A stretch of 64,000 bases of DNA from the NCBI GenBank assembly GCA_951406725.2, contig OX597823.1, forward strand, positions 109,554,001 to 109,618,000, written 5' to 3'. Each line of letters opens with the position of its first letter. Position 1 is the first letter of the stretch. A program made the position numbers and the translations under genes. This DNA comes from Octopus vulgaris. Taxonomy: Eukaryota. The notes beneath the pieces were generated by a model, which was given only the letters and a program-made list of their open reading frames with translations, ran no database searches and was not told the origin of the DNA. Below, piece after piece: positions 1 to 64,000 of this stretch.

Positions 1-7
1 CAACCTC

Positions 8-90
8 CTACGTGTATGTGTATTTATATACATACATGGTCAAATATGTAAATTTATATATGAAGTTGTATGTGTTTATATCTATAACTA

Positions 91-134
<44 letters not shown>

Positions 135-445
135 GTATAAATATATGTATATATGCATATATATACATATATATGTATTTGTATATATATCACACATATA
201 TATATATATGTATATATATGGATGTATGCAATTTATATATTTATATACATACGTGTGCCTATATATATATTCTTGTCTATGTATATATATACTTATATGC
301 ATATGTGTGTGTGTATATTTATAAGTAACAATATATGCATTATAATATATATATATATATATTTAATATTTATAATATATAATACATATAATATATAATA
401 TATGTACACACACATATATTCACATATATATATATATACATACGC
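8..445. repeat. (TA)n/(TATG)n/(CA)n compound microsatellite
   Basis: Visible dinucleotide runs; one of many similar tracts (e.g. 12735-13540, 18260-18620, 19300-19790, 33200-33860, 53745-54290, 57150-57420). Confidence 0.95.
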
Positions 446-916
446 ATGTTCATTCTACCATGCGTCCTAAGCAGCTCTGCACATCAGGACACCCAGCTGT
501 GCCACCCCTTAGCCACCCGTTCATAGAAGTGTCAGTATAATGGACTACTGCATGTTGATGTCACTTCTCTTAATCTATTCACTCACAGGACGGTTTAATA
601 TTGACAATTAACAACTGTAATAAAATAGATTAAGAAGTTGATATAAAATTCAAATTGCATTAAAATCCAATGAATATTAATAACTGATTATATGTTTAAT
701 GCGGTGGCAGGAGTGGGCGAGATACAGAGGACCAAAAAGGAAAACAAATGTATACACTGAAAAAACAAACTGTATAATCACAATATTTTGATAAACACAT
801 TTACAAAAACTCCAAACGAAACACAGTGGCACACAGAAAGCAACAACGAATAACTTTCCCTCGATGTATGTATATATGTCCGTGTGTGTGTTTGTGTATG
901 CATGCATACGTACATC

Positions 917-986
<70 letters not shown>

Positions 987-1055
987 GACAGACAAACAGA
1001 CAGGTGTGTGTATATATACGTGCGTGCACACATTCATAGGTGCATACATTCATGC

Positions 1056-1086
<31 letters not shown>

Positions 1087-1583
1087 CGTACATACATACA
1101 TACATACATACATACATACATACATACATACATACATGCATACATGCATACATACATATATACATACATGCAAAGATATATACATACATGCATGCATACA
1201 TAATACATACATACATACATACATACTAAGAGGCAGGCAGACATATATGTATATGTGTGTGTGTGTGTATTTACATATAAGCACACGCCTGCAATTACGT
1301 GTGTGTACGCACACACAAATACACATATATATACAGACACATATATATGAGTTGGTGCACGCACTGACATATACCCAAACATACACGTACATAGTAAGAA
1401 CAGGGTAGGAAATATAAAGTGGCCCTAGGGGATTTTAATGAAATAAAGAGGTGAAATATAGGTAGAAGTAGTAGAATGGGTGTGGCACAATATCCTCCGG
1501 CTATGAAATACTCAACATAAAAAACACGAAGACAAGGTGTTAATGATAATATCGACAATAATGATAATAACAACAACAACAAC

Positions 1584-1657
<74 letters not shown>

Positions 1658-2255
1658 CAAAAATAATAATAATAATAATAATAATAATGATAAAAATTGG
1701 TTGTAATAACAAATAAAATAAAGTGAAGAAATATAATTTTCAAAAACGTTAAAATGTTTATATTTTTCTAAAACTTGTCCCCACTGATTGTCGTCCATGT
1801 TTGTTTTGTTTTCCCTCATTTTAATTTTAAGTGATATCAGTAGATCAAATTGCAATTCTTCTCGAAGTATAACGAAGTTATGACAAGCTGTGATGGCTGC
1901 GGTTGATATTGCTGTATGATGACTGTTTTAGTTCTGGTGGTGACGTTGATGATGGTGCTGCTGGCGGTGTTGGTTAGTGGTAATTGAAGCGGTGTTGTGG
2001 AGGTAGTTTGAAGTGTTGGGTTTCTTCTGATGGGTCTTCGTGATTGCTGTGATAATGGTTATTCACGATACAGTAAAAGTAGTTTTGGCGGCGGTATTGC
2101 TAGTAGTGATACTGTTTGTATTAGTTATGCTGGTCTAGGTAGTGTTGGTGGCGTTTAATCCTGGACGTAGCAAACGTGGTGGTAGTCGTTGGGGTGGTGG
2201 TTGTGATGCTGGTATTCTGGTGGAGGTTTAGTGAAGTAGAAGTGTCTTAGTGGTT

Positions 2256-2673
2256 GGCGTCGAGTTGGCAGAATCGTTAGCACGCCGGGCGAAATGCTTA
2301 GCGGTATTTCGTTTGCCGCTGCGTTCTGAGTTCAAATTCCGCCGTGGTCGAGTTTGCCTTTCATCCTTTCGTGGTCGATTAAATAAGTACCAGTTACGCA
2401 CTGGGGTAGACATAATTGACTTAATCCGTTTGTATGTCCTTGTTTGTCCTCTCTGTGTTTAGCCCCTTGTGGGTAATAAAGAAATAGGTATTTCGTCTAC
2501 CGTTACGTTCTGAGTTCAAATTCCGCAGAGGTCCACTTTGTCCTTCATCCTTTCGGGGTCGATTAAATAACTACCAGTTACGCACTGGGGTCAATATAAT
2601 CGACTTAATCCGTTTGTCTGTCCTTGTTTGTCTTCTGTCTTTAGCCCCTGGTAGGTAGTAAAGAAATGGGTAT
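2256..2673 (+). mobile_element. tRNA-derived SINE family A, dimer (full unit plus headless second unit)
   Basis: Box A-like GGCAGAATCGTTAG, box B-like GAGTTCAAATTCC, central GCCTTTCATCCTTTCGGGGTCGAT..AAGTACCAG domain (Meta/MESC-like from memory), tail AAAGAAATAGGTAT; more than 20 related units in the window. Confidence 0.9.
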
Positions 2674-3149
2674 AGGCTCGGCTTACAGTGATTGTGGTAG
2701 TGTGGGCTGTAGACGCAGTGCTGTTGTTTCGGTGTCATAGTGGTGACTGTGGTAAAATAGTGTTTCTATTTTGCTCAACGAGTTGTCCTTGTTTTGTCTT
2801 TGGTAATAACATTGACAATAGAATGTCAATATTAAATTTCAATCCCAAGAGCATGGAAAGTAGCATCACCACTAACAACGAACTTAGACATGAGGAATTT
2901 TACCATTATCCTGCTGGACACCGTCATCAGCAACGTGGTCTTGGCCGCGTTCGTGGTCGCAGTTGTCTACGTTCGTTATCATCGTCGACAAGCGTGTCAG
3001 ACTCTGCGTCATCGTTATCATCATTATCATCACGATCAACACTACAACAATCACAGCTACTGTATACTATCACCACTAATATAGACTCTACTACCAATAC
3101 CACGACACCATCAACGCCGCCGCCACTGCCGCCTATACAGTCGTGGTGG

Positions 3150-3204
3150 TTTCATCATCATCATCATCATCATCACCATCATCATCATCATTATCACCAT
3201 CATC

Positions 3205-3236
<32 letters not shown>

Positions 3237-3447
3237 TACCATCATCATCATCATTATCACCATCACCATCATCATCATCCTCATCATCATCACCACCACC
3301 AACACCGTCATCATCATCATCATCACCACCACCACCACCTTCATCGTTATTGTCATCGTCATCGTCATCGTCATCGTCGTCGTCATCATCATCATCATCA
3401 TCATCAACACCATCATCATCAGTAGCAGCAGCAGCAGCAGTAGTAGT
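3150..3447. repeat. (CAT/CAC/CGT)n trinucleotide mosaic
   Basis: Direct reading; source of the poly-His/poly-Ser/poly-Asp pseudo-ORFs. Confidence 0.9.
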
Positions 3448-3664
3448 TATGAAAGCAATAACCATATTTGCGCCTAGTTCTCGATGCAATAACACTGTCA
3501 TCATCTCCTCTGACCGTAAAGCATCCCGTCCTACTCATTCCTCATCCAGCAAAGCCTCACCCCCCCCCCGACCTCACTACAATGGAAACAAACTATTACC
3601 TCACCACAATGGTGCTACAAAAAAAAAAAGAAATACAGTTAGCACATCCATTCCCCCGATCTCC

Positions 3665-3890
3665 CCGCACTGGCACACCCTCACCACACCCCGATGACGG
3701 CACACCCTCACCACAAGAAAATTGGACACCCTACCACATCCAGGACTGCACATCGCAAACACCTCTACGACACCCCTACCCGCCGTCTCACACACACCGA
3801 CACTCACACAAGGCGTGCCACCCACCCACCAACCCTAACGGCACAACCCATCACACCTCGGTGGCACACTGCACTGCATCACACTCTCCA
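3665..3890. repeat. Degenerate C-rich minisatellite (~30 bp unit, core GGCACACCCTCACCACA)
   Basis: GGCACACCCTCACCACA occurs twice, followed by diverged variants GACACCCTACCACA, GACACCCCTACCC and GGCACAACCCATCACA. Confidence 0.55.
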
Positions 3891-4518
3891 ATAATTCCTT
3901 CTTAATGTTAATTGGTTTTGAAATGATTTTTATGTAAACTCATGTCCCCGTTGTTGTTTTTGCTGATGTTGTTGCCATTTAAATATTGTTGTTAACGCAG
4001 TCTTCTCATAACTGTTGTTGTGATTGTCGTTGCCGTCGTGTTCGTCTTTCCTCTTCCTTATCGTTGTCGTCGATATTAGTTTTCTAATATTTTATTTTTG
4101 TGTTCTATCTCAAAATGCACTGAATACAATTGCATTTGTCAGGTGCAGTGACGCTTCGCAGAAAGTCAACAGATAAAATGCAAATTTATAGACAAGATCG
4201 TGGGTTTTTTTTTCGTGTGTTTTGCGTGCAGCTGAGCAGTTGCTGTAATATTTGTTGTTGTTGCTAACGATTTTGTTGTTGTTGTTGTTGTTGTTGTTGT
4301 TATGTTCGCTGTCATTTAAAAAAAAATCCAATTTAAAATAAAGGTTACCGGTGGGGCTTGTTATAATCCTGATGTGGATAACCACAAAGACAAACACTTT
4401 AACCGATGTGAAAATTTAAGTTAAAATAGGAATGAAGGAGAATGAATTCAGAAAATAAAAATCAGCAGCGAAAATAACCATGTCGATGACGATGACAACG
4501 GTGATGATGATGGTGTTG

Positions 4519-4557
<39 letters not shown>

Positions 4558-4604
4558 TTGTCATCACATGAAAAATAATCTATTTGCTACTAAGTGCTCG
4601 TTCA

Positions 4605-5735
4605 TACAAAGGGGTGCTAAAAATTCATGGTTTAAGAAAACCGCGAAAACGTGTATCTATTTCTTTACTACCCACAAGGGGCTAAATACAGAGAGGACAA
4701 ACAAGGACAGACAAACGGATTAAGTCGATTATATCGACCCCAGTGCGTAACTGGTACTTATTTAATCGACCACGAAAGGATAAAAGGCAAAGTCGACCTC
4801 GGTGGAATTTGAGCTCAGAACATAGCCATTTCGCCTGGTGTGCTAATGTTTCTGCCAGCTCACCGCCTAACCGCGAGAACGTATAGTTGTTACCTTTACA
4901 GGGGATGTTGGACAACTATTTAGGAAAATATGCGCAAAAGGTCAAGATGGTAGACAATATATCTTTATCTTTTCTTTTGCAGATTTAATGCATGATGGCA
5001 GCTCCTCCAGTGGATTTTGGCTAAATTGGAGCACGGGCAAATTTCCTCTTTTTGCAAGGCAAAGGAACCGCGGAAATCCACGGCGAAATGAAAGAAATCT
5101 TTAAGGATGACTGTCCATCTCATTCCACAGTAAAAATCTGGGGGTCAATGTTTCGGACTAGTCATTTCGAGTTCACAGACGAACCCCTATCAAGAAGGCC
5201 AACAACCGCAACTACAGTGCATAAAGTCGACGCTGTGCACGTCATGGTTCCTAAGGACCACCGGATTTCAGCTGAATCCCTAGCTAAACTCTGGGGATTT
5301 CCTGCAAAAAAGTTGACTACATTATCCACAACATTCTGGACATGAGAAATCTTTCCGCAAAATGAGCACCAAAATGCCTGAACGCAGATCAGCAGCGCAT
5401 CAGGGTGGAAATGTCAAAGGCGATTTTGGACTGTTTTGCAGCGGGAGAGGTTGATTTTATGCCAGAATGTTTAGTCAGCATGGAGGAAACTTGGTTTCAT
5501 TATTATGGTCATGAGACCAAGCAGCAATAAATGGAGTGGCACCACAGCTGTTCACCGCGTCCCAAGAAGTTTCGAATTCCTCAGCTGGAAAGATTCTGGC
5601 TTCAGTGTTTTGCGACAAAAACAGAACACTCCTCATAGAATACTTGCCAAAGGGTCGCACCATCAACACATGAAGCAGAAACAACGCGGTAAGATGAGCT
5701 GTGGTGTACTACTTTTGCAGGACCAGCACACGTAA
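4605..5735 (+). mobile_element. Decayed mariner transposon (5' TIR plus broken transposase), interrupted by a SINE
   Basis: TIR-like TACAAAGGGGTGCTAAAAATTC; translated remnants GKGTAEIHGEMKEIFKDDCPSHSTVKIW..DEPLSRRP, LSAK*APKCLNADQ, ETWFHYY and SAGKILASVF match mariner HTH, WVPH and DDD-region motifs. Confidence 0.8.
4656..4868 (-). mobile_element. SINE family A monomer with ~17 bp target-site duplication
   Basis: Reverse complement of the family A unit; flanked by AACCGCGAAAACGTGTA (4639-4655) and AACCGCGAGAACGTATA (4869-4885). Confidence 0.9.
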
Positions 5736-5749
5736 CTCATGAAATGAGC

Positions 5750-6036
5750 TAAGTCGGCCTTGACGGAATTCGAAATCAGAACCTGGAGACAGACGAAATA
5801 CTTATTTCTTTACTACCGACAAGGAGCTAAACACAGAGAGGACAGACAAGGACAGACAAACGGATTAAGTCGATTATATCGACCCCAGTGCGTAACTGGT
5901 ACTTAATTTATCGACCCTGAAAGGATGAAAGGCAAAGTGAACCTCGGCGGAATTTGAACTCAGAACGTAGCGGCAGACGAAATACCGCTAAGCATTTCGT
6001 CCGGCGTGCTAACGATTCTCCCATTTTGGCCGCCTT
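5750..6036 (-). mobile_element. SINE family A, full unit plus partial second unit
   Basis: Reverse complement of family A with the recurrent GAAATA(A/G)GTATTTCGTCTG junction near 5800. Confidence 0.85.
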
Positions 6037-7318
6037 ACAGTAATTTGAAAAAAACTGTATTACGTTGCTACATCACTTTCACCATCAGCACCACCATCTT
6101 CTTCAGTAACATCACCGGCATCTCACACCCATTACTGCCAAAAGCATCATCGCCGCAACGGCCGCAATATCATAACCGTTATTAATATCACTATTATTGC
6201 CCATTCCACCAACTGCCATGCTAACACTATACCCAATATCTATGCCTCAACCGTCACCAATACCACCACCAACACCACTGCCGCCGTCGCAGCCAGTAGG
6301 AGTAGTAGTAGTTGTTGTTGTAGTATTACCACAATAACAGCCACAGCTAAAAATATTACCTCCCCTAGCCACCACGCCATCAATTTCATCATCATTACCA
6401 TCATCGTTAAGCTATCTGTTTTAGACAAGGATGTTTAGAATTTCTTGCAAAAGTTCAGAGTGATAAGCTCTCAGTCTGGGGCGAGATACACACGCACACA
6501 CACACGCATGCACATTCACAAACACACACACGCACTCACACACACACACGCACACTCATGCACACGCTACCACGCATAAACACACATGCATTCATACACA
6601 AACATATTACACACAGATACACATTCACATACGTTCGTACACAAACATATATTATGCGGGCACACACACACGAGCACACTCACTCACGTACGCATGTACA
6701 CGTACACACACACATACATATGTTTGTATGCACAAACACATACACAACACATGGATTTATTTATATATATATATACATATGTATGTATATGTATTCTTTT
6801 ATCCGTTTTACTTTTTCAGTCACTAAACTGCGGCGATACACATATATGTGTATGTATGCATACGCACATGCATATATATACACAAATACGTTCATACACA
6901 CACACATACATATACATTTACAATTTTTATATATACATACACGTTTGTGTTTTGTTTTGATGTGATCCAGCTGGCTCAGATAGGAGCAACGAAGAAAATT
7001 TAAGCACATACAATGATGAACGAGGAATTGAAAACGGAATTTATATAAATACAAGAACCCATCAATGTACATGAAACATCAGGCTTTTACAACGTTTGTG
7101 TATCATATGAATCATTTCTGAACAATAAGCGGTCACTATGAGGACCGATGTCTAATCGAGTGTGACTTCATAAATGATGTCCTAAGGGAGATAATTTAGG
7201 CTGGCCCTGTTTTTATTGTTTTCAACCATTCGGCCGAGTAGTTCGGCCTTCGCAGAAAACCTCTTCAATTTAGTTTCAATATTCCATTCTTGCACACCTT
7301 TTATAGTGTTTTGGTTAT

Positions 7319-7731
7319 GGCGAGCTGGCAGAAACGTTAGCACGTCGGACGAAATGTTTTGCGGTATTTCGTCTACCGCTATGTTCTGAGTTCAAATTCC
7401 GCCGAGGTCGACTTTGCTTTTCATCCTTTCAGGATCGATTAAATAAGTACCAGTTACGCACTGGGGTCGATATAATCGACTTAAACCGTGTGTCTGTCCT
7501 TGTTTGTCCCCTCTGGGTTTATCACCTTGTCGGTAATAAAGAAATAGGTATTTCGTCTGCCGTTTCGTTCTGAGTTCAAATTCCGCCGAGGTCGACTTTG
7601 CCTCTCATCCTTTCGGGGTCGATTAAATAAGTACCAGTTACGCACTGGGTCGATATAATCGACTCAATCCGTTTTTCTGTCCTTGTTTGTCCTCTCTGTG
7701 TTTAGCCCCTTGTGGGTAGTAAAGAAATAGG
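7319..7731 (+). mobile_element. SINE family A dimer
   Basis: Two body units joined at AAAGAAATAGGTATTTCGTCTG (~7540-7560). Confidence 0.9.
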
Positions 7732-9283
7732 TTACATACGCAGACATCCAGAGCGTAACTAATGATTAGTGTTAAGTTGCTAATACTCAAACTACTAACT
7801 TATAGATCTGTTGCACAAATATTGATTATTTGCGTTACACAAGTGTGACAAAGCTGGTACATTGAATTACAGATAGAACCAAATTGCGAGGCTTTTATTG
7901 AGTTTTCGGCTATCCCAAAATCCTAACGTGGCTTAGGTAACCTCAGGATAATGGCAAAGGCTAGTAACAACCACGCTATACTGTGTGATCGAACGCAGGA
8001 TTTCGTGGTTACGAAGCGAATTTCCTAACTTCTCAGCCATGGCTATATCAATACGTATTGTAGGGACACATAACCATTAAGCATACGTATTACTCAGGGT
8101 TAAGAATATTTTTCATCGTAGATCTGCTCGATTGAATATTGCATCAGCTAAACGACATCAACAACACAATTGCCAAAGCAACATCAAATACAGAAATACC
8201 AGCAACAACAACAACAACAGAACAACAACAAAGACAGCAGTAACTGCAACAACAACAAAATCAAGACCTTTCTGAAATACACTGAAAAACAAAATGTTGG
8301 TCTAAAATAATATGGTATAAAATATTCTGCTTTAATATATTTTTTTAATTGATATCAGATGATCCAATACTATGTTTATGATGTTCTGTCACTGTGTAAT
8401 ACGATACGACATCGTCAATTAACATAGAATGCAATAAGATATAGCACGCTACAATAAAACGACGTAAAACATGCTACTTTAAAATGTACATGAAATAAAT
8501 AGATTAATGTGTATAAAATTTCACAGAATATAGTTATAACGGAATTAAATAATATGGAATATCATTTAACCAGCAATATTCAAATAAATAAATCGGAAAA
8601 ATTCAATGATCGCAGATGAATAGCATTTGATAGAGTTCTCAGATCTCCGCATAAGCGAAAAAAATTGTTATCTCTCATCGTAAATTGAAGACAGTAAGTC
8701 AAGTTCAATTTCATTTTTATTTTCGTTGTTGTTCCCCAGACCGACATCGAATGAGTAGACCAATAGGCAAAAGTTTAGCAGTAGGACTATTCAAGTCTTT
8801 GTCTACATTACACTATCCTGTGTATCCTTCAATGATCTAGCTGCTATGTGTAGCAGATCGAGTAGTCACACAGTTCTCTTTGGTGACGAATGAATGAAGA
8901 CAACTTTAGATGTTGTAGTTCATTATTTTAGAAAATCGGTCTATCTTAAAATTGCTTTTTCAAATCTGTAATGTAGGTTGAAAGACATACTGTAGAGTTT
9001 AGGAACGATACAATTCCATACCAATTTACCATTCTTTATAAGGTACTCATTTCATGAAATAAATGATTTTTCTCTGCTGACTCAGAGAAACTTACACCAA
9101 AGGACAGATATTTCACAGAGAGGGATGCATAATGTATATCAACAACCCACGTGTGTAACAACATAAAATGCAGACCTTATTATCGTTCTAATGAAAGTTC
9201 GGATTTTGCAGAGACCAGTTTCCGTTTTCATCTTCGTCGGGTAGTGACAATTTACTTTTTCGATAACTATTCTTAAAAATGAA

Positions 9284-9529
<246 letters not shown>

Positions 9530-9641
9530 CCAAAAGTGGCATCGGAGTGGCGATGCATATCCTGCACACAGACAATTATTTTGCGAATTATAGTGTGGCT
9601 TACAATACGTTGCTTACCCAAGCTTTTTGATTGAACTTAAT

Positions 9642-10827
9642 TATCAGGTTGAGTAAAAAGTAAGCAACGTTTTGAACCATAAAATATGTGTACCGGACTT
9701 TTGCAGAGTTTTGAATATTTTTAAACCTTTTTTTTTTGTAATTGTTTGATAATACGGACATAGACTTACCTAAATTCATCAATAAATCAACATTGATATT
9801 CTTTTGCTCCGTTGTTACAATCATCTGAAATAGTATTGTCAAAGCAATTTTGCTATTATACTTCAAAAAAGGATGTAAAGCAGCTGAAACTGTTCGCGAT
9901 ATCAACGAAACGTTTGGTGAGGAAATGACCACTGAGTGGTCAGCTCGAAAATGGTTTAAACAATTTCACAAATCTGAACCTTGAAGATCGTGAGCGTGGT
10001 GTACGCCCGCCTGTCATCGATGACAGTCAATTATAGCCAGTCATTGAGAAAGATCCACATAAACCACCCGAGAAATAGCAAAAGAACTTCAAAACAGCTT
10101 GACAAATGCGTACCACACGATTTGAATGAAAATCAGAGAATACACATGATGAGAAATTTGCTCGTCGCTTCTCCTCCGTAACCAGATCGAGCCATTTCTC
10201 GACCTTATTGTAACATGCTGTGAAAAGTGGATTCTGTACAACAATAAAAAAACGTTCTTCGCAGTGGTTGGATCAAAATGGAGAACCGAAACCCTTCCTT
10301 AAACCTGAGCCCTTCAATAAGAAGGTTATGCTGACTGTTTGGTGGTGTACTACTTGACTCATATACTATAACTTCTTAAAATCCGGAAAAAGCCATTACT
10401 GCAGAAACATATTGCCATGAAATTGCCAAAATAACCGAAAAATTGTGACACCTCCGTCCCAGGCTGGTCAACAGAAGAAGGACAATCATCTACCACACAG
10501 TTCATTAATGATGCTCCAGAAGTTAAGGGAACTAGGCTACGAAGTTCTTCCCCACCCAGCTTATTCTCCAGACCGTTCTCCTACCGACTACCACTTTTTC
10601 AATAACCTTGATGGTTTCCTGTGAGAGAAGGAGCTCAAAAATCAAAACGATGCTTAAAGTACATACAAAGAGTTCATCTCCTCCAGAACTCCAGATTTTT
10701 ATGTTACCGCAAAAATATATTGATTGTAATGGTGCTTACGTTAATGAATGAAATTGCCGCATTGTTGAAATATATTGTTATGAATTTTATGCTTAAAAAC
10801 TTTGCTTAGTTTTTACTCAGCCGGATA
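9642..10827 (+). mobile_element. Near full-length decayed mariner (Hsmar1/SETMAR-like) with both TIRs and TA flanks
   Basis: Left TA-TCAGGTTGAGTAAAAAGTAAGCAA and right TTGCTTAGTTTTTACTCAGCCGGA-TA are inverted repeats; remnants AAETVRDINETFGE, KCVPHDLNENQ (WVPHEL), IVTCCEKWILYNN, KKVMLTVWW and HPAYSPDRSPTDYHFF (YSPDLAPSDY); many frameshifts. Confidence 0.92.
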
Positions 10828-10837
10828 TCATCATTTC

Positions 10838-11620
10838 TTTTAAGCATCAGCATTAGAGGTGAGATTAAGAAATCAACTCGTAAATTAACAAAACCCTTGA
10901 ATCCATCAGAGTATACACACACATACACATGCACACGCACACATACACACAAACACACACTCAGACAGTCACATACCTGTGTATGTATTTATGTATGTAT
11001 GTATTTATGTCTACGCATCATGATCATAGGTGCATCATGATATATACACATGCAGACGGGGGTCGCTTCATTGAAAAAGAATGAGAACAAAATTAAATAT
11101 CCATAGAAAAGTATTTCATAGAATTTCGGTGTTTTGAATGTATTTTAATGATGGCATGTGAATCAAGCGTACTGCAGCTCGTTATAGGATATAGGTAATA
11201 TGACCACTTCCTTATCGGGAAATTTGCAAGTTCCATTAAAAGGATTTATTTTTAAGCATCACCATTGGAGGTATTCATACTCCGGTGGAATTAACAAATC
11301 AACTCCTAAATAAGCGAAATGCATAAATCCATCACTGTACACCCCCCCCACTGACACATATATATATGTGTGAGTATGTATGTACCCACACGTGACTCCG
11401 CAAATAGGTACTCCGTGAAATAAACACGCGCAGACGACGTTCGATTCATATGAAAAAGAAAGTGAACAAAATAAAAAAATTATAGAAACTATTGCATAGA
11501 ATTTAAGAAGTGTTTCACCATCATACGTTTTTATACTCCGGTGAAATTAATAAATCAACTCGTAAATAAACGAAACCCTCTAATCCATCACTGTACAGAC
11601 ACACACACACACACACATAC
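10838..11620 (+). repeat. Old imperfect tandem triplication of a ~300-400 bp unit
   Basis: AAATCAACTC(G/C)TAAAT...AATCCATCA recurs near 10870, 11296 and 11553; GCAGACG..GAAAAAGAA..GAACAAAAT..CATAGAATTT recurs near 11052 and 11430. Confidence 0.75.
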
Positions 11621-11741
11621 ACACATGTATACACACACATACTCACACAAAGTCGCATATCTATGTATGCGTTTACGGATTTTTGAAGACAATCAAACCA
11701 AATTTTCATCCTTTCGAGCCATTTATCCAGTCAGTATTTTC

Positions 11742-12346
<605 letters not shown>

Positions 12347-12734
12347 AAGACAATATATTATAGACTTTTTGAAAAACTGAAGCAATTTTCCCCTTAGCAA
12401 ATCAAAAGAACCCCTCATGTAGGCGTTAGTGTAAAATTTTAACCTTACTGCCATTTCAACTGTACATCATCATATAGTCAAGATAGCAACAAAGCAATAT
12501 AACATACAGTGATGTTAAGACAAGCCATTATGATAAAACAAGAGAACATACGATAAAATACAAAGTTACGTAACATAATAAAGAAACTAAAAGTGCAATA
12601 CGACATAAAACATATGCTACCTTCATATACGTTTTTATTTACATTTATCTATATTTTGTCTGTAATTTCACTACAGCTCCCCCTCTCTTTTCACTATCTT
12701 CTTTGAAACCCCAGCATTACATACAATCCTGCTT

Positions 12735-12841
<107 letters not shown>

Positions 12842-12972
12842 TACATATATATATATATATATGCACATATAAATATATATATTTATGAATGTATGCATAT
12901 ATATACACACATACACATATAAATATACATTATATATATATATGTATGTATGTATGTATGTACGTATGTATG

Positions 12973-13015
<43 letters not shown>

Positions 13016-13319
13016 GTTCATTTGAAACCAGTTTAAAGGTATTGACATGTTTATTTAAGTTTTAATGTTGTTTTCTTTATCTATGTAGTTGTATAGGTTT
13101 CTCTTCTTTTCCTCGCATGTGCTGGCTTATATTTTCGAAGATAAAAAAATGAAAATGAAGAATACGCATACAGAAAGCTAAACGCAGACATGAACATAGC
13201 CATAGCTACAAGAATATACCTGTGTATGTGTTTGTGAATGTACACACACACACACACACACGTAAACACACACATTTTTCCATACTCACAGATCCCAGCA
13301 CATGTATATGTGTCTATGT

Positions 13320-13401
<82 letters not shown>

Positions 13402-14199
13402 GTATATATATATATATACATACATATATACATATACATATATATATATACATATTCATACATATATATATATATATACACATTCGTAAATATATATATA
13501 TATATTTATATATGTATGCATGTATGTATTAACATCATATTTTAGTAGTTGGTAATTTACAGTTTGTATTTTTCCATCTTCCACCCGAGTCCAACCATAA
13601 GTCTTTACTGGAGATAGGATGTCTGCCTATTGACAGGTGCTATCAGATAAAGTACAGATATGAATAAATAAACTATATATGTATATATTTGTGTCTGCGT
13701 ATCTGTGTGTGCGAATGTATGTTTATTTTTGTGTATACTTTTATTTTTGATTTTATTCATGTCCACCATCATCAAAGTCACCTTGGAGAGCAAAATGAAA
13801 CACACTACAAATATAAATTGAAAAACTTACATGCATACATACATACATACATACATACATACATACATACATACATACATACATACATACATACATACAT
13901 AAATGCATAGATGTAGAAAAGGAAAGAATGGAAGTAAGATGGTAAGAAAGAATGAACGAAAGTGAGAAAGAAATAAAGAGCATATGTAGTGAATTAAATA
14001 ATTGTTTAAGATGTACGGTAACATCTTGCTTCACGCTTTTGTTCAAAGATAGAAATTTATTTATCTAAGCGACGCACACATTCGGACACACATACACAGT
14101 TACACACACAATTATACACTTACATACGAGCAGGTGCGTCTATACATGTAAGAATGTGAATGTGTGTGTATGTGTGTATATATTCGTATAAAATCGTTC

Positions 14200-14830
14200 G
14201 TTTTCCATCCTTGTTTTGTATACATTCGATCCTTTTCCCAAGAAATATAATGCTCGTAGCTTAGTTTTTCCTTGGGGCTGGCCAGATTTGAGCAATTTCA
14301 AGATTAATAAGCCGAAATTGCGAGGAAGATCCGGTTCTTGATTGAAGATTAGAGGCTTCGAATGACCCATCCATGTATTTTGTATCGTCTATTTGAATGT
14401 TCTGCGTTCGTGTCCCATATTGTATATATATATCAATAAATATAAGGGTAGCAAAAAAATTATAGAAAAAATTCTCCGCTGCCAGCGGTCTAGTGAGACA
14501 GATATGATAGTCAAAGACTATGTAATATCCATTCAACAATATAAGGAATGGCCATAATAGGCCATTCGACTCACTAGAAAGAGCAGCCAAACTCAAACCA
14601 CTAAATAGTTGTAATTCTGAAATTGAAAGAGAAATAAAAACATTTACCCTTTTCATCTCTGGACTATGCATAGTTTCGACAAACTTTGCCTCGTGGACAT
14701 ATACTCGTCCTCGGCTTCTCTGCTGACGAGACACGCCAGTTGTAAATAAATTTAATTTAATTTAATTAATTTGTTTACAAATGTTTGTCGAAAATATGCA
14801 TAGTCCAGAGATGAAAAGGGTAAATGTTTT
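14200..14830. mobile_element. Probable Penelope-like element terminal repeat (pLTR) in inverted arrangement
   Basis: 48 bp inverted repeat 14637-14684 / 14783-14830 overlapping a hammerhead motif; inverted partial pLTRs and hammerheads are hallmarks of Penelope-like elements; left boundary approximate. Confidence 0.6.
14717..14811 (+). ncRNA. Type I hammerhead ribozyme motif (predicted GUC cleavage after 14805)
   Basis: Stem I TCTCTG/CAGAGA, core CTGACGA, stem II GACA..TGTC enclosing an AT-rich hairpin, GAA, near-palindromic stem III AATATGCATAGT, C17. Confidence 0.85.
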
Positions 14831-14929
14831 CATTCGTCTAGAATGAAGTATACCATTTGTGATCCTGACCTGCAATATTTAAATCATATATCCGTATTAC
14901 TAGAGCTATGTCTTAGTGCAAAGAAGAAG

Positions 14930-15330
14930 TGGATCGACCTGGAGAGACCTCTTGATCTTTGAACTAACTATATGTCCCATGTAGTAACCTTATTCCAGAG
15001 ATCCTTCGAAAGACCCTCATTTCCTCTGCTTGCATTCGCGATCGTATTCTTTCGGTCATTACCCGACATTAATGACCACAAATTAGAAGAGACACAAAAA
15101 CTGAACTAATGATACGAAGTTTTTTTTATTATTAACTTCTCTTCTGAGGAACGAATGTTGATGGTAGGGCAATATTGTAACATCAGCTGCAACTCTAGCC
15201 TCCTATTCAGCTTCCTGCCTTCCATCACTCATGGATGTGATCTACTTCCTCACCTGTCATTAAGAACTTATATGGGTTTTTCTTTCTACAGAGAATGGCA
15301 TTCTTGGGAAGTGGAGCGCATACTTTGTTG
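14930..15330 (-). mobile_element. RTE-clade LINE fragment (C-terminal part of RT ORF), decayed
   Basis: Minus-strand translation gives TSMSDGRQEAE*EARV and CGH*CRVMTERIRSRMQAEEMRVFRRISG, matching the RTE motif YGHESWVMTERIRSRVQAAEMRFLRRI. Confidence 0.7.
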
Positions 15331-17347
15331 ATTCCCTAAATCCAGTTGAAATAAAATTTTCTGATGGACACGAGGTACATCAAGAGGCGAAGACTATCTA
15401 TGTTGTAGCTTGAGTAACGGAGGCGATTTTTACGCTCAAATGTGATATGGACCTTGAGGAATATGAGATTCATATGCTAAAATTTATAAAGGGTGAATGT
15501 ATTCTCTGGCTGTCAGGTGTATGCCGAGTGGTTTAGACCTGTTGAAAGACATTAAATCAATGGCCAAGTAATTGTACAATGTTTTAGAATCCATCATTTC
15601 CGCCAATTCCATTTGGTTTCAATTTACTATTTATTTTTCAAAGAATGATTAACGATAATTTACTAAAGTGTACTGAGAATTTCGCAGACATTCACCTCTT
15701 CAACTGCACTTTTGTGAAGTTTGGATAAAGCGACGTAACAACTGTTATGATAATAGCTAAAAGAATCGCATGGTGGAATCGAGAGACCATTGGCTTCTAT
15801 GGACAATATCATTTAGTATATTTTGTTTATGAGTTCAAATCAAAGTGAAATTCAATTTTCATAGCCATTATTTCGTGTTGTTCATTTTATAGTAAACTAT
15901 GAACAATGAAAGTGCCAACATCTTGGCTAAAATCTTGAAGACTGCATTGAGCAAAGCTGTGCACCAGAGACTATATCTATCAGTAGACTGTTTAATATGT
16001 TCTACCTTCTTTAAGAGAGTAGATGTTAATAGTGGAAATTCGACAGCTATTTCTAGCATATACAGTACATCTAGTAGCTCGCTTTGTCTTCCCCACAAAC
16101 ACTTTGCTCTTGTTTAGCCATAGTTCTGCTCTGGTCAAGCAGACAATTAATCAAAGACATTTCACTTTATAAAGCACACCTTATGTTCACTGTGTAATGA
16201 ATTCTTCACTATGTCGAATCATTCATAAGGATATCAGTTTGATATCATATCGATGTTTAGCTGCTATTTCTAGGCATATCTAGAGGCTGTCACATTTGCT
16301 TTGGTCATGTAGTAGTTATTCATAAGTTGTTTTTTTATTCTTGTTTAACACCAGGTCAGTTTTTGACCGAATAGGCAAGAGGCATTCCGCATTTGCCCAT
16401 CCCACGTTATCGAACGTGTTATTTTCAAAGGTAATGGGGTGTGATTTGAGGGGGTATTATACCAGTTTCTAGCATTTCGAACGAGAGCATAAAGGTACAC
16501 CACACAAGCAATTGATTTTGTTTTTTTTACTATATTTATTGTTGAGTTGAGATATATTGTCAGTGTATTTCAGTTATATATTCAATAGGTAAGAGTTCAG
16601 AAGAAATTAGGGAGGAACCAACAATAGAAACCCAACAGAATTCTGCGGAATATTTCTTATAAAAGATGTAAGTTTTGAACAAAGTCAACGGTTTTGAAAG
16701 TAAATGTCATTGCTTTGTAATTTGGGCTTATTTCAGACCGATACAATATTAATATTGATATAGATACAAACACACACACACACACACACACACGCATATA
16801 TATCGTATATTTTTAATAAAACATACACATACATATGCGTGCGTGTGTGAGCGCGGACGCATGTCAATACGTGCGCGTGTGTATATTGAATAAAAAGTGA
16901 GTGGTGATATATATTTATATATATGTAAATATATATATCACATATATTTGCATATATCTATAGACACACACACACACACATATATACACATATATATATA
17001 TATGTATATATATAGATATCTATACATATATATATGTATATATATATACACACACATACACACATACTCACACACACATACCGATATATAGGTATATTGC
17101 ATGTTTTCTATATATACTTTTCAGTATTTGCCTTCATTTTATATCGTACCAAGACTTATGTTTTTTTTTATATGTAAGGAGAAAAATTGAGAAAAACACC
17201 CAATAAAAAGTAAAAAGTACAAGAAAACAAACAAAGCAACACATATTTCTGATTTCCTTTTTTATTACAATGGACAATAGTAGCCTTCTTCAAGTATCCA
17301 TTCTACCTCAGCGTTAGTATATCCTGAACCCTACAGGTTAAATGTAA

Positions 17348-17411
<64 letters not shown>

Positions 17412-17841
17412 TATATATATAACAGTAAGAATACAATAATAATGATGTTGCTGCTTCTGCTGATGATGATAATGATGATGATGAGAATGAGGTGGTGGAG
17501 GAGAAGGAACGGGCATAGAAATATTATTAAATGGCAACAATAAAAAAAAATACCATCGTCTCATCCCAAGCAAAAATGAAACCACGTTAACGGCAGCATC
17601 ACCATCGTTTTAACAATTACAGCCGCCGCCGCCACATACAACCACCACCAACACCACTGACCCCCACCACCACCACCGCCACCATCAACACCAGTAGTGG
17701 TAGCAGCAGTGATGAAAGCAACAACAACAACAACGGCAATAACAAATCAACAATTTAACTAGAGAAGTAATTCAAATGTAAGGAGAAGGTTCTTAACAAC
17801 AACAATACAAGAAGAAGAAGAAGAAGAAGAAGAAGAAGAGG

Positions 17842-17885
<44 letters not shown>

Positions 17886-18329
17886 GAACAACAACAACAA
17901 CACAGCAACAACAAAGAGCAGCAACGCAGCGGACTTCAACACCAGCCGCATAACTACATCTACAACAGAGGCAACAGCAATAGATAGAATTTTTGAGAGA
18001 AAAAAAAAAAATAAAGACTAATATCAACTAAAAATGACCAAAAAAAAAGCCACCTGCATAAATATATTTATGCTCATATTTGTACATATATACTTACATA
18101 GATATATGCACACACTTCTACGCATATGTATGTGTGTATACGTGTGCACCAACAATAAATAAAACAGCTTTATTGTATCCCATAATGCCCTGACAGGCAA
18201 TATCCTAAATTTGATTGCAACTCTTTAGCTGGCAGGATATAGTAACTTTTCAACAAGCTCTATGTATATATACGTATATGTGTGCGTGCGTGCATATTCA
18301 TGCATGAATATACATATTTATACACATGC

Positions 18330-18390
<61 letters not shown>

Positions 18391-18481
18391 AGTTATATAT
18401 ATACATATATATATATTTATATATATATATGTATGCATATATGTATATATATATATGTATATATATATGTATATATGTATA

Positions 18482-18583
<102 letters not shown>

Positions 18584-19298
18584 TGTAAATATGTATGTAT
18601 ATTTGTATACATATGTTTCTATGTGTGTATGCAAATGTATACACTTACAGACACAGCGGCTACGCACATATACCTATATACATATAATTTAAGAACCGAC
18701 TCATGAAAAAGAAAAAAAATGCTTCGCGAAGAATGAAATATAATACCTGGTTATAGAGGTTTGCAACCAAATGAAGAGAAGGAAACGGTAAGCTCACAAA
18801 AGAAAGAATTGAATTTAGATTTGCCATGAATATATGCCCTCTCCAAAAATGGTTTATTGAAATAATATGGAGTTTCAAGATTTCTGCGATAATGAAATGC
18901 TTTCATACGCTGAAGAATATCCCTTTGGTAATGTTCTATAGTGGACACTTCTATGAAATTTTGTTTTTCTTTTCTTCCACAATGCTTAAAAATTCCGGAC
19001 AAACGCAAATGTTGGAGAACATAAAATGATAAAATATAAAAATACAAAATACATGGACGCAAATTGAATATATATGTATGAGCTGAAGATTTTTACACAC
19101 ACACAGACACACACACACATACACACACATACACACGCATGAACGTACGCACGCATGCACACGGACACAAACGCACACACACATGTGAGTGCGCGCTTTG
19201 AATATACTGTATGCGTTTATAAACGTATGAAGTAAGTGTATGTTATATGGGTGCATTCATTGTCATTATGTATATATATGCGCGGACATATAACTACG

Positions 19299-19345
<47 letters not shown>

Positions 19346-19407
19346 GAATATATATGTGTATATATATGTATATATGCACACACACATATACACATATATA
19401 TGCACAT

Positions 19408-19444
<37 letters not shown>

Positions 19445-19650
19445 TATATATGTATATATATATACGTATATATGTGTGTATATATGTATATATGTATATA
19501 TGTGTTAGTGTGTGTGTATGTATATGTATTTATACGTGGAAATTTATATATAAACATAATTTTATATCTATACATAGAAACTGACGATACACATACACAA
19601 CAGCGTATACCTGTCTGTATGTCTGTGTGTCTCTCTATATACACACGCAC

Positions 19651-19777
<127 letters not shown>

Positions 19778-20026
19778 AATATGTATATATAAAGAATCTT
19801 GGCGTGTATATGATGAGAAACAATTATAAAGACAATTGGTTACAGATTTTGTCAATTTTAGCTTTGGGACATAGAATTGTATGCGTTTTGGAATACAAGG
19901 CGTTTTGTGGTCCTGAATAGATATCAGACTCCACAATCCATAGCAAATTACATACGCATACATTGGCTCAGTGACTTTCCTTATATTTCCTGAAATCTTT
20001 AGCAAATCTTTCTATCTATCTATCTA

Positions 20027-20148
<122 letters not shown>

Positions 20149-20812
20149 TATACATATATACATAAATACATACATACATAGACACACGCACATTCACACA
20201 TGTTTTTCTTTAGTATGTAGCGTCGTGTTGTATACTCGACTATATTTTCTTCAGGATGAACAAAATGACATCTTCTGTCCCTGATAGAAATATTTTCTAC
20301 AATCACGCTATATATAACTCACAAATTATTGGTTCTCTATTTTTTGTATCTAGTTGCACAGGTAAGGATAATTGTCCTCTAAAATTCTTCTTGTTTCTTT
20401 TTCTCCGCACGTACCCGAATGTGAATATGAATTATTATACACCAATAAAATTTATAATGATTAAACATTTCATCGAAAGCAAATGTATAATTGTTTCAAA
20501 TATTTGTATAAGTCATTAAGTTTAGAGCGCGGTTGATCACAATACTTCTCCATTATTTCAGCTTAATGGCTTCGAAAGAAAGAAAAGCAAACCCAGGACG
20601 CAAAAGGCCAGAAGAAATGACTCAAAGATTTTTGTCCAACACTTTAACGATTCTTGCTCTAACAACTACAACAACAATATAAATCCTTTTTTATTGGCAC
20701 AAAGCCTGAAATTTTGGGGGAGGGGCTAGTCAATTACATTCGCCCTAGTGCTTGACTTGTTAAGTCAAATTCGAACTCCCACGGTGTTTGCAATATTAAC
20801 GATTCTGAAGAA

Positions 20813-21720
20813 AGTGAGGTGGCAGAAATGTTAGCACGCCGGGCGAAGAATTTCGAAGTATTTCGTCTGTCTTTACGTTTTGAGTTGAAATTCAGTCGAG
20901 GTCGACTTTGCCTTTCATCCTTTCGGGGTCTATTAAATAAGTACTAGTTACGCACTGCGGTCGATGTAATCAACTTACTCCTCATTTTTGTCCCCTTATG
21001 TTTAGTCCCCTGTGGGCAATAAAGAAATAAATATTATCGATTCTGAGGGTAGTGAGCTGGCAGAAACGTTAGCACGCCGGGCGAAATGCTTAGCGGTATT
21101 TCGTCTGCCGCTACGTTCTGAGTTCCAATTCCGCCGAGGTCAACTTTGCCTTTCATCCTTTCGGGGTTGATTAAATAAGTACCAGTTACGCACTGGGGTC
21201 GATATAATCGACTTAATCCGTTTGTCTGTCCTTGTTTGTCCTCTCTGTGTTTGGCCCCCTGTGGGTAGTAAAGAAATAGGTATTTGAAGGCGGCGAACTG
21301 GCAGAAACGTTAGCACGCCGGGCGAAATGCGTAGCCGTATTTCGCCTGCCGTTACGTTCTGAGTTCAAATTCCGCCGAGGTCGACTTTGCTTTCCATCCT
21401 TTTGGGGTCGATTAAATAAGTACCAGTTACGCACTGGGATCGATATAATCGATTCAATCCGTTTGTCTGTCCTTGTTTGCTCCCTCTGTGTTTTGCCCCT
21501 TGTGAGCAATAAAGAAATAAGAAACTTTAGCACATCGTGCGAAATGCTTTGCGGTATTTCATTTGTCTTTACGTTCAGAGTTCAAATTCCTCCGAAGTCG
21601 ACTTTGCTTTTCATCCTTTCGGGGTTGATAAATTAAGTACCAGTTGCGTACTGGTGTCGATCTAATCGACTGCCTCTCCCCTCATCCAAAATTTCGGGCC
21701 TTGTGCCTAGAGCAGAAAAA
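20813..21720 (+). mobile_element. Head-to-tail cluster of four SINE family A units
   Basis: Heads near 20813, 21050 and 21288, and a truncated head at ~21520, each followed by the central domain. Confidence 0.9.
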
Positions 21721-21879
21721 ATAACAATCAGTGGTGTGAGAAGGATAGGGTGCATCAAAGTTAGTTGACAAATTTCACAATTTTCTAGCTGAACACTGAC
21801 GTGTGTCTATAAAGACAATAAACAGAGAGATTGTGTGGCAACTATACTTTGACTTATTCATGAAGATCTGAGCATGAAC

Positions 21880-22250
21880 AAAATTTGTGCAATGTATTTT
21901 TCTAGGCTGCTCAGTGACGAAAGTCTTGGTAACCAACTGCGTGACAGAGATGGGCATCATTGCTGTCCCTCACACTCCCTTGATTCTAGACGTTGCTCTT
22001 GTGACTTCATTGTTCTCCAAACTGAGGGAAAACCTCACAAGCAATCATTTTAAAGACAAAGGAAGCTATAAAAACATATATATATCTTGCACGCCTTCAC
22101 TTTCAGGTCTTCGATATGGATCCACGATGTGGATGAAGTGCATTGAAGTTGGTGTATCCTGCTTTGAAAGAGATTAGAGGTTTTTCTTCTTTGAAATTAC
22201 ACAGCTGAGATACTCATAAAACCCAAAACTTCCGAGAATACAGCCTGTAT
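21880..22250 (+). mobile_element. Mariner transposase C-terminal remnant
   Basis: VPHTP..LFSKLRENL (degenerate HPPYSPDLAP.DF.LF.KLK) and WMKCIEVGVSCFERD (W.KC....G.YFE). Confidence 0.7.
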
Positions 22251-22596
22251 ACATACATACATATATGTATATATATAGGCATTCAAAGCAATGATTAGTA
22301 ACTTACAAAACCGGTATGCTTGAATTTCTTTAACAATTCACAATAATGACTTTTATTACTTTTATTCCTACCTCAGTTCATCTAATTGTATACATATTTC
22401 GTTACTTTGCATAAAAAGCCTTTACATTTTTTGATTTACAATGTGTATTTTCGTTTATTTTTCTTACTTTCCCCTTACATTACTACGTGTAGTATCTATG
22501 TTTTTTTGTAACATATTTTTATTATATATATATGTATATCTATCTATCTATATGTATATATATATATGTGTGTATGTGTGTGTTTCAAAATTTAAG

Positions 22597-22801
22597 CAGA
22601 AGCACAAAGGAACAAACGGAAAATACCCAAACCAGCGGAACGTTGCTCATTTCTCGTCAGTTATCGTCCAAGAGTTCCTTACGGATTTATGCCTTTAACG
22701 ACAATATTGTTCACTTATGGTGACATCAACGGCAAGAAGCTGCTCGGAATAGTGAGCGAGCGAACGTTGGGGACCATGATGGAAACAAACATGCAACAAA
22801 T
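22597..22801 (+). other. Candidate host exon (possibly carrying a start codon)
   Basis: Non-repetitive island between microsatellites; TTTAAG/CAG acceptor-like site, strong donor AAT|GTGAGT, one stop-free frame, ACCATG at 22776 (MMETNMQQ). Confidence 0.3.
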
Positions 22802-22844
22802 GTGAGTATACAAAGTAAAATAAATATGTGTGTGTATGTATTTA

Positions 22845-22888
<44 letters not shown>

Positions 22889-23605
22889 GAGAGAGAGTGG
22901 TAATACGTATGTAAATATGAGCAAAGAAAAGGAGTTGCTCAAGAATGAACCTACTCGAATCAATATTGAAGGAAGCTTTACCGTCCTCTTCAGGGAAATT
23001 GAGTCGTTCAAATATCGAAACTCTGAGTTGCAACATACACCGTCGCATATATCTCAATTATGTTCAATAATATTCAAATCCACTAAATGGTCTAATTGCA
23101 TTTCTCCCCTACACACACACACACACACACACTCACGCATGCACACGCATGCAGACAAATGCACGCGCATAAACACATATCTTCCCATATACCCATATAC
23201 GCACCGTGTGATTTAGAGATATAATTATAGATTATATGCATACCAATTAAGACACACACACACACATACGTACACGCGTATATATCTATATGTTCGTGCA
23301 TGTATACTTGCATGTGTGTCTGGCTATTGCAATGTATATGAGTGAATTTACCCTGCTTTATGAATGTTCGGATTTATACATCACTCATTTAAATCTTCAA
23401 AGCAAATTCAGTAGTATGTATATTTAAACATTCACCTACAAACACACACACACACACACACATACACATACACACACACACGTAGATACACACATAGACA
23501 GGCATACACATGCACTCAGACCTCCGTACATACACAAAAATATATATACGTATGCAAGAATCTACAGAAACGTATTCTTAAATATATACATACATATACA
23601 TATAT

Positions 23606-23671
<66 letters not shown>

Positions 23672-23898
23672 CTAACGATAGGTGTATACTTGTAAATTAA
23701 TGTGTGTTTGCGTATGTATAAAATATGTTTTATCTGTTTGTTTTCTTTAATGTGGTTACACAAATCCCGACGAAATATTAACTAGAAATTTTAGGAAACT
23801 AGAATGAAGCCTTTATACACGCATGCATTCGCATAAACCCAGAACAATCATCTATCTAAATATCGATATATCTATTCATCTATCGATATCTATGTGTT

Positions 23899-23952
<54 letters not shown>

Positions 23953-24073
23953 TATGTGTGTATGTATATATATATTGTATATCTTATATGCAAATATATA
24001 CATACATGTAAGTACGAAAACATATATGTGCGTATATATATATATATATATATGTATGTGTGCTTGTATGTTC

Positions 24074-24112
<39 letters not shown>

Positions 24113-24325
24113 CGCATGGGAGACTAACTCACATAAATTCTTTTATACACAGCACGATGCCATAGATTAATAACAAATAAAAAACTTACCCCACAAAACA
24201 ATAATGAATAAAAAGCAACTCTAAAAAAAAGTATTTTTAAAATCAAAAGAACGAATCGAAATAACCTTATCTCTCTACGTATGAAAATATTTAATCCACT
24301 ATTTTAATATTATTATTATTATTAC

Positions 24326-24370
<45 letters not shown>

Positions 24371-24710
24371 CATCATCATCACCATCATTATCATAGTATC
24401 TAATTGCCAAAATCTAAGCCGATAAGCCATGAAAATTAGTTCAAAAAGCCTGGATATTTAATACTGTATCAAATCGCTTTTATGTATTCAGAACATGATT
24501 ATAATGAATATACTTCCTAAGCAAGGATTTTCTGTGTATTTTTTGTTTATTGTCTTGGTGTTGTTGTTGTTGTTGTAGATGATGATGATTATGTTATGAT
24601 GATGATGATGATGATGAATGATAAATGTAGTAGCAATTGTTGTTGTTGTTGCTGCTGCTACTACTACTACTACCACCACCACCACCACCACCACCACCAC
24701 CACCACCACC

Positions 24711-24760
<50 letters not shown>

Positions 24761-25665
24761 CCTACAAACGAATTGAAGTGTTTATATTTTCCAATGAATG
24801 CTCATTAGATCTCTAAAATATAAAATGACTTAAATTGATGTCCAAAATATAGAATGTTTTTAAAGTGTCTTTGACATAACGGGATTGATTTAAAGAGAGA
24901 GTTATGATAAAATACAAGAAAAACAAGACAGAATATATAATACAAGAACAGAAGGCTTAGCTATATTTTAAATTGTTTTATTACACATAGACAGATCCAC
25001 AAAGTTTTAGGAGAACAAGATGAGATTTTATGAAAGAAAATCACTTCATTTACGCCCAAAAAAAAAGAAGAAAAAAGAAACAAAAAATAAAAGAAAAATT
25101 CACTTGAGATATTTACCATTTAATTTCATTTGGAATCAACGAAAAGGTGATTGCAACGCCACTCAGGGAGTTTAATCCTTGTTCGTTTATGTTGATACGA
25201 GCCGGTTTACTTTTGACTTTGCAAATATTTGTTGAGATATATTCCAGTTATGGCCTATCCTGTTTGTTCGGGCACAGTCTTTTTACTTTTGTGCATTGAC
25301 AGTGAGAAAAGACTAACCATTATTACGAGTCTGGTGGGAAGTAAGGAAGAGGTTGGACTCAAAAGATTTAACTCAGCTAAACTTGCTCAAGGCTCGTTTG
25401 TCAAACGAATGCAGAGATTACGTTTCCTGCCATGAATACCTCAAACCTCTTCTCACTCGCTCTAGAAATTTGGTCCATCTTCGGCTCTAGAAAGATGAAA
25501 GTCAAAGTTGACCAACACATAATGTGAATAGCTGAGTATGGTTGGAATCAGATTTGGCTACGATTTGAAGGCAGGCAAAATGCTGCATAGAAGTTAAAGT
25601 TCTAGGCTTCTTGATATTTAGGCCGAGGTTAGTGTTCATCCAGTAGATGAATTAGTAAAGACATT

Positions 25666-25798
25666 CCAATCGTAATGAGCTACCCTTATCCGTAAATCAT
25701 AGTATATCGAGATATTCCAGTCGTAATCAGCTAGCTTAGTCGTAAATCATAGTATACCAATCGTAATCAGGTAGCCTTATTCATAAATCATAGTATAT
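25666..25798. repeat. Three tandem copies of a ~41-50 bp unit
   Basis: CCA(A/G)TCGTAAT(G/C)AG.TA..(C)TTA..C(G/A)TAAATCATAGTATA repeated three times. Confidence 0.85.
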
Positions 25799-27959
25799 TT
25801 AGGCCAAAATGACCTAGTGTGATCTCTCACTCTTAAGACTACAGTGAGTTATTTGAGGATTTATATCTTAAATTTAGCATGTGAAACAACTGTATAGGAG
25901 ACATTTTGTAGGCTATATGCTTCGTTTCATATTAAACACAGTATGTATACGCTGCGCAGAATAATGGTAATGATTCTTATCATTAATTCCTATGTATATG
26001 TTAGTTACAGAAATTCTTGCACAGGCAAAATTTGATCAAGCATCCCTGCGATCAATAACGTTCTGGCTATGGGCATCTATTTCATCTACAATCTGTGCCT
26101 GAGATTACATTGTTCAACGTGTCTTTTTTTTAATATGTGACATTAGGATACTAAATGTAAAGGACTTTACTTTCGAATTTAGCTGGTATAACAGACACAA
26201 GGGAGTTCCTGTGTATGCTTGTATTTGATATTTTGAAAAATACTTCGAATTATATATTTTTAGTATATTTTCAGAAACGGAAAATCTCTTCATGCTTCCA
26301 GAAAAAAATTACTGATCAATCTTTATTCCACTTTGAGAATTCTGCTGAACGTTGGACATGCTTTTAAGTGAGCTGGATAAGTTGGAGGTATCATTTTATA
26401 AGTGATGGAAGTTAGATTATGAATAACAACAGTTTACTATTATTATCAAGAATGTTAATGATTTTAACATAGTTACAAGAACTAGATAGATTCCAATGGT
26501 TAACAGATTCTTCTTTACTCAGCCGTAGAAAAAAGATGAAGCGCAACTTCACTTTCATTGGAATTTGTAAACAATGCGCACTAAATATCATAAAGCATCT
26601 AAGGTTCCATCTCCCGATACTGCAACAAAACATATTCTCCTTCATCTACACCCAATACCATATCACTTGCTGTACACCAATAATAACTTCTTTAGTTCAT
26701 GTACCGTATTAATTGCGTTAAATGCTTTAGCTTTGGAGAGTGATCACGTTGAATGTGTGTAATATGATTTATTATTGGGAAAAAGAACTGCACAGTTAAA
26801 TACCTAATAAAAATACACCCTACACAGCATAAACTATACATAATTACCATTAGACATTGAAACATTCAACACAGGAATACACACAAAAATAACCAGTAAG
26901 GTCATAACTGTCTAATTTTGTCAAAGAAACTAATGGAAGCTCTCTAACCAATATAAGCCGTTATGGAAGATATAGATATTATGAATGTTTGGCTTCTGTC
27001 ACTATCTTCTCGATGATTATAATCTGAATGACACGCCGTGACATGTCTTAGATGACATTAGTGTGTTCAGGAAATCCCAGTGAGAAATCTCACGCGATTA
27101 AAATGTCTAAACAAATGCGTGAGATTTTTACACCACCTCAGATGGTTTCCCCTGCCACAGAATCGCTGCCTATACACCCAACATATCATTCCAGTTTCTG
27201 ACTAAAACAAACGAGTGAGAGATACTGCATCGCAGAAGAAATGCAGCATTTCAGCATCGGTCAATATACAAACGACCACATGACGGAAAACATTATTTCC
27301 ACTGCACTTCATATCGAGGAATATCAGCCTAACATCAGCCACTTGAAAGATCTCACATCTACTATCAATGCTTTTCCGGAAAAGCACTGCGACGCTATTC
27401 CATCTCGGCCATCAGAGAGATCCATAGATCTAGAAGTTGGCGCGATGGAAAAATAGCGTGTGCGTCTCTAAATTCTATTTTCCTTGAAGTCTCCTTTAAG
27501 GAGTAATATTTTCTTAATTACTTAAGATTTAGACTAAATAAGATATGATACCTAAGCATGATCCTCTCTGTGTAGAACTTAACAAAGATTTCCATTGATT
27601 AGAGATGTTCATGTAGTTGATTTGGTAAGCATTACCACCTGAGTAACATTTTTCCATTGATTGAAATTAGAATTTGTTATTTCATTATGAAATTAATCTT
27701 CACATAGAAAAAAAGAATGAAACTAAATATGAGTTTCAAAACGTTACTAATTCATATTTGTAGATGATTTCTTTGTACAAAAGAAGGTATACACCGTATA
27801 TACCGTAGGTGTATGGTCACACACACGCACACATACACACACACACACACGCGCGCACATATATATATATATAATATATATATACAATATATACATATAT
27901 ACATACAAATATATATGTGTGTATGTATATGTATACACACACACATATATATACATATA

Positions 27960-28065
27960 TATTAGACTTACAAAGAAGAAGTCCCAGGGTCAATATGTTC
28001 GACTAAAGGCAGTGCTTCAGCATGGCCGCAGTGAAATGACTGAAACAAGTAAAAGATAAAAGAAA
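27960..28065 (+). mobile_element. SINE family B 3' fragment
   Basis: GACTAAAGGCAGTGCTTCAGCATGGCCGCAGTGAAATGACTGAAACAAGTAAAAGA tail shared with the copies at 29094, 40918 and 56112. Confidence 0.8.
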
Positions 28066-28609
28066 GAAGATAGAAAATATATAAAAATAAGGGAAACGCA
28101 CAGAAATTTTATGTAGGCTAGGGATGGGAGCAAATACTAATCGGACACAGAATGTGTGTCGTTAACTAGCTGGAAGAGATGTCTTCCTGGGGCTATAAAC
28201 GCCAGTTGCACTGTCCCGTACAGGACGCCACACTTGGTTGGCAATTATAAGTTACAATTCCGTATTGTGACTGTTTACATCTTGCTCAGAAATTTAATAT
28301 AGCTATATGTGTGTGTGTATATGAGCTAAAATATTTTCTTTGTCGACCGGTTAAGCTTGTGTTAACAAGTCGTGATAATATTACAATCTCAGTCTATCAT
28401 AACAAGTTTTCATTCCATGTTTGGATGAGAAAGGATATTGTGTTAATGAGTCAGGAGGCAAATCTATTTAAGGAGATGCAATTAGTTACTGTTATTATTA
28501 GAAGCAGAGAGATAGTTACTCTTATTTTGAAGGTGAATTGATTATATTTAGTTCTATAAGATATAAATTTATTAACTAAAATATTTACACAGTCAAAAAA
28601 TGGTTGCAT

Positions 28610-29080
28610 ATACATATTTAAGTGCGGTTGCTAGTTTTCAATGAACTCTAGTATATTTAACCGTTCTAGTACAAAAATTTGTTTCATTGCATTGGTATAT
28701 AGGGAAACTTTTGAAGCTTGGTTGGTGATTTCCCGCACAACTCTCTATGTGTTCCCGTAATGGTATTTGTCTTTATCTTGGGAACAGAATTGTTCCTTAT
28801 GAAGTGTTGTTCTCCGTCTTAGAAACATTCTTGTTTGATCTTTGTAGTTGTATCCACAATCTTAACCAAGTTATGCCGTAGACTAAGTTTTCGGATGTAC
28901 AAGTAAACTCGGTCTTAATTTTGAATATTTGTCTTTGTTTAAAGTGGAATTCTGAACCTTTCAGTAGATTGGGACATGTTAAACACACACAAGGTTTGCA
29001 TTGAAATTTTGTTCTTAGTAGATTTCTTTATCAGAAGTTTTCCATGTAGGTGAAGTAATGATGAAAGATTTTGTCATTAT
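28610..29080 (-). mobile_element. Penelope-like element GIY-YIG endonuclease remnant
   Basis: Minus-strand CLTCPNL..FKIKTEFTCTSENLVYGIT then, after a frameshift, CGYNYKDQTRMFLRRRTTLHKEQ..EHIESC; fits the PLE pattern CxxC..FTC.S.N.VY.I.C..C...YIGQT...L..R...H. Confidence 0.75.
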
Positions 29081-29255
29081 TTTCTTTTACTGTAGGCGCA
29101 GAGATAGGTGTGTGGTAAGAAGGTTGCTACTGAACACCATATGGTTCAGGGCTCAATCCCAATGAGTGACACCTTGGGCATATGTTTCTACTATAATCTC
29201 AAGCCAGTCAAACACTTGTGAGTTGATTTGGTAGACAGAAACTGAAAAAAGCCTG

Positions 29256-29344
<89 letters not shown>

Positions 29345-29619
29345 CAGGCTTTTTTCAGTTTCTGTCTACCAAATCAACTCACAAGTGTTTGACTGGCTTG
29401 AGATTATAGTAGAAACATATGCCCAAGGTGTCACTCATTGGGATTGAGCCCTGAACCATATGGTGTTCAGTAGCAACCTTCTTACCACACACCTATCTCT
29501 GCGCCTACAGTAAAAGCATCATTACTTCACCTACATGGAAAACTTCTGATAAAGAAATCAACTAAGAACAAAATTTCAATGCAAACCTTGTGTATGTTTA
29601 ACATGTCCCAATCTACTGA
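28961..29619. repeat. Long inverted duplication around an (AT)n spacer
   Basis: 28961-29256 is the reverse complement of 29344-29619 apart from about two substitutions and a 20 bp indel. Confidence 0.95.
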
Positions 29620-29920
29620 TACATATATATATTTAAATATGTATATATATACATATACATATACATACATATATATATATATATATTTTTTTTTTTTATG
29701 TGTGTGTTCTGTGTTTGCCACCCCCATTTTGACAATCGATGCTGGTATGCTTACGTCCCCGTGAATTAGCGGTTCGGCACAAGTGACCGATAGTATAAGT
29801 ACTAGGCTTATAAAGAATAAGTCTCGGGGTCGATTTCTTCGACTAAAATCCTTGAAGGCATTGCTCCAGCATGGCTGCAGTCAATTTACTGACACAAATA
29901 AAAGAATAAAAGAATAAAAT
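29094..29920 (+). mobile_element. SINE family B (tRNA head, CORE-like domain, internal microsatellite), disrupted by the inverted duplication
   Basis: Head AGGCGCAGAGATAGGTGTGTGGTAAG, GTGACACCTTGGGCA, internal (TA)n, then the 3' half ending CTCCAGCATGGCTGCAGTCAA..AAAAGAAT. Confidence 0.85.
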
Positions 29921-30309
29921 AATTATTTTTGTTATATTCTTAACTATTGTTTACTACGTTTTCGTAATAGAAAAATGGAGCAACTATTTTCCTTGCTTTT
30001 AATAATAACATTCACTAATTACCTCCGCTAAAAGTTATTTTACCTCCTGACTCATGTACAAAACAAACTTTCTCCTGCGAACATGGAATAAAGACTTCTC
30101 GTGATAGCATGGAATTATAACATGATCGCTAACTTTCTAGTCATGATGAGCAAAAGGGAAGCACTTGGACTGTGTAAATAGTTTATTTCGGAAAAAAATA
30201 TGTACATATTTTGTCCAACATAGAATTTCTCTGCATTTCCTTTTTCATATTTGTTGCTACACTTCAGCACGTGGAAAAATGTGTCCTTATCTAAACTTTC
30301 CAGCATATA

Positions 30310-31222
30310 TACGTGGTCTGATCAGTAAGTATTAGGGCTGTTCCCATAGTAACGAAGCTAAAGCTCATAGAGTATTGCCGCTTGGTACAGATTATCGTAT
30401 AACACTGTAGTGCATGCGCACTGAGTTTTAACGTTCTAACTCACTTCTGATGTTTACAGCAGTGCTTGGAAGGAAGGTGTGTAGCATGTGATTGTCACAT
30501 TGCCAATGACAGAGAAATTCGAGCAGTGAATCTGCATCAAATTTTGCCAAAATCCTGGCGACAACTGCTCAGAAGCCTATCCAATGTTTACAAAGAGTTG
30601 AAATCGTTCTCGATACAATTAAGTAGATATTGTGCAACTGAAATCCGAGAGTCTTTGGGGTCAGCTCAAAGCAGTTTCAACACAAGGTTGGCAGACAAGT
30701 GTCTCATACCCAAATCTTCAGGAATAATGAAATGAACTGAACCGTAACTAATCTGCACAGCCTCTGATAAATGACGGATGATTATTCGACGACTTCCCCT
30801 CACAGCTGCACGCAAATCTGCCATCATTTACTCAGCTCTGCTGGTTGCGGGTCTCTCAGAATATTCATCAATATCAACACTTTTCGACCATCTTGGAAAC
30901 GTCTAAAATACTCGTACACTTATGTGCAGCTTATGTACACTTCACTTATGTGCAACCTTTCCGTATACTTTAGGCAACTTTGCGTAGGCCTCTGAGCAGG
31001 TAATACCATGACAACTTTCTCTGTCATGGTCAATGTGACGATTACACGCTACACACTTTCCTCCCAAGAACTGTTGTAAACAGCGGAAGTGAGCCAGAAC
31101 GTTAATACTTAGTGCGCATGCGCAGCACTATTCGAGGTCAATCTTTGCCCAGTGGCTTCAGACTGCTTGCTTCAGCTTCGTTACTATGGCAACAATCCGA
31201 ATAGTTATTAATCAGACGTGTA
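30310..31222. mobile_element. Non-autonomous mariner derivative built from two inverted 5' ends (~200 bp inverted arms)
   Basis: Left TA-CGTGGTCTGATCAGTAAGTATT..CCATAGTAACGAAGCT mirrored at the right end; plus-strand MTEKFEQ*ICIKFCQ and minus-strand VYEYFRRFQDGRK..ERPATSR..MADLRAAVRGSRRIIIRHLSE are both transposase N-terminal sequence. Confidence 0.8.
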
Positions 31223-32680
31223 TATATATATATATATATAAATATTTATAAATGATAATATATTGCTACTGCCTACATATCACGTATGACCATGGACCTT
31301 AATGGAACATTCGTTCAACATTTGAGCTCATATAAAACATTTACAATGTACTATATTCTTTAAAAACTTTTCGATAATTTTATTATTAAATTCACAATGG
31401 AAAAACCAGGCAAGGTATAAGTATTTTCTGATGCACAAATATATATACTTTAATATAAAATATCTTGAGGTTTGGGCCTAAATGTAAAAATGATAACGCT
31501 CAAGAAAAAAAAACATGGTCAGTGCATAATCAAAAACATAGATTTGAAAGATATTCTCTCCCTTAAGCTTTCACATTCTTCAATACCAGTGATTTAGACT
31601 TGTTATCCTCTTAAGAATAAAACGTCTCAGGAAAAAGATGTAATTTCAAAAGAAATTACGTGTTATATACCTTCTATGTGTTTTACGATTCTTAATAGAT
31701 TTCTAACATTCTATTAGTCTTCAAAATAACCGTAGATTTCCATGGGTACTGCTAATATATCTCTTTGTGAGCGTGTATGAAAGAAATAATCATGTATTTG
31801 TGTTTTCATGTAAATTCAATTGTAATCAAGATTAATGTAACGCACAGCATTACTGATGACCACAAATACAAGTAAGGATTTGATGAGAACATTGCTTTGG
31901 GATTAATGTCCGACTTCTATGTACACCCTACACACAAACACACACATATATTAGCTAAAACAAATATGATTATGAATATGGATATGTACGCATATATATA
32001 TATATTTGTGTATATATATATATGTATGTATATGTATGTATACAGTGATCTGATTTCTTATGTTTAAAGTAAAATTCCTTTATATAACGGAATCCAATTA
32101 CTCGAATGTTGTTCTCGGACATAATTCAAGTTGGCACAATAAGGTTAGGCCATATTAAGCCTAGAAATCTCTTCTCTGTTTAGTGCACCGTGCCAATGTG
32201 TTACGTCATATTCCTCGCTAATGAACCGATATTTCTCACTCATATAAATATATACATTGCACACAAACAATTATGCAGACGCGATACTAATGCATATATA
32301 TATATACATATATGACATTTATACATACATATATATGTATATATGATATACATACTAATATATATGTATATATATAGTTATGTATATACATACTCACACA
32401 CAAATATATATATATACACATACACAAAATACATACGTATATATGTGTTTGTGTGTGTGTGTGTTTATATACATATATATATATATATATACATACATAT
32501 ATATATATAAGTATATATCTACCTATCTATCTATCTCTCTATATATATACATATATATGTGTGTGTGTGTGTGTGTATGTATAATACATGTATATGTTCA
32601 CACATGAATGAATAAAATTTTTGAGATACATATACGTAGTAATATATCTAGATAAATACGTATATACACAAATACACATG

Positions 32681-32713
<33 letters not shown>

Positions 32714-32718
32714 GTATG

Positions 32719-32753
<35 letters not shown>

Positions 32754-33208
32754 ATATGTATATATGTATGATGATTTGATGCGTGTATATGAATATATCT
32801 GAAGCTTAATTTGTGCCACTAGACCGATAGATATTTAAATCAATCATGATAGGACTATATGAAATAAAACAACACACTCACATACAAAAAAGAAAAACTG
32901 AAGATGCAATGCCATTGATTTCTACTCTAACTTTTATATTTCGGTTCCCTACTGACATCAGCTGAACGATTCCTTATTTTTCTTATTCTTCTTATTCTTC
33001 CTATTCTTCTTAGCAGAGTTTTTACTTCGTTTAACTCCGTTAAATAACGTTCTTCTTGTGATCACTGTCGCTAGATGGATTTGATGTAATAATTATTGTT
33101 GTTTATTATTAGGCTCAAGTAGAATCCCTCTATGTTTTTTGTTCTTTTGTTTTGTTTCTTGGCAGAATTACGTAAAGATTCTTAAATAGTAATCTGATTA
33201 TAGCTATG

Positions 33209-33277
<69 letters not shown>

Positions 33278-33278
33278 T

Positions 33279-33343
<65 letters not shown>

Positions 33344-33639
33344 ATATGTATATATGAATGCATGTATATATATGTACATATGTGTATATATACACACATA
33401 TACTTAGATGTATACACACATGCAAACACACAGAGAAACGCACACAGACACACAAGGACAAATATATACATACATACACACACACATATTCCACACATCT
33501 CTTAGATATTTGAGTTTGATAAATGGCAAATCTCTAGTAGTCATTGTTTTATTTACTCTTTTTCTTTACATATTACTTTCATTTTATTTCTTCCGGAAGA
33601 ATATAACAGTAGAGGCGTGGCGTTATTTAAAATATATCC

Positions 33640-33688
<49 letters not shown>

Positions 33689-33764
33689 TATATATATATA
33701 TAAATATATCTGCATATATATATATATACATATAAAGTTAATCCAAATATATATACATGTATAT

Positions 33765-33862
<98 letters not shown>

Positions 33863-34329
33863 TTGAAAGCATACAAGTATGTGTGTGTATGTCTGTTTAG
33901 ACATTCGCAAATACTCGTATGCGTAAATTTTAAAGTATTTTCCATGCATTACTTCGTTTGTTCTAAGACGTGATTTTGCAGTAAATAACGAAGAGGAAAA
34001 AAAAAAAACATATATATGATACAATTAAAGCGTACAACGATAAAATAATAAATATCAAGAGGAAAATACTAGATAAAACGGAAATCCATCGAACCTGTCA
34101 GACTATCATTTAGCACTTGCAGACAATTGTCTACATGAAATGAAAGGAATAAGTAACTTCCATTGAAAATGGTCGACTCCGACTATTCTAGTGGGAGTGA
34201 TTAACAATATTTTACAGTTGTCTTGCTGAGTTTTTTCGTTAACGCTATCCATCTGAGTTAGCATCGCCATTATTATTGTTGCTGACGTTAATAATAATAA
34301 CATTATTAGTATTGTTATTGTTATCATTG

Positions 34330-34393
<64 letters not shown>

Positions 34394-34563
34394 CATCATT
34401 ATTATTATTATTATTGTTATTATTATTATTATTATTATTATCATCATCATCATCATTATTATTATTATTATTATCATTATTATTATTATTATCATCATCA
34501 TCAATGTTAATATTATTAGTATTTATTACTGTTATTCATATTCATATTATTATTATTATTATT

Positions 34564-34596
<33 letters not shown>

Positions 34597-35309
34597 ATCG
34601 TTGATGTTGTTGTTATCATTATGACTATTACTATTATTATTAATGGTAATAATGATGACGACGACGATATAATTTTATCAACAGCAAGGAAAACGAAAAT
34701 AATACTAATACTAATAATTTTTATCATTACGTAAGAAGTATTATTTTAATGTAAGAAATCAATTATTTTTATTACTATCATTATTGTTACTTTCTCTACA
34801 TCACAAATATTCATTTCTAAATAATAAATTTGTTGTATATTATATTGTTCTTGTTATTACAATCATTATTGCTTTTAGTATTGTTATTATTAGTATCATT
34901 GGGAAACAATGAAATAATATTAGATACTGTTTAGGAAAGAGCTAATGATAGAAAGAAATAGGTTAAAAGTGTGCTAGTTAGCAGCGTAAATTTGGTGATT
35001 AGAAAAGGCATCGCTACCTTTGTATTTATGGAATGAATGGCTCCCGACAATATTCTTCAACGCAAAACACGAAGGCTTCCATGTCAGACTTAAATCTCGT
35101 CTCCTGAAATAAAATGGAAAAATTGCATTCGATGAGCACGAGTAGCGGAGATGTAATGTAGCAACAAAGCCACGGTCCAATCTTTGACAAGTACGAGTTT
35201 ACAAGAATACGTCTGCCGTGTTTCAGGTGCATAGTACTTTACAGTAACATTATTTTAGAGTAAGCTATATGCTAGAAATGATTATGGATTTCACTGCCTA
35301 TGTCTACCA

Positions 35310-35560
35310 CTTGCTGCGGATCTCAACCGAAGTGGAAAAAGCTGTGAACACAAATTACAAGAACTGAGGAACGGGAGATATTTGGGCTGTCTTGCAATGG
35401 ACAGATCATCTGTCTTGGATGTTTTGCCCTATGAATTTTATGGTTATATGTCAGACTTGTTTGGATGGCCCCTGGCAAATGCCTAACCCGACTGACAACA
35501 GAACGGGAGGATCCCCATCGTGTTATATTAATGCCGTTGAGAAAGGACGTCAGCAAAGGG
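35310..35560 (+). mobile_element. Tx1/L1-like LINE fragment (start of RT region)
   Basis: SSVLDVLPYEFY resembles the SPG.DGLP.EFY motif; followed by QQNGRIP. Confidence 0.5.
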
Positions 35561-36109
35561 ATTAATATTATACTAGCGGGATGCGTGAATATTTTAAGGA
35601 ATTAATAGTAAACCTAATGGGTTATCTCTGAAAACTTTATCCAAAACCCCTGAAAGCGTAGTCTATGTTGTCTTTCTCTCCTCTCTTTACCTTTCTTTAA
35701 CCTCAACCATCAGAACATCACCCCTCTTCTAAAAGTATATTTTTAACTCCCTTTCTCTGCCTTCAGCTAACTTTTTTAACCACATAATAAATGTTACGTT
35801 CACCCTACCTCCTGTCATGGCGCTCCACTCCCTCTTTCTCTTTCTTCCTCACTCTTCACTTAACCTGTTTTTCTTTCTACTTTTTCTTTCTCCTCTCTTT
35901 CCCTTCAACTATTCACGTGAAAGCGTTACAATTACATTCCCTCTACCTCACTTCATGGACGTTTCTCTCTTCCTCTTTTCTCCCCCTCTTTTCTCTCTTC
36001 CTCTTTTCTTTTTCCCTCTTTCACGTGAAAGCTTTACCGACGGGATAAGTAGTGAAAGTTTTCGATTGGATCGATCATCAGCCCTTGCCAGCCAATTATA
36101 GTTCCATTT

Positions 36110-36900
36110 CCAGAAGTTGGATCACGATCGCAGTAATACACTATAGTACATGCTTCGTGGTCAAAGTGAACCTCTAAATTCCTCTCGGAACCGTTTCATA
36201 TCACACGCTGTGTCTCACAGACGTCTCACCGTTCGCCTCTTCTACATTTGCTAGTTCTAGAGCCATTATTGCCGAAGCTAGAATTTCTGAAGTGTAACTC
36301 TTTCAAGGTGCAAGAGATATATGAAGGCGTACGCAGATGTTATCTCTAATATTGGATCAGCTACCACGGATGTGCAAGTAGTCGGTTCCACCCTAAAGGA
36401 ATACAATGCGCTGGCAAAGATAAATCCGGGCTTGTCGGTAGGCCTGCGGCTCAGCACATATATATGCCGTCGAATAGTATTGTAATTCGCAGAACAAATG
36501 GACAAACATTCTCAGCTTTACTCTGGCCGTCCCTATTTAGTTACCACCACAGTCTCTCTTTATATCTAGTACACCATTTTCTCCCCATTGCTACAAATGA
36601 TGATATATTAGTGACATGCAGAGAGTCGGGTTCTAATCGGAGTATTAGGTGCTCCGTCGAACACACCTCGTTTCACTTTTCCCGGCATTGTTGTTGATTA
36701 TTGAGCAAGATGTGTTTCATTGTACATTTATTCCTGCTCTGATCATTCTAAAAGTAATGGCTGATGGCAGAGTCGCTGTTACTGCAGCATCAGTCCAGTA
36801 GATGCCTCTACTACCACTCTTTTGTCCATATATTGGCACAACTCACTACATATTACGAACGAGCCTTGCCTGACTTTCCGGACAATCCTAAGTTTCAAGC
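36110..36900 (+). mobile_element. Tx1/L1-like LINE RT fragment, heavily decayed
   Basis: SEPFHITRCVSQTSHRSPLL..LVLEPLLPKL (cf. GVRQGCPLSPLL...LEPLL), AYADV (cf. YADD) and AKINPGLSVGLRL; right boundary approximate. Confidence 0.6.
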
Positions 36901-36945
36901 TCCAGGCATACTTCTCTAAAATGTGTGACACAGTCAAGGGAATAC

Positions 36946-37170
36946 TTATTTCTTTATTGCCCACAATGAGCTAAACATAGAGAGGACAAACAAGGACAGA
37001 CAAACGGATTAAGTCGATTATATCGACCCCAGTGCATAACTGGTACTTATTTAATCGACCCCGAAAGGATGAAAGGCAAAGTCGACCTCGGCGGAATTTG
37101 AACTCAGAACGTAGCTCAGACGAAATACGGCTACGCATTTCGCCCGGCGTGCAAACGTTTCTGCCTGATC
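36946..37170 (-). mobile_element. SINE family A monomer with 13 bp TSD
   Basis: Flanked by GTCAAGGGAATAC at 36933-36945 and 37171-37183. Confidence 0.92.
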
Positions 37171-37422
37171 GTCAAGGGAATACATATCCAGCTATACATA
37201 GAGTAGCCATCTTTTTACAATTTGCAAGACAAAAGTATGACAGTTTCCTTCTACATTTTCCGGGGAAAATACTGGAGAAATCTTTCTTGAGACATTATTC
37301 CTTCAAAATTTACACTTTTCTTGGAGCTGGTTTGTTACGTGCAACATTAACAAAATTCAACTACAGATATCAATAATAAGAACAAAAGAAAGCAACATGA
37401 CTAAAGTGATATATGTGAGTGT

Positions 37423-37474
<52 letters not shown>

Positions 37475-38156
37475 AAAATGTGAAATATCTTTTTCTGTCT
37501 AAAAATAAATTGTATAAAAGAAACACACCCTCTGGAATAGTAGAACAACCAAGATGCTAGAAAATGCTAGCGCACTCGACACTGCTAAAGGAAGAGACTG
37601 AGAATTTGAACTCAGAACGAAGCGGCAGACGAAATACCGCTAAGTATTTCGCCCAGCTCGCCGCCTTAAAGTACTTAAAGTGAACTGAATTACTTTGCTC
37701 AACAGCATAACTTGGATCGCAGACCAAGAAATCCATTGCATAACCTTATAATTGCTAATCCAAGATCCTAAACATTGGGTCACAAAACTAGCGGACGCCA
37801 GCATGCCTGAGTGGTTTGGAAGTTCGCTTGACAACCACGAAGTCCCAGGTAAGATTCTACCTACAAGAAATATCAGAAAGCTATGTTTATTATAGCCTCT
37901 TGTCAACCCATGTCTTGAGAAAGCTGTTGATGCAAATTGTTCTAACGGGTGATACATGTAATTGGAATGTCTATCGTTGCCACCCTTCGAAACTATCAGG
38001 GGTACATGGGCGTGTAAAATATTCAGATGCACATAAATTCAAGGACTAGGATAAGCACCTGAGTGACTATCTCATTTATCATCCACGAAAATCAATGTGA
38101 GAGTCTCTATTAGACTCTCACATTAATGACAACGCAAACACACATATACGCATGCA

Positions 38157-38196
<40 letters not shown>

Positions 38197-38666
38197 GGTA
38201 CGTTTACGAAATTGGGTACTCAGACTCGAGAGTCTAGGCGAGTATATTGCAATATTCATGATGACCAGTAACTTCTGCGAATCGCCCACTTTAGCCATTT
38301 TGATTAAATAAATGTTTCAGCTAGAGTTAAAGTCCCATCCTATATACATATATACATACGTAATGCATATATATATATATATATATATATACGTACATGT
38401 ATGTATATATATATATATATATATACACACAAAGGAAATAGATGAAGCAAAGTATATATGTAGACGCAGATATTAAAGCCAGATGGCCACACATACTTCT
38501 TCACACAGCTGTTAAAGTGTATTGTATGAAGCAATATGCCAGCCAACTGCGCCGCCTTCACACGTCTCGACTTCCTCGGACAGTTATACCAGTGGTCAAT
38601 ATTTAACTAGAAACATCGCGAAAGATTAAAACAAATAGATGAATCAGCAAATGACAGATGTCAAGA

Positions 38667-38668
38667 AC

Positions 38669-38699
<31 letters not shown>

Positions 38700-38728
38700 A
38701 TGGTTGTGGTGGTGGTGGTGATGATGAT

Positions 38729-38759
<31 letters not shown>

Positions 38760-38790
38760 ATGATGATGGTGATGGTGATGGTGATGATGA

Positions 38791-38850
<60 letters not shown>

Positions 38851-39009
38851 ATGGTGATCATGATGATGATGATGAAGAAGATGATGATGATGATGATGAG
38901 GGTGGTGGTGGTGATAGTGGTGGTGGTGGTGATCATGATGCTGCTGCTGCTGATAATGATGATGACGATGATGGTGATGATGATGATGATGATGCTGATG
39001 ATGCTGCTG

Positions 39010-39060
<51 letters not shown>

Positions 39061-39125
39061 ATGATGATGATGATGTGGGCGATAATGACGGTGACAACGA
39101 CAATAATGATGATGATGTCGGTGAT
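38667..39125. repeat. (GAT/GGT/GCT)n trinucleotide mosaic
   Basis: Direct reading. Confidence 0.9.
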
Positions 39126-39643
39126 GTAGATTTTAATAAAGATAATAACGATAGCGCTGTTGTTACTGTTTGCTGTGATGGTAGGAATGGGCGATGGCGG
39201 ATGGGGAAGATAGCAATAAACAAATAAATAAATGCAATAAATACATGAAAAAAAATACTGATTGAAAATTAATCTTAAAAGGTCAATTGTTTCCATGAAC
39301 CTTCTGTTTAAAAGCTGGCATAGATCAAATGATATTACAATATCGATCTAATTTCGAAAAGCTGAAGAATTCTCACAAGAACTTTGCATTCGCAGATCAT
39401 ATTACATGGTTATTTTGCTGCAGGTATTACTTCAAATCAACTTGACCTTTATTTTGGTAACGGTTCTACAAATTGTCTGCCAATATACTATCAAGTGAGT
39501 GTATTTGGACACTTCTGTTGTTGCAATTGCTTTCGACGAGTTTCGGATTTCGTTGCAAAATTAACACTTTTATCATTTACTTAACGTCTGCTGGTCAGCT
39601 GTAGTGTGGTTATGCTTGACCGTCAGGATGGAGGAGACGAAGT

Positions 39644-39678
<35 letters not shown>

Positions 39679-39979
39679 CATTACAGGCACATACATACAC
39701 ACAATCATACGTATACACATCCGTATGTGTGAGAAATTGCTTGTCTTTGTGTTTCTGCATATGTATATGTGTGTGTGTGTGTGTGTGTGCTTACATTTAA
39801 AGCGTACGTACCTACATATATATTTGTATGTGTGCGCATATGTATGTATAAATATGTGTGTATACATGCATACATACGTACACACATACATTTTGTACAT
39901 ATACATACACATAAAGACATACATTTATGCGTGATAGATTGTTACACACACACACATATATATGTATGTATGTATATAC

Positions 39980-40040
<61 letters not shown>

Positions 40041-41156
40041 ATATACATGCATATATATACATATATACACACACATATTACCAAATTGTCCGAAAGAGAA
40101 TTAATTAAATGGATGAAAGTGAAATTGAAAGTCTGTTACGATAGTTTTTTTTTGTTTGTTTATTTCATTTCTTGCATTGTTATTTGATTGTTTATTGATA
40201 TGAATGAGATATTGATGGAAAGAAATAACATTATCGATCATTGATCAGGAAACATAACGTCTTGATCAATCAAATATCAGTTAAAACCCTTCACTTAGTT
40301 CGCATGCGAAAACAATATAAGAGAGAAGTATGAATTGTATTTTCTTTTCACCTCCTGCACACACACACACACACACCCACGCACATATACATGCGGGTGT
40401 GTGTACAAACATATATACATTCGTATGTATGTGTATATAAACATGTATGTATATATGTATGCATGTTTGTGAATATATATATATATCTGTGTGTGTAGGC
40501 ATGTATGTATATAAAAAGGTATTTCTTGGCATGAATTCGTTTATGGTTGTGTTTTTGCGAGTATGGCTATGTTGGCCTCGGTGTATATGTGCGGATGTAT
40601 ATACATCGGCACATATGTGTGCTTGCATACACTTATAAGTTTGTGTATTTGTATGCCAGTGTGTATGGCTTTCAGTTCGTAGTTTACTTTTCTGACACTA
40701 AGAGCCTGATACTTCGAGATTGATCCAACACAAGCTTCACGCCGGAATTATGAGCTTTTTTGTTTTCTCTTTTTGAAAGACAATTAATTCACGTATTTCT
40801 GAAGCTATTTATCAAACCAATGTGGCATAACTAACAGGTAGACAGAATCCTGGTTCGAATTTTCGTCACGCTTGTATACAGACATACTTTATGGTTAGGA
40901 ATTTCTTTTCTGCTACCTTTTCTTTTTACTTTTTTCTTTTACTTGTTTCAGTCATTTGACTGCGGCCATAATAGAGCACCGCCTTTAGTAGAGCAAATCG
41001 ACCCCGGGACTTATTCATTGTAAGTCCAGTACTTATCCTATCGGTCTCTTTGTTGCCGAACCGCTAAGTGACGGGGACGTAAACACACCAGCATCGGTTG
41101 TCAAGCAATGCTAGGGGTACAAACACAAACACACAAACACACACACACACATACAT

Positions 41157-42712
41157 GTTAGTTAGTTAGTTAATTTGGCTCAAAAGCAAATAGCAAGGCC
41201 ATGTAGGGGGACATGGAGTTAAGTACAGGGTGGTGTTCATGTAAAGAGTTCAGGCCACTTGAGGTCCAGGGAGGCTTTGAACAAAGCGGTCGTCGGCATC
41301 TTCACCATCTCGTCTGGCAACTTGTTCCACGGATCCGCAACCCGGACGGAGAAAGCTCCTCTCCTTCGATTAAGATGAAATCGTCGCAGGTAGAGCTTTT
41401 CGGAATGACCCCGCAGCCGACGCTCTGGAGCAGGAGTGAAGAACAGCTCTTTCGAGAGGTTACACTTTCCGCTTATGATGTTGTGGGCGAGAATGAGATC
41501 ACGACGGCGGCGGCGTTTTTCAAGAGAATAAAGGTCGAGCGTCCTCAGCCTTTCTTCGTAGGACAAATTTTTGAGACCATGAACCATGCGGGTAGCCAGC
41601 TTCTGGACTCTTTCGAGATGATGTATGTCTTTGAGGAGATAAGGAGAAGAGGCTTGAATCCCATACTCCAATATGGGTCTCACCAGCGTGACATAGAGTG
41701 GTAGGAATATGGCTGCCGTGAGCATTCCGAATGACCGTCGAATCAAGAACAGAATTCCGCATGCTTTGTTGGCAGCATGGACGCACTGGGCCGAAGGCAA
41801 AAAGGAGAAATCCACCAAGATACCCAGGTCCTTTACCTGATCGGTCCTCTCCAGCAGCAGACGACCCGGCTCGAAATCAAGTTGAGTTGCAGGAGTAGAG
41901 CCGACAGGCAGATGACAGCACTTTGACACGTTCAGACACAGGTCCCAATTGTTAGACCACTTCCAAATTTGGTGGAGGCATCGACGAAGATCCTCTATAT
42001 TACCGCGAGGAGCAACCAGTTTGATATCGTCGGCAAATAGAAGGGTGTGTTGCGTGAGGTCGTCGGGCAAGTCATTTATGAAGACTAAGAACAACAAGGG
42101 CCCAAGCACTGAACCTTGAGGCACGCCACTGCTCGCACTGGAGACGTCGGACCGCGAACCATGAACTTGGACTTGGAAGGAGCGATCTGAGAGGAAGGCA
42201 CCAACCCATCGTACAATATCCAGATGGAAACTATATGCTTGAAGCTTGACAAGTAATAGGCGGTGGTTTACCGAGTCAAAAGCTTTGACAAAGTCCAATA
42301 AAACGATGTCAACAGCATCACTATCATCGAGGATGCGCGTCACCAATTCTTCCATTACTAGTAAGTTGGTCAAGCATGATCTCTTCGGCACGAAGCCGTG
42401 TTGGGAATCAGAGATAGAGGCTGTGTTTAGGAGGTGGAGCATCATACTTTTCTTAAGGATGGTTTCGAACATCTTGCTGATTATTGATGTAAGGGAAACC
42501 GGTCGGTAGTTAAGCGGGTCTTCGCGGCTCCCTTTCTTGAAAATTGGGCAGATCATCGCTGTTCTCCAGTCTGCAGGTATAACACCCATCGCCAATGACA
42601 TATTGAATAGTCGTGTTAAGGGCTCGCAGATGACCGGAGCCAACGCTTTGATAACCCGTGGGTGTATGCCGTCAGGGCCGTGACACTTGTTGACATCGAG
42701 GCCTTGAATAAC
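41157..42712 (-). mobile_element. 5'-truncated CR1-clade LINE with (TAAC)n tail
   Basis: Intact RT ORF, ~65 bp 3' UTR and terminal TAACTAACTAACTAAC; much higher GC than its surroundings. Confidence 0.93.
41237..42712 (-). CDS. CR1-type LINE ORF2 reverse transcriptase (5'-truncated; frame open upstream of the listed 468 aa ORF to ~42712)
   Basis: KCHGPDGIHP, NYRPVSLTS, QHGF, LDFVKAFDSV, GVPQGSVLGPLLF, LFADD, KDLG, RPILEY, LERVQ, RRRRDL, LRGH and WNKLP motifs with no stops. Confidence 0.93.
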   Translation of the reverse strand, partial: VIQGLDVNKCHGPDGIHPRVIKALAPVICEPLTRLFNMSLAMGVIPADWRTAMICPIFKKGSREDPLNYRPVSLTSIISKMFETILKKSMMLHLLNTASISDSQHGFVPKRSCLTNLLVMEELVTRILDDSDAVDIVLLDFVKAFDSVNHRLLLVKLQAYSFHLDIVRWVGAFLSDRSFQVQVHGSRSDVSSASSGVPQGSVLGPLLFLVFINDLPDDLTQHTLLFADDIKLVAPRGNIEDLRRCLHQIWKWSNNWDLCLNVSKCCHLPVGSTPATQLDFEPGRLLLERTDQVKDLGILVDFSFLPSAQCVHAANKACGILFLIRRSFGMLTAAIFLPLYVTLVRPILEYGIQASSPYLLKDIHHLERVQKLATRMVHGLKNLSYEERLRTLDLYSLEKRRRRRDLILAHNIISGKCNLSKELFFTPAPERRLRGHSEKLYLRRFHLNRRRGAFSVRVADPWNKLPDEMVKMPTTALFKASLDLKWPELFT

Positions 42713-44167
42713 ACGTATATATATACATATATACGACAGGTTTCTTCCAGTTTCCGTCTACCAAATCCACTCACAAGGCATTGGTCGGCCCGGGGCTATA
42801 GCAGAAGACTCTTGCCCAAGATGCCACGCAGTGGGACTGAACCCGGAACCAAGCGGTTGGTTAGCAAGCTACTTACCACACAGCTACTCCTGCGCCTGTT
42901 TGGAAAATTGGAGAATTTTGTACTATAGCCTAATGTTTTTTAATTGTGAGTTTGTGTGTGTGTGTGTGTGTGTGTGAGTGTGAGTTTGTGTGTGTGTGTG
43001 TGTGTGTATATGTGTATGTGTGTGTGCATGCATGTATACGGTATTCGCCATTATCGTAGCGTCTACTTCTGTGTTGACATATCACAACACGCTAAATACG
43101 CACAGTGACAATTTGTTGATACAATGCATATTGATGTTTATCCGCGACTGGCCCAATGGCAAGGGGTTAGGGATACCGGGGCCCCGGTATGTAGTGAGGA
43201 GCCTTATAACCAGCCAGCATAGATTTGTCCTGTTGTAGCTAATGGCTGCACAAAAAGCACAACTTGCCACCGAATGTCCGACAGACGTAGATGGTGCATG
43301 ACCAGGGTACCCGACAGGTGTTGGAACTGTTCTGGTTTTGGTGAAGGAAATTAAGGCAGAGCTTAGTCAACATGCTAGTTAACCAACAGCTGAGAAGCTA
43401 ACAGATGCTACTACTCCGGTTCAGAGTAGACCTGGGAACAATAATGATTAAGAGATGGTTCCAACCCTCCTCAAAGCCTTAGAGCACTATTGGAGGCTCA
43501 GTTTGTTAATCGGAAGTTATAGAGATACGTGTTTGATGCTGGAGTGGAAACTGCATGATATAGGAGAGATCGTCCTTATTCCCTTGGGACTATTGTCTGG
43601 GATCACATTCAGTGTCCTCAGTGTCAAAGAAGGCACGTCCAACTCCCTTGAGAAACAACGTGCTGGAGGCGGAAGATGATGAATATCTTGGATAGACGCT
43701 GTCTTCACCTTTGATGAGCCATCAGAAGCAAGTTAGCAATGGGTATTTACTAATTCTGGCTTCACTTACGTGTTAAATCTAACTTGACTGCATAAGGATT
43801 AAAGACGGTGCGTTCCTGATAGAAGAGTTAGTTAATAATACACTGACTACAGATAAAATATAGTAATTATTTTATGTCATAGCTAGGAAAGTTTAGGTTA
43901 CTTCCACTTTAACAAGTACACTCGGTCATTCAAGCTTCACTTAATAAACGCATGAGAGAGAGAGAGAGAAAGAGGGAAGAGAAAGAAAGTGAGAGTGAGA
44001 GAGAGAGAGGGCGTGAGCACGCACGCGTACAAAATAGGTTTCAGGAAGCGAAAAGAAAAATGTATGAATATATACTTTTATTATTTCTGAGGTTTAAAAA
44101 ATATCTTCAGGGACGATTAAAAATAAATATACTATATATATAATCTTATATAATATAATATGATATT

Positions 44168-44220
<53 letters not shown>

Positions 44221-44245
44221 AAACATCAAATATAAAAAACATCAA

Positions 44246-44281
<36 letters not shown>

Positions 44282-45017
44282 ATACAATCGTATTTACCCT
44301 TTCTCCTTTTAGCGATTCTAGTCGTATGAGCTGGAGCACCGCCTTAAAAGAGAGAATGTATCCCCGGGGGGCAGAAACGTGTGACACGTAACCGATGGCT
44401 TGAGGACTGCGGATTCTGATAGAGTAATCGAATGTATTAGGACATCTGGCTAATTGCCTTACATAATAATGACAGACGAGTTTATGAAGCACGTGCATGC
44501 CTTATAAAGCTTAAAATACCAATTACGCTTTCTGCTTTTATCATTATTATATATATGTTTATGTGACTATGCTTGTGTGTGTGTGTATGTGTCTGTTTGT
44601 CCGTGTGAGCGCGTGTCTATCTATTATGTCTGTGTTTGTATATATATATATCAAAGCATATTTTTACCATACATTTGTTATTATTGATTCGATTTCTTGG
44701 CATAAAAACGGTCGATCTTTGGCTAAATTTTAAACAATTCATTTGAGCAAATAAGTGACTGATACTAGTTTGATATACCGCAGAGTGATAAATTATTTAA
44801 ATGATGAATATATTATTACGGAAAAACACGTTCTAGAAACAACTCATGAAGGAAAGAGCGAGAGGAAGAGAGTGTAAGGGAGATAGAGAGGGAGAATGAG
44901 AGAGATGGGGAGGAGTAAAGATAGAGAGAAAGAGGGTGAAACGAGAAAGGGAGAGAGAGAAATTCAGAGAAGGAGGTTAGGAGAGTGATAACGAGAGTGA
45001 GAGAGATAGAGATAGAT

Positions 45018-45090
<73 letters not shown>

Positions 45091-45317
45091 TGAAATGCTT
45101 TCTTGTGGAGTAGCATAAATCATTGATGTAAAACACTTTTTCATTTTTCACGGCAAAAAATGAAAAAGAAAAAGAATTTGTTCAATTGTGTGAAATGTTT
45201 GAATTCAATTGTTCTTTTTTTTTCCCGATGCATATATTGACTAGTTACAGCACTTTGTGCTTTTTTACTGTTAAATGCTCGTTGATTGCTAAACTGAAGG
45301 GTCTTTAATATTTAGGC

Positions 45318-46340
45318 GGTTGAAGGGAGCGAGCGAGTAGAACCGTGAACGTGCCGACCAAAATGCTTTGCAGTATTTCGTCTGCGATCGACTTTGCGTT
45401 TCATCTTTTCGGAGTCGATAAAATAAGCTCCAGCCGTGTACTGGGGTCGATGTAATTGCTGTCCTTGTGAAATTTATGTCCTTGTGACAAAATTTGAAAC
45501 CAATATTTACGCGGTCGAATGCAGCGAGCTGGCAGAAACGTTAGCACGCCGGGCGAAATGCTTAGCGGTATTTCGTCTGTCGTTACGTTCTGAGTTCAAA
45601 TTCTGCTGAGGTCAACTTTACCGTTCATTCTTTCGGGGTCGATAAATTAAGTACCAGTTACGCACTGGGGTCGATATAATCGACTTAATACTTTTGTCTG
45701 TCCTTGTTTGTCCCCTCTGTGTTTAGCCCCTTGTGGGTATTAAAGAAATAGGTATTTCGTCTGCCGTTAACGTTCTGAGCTCAAATTTCGCTGAGGTCGA
45801 CTTTGCCTTTCATGCTTTCGGGGTCGATAAATTAAGTACCAGTTACCCACTGGGGTCGATGTAATCGACTTGATCCCTTTGTCTCTCCTTGTTTGTCCCC
45901 TCTATGTTTAGCCCCTTGTGGGCAATAAAGAAATAAGAAACGTTAGTACGCCGGGCGAAATGCTTAGCGATATTTTGTGCATCTTCATGTTTTAAGTTCA
46001 AATGCAACCAAAGTCTATTTTGCCTTTCACTCTTTCGGGGTCGATGAAATAATTAGCAGTTGAACACTAAATTCGATGTAATCGATTTAGCACCTCCCCG
46101 AATTTGCTGGCTTATGCTAAAATTTGAAACTGATTTTTTGGGATTGCATAAGGCTGTGACCTGGCTGAATGATAATTGCATCGGGAAAAATGTTTAGCAG
46201 CATTTTTGTCAGTCTTTCCGTTCTGAGGTCGACTTTGCTTTCATCATTTCGTTATCAATAAGAAAAGTACGAGTTGAACACTGATATCGATGTAATAGAC
46301 CTTGTCCCAAATTGCTGGCCTTGTGCCAAAATGCGAAGCC
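45318..46340 (+). mobile_element. Cluster of about five SINE family A units of mixed age
   Basis: Repeated central domains near 45400, 45625, 45810, 46025 and 46240. Confidence 0.88.
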
Positions 46341-47337
46341 AATGTTTACGCGGTTGATTTTATCTTATATTGCTTTAAATTAAAATATTCTTTAAATTTA
46401 GAACGATCCTACTTGATTTCTACTCCATTTTATTGATCCTGGGAAAATGCAAGCCAAATTTTAACTGAAACTGAAAAAAATCTTACCACTAAATTCCACA
46501 TGCATTTCATCCAACATTCTAACAATTTTACCAAACCAATTCACCGCAGTTCCTGTTCTATGTTAACTGCTTTCCACTCCGATACCATACTTGGGCCCTT
46601 ACTTTTAGCTGGACTGGTATTGTACTCATGGGAATATTGATGGCAATGATTTTCAGGCGCCTGAAGGCTGTAAACCTCAGGTTGGTCTTAATGCTTTTAA
46701 AGTATCCATTTATGTCTCACGGCTCACTGAATTTCAAACTTGGCGTTGTCTTGCCGCATTTATCTAGCGCTTGCTATGCGTTAATATTTATAAATTCTGT
46801 AAAATTTGTATCAAGATAAGCCAGTGACATCACGATAAGTTTCCGACAGTCTTCTTTCTTCTACTTTAATAAAATCGTTCTATGATGAAGGAAATCACCT
46901 CAACTATAACGTTACCTTCCTTCAAAACAACCAAGTTATCAATCTATGATTTACCATTCGCATCATATGAATCGCTTCCCAAGAAAGGTACACGTTTTAC
47001 TAGTCCTAAAGCTATATTTGGCATTTTCCACTTGCTTTGCGACTGATATTTATCGTACAGCTTTTACTGGCCTTCACCCTGTGTTAAACAATTCTGTTAC
47101 TCAGAATGGCTTAGTTGTCTCATATATAGATATAAATACATATCCAATAAACACACATACAAACGCACACATTCATACGACACATATGCACCTATACGAT
47201 AGAATTTAATACCAACCAGTATGGACAATCGGTAAACCCTCCACGGAGGAAAAGTGTGAATTAGCTGAATACCCCCAAATACATACGCAATCAGCAGAAA
47301 ACAAGCAAGCGGTAAGGCTGCAAAACCAGATACATGG

Positions 47338-47970
47338 TATCTATTTCTTAATTATCCACAAGGGGCTACACACAGAGGGAACAAACAAGGACAAACAAAC
47401 GGATTAAGTCGATTACATCGACCCCAGTGCGTAACTGGTACTTCATTTATCGACCCCGAAAGGATGAAAGGCAAAGTCGACCTTGGCGGAATTTGAACTC
47501 AGAACGTAACGGCAGACGAAATACGGCTACGCATTTCGTCCGGCGTGCTAACGTTTCTTATTTCTTTATTGCCCACAAGGGGCTAAACATAGAGGTGACA
47601 AACAAGGAGAGACAAAGGGATCAAGTCGATACATCGACCCCAGTGCGTAACTGGTACTTAATTTATCGACCCCGAAAGCATGAAAGGCAAAGTCGACCTC
47701 GGCGAAATTTCCGCTCAGAACGTAGCGGCAGACGAAATACCTATTTCTTTATTACCCCCAAGGGGCTAAACATAGAGGGGACAAACAAGGACAGACAAAA
47801 GTATTAAGACGAATATATCGACCCCAGTGCGTAACTGGTACTTAATTTATCGACCCCGAAAGAATGAAAGGCAAAGTCGATCTCAGCAGAATTTGAACTT
47901 AGAACGTAACGGCAGACGACATACTGCTACGCATTTTGCCCGGCGTGCTAACGTTTCTGCCAGCTCGTAT
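47338..47970 (-). mobile_element. SINE family A trimer
   Basis: Three reverse-complement units showing both recurrent junction types (~47555 and ~47740). Confidence 0.9.
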
Positions 47971-49095
47971 CGCTTAACGAAAACTTCATTAAACGAGTTG
48001 CTGTCTCAGCATCACGCATTACAAACTATACAGAGTAAAGATGAGCATGATCGAAGCTCCGTGGGGCCAAGATATACAGATTCTCTCCAAATGCCGCCAG
48101 GGTACAGGCAGGTAGCCGAAACTCTGGGGTGCAAGTTAGTGCAATGCATCGTCGTATTCAATGTACTTTTACACGTTACCAAGACCAGATATTGTTTTCA
48201 CCATAACTGCTTAATGCGCAGCATAGTGACGAAGATTTTATCAAGTAACACCAGGAAATAAACAAAAATATATAATATCTAAAAAAAAGTAATATGTCTT
48301 CCACAACATACAGTGGTTTATGTAACCGTGAGTGAAATCACAAGAAACAAACTGAATACATAGATCGCTATGTATTATATCTGATTGCAGATCATATTAT
48401 ACATAGTCCTCAACTAGTGGATGTTCTGTAGACAAGCTGTCTACATCATGTCTAAGAACCATTAGGTTTTCTATCATTCCTACTGGCCTTACATCTCGAA
48501 TATTTCTATGTATCATTATATTAGTTAATCATATATTCGAAGCAACTGTCATGCTAAGAGCTCTTATATTTGAGCTGTAGGATTTGAAGCAACTATTCTC
48601 CCATGGTTTGCTCCTGACCATCCTTCCATGTGACAAGTTTTTGTGAATTAACTTTTACTAATAGGAAACAGTCACTAGTGGCACAACCTAGTAAGCTCTC
48701 CACGTCACATTCATGTCTGTGTGTGTGTGCGTTTGTGTGTGTGGGGGGATAGACAGGTAGATAAACAGAGAGACAGGCAAACAGACGGATAGTTTTCGTC
48801 CACTATTGTATGTACTGATTGCTCAGTTTGGTTTACCACAACTCTGGTTTGAATTGCAATTGAAAATCGTGGTGCTGAGAATACATGTCAAAGGCGGCTA
48901 AAAGTGGTTCCTCCTTGAGCAGGTGTATATAGACTAAGAATGAAAAAACCCAAGCAATTGGCATAACTGGAAAAATATTTATTTCAGATAGAGAATATAA
49001 ATAGAGTCTCTTACAGCTGTTTCTAGAATACCCAAGCATGTGAATTATGATATTAAGTAAGAATTCCATAAGCTCAGTTTTCCACCATCGGAAAC

Positions 49096-49182
<87 letters not shown>

Positions 49183-49388
49183 TGAGAGAGATAGAGATGA
49201 GAGAGAGATGAGAGAGAGAGAGAGATGAAATGAGAAAATATTGAACTGTAGAGTATCCACAATCGAGGGTATTAGCACTTTTCAGTTTGTCGATAAATGT
49301 AGTAAAGGAATATGTTTTATGTGTGTGTATGTGTATGGGAATGTATTATTCGATGTATATACGCATACATAAATGTGTATACTCACAA

Positions 49389-49440
<52 letters not shown>

Positions 49441-50185
49441 GTATGCCGATACAGATAGTTATAGGCATATTTGTGTATATGGTATGTTCGAATGCGTATT
49501 TATGTATGTATAAATGAATACGTGGGTGTGCAAGTGCTTGCATGTGTATTTGACGTTTAGCTGTATATTAAAATGTGCAAGTATCACCATTTCCCAGACA
49601 TTCAGTAATGTTTCAGTATACCATATATTTAATGTATTCTATTTCCCATTAAACTAAATGACTTTAAGCTTTTATGGTATATACCCGCGTATTTCATATA
49701 AAAAAATAATATATCACACTTCCTATTATTATCATTTTAAAATTAATCGCAGTTCGATAGTGAAACAATCGATAAAGCAAAGTGCATATGTTTGAAAAAT
49801 TTGTACCTTTTACATATCCTAGTGTTTAATATGCCGGCTGGAACGTGCAGTCTGTAAAAATTCAGTAAAAATTCAGTTCAAACGATTTCTAACCAAATGT
49901 ACATGATGTGAAGTTCTAAATATTTTATCAGCAAATATGTACAACCATAAGCCAGGCAATATATGGATATATATCTACGCGCATATATACACACTGATGA
50001 TGGAGAAACTAGCCGAAAATTTGAAGTCACTGCCAATACCCTCCAATAAATCTGTATTCTACAAAATGTATTTTGCTACTCTTCACTTTAATGCAAATTT
50101 GTTTGCACCTTATTTGTCTACAGCGAGAAATGTTCTTATTCATTTCATTCTATTTTACTTATTTTGGGTTTATACCCATAATTAA

Positions 50186-51035
50186 TATTATTGTTATTAT
50201 TATTATTAAAGACGTTGCACAATATCCAATATCGTGATGTTGATTAAATATATTGTGTCTACAGGCTCTTTCTTCCTGCCTGTTAAGTCACAACAAGGAC
50301 CTCAGACTGCAGTTCCAAGCAATGCCAGTTTTTGAAAATACACCTTGATTATAGAGTATTTCCAATGTTTACAGATGTTTCTTCAGCTCAGGTGGTATTG
50401 AGCCCAATGCTCCGATGTCAATAGGGACAACATTTATGTTTGACTCTCGTAGCTGACACATTTTGGCGATCTCAGTTCTCGGGTCCCCATATTTATCTAT
50501 CTTTTCTCTTTCTTTCATGATAATATGTTGATCTTCTGACACTGTCACGTCGATTGTTTGGCACTCTTATTTATCCTTCCTAAATCTTATTTTATCCAAA
50601 CTTCGGTGCTTGTCTGTCAGGAAGTCAAAGTCCCAGAGCAGTTTTGCCTTCTCCTTTTTGTCTATTACCTTTTCTGGTATATGTTGGTACCAAGCACCTG
50701 TTACCTCGTATTCATACTTCCGGTATAGTAGCCAGTGAATGCTTTGCGCTACTTTGTCGTATCTGCGTGGTCCCTTCTTTTTCAGGTGATAGTGCACGTT
50801 GACTTTGCGTAGGAGTACAGAAAATGGGATCAAAGTTAAAACTAATAACAAAGGTTAACAAGATTCTCCCCGGAAGATAACTCTTTCGATTCTTACCTCG
50901 GTTCAGTGATGGTTGTTGCTAAGTGCTGGTTGTTTTCCAAATGGGCATGCTGTTCTTAATCAGTGCACACACGTTCTCAGCTATTCCACACATGTCGAGC
51001 ATTTCCAAATTCCACGAATGCAGCAACATGGCGTA
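50186..51035 (-). mobile_element. Internally deleted R4/Dong-like (RLE) non-LTR retrotransposon with (TAA)n tail
   Basis: YAMLLHSWNLEML (cf. YD.VPHSWI), IFRGES..PLLLVLTLIP (cf. GIFQGDSLSPLLF) fused to RRYDKVAQSIHW..PEKV..LLWDFDFLTDK..IDVTV..KEKEKIDKY (PD-(D/E)xK-type endonuclease region). Confidence 0.8.
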
Positions 51036-51104
<69 letters not shown>

Positions 51105-51236
51105 AAGAAGAAGAAGAAGAAGAAGAAGAAGAAGAAGAAGAAGAAGAAGAAGAAGAAGAAGAAGAAGAAGAAGAAGAAGAAGAAGAAGAAGAAGAAGAAG
51201 AAGAAGAAGAAGAAGAAGAAGAAGAAGAAGAAGAAG
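51036..51236. repeat. (TAA)n(GAA)n microsatellite
   Basis: Direct reading. Confidence 0.95.
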
Positions 51237-52825
51237 GGGAAGAGGTAAGGGAAAACTGAACCACTTGCTATTCATGGACGACCTGAAGCTATTCCCAAAA
51301 TCCTAGGCAGAACTGGACAACCTAGTCCAGTTCGTGGGGATTTTCTGCAATGATATTAAGATGGAGTTGGACTCTCAAAATGTCCTACGATGGTGATGAG
51401 ACGGAGAAAGCTTTTCAGAATAGAAGGCATACGATTGCCAAGAGGTGAAATGATGAAAGCAATTCAACCTCAGTTGAGCTTTAATTACCTGGGAATACTT
51501 GAGGCAGATGGAATCAAACACAATGACATGAACGAAAAAACAAAAAGAAAGCACCTGCGGCGAGTGAGAAAAATATTGGCTTCAAAGCTGAATGTTAGAA
51601 ACGTAATTTCGGCAATAAACTCACACACAGTCGCAGTCGTTCGGTATGGCGCTGGAAAACTGAAGTGGACAGAAGAGAAAATAAAGCATATGGACAGGAT
51701 GACAAGAAAGCTCCTAATGATGCTTGGAGCCCATCATCCACGTGTGGACACTGATCGTCTATACAGGAAGAGAGTTAATGGAGGAAGAGGACTGATAAGT
51801 GTGGAAGACTGTGTGCGTATAGAACTCTAGAACATAACGAGATTCCTAGCCCAAAGTGAGGAAACCTTGCTAGTGATATTTAGGAATGAGAGAGTATTGA
51901 GAGCAGAGAAATTAAAAAGAAAACAAAGGAAGAAGTAAAAAACGGACATGAAGAAGAATTACACAAGAAGGGACTATACAATTAATCCCGTGCAGCCACA
52001 ACAGAAGTTGCTGGAAAAATATGTGGAATTGGCTGATGACAGGAACACTAAAACAAAGAGGCTGAGATCACTATACTGGCAGCTCAATACCAAGCTTTGG
52101 CCACGAACTGGAGGGTCAATGTTAGGAATGAGCAAGTGTCTGCCCTGTATCGGGTCTGCAATAGAGTGGATGAAACCATCGTCTATATCAAGAACGAATG
52201 CCCTAGACTTGCCCAGAACCATTACACGTTGTGGCGACACAATCAGGTTGCAAAAGTGATACATTGGAGACTGCGAAAAGTGGGGTCTAGAGAGACGCAA
52301 GACGTTGTATGAGCACAAACCGCCGAGAGTGGTGAAGTCCGAGACTAGCAAAAGCCTCTGGGATTTCCCAATCCAAACAGATCAGGTGCTAGAGCATAAT
52401 AGACTGGATCAAGTAGTGGTGGACATGATGCACCACCTATGCTATATAGTGGATGATTGATGGCTATTTGACCCACAAATGGTCAAGAAGAAAGGCAAAA
52501 AGATAGGTAAATACAACTCTTTTAAGTAAGAAATAGCCCGGCTATGGAAAATGAAGAAGGTGAAGATAATGCCAACTATTGTTGGGTCCTTGGGAACAGT
52601 AACAGAAGGTATCAAAGGGAAAATAAAAGAAATTGGATTAGAGTGCCCAGATGAACTGTTGCAAAGGTTTGCCTCATTAGCACGGCTAGAATAATCAGGA
52701 AAAATATTAGATAACTGAAAAGAACAGATAGCATGGTACTGTAGGCTTTAGGTAGCAAGTCCGCTACGCATGTAAGACACCAGTGCCTTACGCATGTAAG
52801 GCTCTCAGTGCCGAAAAAATAAGTA
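51237..52825 (+). mobile_element. 5'-truncated, decayed R4/Dong-like (RLE) non-LTR retrotransposon
   Basis: LNHLLFMDDLKLF, FNYLGILE, AINSHTVAVVRY, DRLYRKRVNGGRGL, degenerate zinc knuckle YRVCNRVDETIVYIKNEC, RHNQVAKVIHW and LWDFPIQTD; stops and frameshifts present. Confidence 0.9.
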
Positions 52826-53070
52826 CATCTGCTAGAATCGACTTAATTTACTAAGTTGTCTCCCAAAATGGTCTGAGAATTGTGCGCTATAGGCGGTGCC
52901 AAATCAAATATCATTTTTCTAGTACTGGATCGGAATAAGAATTTAAATTTATTGAAACTCACTGGGTTGGAAAACAAAGTTGATATAGGTTCGATTTGAA
53001 CTCAGAATTCAATGAGCCAGAAAGAATATCCCGAGGCAATTTGTCCGGCGCACTAACGATTCTGCCAAAG

Positions 53071-53123
<53 letters not shown>

Positions 53124-53329
53124 CTGCCCAATTTGCAGCAACAGGTGAAAGGCGTGTGTGTGTAAAAGTACGTTCTACTTACTGAATTATAGCTTCGCCG
53201 AGGCGAAACGAATAAATATATAAAAATAAAAGAAAATATAAAAAATTAAAAGCGAGGTCCAATGAAAGAAAATGAATACAAAAAGAGAAGACAAAAAAAC
53301 AAAAAAAAAACAATATATAACAAACAAAC

Positions 53330-53620
53330 ATCCATAGTGGCTGTCCCATTGGTTGGTGATGTTAACAACACAAAGGAAAAACAAAATGTCTATAAATTAT
53401 GTTGCCAAGGAGAACACTCCAGTAATCACGTAATTATGTATACATGCATGTGTCATATATGTGGCGTTCGTAGGGGCTCCTGAGTGTTTGCTTGTGCGTG
53501 TGTTTTATTCAAATTGTTTATTGTTACAGCGGGCGGGCGGGGCGCATGGTAATGGAAACATGAGTGTGTTATTGGTGTGGTGTGCGATCATGTGACGTGG
53601 TGTAGAAAGGAACACAATTT
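53330..53620. promoter_or_regulatory. Possible cis-regulatory island (GC boxes, CCAAT, CRE/E-box-like motifs)
   Basis: GCGGGCGGGCGGGGCG at ~53529-53544, ATTGG at ~53348 and ~53571, TGACGTGG at ~53593, in non-repetitive sequence; motif-only evidence. Confidence 0.25.
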
Positions 53621-53741
53621 ATTGTATGTATGCAATTATAAGCAATTATTTCGAGTCGACTCCAACAGGACAGCTGATTTGTAAATTTCTATTAAAAAAA
53701 ATCAATAAAATATTGAAAAGGTAAAATAAAAAGAAAACACT

Positions 53742-53885
<144 letters not shown>

Positions 53886-54119
53886 TATGTATATATATAT
53901 ACATATATATATAATATACATATATGTATATATATACATATATAGAGAGCTAAAATGTTCTAGCAACCATTTTCCCGTTATAAACTTATCCATGCGTGCC
54001 ATCGTTTTGCGGACACACACACATATGCATGCATATGTGTGTATGTGTGAGTATGTATACGTATATGTATATGTATATATGCAAATATATAGATACGTAT
54101 ATATATACATATATATATA

Positions 54120-54165
<46 letters not shown>

Positions 54166-54211
54166 TATATACATATATATATATATATATATGCAAATAT
54201 AAAGATACATA

Positions 54212-54279
<68 letters not shown>

Positions 54280-54874
54280 GCACATACATATGCATTCAGA
54301 TATAATGAATTTCTGTCACTATACAACACTTGCCTGTTAAGGCCAATTAACCCCGAATAAAAAAAAAAAAACAAAGAGTTGCACAAATACTAAAAACAAC
54401 GAAGTGTATGCGAAATAAAGACGGCTAACATGGACGGAAAAAATGGTGGGCCTCGTGACTATGTGGTATATGAATGATGACATGATGTCAGAGCTCTAGC
54501 GGGTGTGATTAAAAAAAGAAGAAGTACAAAAACTGAGAGGGACATGTAAAGAAATATAAAAGAAATATCTAGTCTGATAGAATAATAGATGTATAACATG
54601 GATATATAGATAATTAGATAGCAGTAATATACAGAGGTGTACATATTTTCTCCACAGTAAACTAAAGCGAAATGTCCTTTACAAGTTCAAATATATTTCT
54701 TATACATCTGAACTAAAGTAAAATTTGAATATACATACATACATGCAGACGTACAAGGTACTAGGTAATGCTGAATAATTGGTGTAGACAGACCATAGTT
54801 AAGTTCTAGATTCGGTAATTTTGCGAATAAGGGGTTCAAACGTTGCTTCTATGTCAGCGTGTGTATATAAGACG

Positions 54875-54997
54875 TTTTTGCGTAATGAGATAAAAAACCA
54901 AGGGTGTGTAAATATTAAGAAACAGCTGTAAGACCTTCTATCTATAAATGTTCTAATATCTACACAGCCTTGGGTTTTTTGTCTCATTACGCAAAAA
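54875..54997. repeat. ~44 bp inverted repeat enclosing the 3' half of a hammerhead motif
   Basis: TTTTTGCGTAATGAGA..AATATTA mirrored by TAATATC..TCTCATTACGCAAAAA; loop contains GAAACAGCTGTA. Confidence 0.85.
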
Positions 54998-55016
54998 ATT
55001 CCTAGATATATATAAT

Positions 55017-55077
<61 letters not shown>

Positions 55078-55088
55078 GCATATATATT

Positions 55089-55320
55089 TGGAGGTGCCTG
55101 TCTTAGTGGTTATGGTGCTGAACTGATGATCTTAAGTGTTTGGTTTCGCTTCTTGAACTGGGTGACGCATCGTGTTCTTGCGCAAAACATTTTCGTTTCA
55201 CATTGCTCCAGTCAATTCAGCTGGCAAAAAGTGCTAACCCCACCAGGGACCAGCACAGAATTGTGCGATGGCAACCCGAAAACCGGTCCAATGAGTCTAT
55301 GTGACAAGGGAAGAAACTTT
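55089..55320 (+). mobile_element. SINE family C, decayed
   Basis: tRNA-like head and GTGTTCTTG..CAAAACA core shared with the copies at 55576 and 62081. Confidence 0.65.
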
Positions 55321-55575
55321 TCACTCAAGCACACGCAAACACACACAGACACACACATACACATACACACACACAAACACACCACACACACAAGTGTGTG
55401 TACACAGAGAGAGAGAGAGAGAGAGTATGTGTTTGAGATAGAGTGAGAGGGAGGGAGTGCGGGGACTGAGGGAAAGATTAGTAGTACGATATTAATGAAT
55501 CTAATGAAAGGCAAACGGCATCATAATTACTTCTTATATATGGTTACTAGAAAATATTGCCCCAGAATTACATTG

Positions 55576-55812
55576 AAGGCACATGGCTTAGTGGTTAGGG
55601 TGTTGGACTCATGACCGTAAGATTGTGGTTTCGATTCCTGGACCGAGTGACGCGTTGTGTTCTTGAGCAAAACACATCAGTTCACATTGCCCCAGGCCAC
55701 TCAGCTGGCAAAAAGGAGTAAACTTGCGAGGAACCGGCGTCCTGTCTCCCCACGAAAACCGGAAGACTGTCCCTTATAAGCCGGTATGACTCGAGAAAGC
55801 ACCTTTACCTTT
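55576..55812 (+). mobile_element. SINE family C
   Basis: GGCACATGGCTTAGTGGTTAG (box A), GGTTTCGATTCC (box B), CTTGCGAGGAACCGGCGTCCTGTC (V-like domain). Confidence 0.8.
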
Positions 55813-56111
55813 AAGTCATTAAATTGTCACATACAAACCCGCTCAAATCTGTTAGCACTCATCAGGCACCACCATATGGTACATAACGCATTGCATTTTA
55901 ATACAAACATATCAGCAAATGCCTAATGAGTCATTAGCTGGCCGTGCACCGAATGTCCATTGACATATTTTAGGGTTTACATTTACTTTTCATTTGAACA
56001 CAACGAAACCAGAGGCAAGCGACAACTTGAAATTACATTTGAAAAATACTATAATATCCAACCTCTTTTGCTCATTTAAGGCAAGCGATGTGCTTCTTAC
56101 TGTCTGATACG

Positions 56112-56300
56112 CTTTTACTCTTTTACTTATTTCAGTCAGTTGACTGCGGCCATGCTGGAGCACTGCCTTTAGTCGAAGAAATCGACCCCAGGACTTATTC
56201 TTTGTAAGCCTAGTACTTATTCTATCGGTTTCTTTTGCCGAACCGCTAAGTTACGGGGACATAAACACACCAGCATCGGTTGCCAAACGATGTTGGGGGA

Positions 56301-56397
<97 letters not shown>

Positions 56398-56562
56398 GAC
56401 GACGGTTTCTTTCAGTTTCCGTCTACCAAATCCACTCACAAGGCTTTGGTCTACCCGAGGCTATAGTAGAAGACACTTGCCCAAGGTGTCACGCAGTGGA
56501 ACTGAACCGAGAACTATGTTGTTGGTAAGCCAACTACTTGCCACACAGCCACTCCTGCGCCT
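56112..56562 (-). mobile_element. SINE family B, uninterrupted copy with internal (TA)n(TG)n
   Basis: Minus-strand head AGGCGCAGGAGTGGCTGTGTGG, box B-like GGTTCAGTTCC, GTGACACCTTGGGCAAGTG core, tail GACTGAAATAAGTAAAAGAGTAAAAG. Confidence 0.9.
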
Positions 56563-57154
56563 AAAATTTGAAACCTTTACTATATCTAACAGGACACGAA
56601 CCCACGATTCGCTGCTGTTCACGAATAGTACAGGAAGACGTGGGCGTTTGATCCCCTATATATATAGCTGCTAACTTACCCTGCAATCATATCTTATGAT
56701 CTTAAAAAAAAGAAAGGAACTTATTTTAAGATAGCACTTGGTAAGCATGCACTTTAATTATTGATCGCTCCAGTGAAAGCCAGCAACTAAAACACCAACT
56801 GTGATTGTTATGTCCCAAAGTTTTCTTCCTGATTATTACGACAACAGTCACAAGAAAACAACAACAATCTGGTGAATTACAAAAGACTAGAAGTTCATAG
56901 TAAAACGCACCTCAGTTCCCACTTACAGAATAACTGTTTCTTAGAAATATACCTGGACGAATAATAAAACCATATGGCCTATAACACCAAGTAAGGAAAA
57001 CGATGTCGCAAACGAGAGGGGAAAGTTGTGCTACTTCGCTAAATGTATATGATACGAAAGATTCCATATTTCAGCATTTGAATTCAGAACATTAAGCCCG
57101 TTATTCCATTCAGGAGTTCGTTTCAAATTTAGTTCTGTTTCTTTAGCGTAAGAT

Positions 57155-57198
<44 letters not shown>

Positions 57199-57320
57199 CA
57201 TGGTCCCTTTTCCCTCTCTGCTTCTTTCTTTCATTCTTTCTCTGTATGTGTGTATGTATGTATATATATATATATATATATGTATGTATATATATATATA
57301 TGTGTATGTATGTATGTAGG

Positions 57321-57370
<50 letters not shown>

Positions 57371-57378
57371 TACATACA

Positions 57379-57412
<34 letters not shown>

Positions 57413-58214
57413 ATATTATACATGCATACATGTATGAATAGACACAGACACACACACGGTCACACACATATATGAGTAAACACAATCTAGAAACATTGCG
57501 AACGTGAGCTGATCACCGTGTCAGTCGATCAACATTTTGCATTGGTATTAATAGTAATAATATAGAGTTACTATATTTACGAAGACTACAAGCACCACAA
57601 ATACAATCGCCGCCACAACCCTACCCCTGCAGTATCACCACCACATTTACCACCCAAACAACCACCACTACCATTGCCAATTACCACCACCATCACAACC
57701 CACATGAAGTGATCAGGCTGTTGTCCTTGCCTCCATCAATCATTTAACAGTGTAGATGCTATTTTCTTCTCTTTTAAATTTTTTTCCTGTGTCCGGCAAG
57801 CCACTTTGTCCGACAGTTGTATTAATTATCGTTATATATATGCGAGATATTTTATTGTGCAAACAAAGCGAAGGGTAAGCTAGGGTCGAATATATTTTAA
57901 TATGACGGAAATTATTGCTGTAGAAATAGAAATATCATACATGTCGCCATTTCTACATTTAGAAAATATACATACTAGACAGTTTATTCAACAGGGTGTT
58001 TGTATAGCTTTGTTTCCTTGCTTTTCTTTGCTCTCTCCTTTTCCTGTCATATTCTTTCTGGTGGTGGACTCTGTGTCCTGAGTATGTATACATTTATATA
58101 TATATATATATCCACTGATACATGCACATGCATTCATATATGCATAGACAGATACATACATACATACATACATACATACATACATACATACATACATACA
58201 TACATACATACATG

Positions 58215-58430
58215 TTCGTTCCTTCTTGAGCCACGCCCGGCTCATAGGGCCGGTTTTCGTGCCGTATACATTTTCATCTGCTCAGGACGCCAGTCCGTCG
58301 CAGAATTACACAACTTTTGCCAGCTGAGTTCACTGGACCAATGTGAAATAAAATGTTTTGCTTGAAGGCACAACGCTCAGCCGGCAATCGAACTCACAAT
58401 CTTACGATCGTGATCCGAATACGGTAACCA
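58215..58430 (-). mobile_element. SINE family C, decayed
   Basis: Reverse complement contains CTGCGACGGACTGGCGTCC and CCCTATGAGCC..CGTGGCTCAAGAAGGAAC, as in the copy at 62081. Confidence 0.75.
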
Positions 58431-58930
58431 AAACTTAGAAGGCTTTCACTAACAAAAGCTCCCTTCAATATTAATAAATTAAATCTAAATACTATGTGAC
58501 TAACAACAAAGTTCTGGAAAGTGCGAAGAGTCAAAGTATCGAATCAGTGATTATGAAACACAGTCTTCGATTCTCAGGACACGTAGCAAAAACGGAGGAG
58601 TCAAGATTCCTACACGAAATCTCATTCAGCAATCTGTCTTCAGTGAAAAGGCCAGGGGTTGTCCTCTTCGATGATATAAGGAGCAACTCATAGCAACACT
58701 GAAAGTCACTGGCCTTGAATGTAAATCGTTCGAAACACAAGCCGGAGACCGTATAAATAGGCTGTGTTCCATCACAACATCTTTGAAGCCACTAAGACAC
58801 AAAAGGAAGAAATCAAATGGCAAGAGAGAAAGACTCAAGGAAATCTACCTCGTCCTTCACAATCATTTAGCATGCAGTAAATGCCATCCACTCTTCCGAG
58901 CAAGAATTGGTCTACATAGTGGTTAACGCC
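58431..58930 (+). mobile_element. RTE-clade LINE 3' fragment
   Basis: VTNNKVLESAKSQSIESVIMKHSLRFSGHVAKTEESR (cf. LRW.GHV.RM...R) and terminal CSKCHPLFRARIGLHS zinc-finger-like motif. Confidence 0.8.
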
Positions 58931-58982
58931 TTTGCCATAAAGGGAATTTTCAGCAAATATACGAGATAAACCTGAAGACATA

Positions 58983-59083
<101 letters not shown>

Positions 59084-59105
59084 ATATGTATGTATGTATA
59101 TATAT

Positions 59106-59149
<44 letters not shown>

Positions 59150-59153
<4 letters not shown>

Positions 59154-59356
59154 AATGCAGCACGGATTTTTGTCAGTGAACAGGTCGCGGATTTTAGCGA
59201 CGAAAATATTTTGACAAATTAAACTTAAATGTTGGAGTGAATCGAACGGCTTTTGTGTGTTTCTTAAATGGCTTATAAACACCTTCCACGCTGCAATTGT
59301 TTTCGTTTCAGCACACGATCTCAGATCAAATTACTTGCTATGCGAGTACATCTCCG

Positions 59357-59358
<2 letters not shown>
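59150..59358 (+). mobile_element. Short element embedded in (TA)n, probable Penelope-like pLTR fragment
   Basis: Unique ~210 bp segment with (TA)n on both sides, carrying a hammerhead motif. Confidence 0.55.
59169..59218 (+). ncRNA. Minimal type I hammerhead ribozyme motif, G3-C8 core variant
   Basis: Stem I TTTGTCA/TGACAAA, core GTGAACA plus G, stem II GTCGC/GCGAC, GAA, palindromic stem III AATATT, U17. Confidence 0.75.
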
Positions 59359-59390
<32 letters not shown>

Positions 59391-62080
59391 TCAGGTGTAG
59401 AAGTGATTGTTGGAGTAAAGTCTACGTATCTTACTGGTTGGAAAGCAATTTGGAGAAGTTAGGCCTCACGAAGCCAGAAAGACGTGTATATCAACGCGTA
59501 TATAACCACGTAGGCAATGTCTGCATGGACAAATATATACATAAAGAGGCTCTGAGGAGATACATACATTATAAATACGTATAATATTTGTGTGTGTGTA
59601 TGTGTTGTGTATACACGTATTGATATGCTCGATGTTGTCCAATCTGTGAAGGCCCTTGCTTTTCGGGTTGGAAATTTGCTCTTAATGTTGAAAATGTGAA
59701 ATATATGATTTGAACCTACATACAGGTATACATCTATACATACATAAATACATACAAATATAATACATACATAAATACACTCGCACGTAATATATACATA
59801 AATACGTCCTTAATACATGCAGAGCATTCTGTTTGTCTGCTCATCTTGAATGAGCCGTTAACACCGTCGCTCTGGCTGAAGGAATTATCAACCAAATCAC
59901 TTTCAAATGCTATCTTACCATATTAAGAAATAAGGATGCATATGTGTGCGTGAGTATCTCAATATATTCACTCATGTGTCTCTTTGTTTACAATAGACAA
60001 GACAGCCAAATGAACCGGACATGTCAGACAAATAGGCTAAAATAATAAACCACACACATAGACGTACGCTCACACACGTGCACACATCCATATACGTATA
60101 CGTACACACACACACAAACACATATATATGTGTATCACGGGAGATAACTCTTTGGTTGCAGTTTATCAATATGATGACAGCGAGTTAACGCTCTAAAAGC
60201 CTCCATATATTTCACTGAGCAAAAGAAGCATGGCAGTTGTCCAAGAGTGGGAAAACGGCTTTCAAAACTGACATTAAGCTATATCGAATATAGTTAAGCA
60301 ATATCAGACATGTCTGCCAAACGTGCAGCCATTATCTTTCAACAGAACGTCAATGACAATATGTCATTCACCATAGTTTGGCAGCTATGTAAAGATCGAT
60401 GGGGGCTGCGATGTTGAGTGGCTGCGGAAGTCGTAAATGGTAAAAGTTTCAAATTGCTGTTATTGAAAAGCAATAAATGTAAATACCACAGCAATTTGTT
60501 CTCTGTTCCCCCACATATTAGATATGTGTATATATTTACATACATAAGTACAGTCACATACTCACTCAAGCACATACACACATTCATCTAATATCTTACC
60601 GGTTTCAGTCATTCGTTTGTATATTAGGATATTTTTAAGGGTTCTAAGCGATCATACTGACCCTAGTATTTCACTGGTTTATCCATATATAAGTAAATTG
60701 ATGCCATAATCTTGAATGGAAAAGTGGGTGTTGCATGTATAATATAGTTTTAACATAAGTATTGCTAAATTACAACGATGAGCTCAAACGTAACTTTGCG
60801 GTGTTTGAAAGAATTGCAATGTGAGGACTCAAGAATTAGAGAAGAATATTAAGTTTAAGCATTTTGCGGGAAAATACTTTGGTTTTTGTTTTCCGCTGGT
60901 TGTGTAGCTGCTTTCACTACGTACCTGATCACCTGAAAATGATCCCTACTAACCCTATATTAAGAGGAAGTTTCAATGTAGATAAACATCACACTATGGA
61001 ACTCTATTTAAACGCTATGGAACTGTATTTTAATGCTGATAATTAAGAAACATTATGGTAACCAATTCTTCACAATGCAATATAGAACCACGTTGCATAA
61101 ATATACAAACATACTTTCCTTGCTTCCATCGTCTCACCTTAATCGTTCGTTGCCTTTCAAAACTATGTAGAAATATCTTCTGTTATGATATTTCTTCAAC
61201 TAAATACCTCTGTAACAACACACCTGTGCTTCTAGTTCCTCTAGTTCCTCAGCGAAAGTTCTGAAGTAGGCAATGGCTACAGTCCTTATTCAAAATAGTT
61301 ATCATTCTACTCATCACCAAAGCATCTACTGCTGCATGTTCTGCTTAATCAACTAAACTTCATCTGTAAAACAAAACTTGATCCTGACATTCTAAACACC
61401 TCTTATATCAGACTTATATTGTTTAATATTTAATTCTATAATCTAAAACAACAACAAAAAATAAACAAATATATACATAGCTTGCATTCAGTTTTCATTA
61501 CCATTAAGCTATCCACTCCTTTCACTTGATCCTTAACCTCTTACAACCGTTTAAACCGATTTTCTGTGTAAACGTACGAAAGTGTTTTACCATGTAGTAA
61601 CCATGAGATTTTTAGCCGTACAACGTCCTTGCTAAGTTTAATAAAGAAATATTTTTGTATCCAACCCAAGATTATTTCAATAAAAATTAAAGTAACAGTT
61701 TTTTTTAATCATTAATATTTGATGCATTTAATGTTATTTACAATCAATGTAATAAACTTCATGATTATCAATTGCCAAGGAAACATTAAAATCATGGAGA
61801 ACATGCAGATCTCAGGATATCTGGTTGCAGAATATAGCGAAATGATTTAGTAGTATAATCGCTGGTCCTAAAGGAAGCATTAAACCAATTGATCAAAGTA
61901 AAAATATACTAATTAACATGGCAAACAGGGGTGCTTCTCTTTGCTTGCTCGACCTATTAGAAGTAATACCCAACTTTCTTTGAAATCATATCCTAGTTTA
62001 TAAAGACACAAAGATGGATTTCACAAAGGTGTAATTGTAAAAGTAGCTACGGTATTTATCCCAAGTCTATTAAATTAAGG

Positions 62081-62383
62081 AGGCACATGGCCTAATGTTT
62101 AGAGCAGCGGACTCGCGGTCGAGGGATCGCGGGTTCGAATCTCAGACCGGGCGATATGTGTGTTTATGAGCGAAACACCTAAGCTCCACGCGGCTCCAGC
62201 AGAAGGTAATGGCGAACTTCTGCTGACTTTTTTCGCCACAACTTTCTCTCACTCTTTCCTCCTGCATCTAGCAGCTCACCTGCAACGGACCGGCGTCCCG
62301 TCCAGGTGGGGAACCTATACGCCATGGTAACCGGGAAACCGACCCTATGAGCCAGACGTGGCTAGAGAAGGAACAAACAACAA
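62081..62383 (+). mobile_element. SINE family C (tRNA head plus V-like domain), young copy with 14 bp TSD
   Basis: Box B GGTTCGAATCTC, CCTGCAACGGACCGGCGTCCCGTCCAGG domain, (CAA)n tail; CTATTAAATTAAGG at 62067-62080 and 62384-62397. Confidence 0.92.
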
Positions 62384-62787
62384 CTATTAAATTAAGGCTC
62401 ACTTTTGGCTAAATAACGACAAAAACAAGAAATTTAGTCGTCACAAGCTAGTGAGTATGGTTCAGCAACATTTACTGAGCTTTCGTTGATTGTTGAAGGA
62501 ACTTATGCAGTTGCGAGATGAAAAAGATGTCCTCTTGGCCCCTCCAATCGTGACGCAACAGAACGTCGAATATGTGACAGCTGCAAGGGAAGAAAATCGC
62601 AGCAACACTCAATAGGTCGTCGTTTTGAACTAAGGAGACTGGAGGAATGTGAAGTGGTATATCTTGTTCAGAGACACTACGCTCTACCCGATACAGGAGT
62701 CGAACTCATGACGTTATGATTCTGAACGCAACTCGCTAGTCCACTTGACTGTGTAATAAGACTATGTCATTATTTATATTGCTGTAA

Positions 62788-62965
62788 AGGGGGCGAGCTT
62801 GCAGAATCGTTAGTACCCCGGGCAAAATGCTGAGAGGTATTTCGTTCGTTTACACATTATGAGTTCAAATTCAGTAGAGGTCGACTTCATATTTCATCCT
62901 TTCCTGATCGATAAAATAAGTACTAGTTGAGTATTTTTGGTCGACGTAATCGACTATCCCCCACC
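62788..62965 (+). mobile_element. SINE family A, decayed
   Basis: GGCGAGCTTGCAGAATCGTTAG head and TTTCATCCTTTC..TCGATAAAATAAGTAC domain. Confidence 0.8.
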
Positions 62966-63214
62966 CGCATGCAACGAACTTATTTACTACAAAGTGGTAC
63001 TTGCCATTGTCAGCTGAATTATTTAGTTATAAACACAGAGTATTTAAGTTCGATGCTTTATCGACTCGCTAAACAACTGCTCTAAAATGTGAGGTCACCG
63101 CTCTAAAGGATAAGTTTGCTAGGTAGCACCGAGAATCTATTTTCATTTATTTGAATCCCAGTTTTCTCTAATCTAAATGAAAATGTCTGAACGCTGCAAG
63201 AAAACTCACACAAA

Positions 63215-63432
63215 ATAAAAGCTTCATATTTTGGCACAAGACCAGCAGTTTTTAAGGGGAAGAGAAGGTCGATTGTATCGACCTTAATACTTGACTTGTA
63301 CTTATTTTATTGATTCAGAAATGATGTAAGGCAAAGTCGACCTCGGCAGCATTTGAACTCAGAAAGTAATGACGGACAGAATGCCGTTAAACATCTTGTC
63401 CAACTTGTCCATCTTGTCCAACTTGCTAACGG
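63215..63432 (-). mobile_element. SINE family A, decayed
   Basis: GGCAAAGTCGACCTCGGCAGCATTTGAACTCAGAA is the reverse complement of the family core. Confidence 0.75.
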
Positions 63433-64000
63433 CTCTCTCTCTCTCTCTCTCTCTCTTTACACACACACACACACAAGTACATTTGTCATTAAGCTGTAAG
63501 AACATCGTAAATAGTGATAGAATTTGTAGTCAAATAGTCATAAATTTACACTCTAAATATTTAAAAGAGGAAAGGTCACACTAAGCAATGTAGTTCTTGA
63601 GCGACAAATAGACAGATAGCCATTGGCCAACTCGATGCAGACTCAGGATTAAACAACAATTACAACATCATACCCTCGTTTTACAATATGATTCATGCCA
63701 CGCATCAATGATGGTTACGAACAACCATCATCATAGGCGTAAGAAATTATTAATGCAGCTGAGGTTTAAGGGAGACCAAATGCGAAACCTTTTAGCCATA
63801 TAAGTCCATATCTTTATCAGTCAAGCTAGTTGTCTCTATAATAGTTAGAGATGTAACGATAATAAACTAAGTATATTTTATTTAGTTTTCCTTGTGTATA
63901 TTTTTATTTCTATTTTGCATTCTTTTCCCCCACCTCTACCGAACAAAGCTTCGTTGAAATCAGGCCAAGCCACACTTCGGTTTTCATCCTTCTGTAATCA

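What the first reader, a model, noticed from the sequence alone, without database searches (positions are those of the whole stretch)
59169..59218. Atypical hammerhead ribozyme with a swapped G3-C8 core, hidden in a (TA)n tract
Seen: TTTGTCA-GTGAACA-G-GTCGC-GGATTTTA-GCGAC-GAA-AATATT-T-TGACAAA folds as a complete type I hammerhead with a perfect 7 bp stem I, 5 bp stem II and palindromic stem III. The core reads GUGAACA instead of CUGANGA. Established: hammerhead positions 3 and 8 form a Watson-Crick pair, so C3G plus G8C is compensatory. Minimal hammerheads with palindromic stem III occur in Penelope-like elements and can cleave as dimers. Inference: this is a natural covariant ribozyme family that CUGANGA-based searches would miss. 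The UUU cleavage triplet predicts slow cleavage.
Basis: partly seen in the sequence, partly recalled or inferred. Interest (0 to 1): 0.85.

Follow-up and report, generated by a model that had tools for sequence, protein, structure and literature searches.

The report
Retrotransposon hammerhead with swapped core pair
This short repeat, in what is likely an octopus genome, is the end repeat of a Penelope-like jumping gene and carries a hammerhead RNA motif whose central C-G pair is swapped to G-C in thousands of copies, while sister elements carry C-G or U-A there; it likely cuts its own RNA slowly, which is untested.

Summary
The motif is real at 59169-59218. It lies in a solo pseudo-LTR (59155-59359) of a young Penelope-like element (RT plus C-terminal GIY-YIG), with over 6,000 segments in a 2.8 Gb, likely octopus genome. 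G3-C8 is the family state (93 of 100 listed copies). Sister families carry the same fold before the homologous ORF start with C3-G8 or U3-A8; the 3-8 pair holds in 15 of 15 aligned rows and stems I-III covary. The swap is therefore natural covariation. Cleavage is untested. Insertions come from uncut RNA: 32 of 78 copies start at a likely capped start site, 0 of 78 at the cut. A young sister subfamily spreads with C at core position 9. Cutting is thus likely slow and dispensable for most insertions. Natural U3-A8 and engineered C3G/G8C are published; six searches found no natural G3-C8, but Lunse 2017 was not readable. Two to three phage hammerheads also show G3-C8, and the scan noted G3-C8 candidates earlier in two other Penelope-like elements (unchecked). 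Verdict: new variant of a known kind.

The parts
59155..59359 (+). Solo pseudo-LTR of a Penelope-like element (family A), long (tailed) form
   Evidence: 99-100% identical dispersed copies with the same ends; same segment flanks an RT + GIY-YIG ORF in L035 and L031
59169..59175 (+). Hammerhead stem I, 5' strand
59176..59182 (+). Core positions 3-9, GUGAACA, with G3 (59176) and C8 (59181)
   Evidence: family state in 93 of 100 listed copies
59183..59183 (+). Extra G between position 9 and 10.1
   Evidence: G in all 15 aligned rows; an extra base here is typical of Penelope hammerheads (PMC4209133)
59184..59201 (+). Stem II (5 bp, closed by G10.1-C11.1) and loop II
59202..59211 (+). G12 A13 A14, palindromic stem III (AAUAUU) and U17; predicted cut after 59211
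   Evidence: cut site inferred from hammerhead numbering
59212..59218 (+). Hammerhead stem I, 3' strand
59268..59359 (+). Start of the element's ORF (first 30 codons); copies end about 31-35 or 91-94 nt into it (two inferred RT start sites, about 60-nt tail)
   Evidence: ORF continues in L035 and L037; 3' ends fall in two clusters, 28 and 49 of 78
58980..59149 (.). (TCTA)n/(TA)n target tract upstream
59359..59387 (.). (TA)n target tract downstream

Best explanation
The stretch is a minimal type I hammerhead motif in the pseudo-LTR of a Penelope-like retrotransposon, with a natural G3-C8 pair in place of C3-G8; it likely self-cleaves slowly after 59211, predicted to need a second copy to form stem III and perhaps the element's own protein. 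Shown: element anatomy, copy number, the fold's covariation across families, and that nearly all insertions were copied across an uncut site. Inferred: transcription starts about 15 nt before stem I and gives a capped RNA (cap, hammerhead, ORF). The RT-endonuclease nicks (TA)n DNA and starts copying 31-35 or 91-94 nt into the ORF, usually through the intact hammerhead up to the cap. In a minority of read-through or paired RNAs two hammerheads would share the AAUAUU palindrome and cut, trimming tandem transcripts to unit length or removing the cap. Selection on that step kept a Watson-Crick pair at 3-8, while being weak enough to let single-mutant intermediates pass.
For: Element. Families B and C were found by protein homology, not by the motif, and carry C3-G8 and U3-A8 cores before the homologous ORF start; 3-8 pair formed in 15 of 15 rows (C-G 7, G-C 4, U-A 4); 9 of 13 pairs change on both sides; 90.8% of cells paired against 29-56% when slid. 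Between-family identity is 0.96 in the other core positions against 0.28-0.38 in loop II and flanks (partly built in, see full report). In family A only positions 3 and 8 of the core differ from the consensus, and both change to a pair. C3G/G8C is active when engineered: partial rescue in an anole Penelope-like hammerhead (PMC11167929) and the only rescuing core double mutant in a pairwise scan (PMC9901934). Uncut capped template.
Against: No cleavage assay and no RNA-end data. Copies that begin exactly at the cut are under 1% (56 against 7,865 intact). After removing 19 of the type made by stem-I fold-back, 37 remain against 24 and 27 at the two neighbouring positions and 85 at another: at most a weak excess. 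A young family-B subfamily with open frames of 1,311-1,312 codons carries C at position 9 and a stem I mismatch, so a likely impaired core can spread. The predicted minimum-energy fold pairs G3 with U17, an inactive form. The intermolecular stem III is barely stable (-0.2 kcal/mol). In the anole element hammerhead mutants did not affect insertion in vitro.
Confidence: 0.7

Rival explanations
1. The motif is a hammerhead descendant kept as a folded structure (protein-binding or RT-positioning element, or part of the internal promoter), with negligible cleavage in vivo.
For: Insertions are copied across the uncut site; family B spreads with C9; hammerhead cleavage was dispensable in vitro and no RNA ends were seen at the cut for the anole element (PMC11167929); Naiad elements lack canonical hammerheads yet reach high copy numbers (PMC8557442).
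Against: The 3-8 pair belongs to the active fold (crystal structures cited in PMC9901934) and is kept in three different forms; a DNA promoter role would not predict that.
Confidence: 0.2
2. The ribozyme is efficient and central: it cuts both pseudo-LTRs, the unit-length RNA circularises, and the re-ligated circle is the template for reverse transcription.
For: Model proposed in PMC4209133; long copies run through the motif into the 3' UTR, which a re-ligated circle would also give; a tandem array of short copies exists (L042).
Against: 32 of 78 copies stop just upstream of stem I, mostly with an extra G (17 of 21). That fits a capped, linear, uncut RNA; a circle has no such end.
Confidence: 0.08
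3. The G3-C8 state is a chance double change in a dead ribozyme, amplified with a successful master copy.
For: All family A copies descend from few masters, so thousands of copies count as one event.
Against: Both family A subfamilies keep perfect stems and every other core base while loop II differs; family C independently holds U3-A8. Two changes landing on exactly the paired two of 11 core positions, and complementary, is roughly 1 in 165 by simple counting (my estimate).
Confidence: 0.02

Closest known systems
Minimal type I hammerheads of Penelope-like elements (Cervera and de la Pena 2014, PMC4209133)
   Same: In the pseudo-LTR; short palindromic stem III, predicted dimer; extra base between 9 and 10.1; G10.1-C11.1; frequent U17; a U3-A8 variant is described in Schistosoma Cercyon elements.
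   Different: G3-C8 core; the extra base is G where their consensus has H; three pair types within one clade in one genome. No G3-C8 or octopus case in the text and supplement file searched (one file could not be searched).
Hammerhead of the anole Poseidon element PAc (PMC11167929)
   Same: Penelope-like hammerhead near the ORF start; two internal RT start sites defining a tail; AT-rich targets; uncut RNA as main template; C3G/G8C partly active.
   Different: There G3-C8 was an engineered rescue, here it is the natural state. Here the motif lies wholly in the 5' UTR, 57 nt before the ORF, and the tail is about 60 nt rather than 30-40.
Natural core variants of Perreault et al. 2011 (PMC3088659)
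   Same: Natural covariation at 3-8 recorded as U3-A8.
   Different: Section 8 names no natural G3-C8 (supplementary figures not seen).
Nematis-type C-terminal-endonuclease Penelope-like elements (PMC8557442)
   Same: RT then CX3CxxC linker with a short spacer, then GIY-YIG with CCHH; inverted truncated partner copies; (TA)n targets.
   Different: RT motif B differs from the Nematis rows shown; no tree was built, so the clade is not assigned.
Non-LTR retrozymes (bioRxiv 10.64898/2026.07.22.740005)
   Same: Type I hammerhead in a short non-coding repeat related to pseudo-LTRs.
   Different: The window copy is a solo 5'-truncated insertion of a coding element, not a tandem array.

Membership tests
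Hammerhead ribozyme, type I | Three-way junction with stem I closing the ends | tested here: met
Hammerhead ribozyme, type I | Core U4 G5 A6 A9, G12 A13 A14, A15.1-U16.1, G10.1-C11.1 | tested here: met
Hammerhead ribozyme, type I | Watson-Crick pair between positions 3 and 8 | tested here: met
   G3-C8; three pair types over 15 of 15 rows
Hammerhead ribozyme, type I | Literal consensus C3 and G8 (a descriptor convention rather than a functional requirement) | tested here: not met
   0 of 100 listed family A copies are C3-G8
Hammerhead ribozyme, type I | NUH triplet before the cut | tested here: met
   UUU at 59209-59211
Hammerhead ribozyme, type I | Match to an Rfam hammerhead model | tested here: inconclusive
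   No match at E up to 10, but a canonical sister copy is missed too
Hammerhead ribozyme, type I | Stem I / loop II tertiary contact | not tested
   Loop II varies between families (identity 0.34)
Hammerhead ribozyme, type I | Site-specific self-cleavage | not testable with these tools
   Needs an in vitro assay; only contigs were available
Minimal Penelope hammerhead | Located in the pseudo-LTR of a Penelope-like element | tested here: met
Minimal Penelope hammerhead | Short palindromic stem III; unpaired base before stem II | tested here: met
Minimal Penelope hammerhead | Cleaves as a dimer | not testable with these tools
   Monomeric stem III impossible, intermolecular duplex -0.2 kcal/mol
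Penelope-like element with C-terminal endonuclease | Single ORF with RT and C-terminal GIY-YIG | tested here: met
   Pfam PF01541 E 1.8e-5; RT read from motifs and from homologue names; Pfam gave no RT hit
Penelope-like element with C-terminal endonuclease | Pseudo-LTRs, inverted truncated partner copies, optional tail | tested here: met
   L035 tandem layout; inverted partner in 10 of 30 loci; two 3' ends
Nematis clade | CX2-5CxxC linker with short spacer before the endonuclease | tested here: met
   compared by eye with Fig. S2 rows
Nematis clade | RT groups with Nematis in a tree | not tested
   No named reference set was fetched
Non-LTR retrozyme | Tandem non-coding array, hammerhead in each unit | tested here: not met
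   One copy in the window; an array occurs elsewhere (L042)

The most novel reading that the evidence does not exclude
One clade of octopus Penelope-like elements has run a natural mutagenesis of the hammerhead active site: G3-C8, U3-A8, C3-G8 and a C9 variant, each amplified to many copies from uncut capped RNA. The ribozyme is a tuned, slow off-switch that decaps or trims the element's RNA rather than a step of insertion, and U17 is what lets G3-C8 work by avoiding a G3-C17 trap. Rates measured across this series, set against copy number and age, would test directly what Penelope hammerheads are for.
Probability: 0.3. Interest if true: 0.72.

Novelty: new variant of a known kind. Interest (0 to 1): 0.52.

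Why it matters
The 3-8 tertiary pair was deduced from crystals and engineered double mutants; in the papers I could read, nature supplied only U3-A8. Here G3-C8 is the fixed state of a high-copy element, beside sisters with the other two pairs, which is direct evolutionary support for the active fold. It shows that CUGANGA descriptors undercount hammerheads, and it offers a natural allelic series for the open question of why Penelope-like elements keep slow ribozymes that insertion does not seem to need.

Tried and rejected
Rfam: no hammerhead hit for the window, the canonical sister L209 or two phage loci; uninformative. Sequencing runs: no RNA holder listed on record; 23 rows, all contigs. 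Laying 4 runs showed pseudo-LTR cover in all four, but no splice joint and no pile-up of ends; contigs cannot show ends and repeats were skipped, so this says nothing on expression, splicing or cleavage. A genomic trace of cleavage: 56 copies start at the cut against 24, 27, 85 and 16 at control positions (patterns not fully comparable); of 20 loci inspected, some were internal substitutions, duplications or stem-I fold-backs: inconclusive. Spliced or trans-spliced leader as source of the extra G: rejected, since bases before the G are not shared. U17 as an obligatory partner of G3-C8: weakened, since phage L394 has C17 and L310 has A17 and U17 occurs in family C and some family B copies. Metagenome pattern: 0 of 120 loci passed the fold filter. 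Retrozyme array: rejected for this copy. One protein search failed on frame and was not repeated.

Full report
Observation. The described sequence is present. Stem I is 59169-59175 with 59212-59218, the core GUGAACA is 59176-59182, an extra G follows, stem II is 59184-59188 with 59197-59201, then GAA, the palindrome AAUAUU (59205-59210) and U17 (59211). Folding recovers stems I and II (-15.4 kcal/mol, z -2.41, 7 of 200 shuffles as good; pair probabilities 0.68-1.0 in 116- and 203-nt contexts). A descriptor that allows any Watson-Crick 3-8 pair finds this single site in the window and none in 60 block shuffles. Stem III cannot close in one molecule, and two copies pair only weakly (-0.2 kcal/mol). 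The minimum-energy fold extends stem I with a G3-U17 wobble, which is not the active form.

What it sits in. The window is G000:C10:109554001-109618000 of a 2.8-Gb genome. The best named protein relative is from Octopus vulgaris, so an octopus is inferred. 59155-59359 is a dispersed repeat: 40 scored of 915 candidates gave near-full-length matches at 99-100%, and an exact 22-mer from it occurs 6,764 times (control 0; inverted partner copies count). In 10 of the 30 loci fetched, an inverted partial copy lies just upstream. Longer copies extend upstream into a GIY-YIG coding region. L035 shows a truncated 5' repeat, an ORF starting inside it, RT, a CX3CxxC linker, GIY-YIG, a long 3' UTR and a 3' repeat (Pfam PF01541 E 1.8e-5, no Pfam RT hit). 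This is the layout of Penelope-like elements, including (TA)n targets and an optional tail (PMC8557442). The linker resembles the Nematis rows of that paper's Fig. S2; no tree was built. The window copy is a solo pseudo-LTR, with the hammerhead 14 nt after its start and the predicted cut 57 nt before the ORF's ATG (59268).

Is G3-C8 the family state? A pattern leaving positions 3 and 8 free matched 6,291 times; 93 of the first 100 listed are G3-C8 and none is C3-G8. Two subfamilies differ in loop II but keep core and stems. These copies amount to one evolutionary event.

Covariation between families. A search with the ORF's first 200 residues found sister families without using the motif. Family B (34-35% identical, with open frames of 1,311-1,312 codons) has the same fold before its ORF start with C3-G8, but C at position 9. 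Family C (about 33-40%) has U3-A8 in 4 of the 6 family C loci that reach the core; one has U4 changed and one is truncated. A pattern excluding G3 matched 12,016 times against 1,094 for its control and added an older B form and a family D, both fully canonical; D continues into a B-like ORF start. Over 15 hand-picked natural copies, the 3-8 pair holds in 15 of 15 (C-G 7, G-C 4, U-A 4), 9 of 13 pairs change on both sides, and 90.8% of cells pair against 29-56% when slid. Stem I beyond three pairs is poor outside family A (77% paired). Between-family identity is 0.96 in the remaining core, 0.75 in stem II, 0.41 in stem I, 0.34 in loop II, 0.28 upstream and 0.38 downstream. Caveats: 9 of the 15 rows came from the core pattern and one from that, so their core invariance is partly built in (no pattern forced 3 and 8 to be complementary); the rows stand for four families, not 15 events.

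How the element copies itself. Among 78 segments taken in order along contig C1 (the first 78 of the 100 listed), 3' ends fall in two clusters about 60 nt apart (28 and 49 of 78), 31-35 and 91-94 nt into the ORF. This matches the two internal RT start sites and tail shown for the anole element PAc (PMC11167929). 5' ends cluster within six bases around the repeat's start (32 of 78) and none lies at the predicted cut. Of 21 distinct copies that begin at the A one base before that start, 17 have a G where the element has a pyrimidine (26 rows, less 2 duplicates and 3 that start further up; loci not randomly chosen). I read this as a reverse-transcribed cap (inference). Genome-wide, 7,865 matches read through the cut and 56 start at it; 19 of those have the form expected from fold-back on stem I, leaving 37 against 24 and 27 at the neighbouring positions and 85 further on. 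So templates were almost always uncut.

Mechanism. Shown: anatomy, covariation, copying across an uncut site. From papers: C3G/G8C partly restores cleavage in the PAc hammerhead, which needs protein and is not required for insertion in vitro; the G-C swap was the only rescue within the CUGA region in a full pairwise scan (PMC9901934); minimal Penelope hammerheads were inactive as monomers and weak as dimers (PMC4209133). Inferred: slow, dimer-dependent, perhaps protein-aided cleavage after 59211 in a minority of transcripts, trimming read-through RNA or removing the cap. Because the 3-8 pair belongs to the active fold, keeping it in three forms argues for selection on catalysis. The C9 subfamily suggests that selection is weak enough for impaired cores to spread, which would explain how a double transversion was reached. 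PMC3884650 reports, data not shown, that G3-C8 works better with G17 than with C17; U17 here may ease a G3-C17 trap, but it is not obligatory (below).

How rare is G3-C8? In viral contigs a G3-C8 pattern has about 610 holders, and 3 of 120 fetched pass a full-fold filter (L310 and L394 convincing, L368 doubtful); the C3-G8 pattern has about 6,400 holders, and 91 of 128 pass. That puts G3-C8 near 0.3% of such hammerheads: rare, not unique. In metagenomes 0 of 120 passed. The scan's own notes list two G3-C8 candidates behind Penelope-like RT genes in other genomes; I did not check them.

Literature seen. PMC4209133: parts 1-2 of 4 and supplement passages (one file not searched); natural U3-A8 only. 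PMC3088659: section 8 and passages; natural U3-A8; supplementary figures not seen. PMC8557442: passages, section 11, a supplement search and part 54. PMC11167929, PMC8495972, PMC9901934, PMC3884650, PMC6765202, PMC6155905, PMC6962438: passages. bioRxiv 10.64898/2026.07.22.740005: part 1 of 5. Searches gave no report of a natural G3-C8 core or of these octopus motifs. Lunse et al. 2017 on Penelope-associated variants is not held (only its reference line seen); its large alignment could contain G3-C8 rows, which limits the novelty claim. The hammerhead numbering and the NUH rule are recalled in part. The labels family A-D are mine.

Verdict. It is a Penelope-type minimal hammerhead with a natural G3-C8 core, backed by a three-state covariation series in one genome: a new variant of a known kind, activity untested. 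Interest 0.52.

Noticed in passing
L107, L110, L112-L115 near 1360; L208, L220 at 1501: The young family B subfamily, the one with open frames of 1,311-1,312 codons, has C at core position 9 and an A-C mismatch in stem I, whereas older B copies (L209) are canonical: possibly an impaired ribozyme in an active element.
   Followed up: partly
L310:61-85 and L394 (viral contigs): Complete-looking type I hammerheads with G3-C8 and long stem III in phage contigs, with A17 and C17.
   Followed up: partly
L042:1746-3084: Tandem array of eight short family A pseudo-LTR segments separated by (TA)n, a retrozyme-like arrangement that would put G3-C8 motifs side by side.
   Followed up: no
L151, L154, L187, L188, L191, L192, L197: 7 of 78 segments share identical 5' and 3' junctions: a non-autonomous derivative (inverted pair) that has spread as a unit; its direct copy lacks the 5' strand of stem I and G3.
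   Followed up: no
L037:1335-1358, L013:1477-1500: Just upstream of the pseudo-LTR start, long copies have a branch-point-like CTAAC, a pyrimidine run and AG, like a 3' splice site, overlapping an initiator-like start; Drosophila Penelope has an intron ending at stem I.
   Followed up: partly
copies listed: An extra G before the element's start in 17 of 21 copies, likely a reverse-transcribed cap.
   Followed up: partly
window 2303-2673, 20820-21520, 45567-45935, 47342-47924: Tandem units of 184-241 bp that look like one short interspersed repeat family.
   Followed up: no
L033:2550-3020 (-): Fragment of another Penelope-like endonuclease with a long, Neptune-like linker.
   Followed up: no
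L113:1495-3550: The family B ORF holds a long Asn-rich low-complexity insert in its N-terminal half, absent from family A.
   Followed up: no
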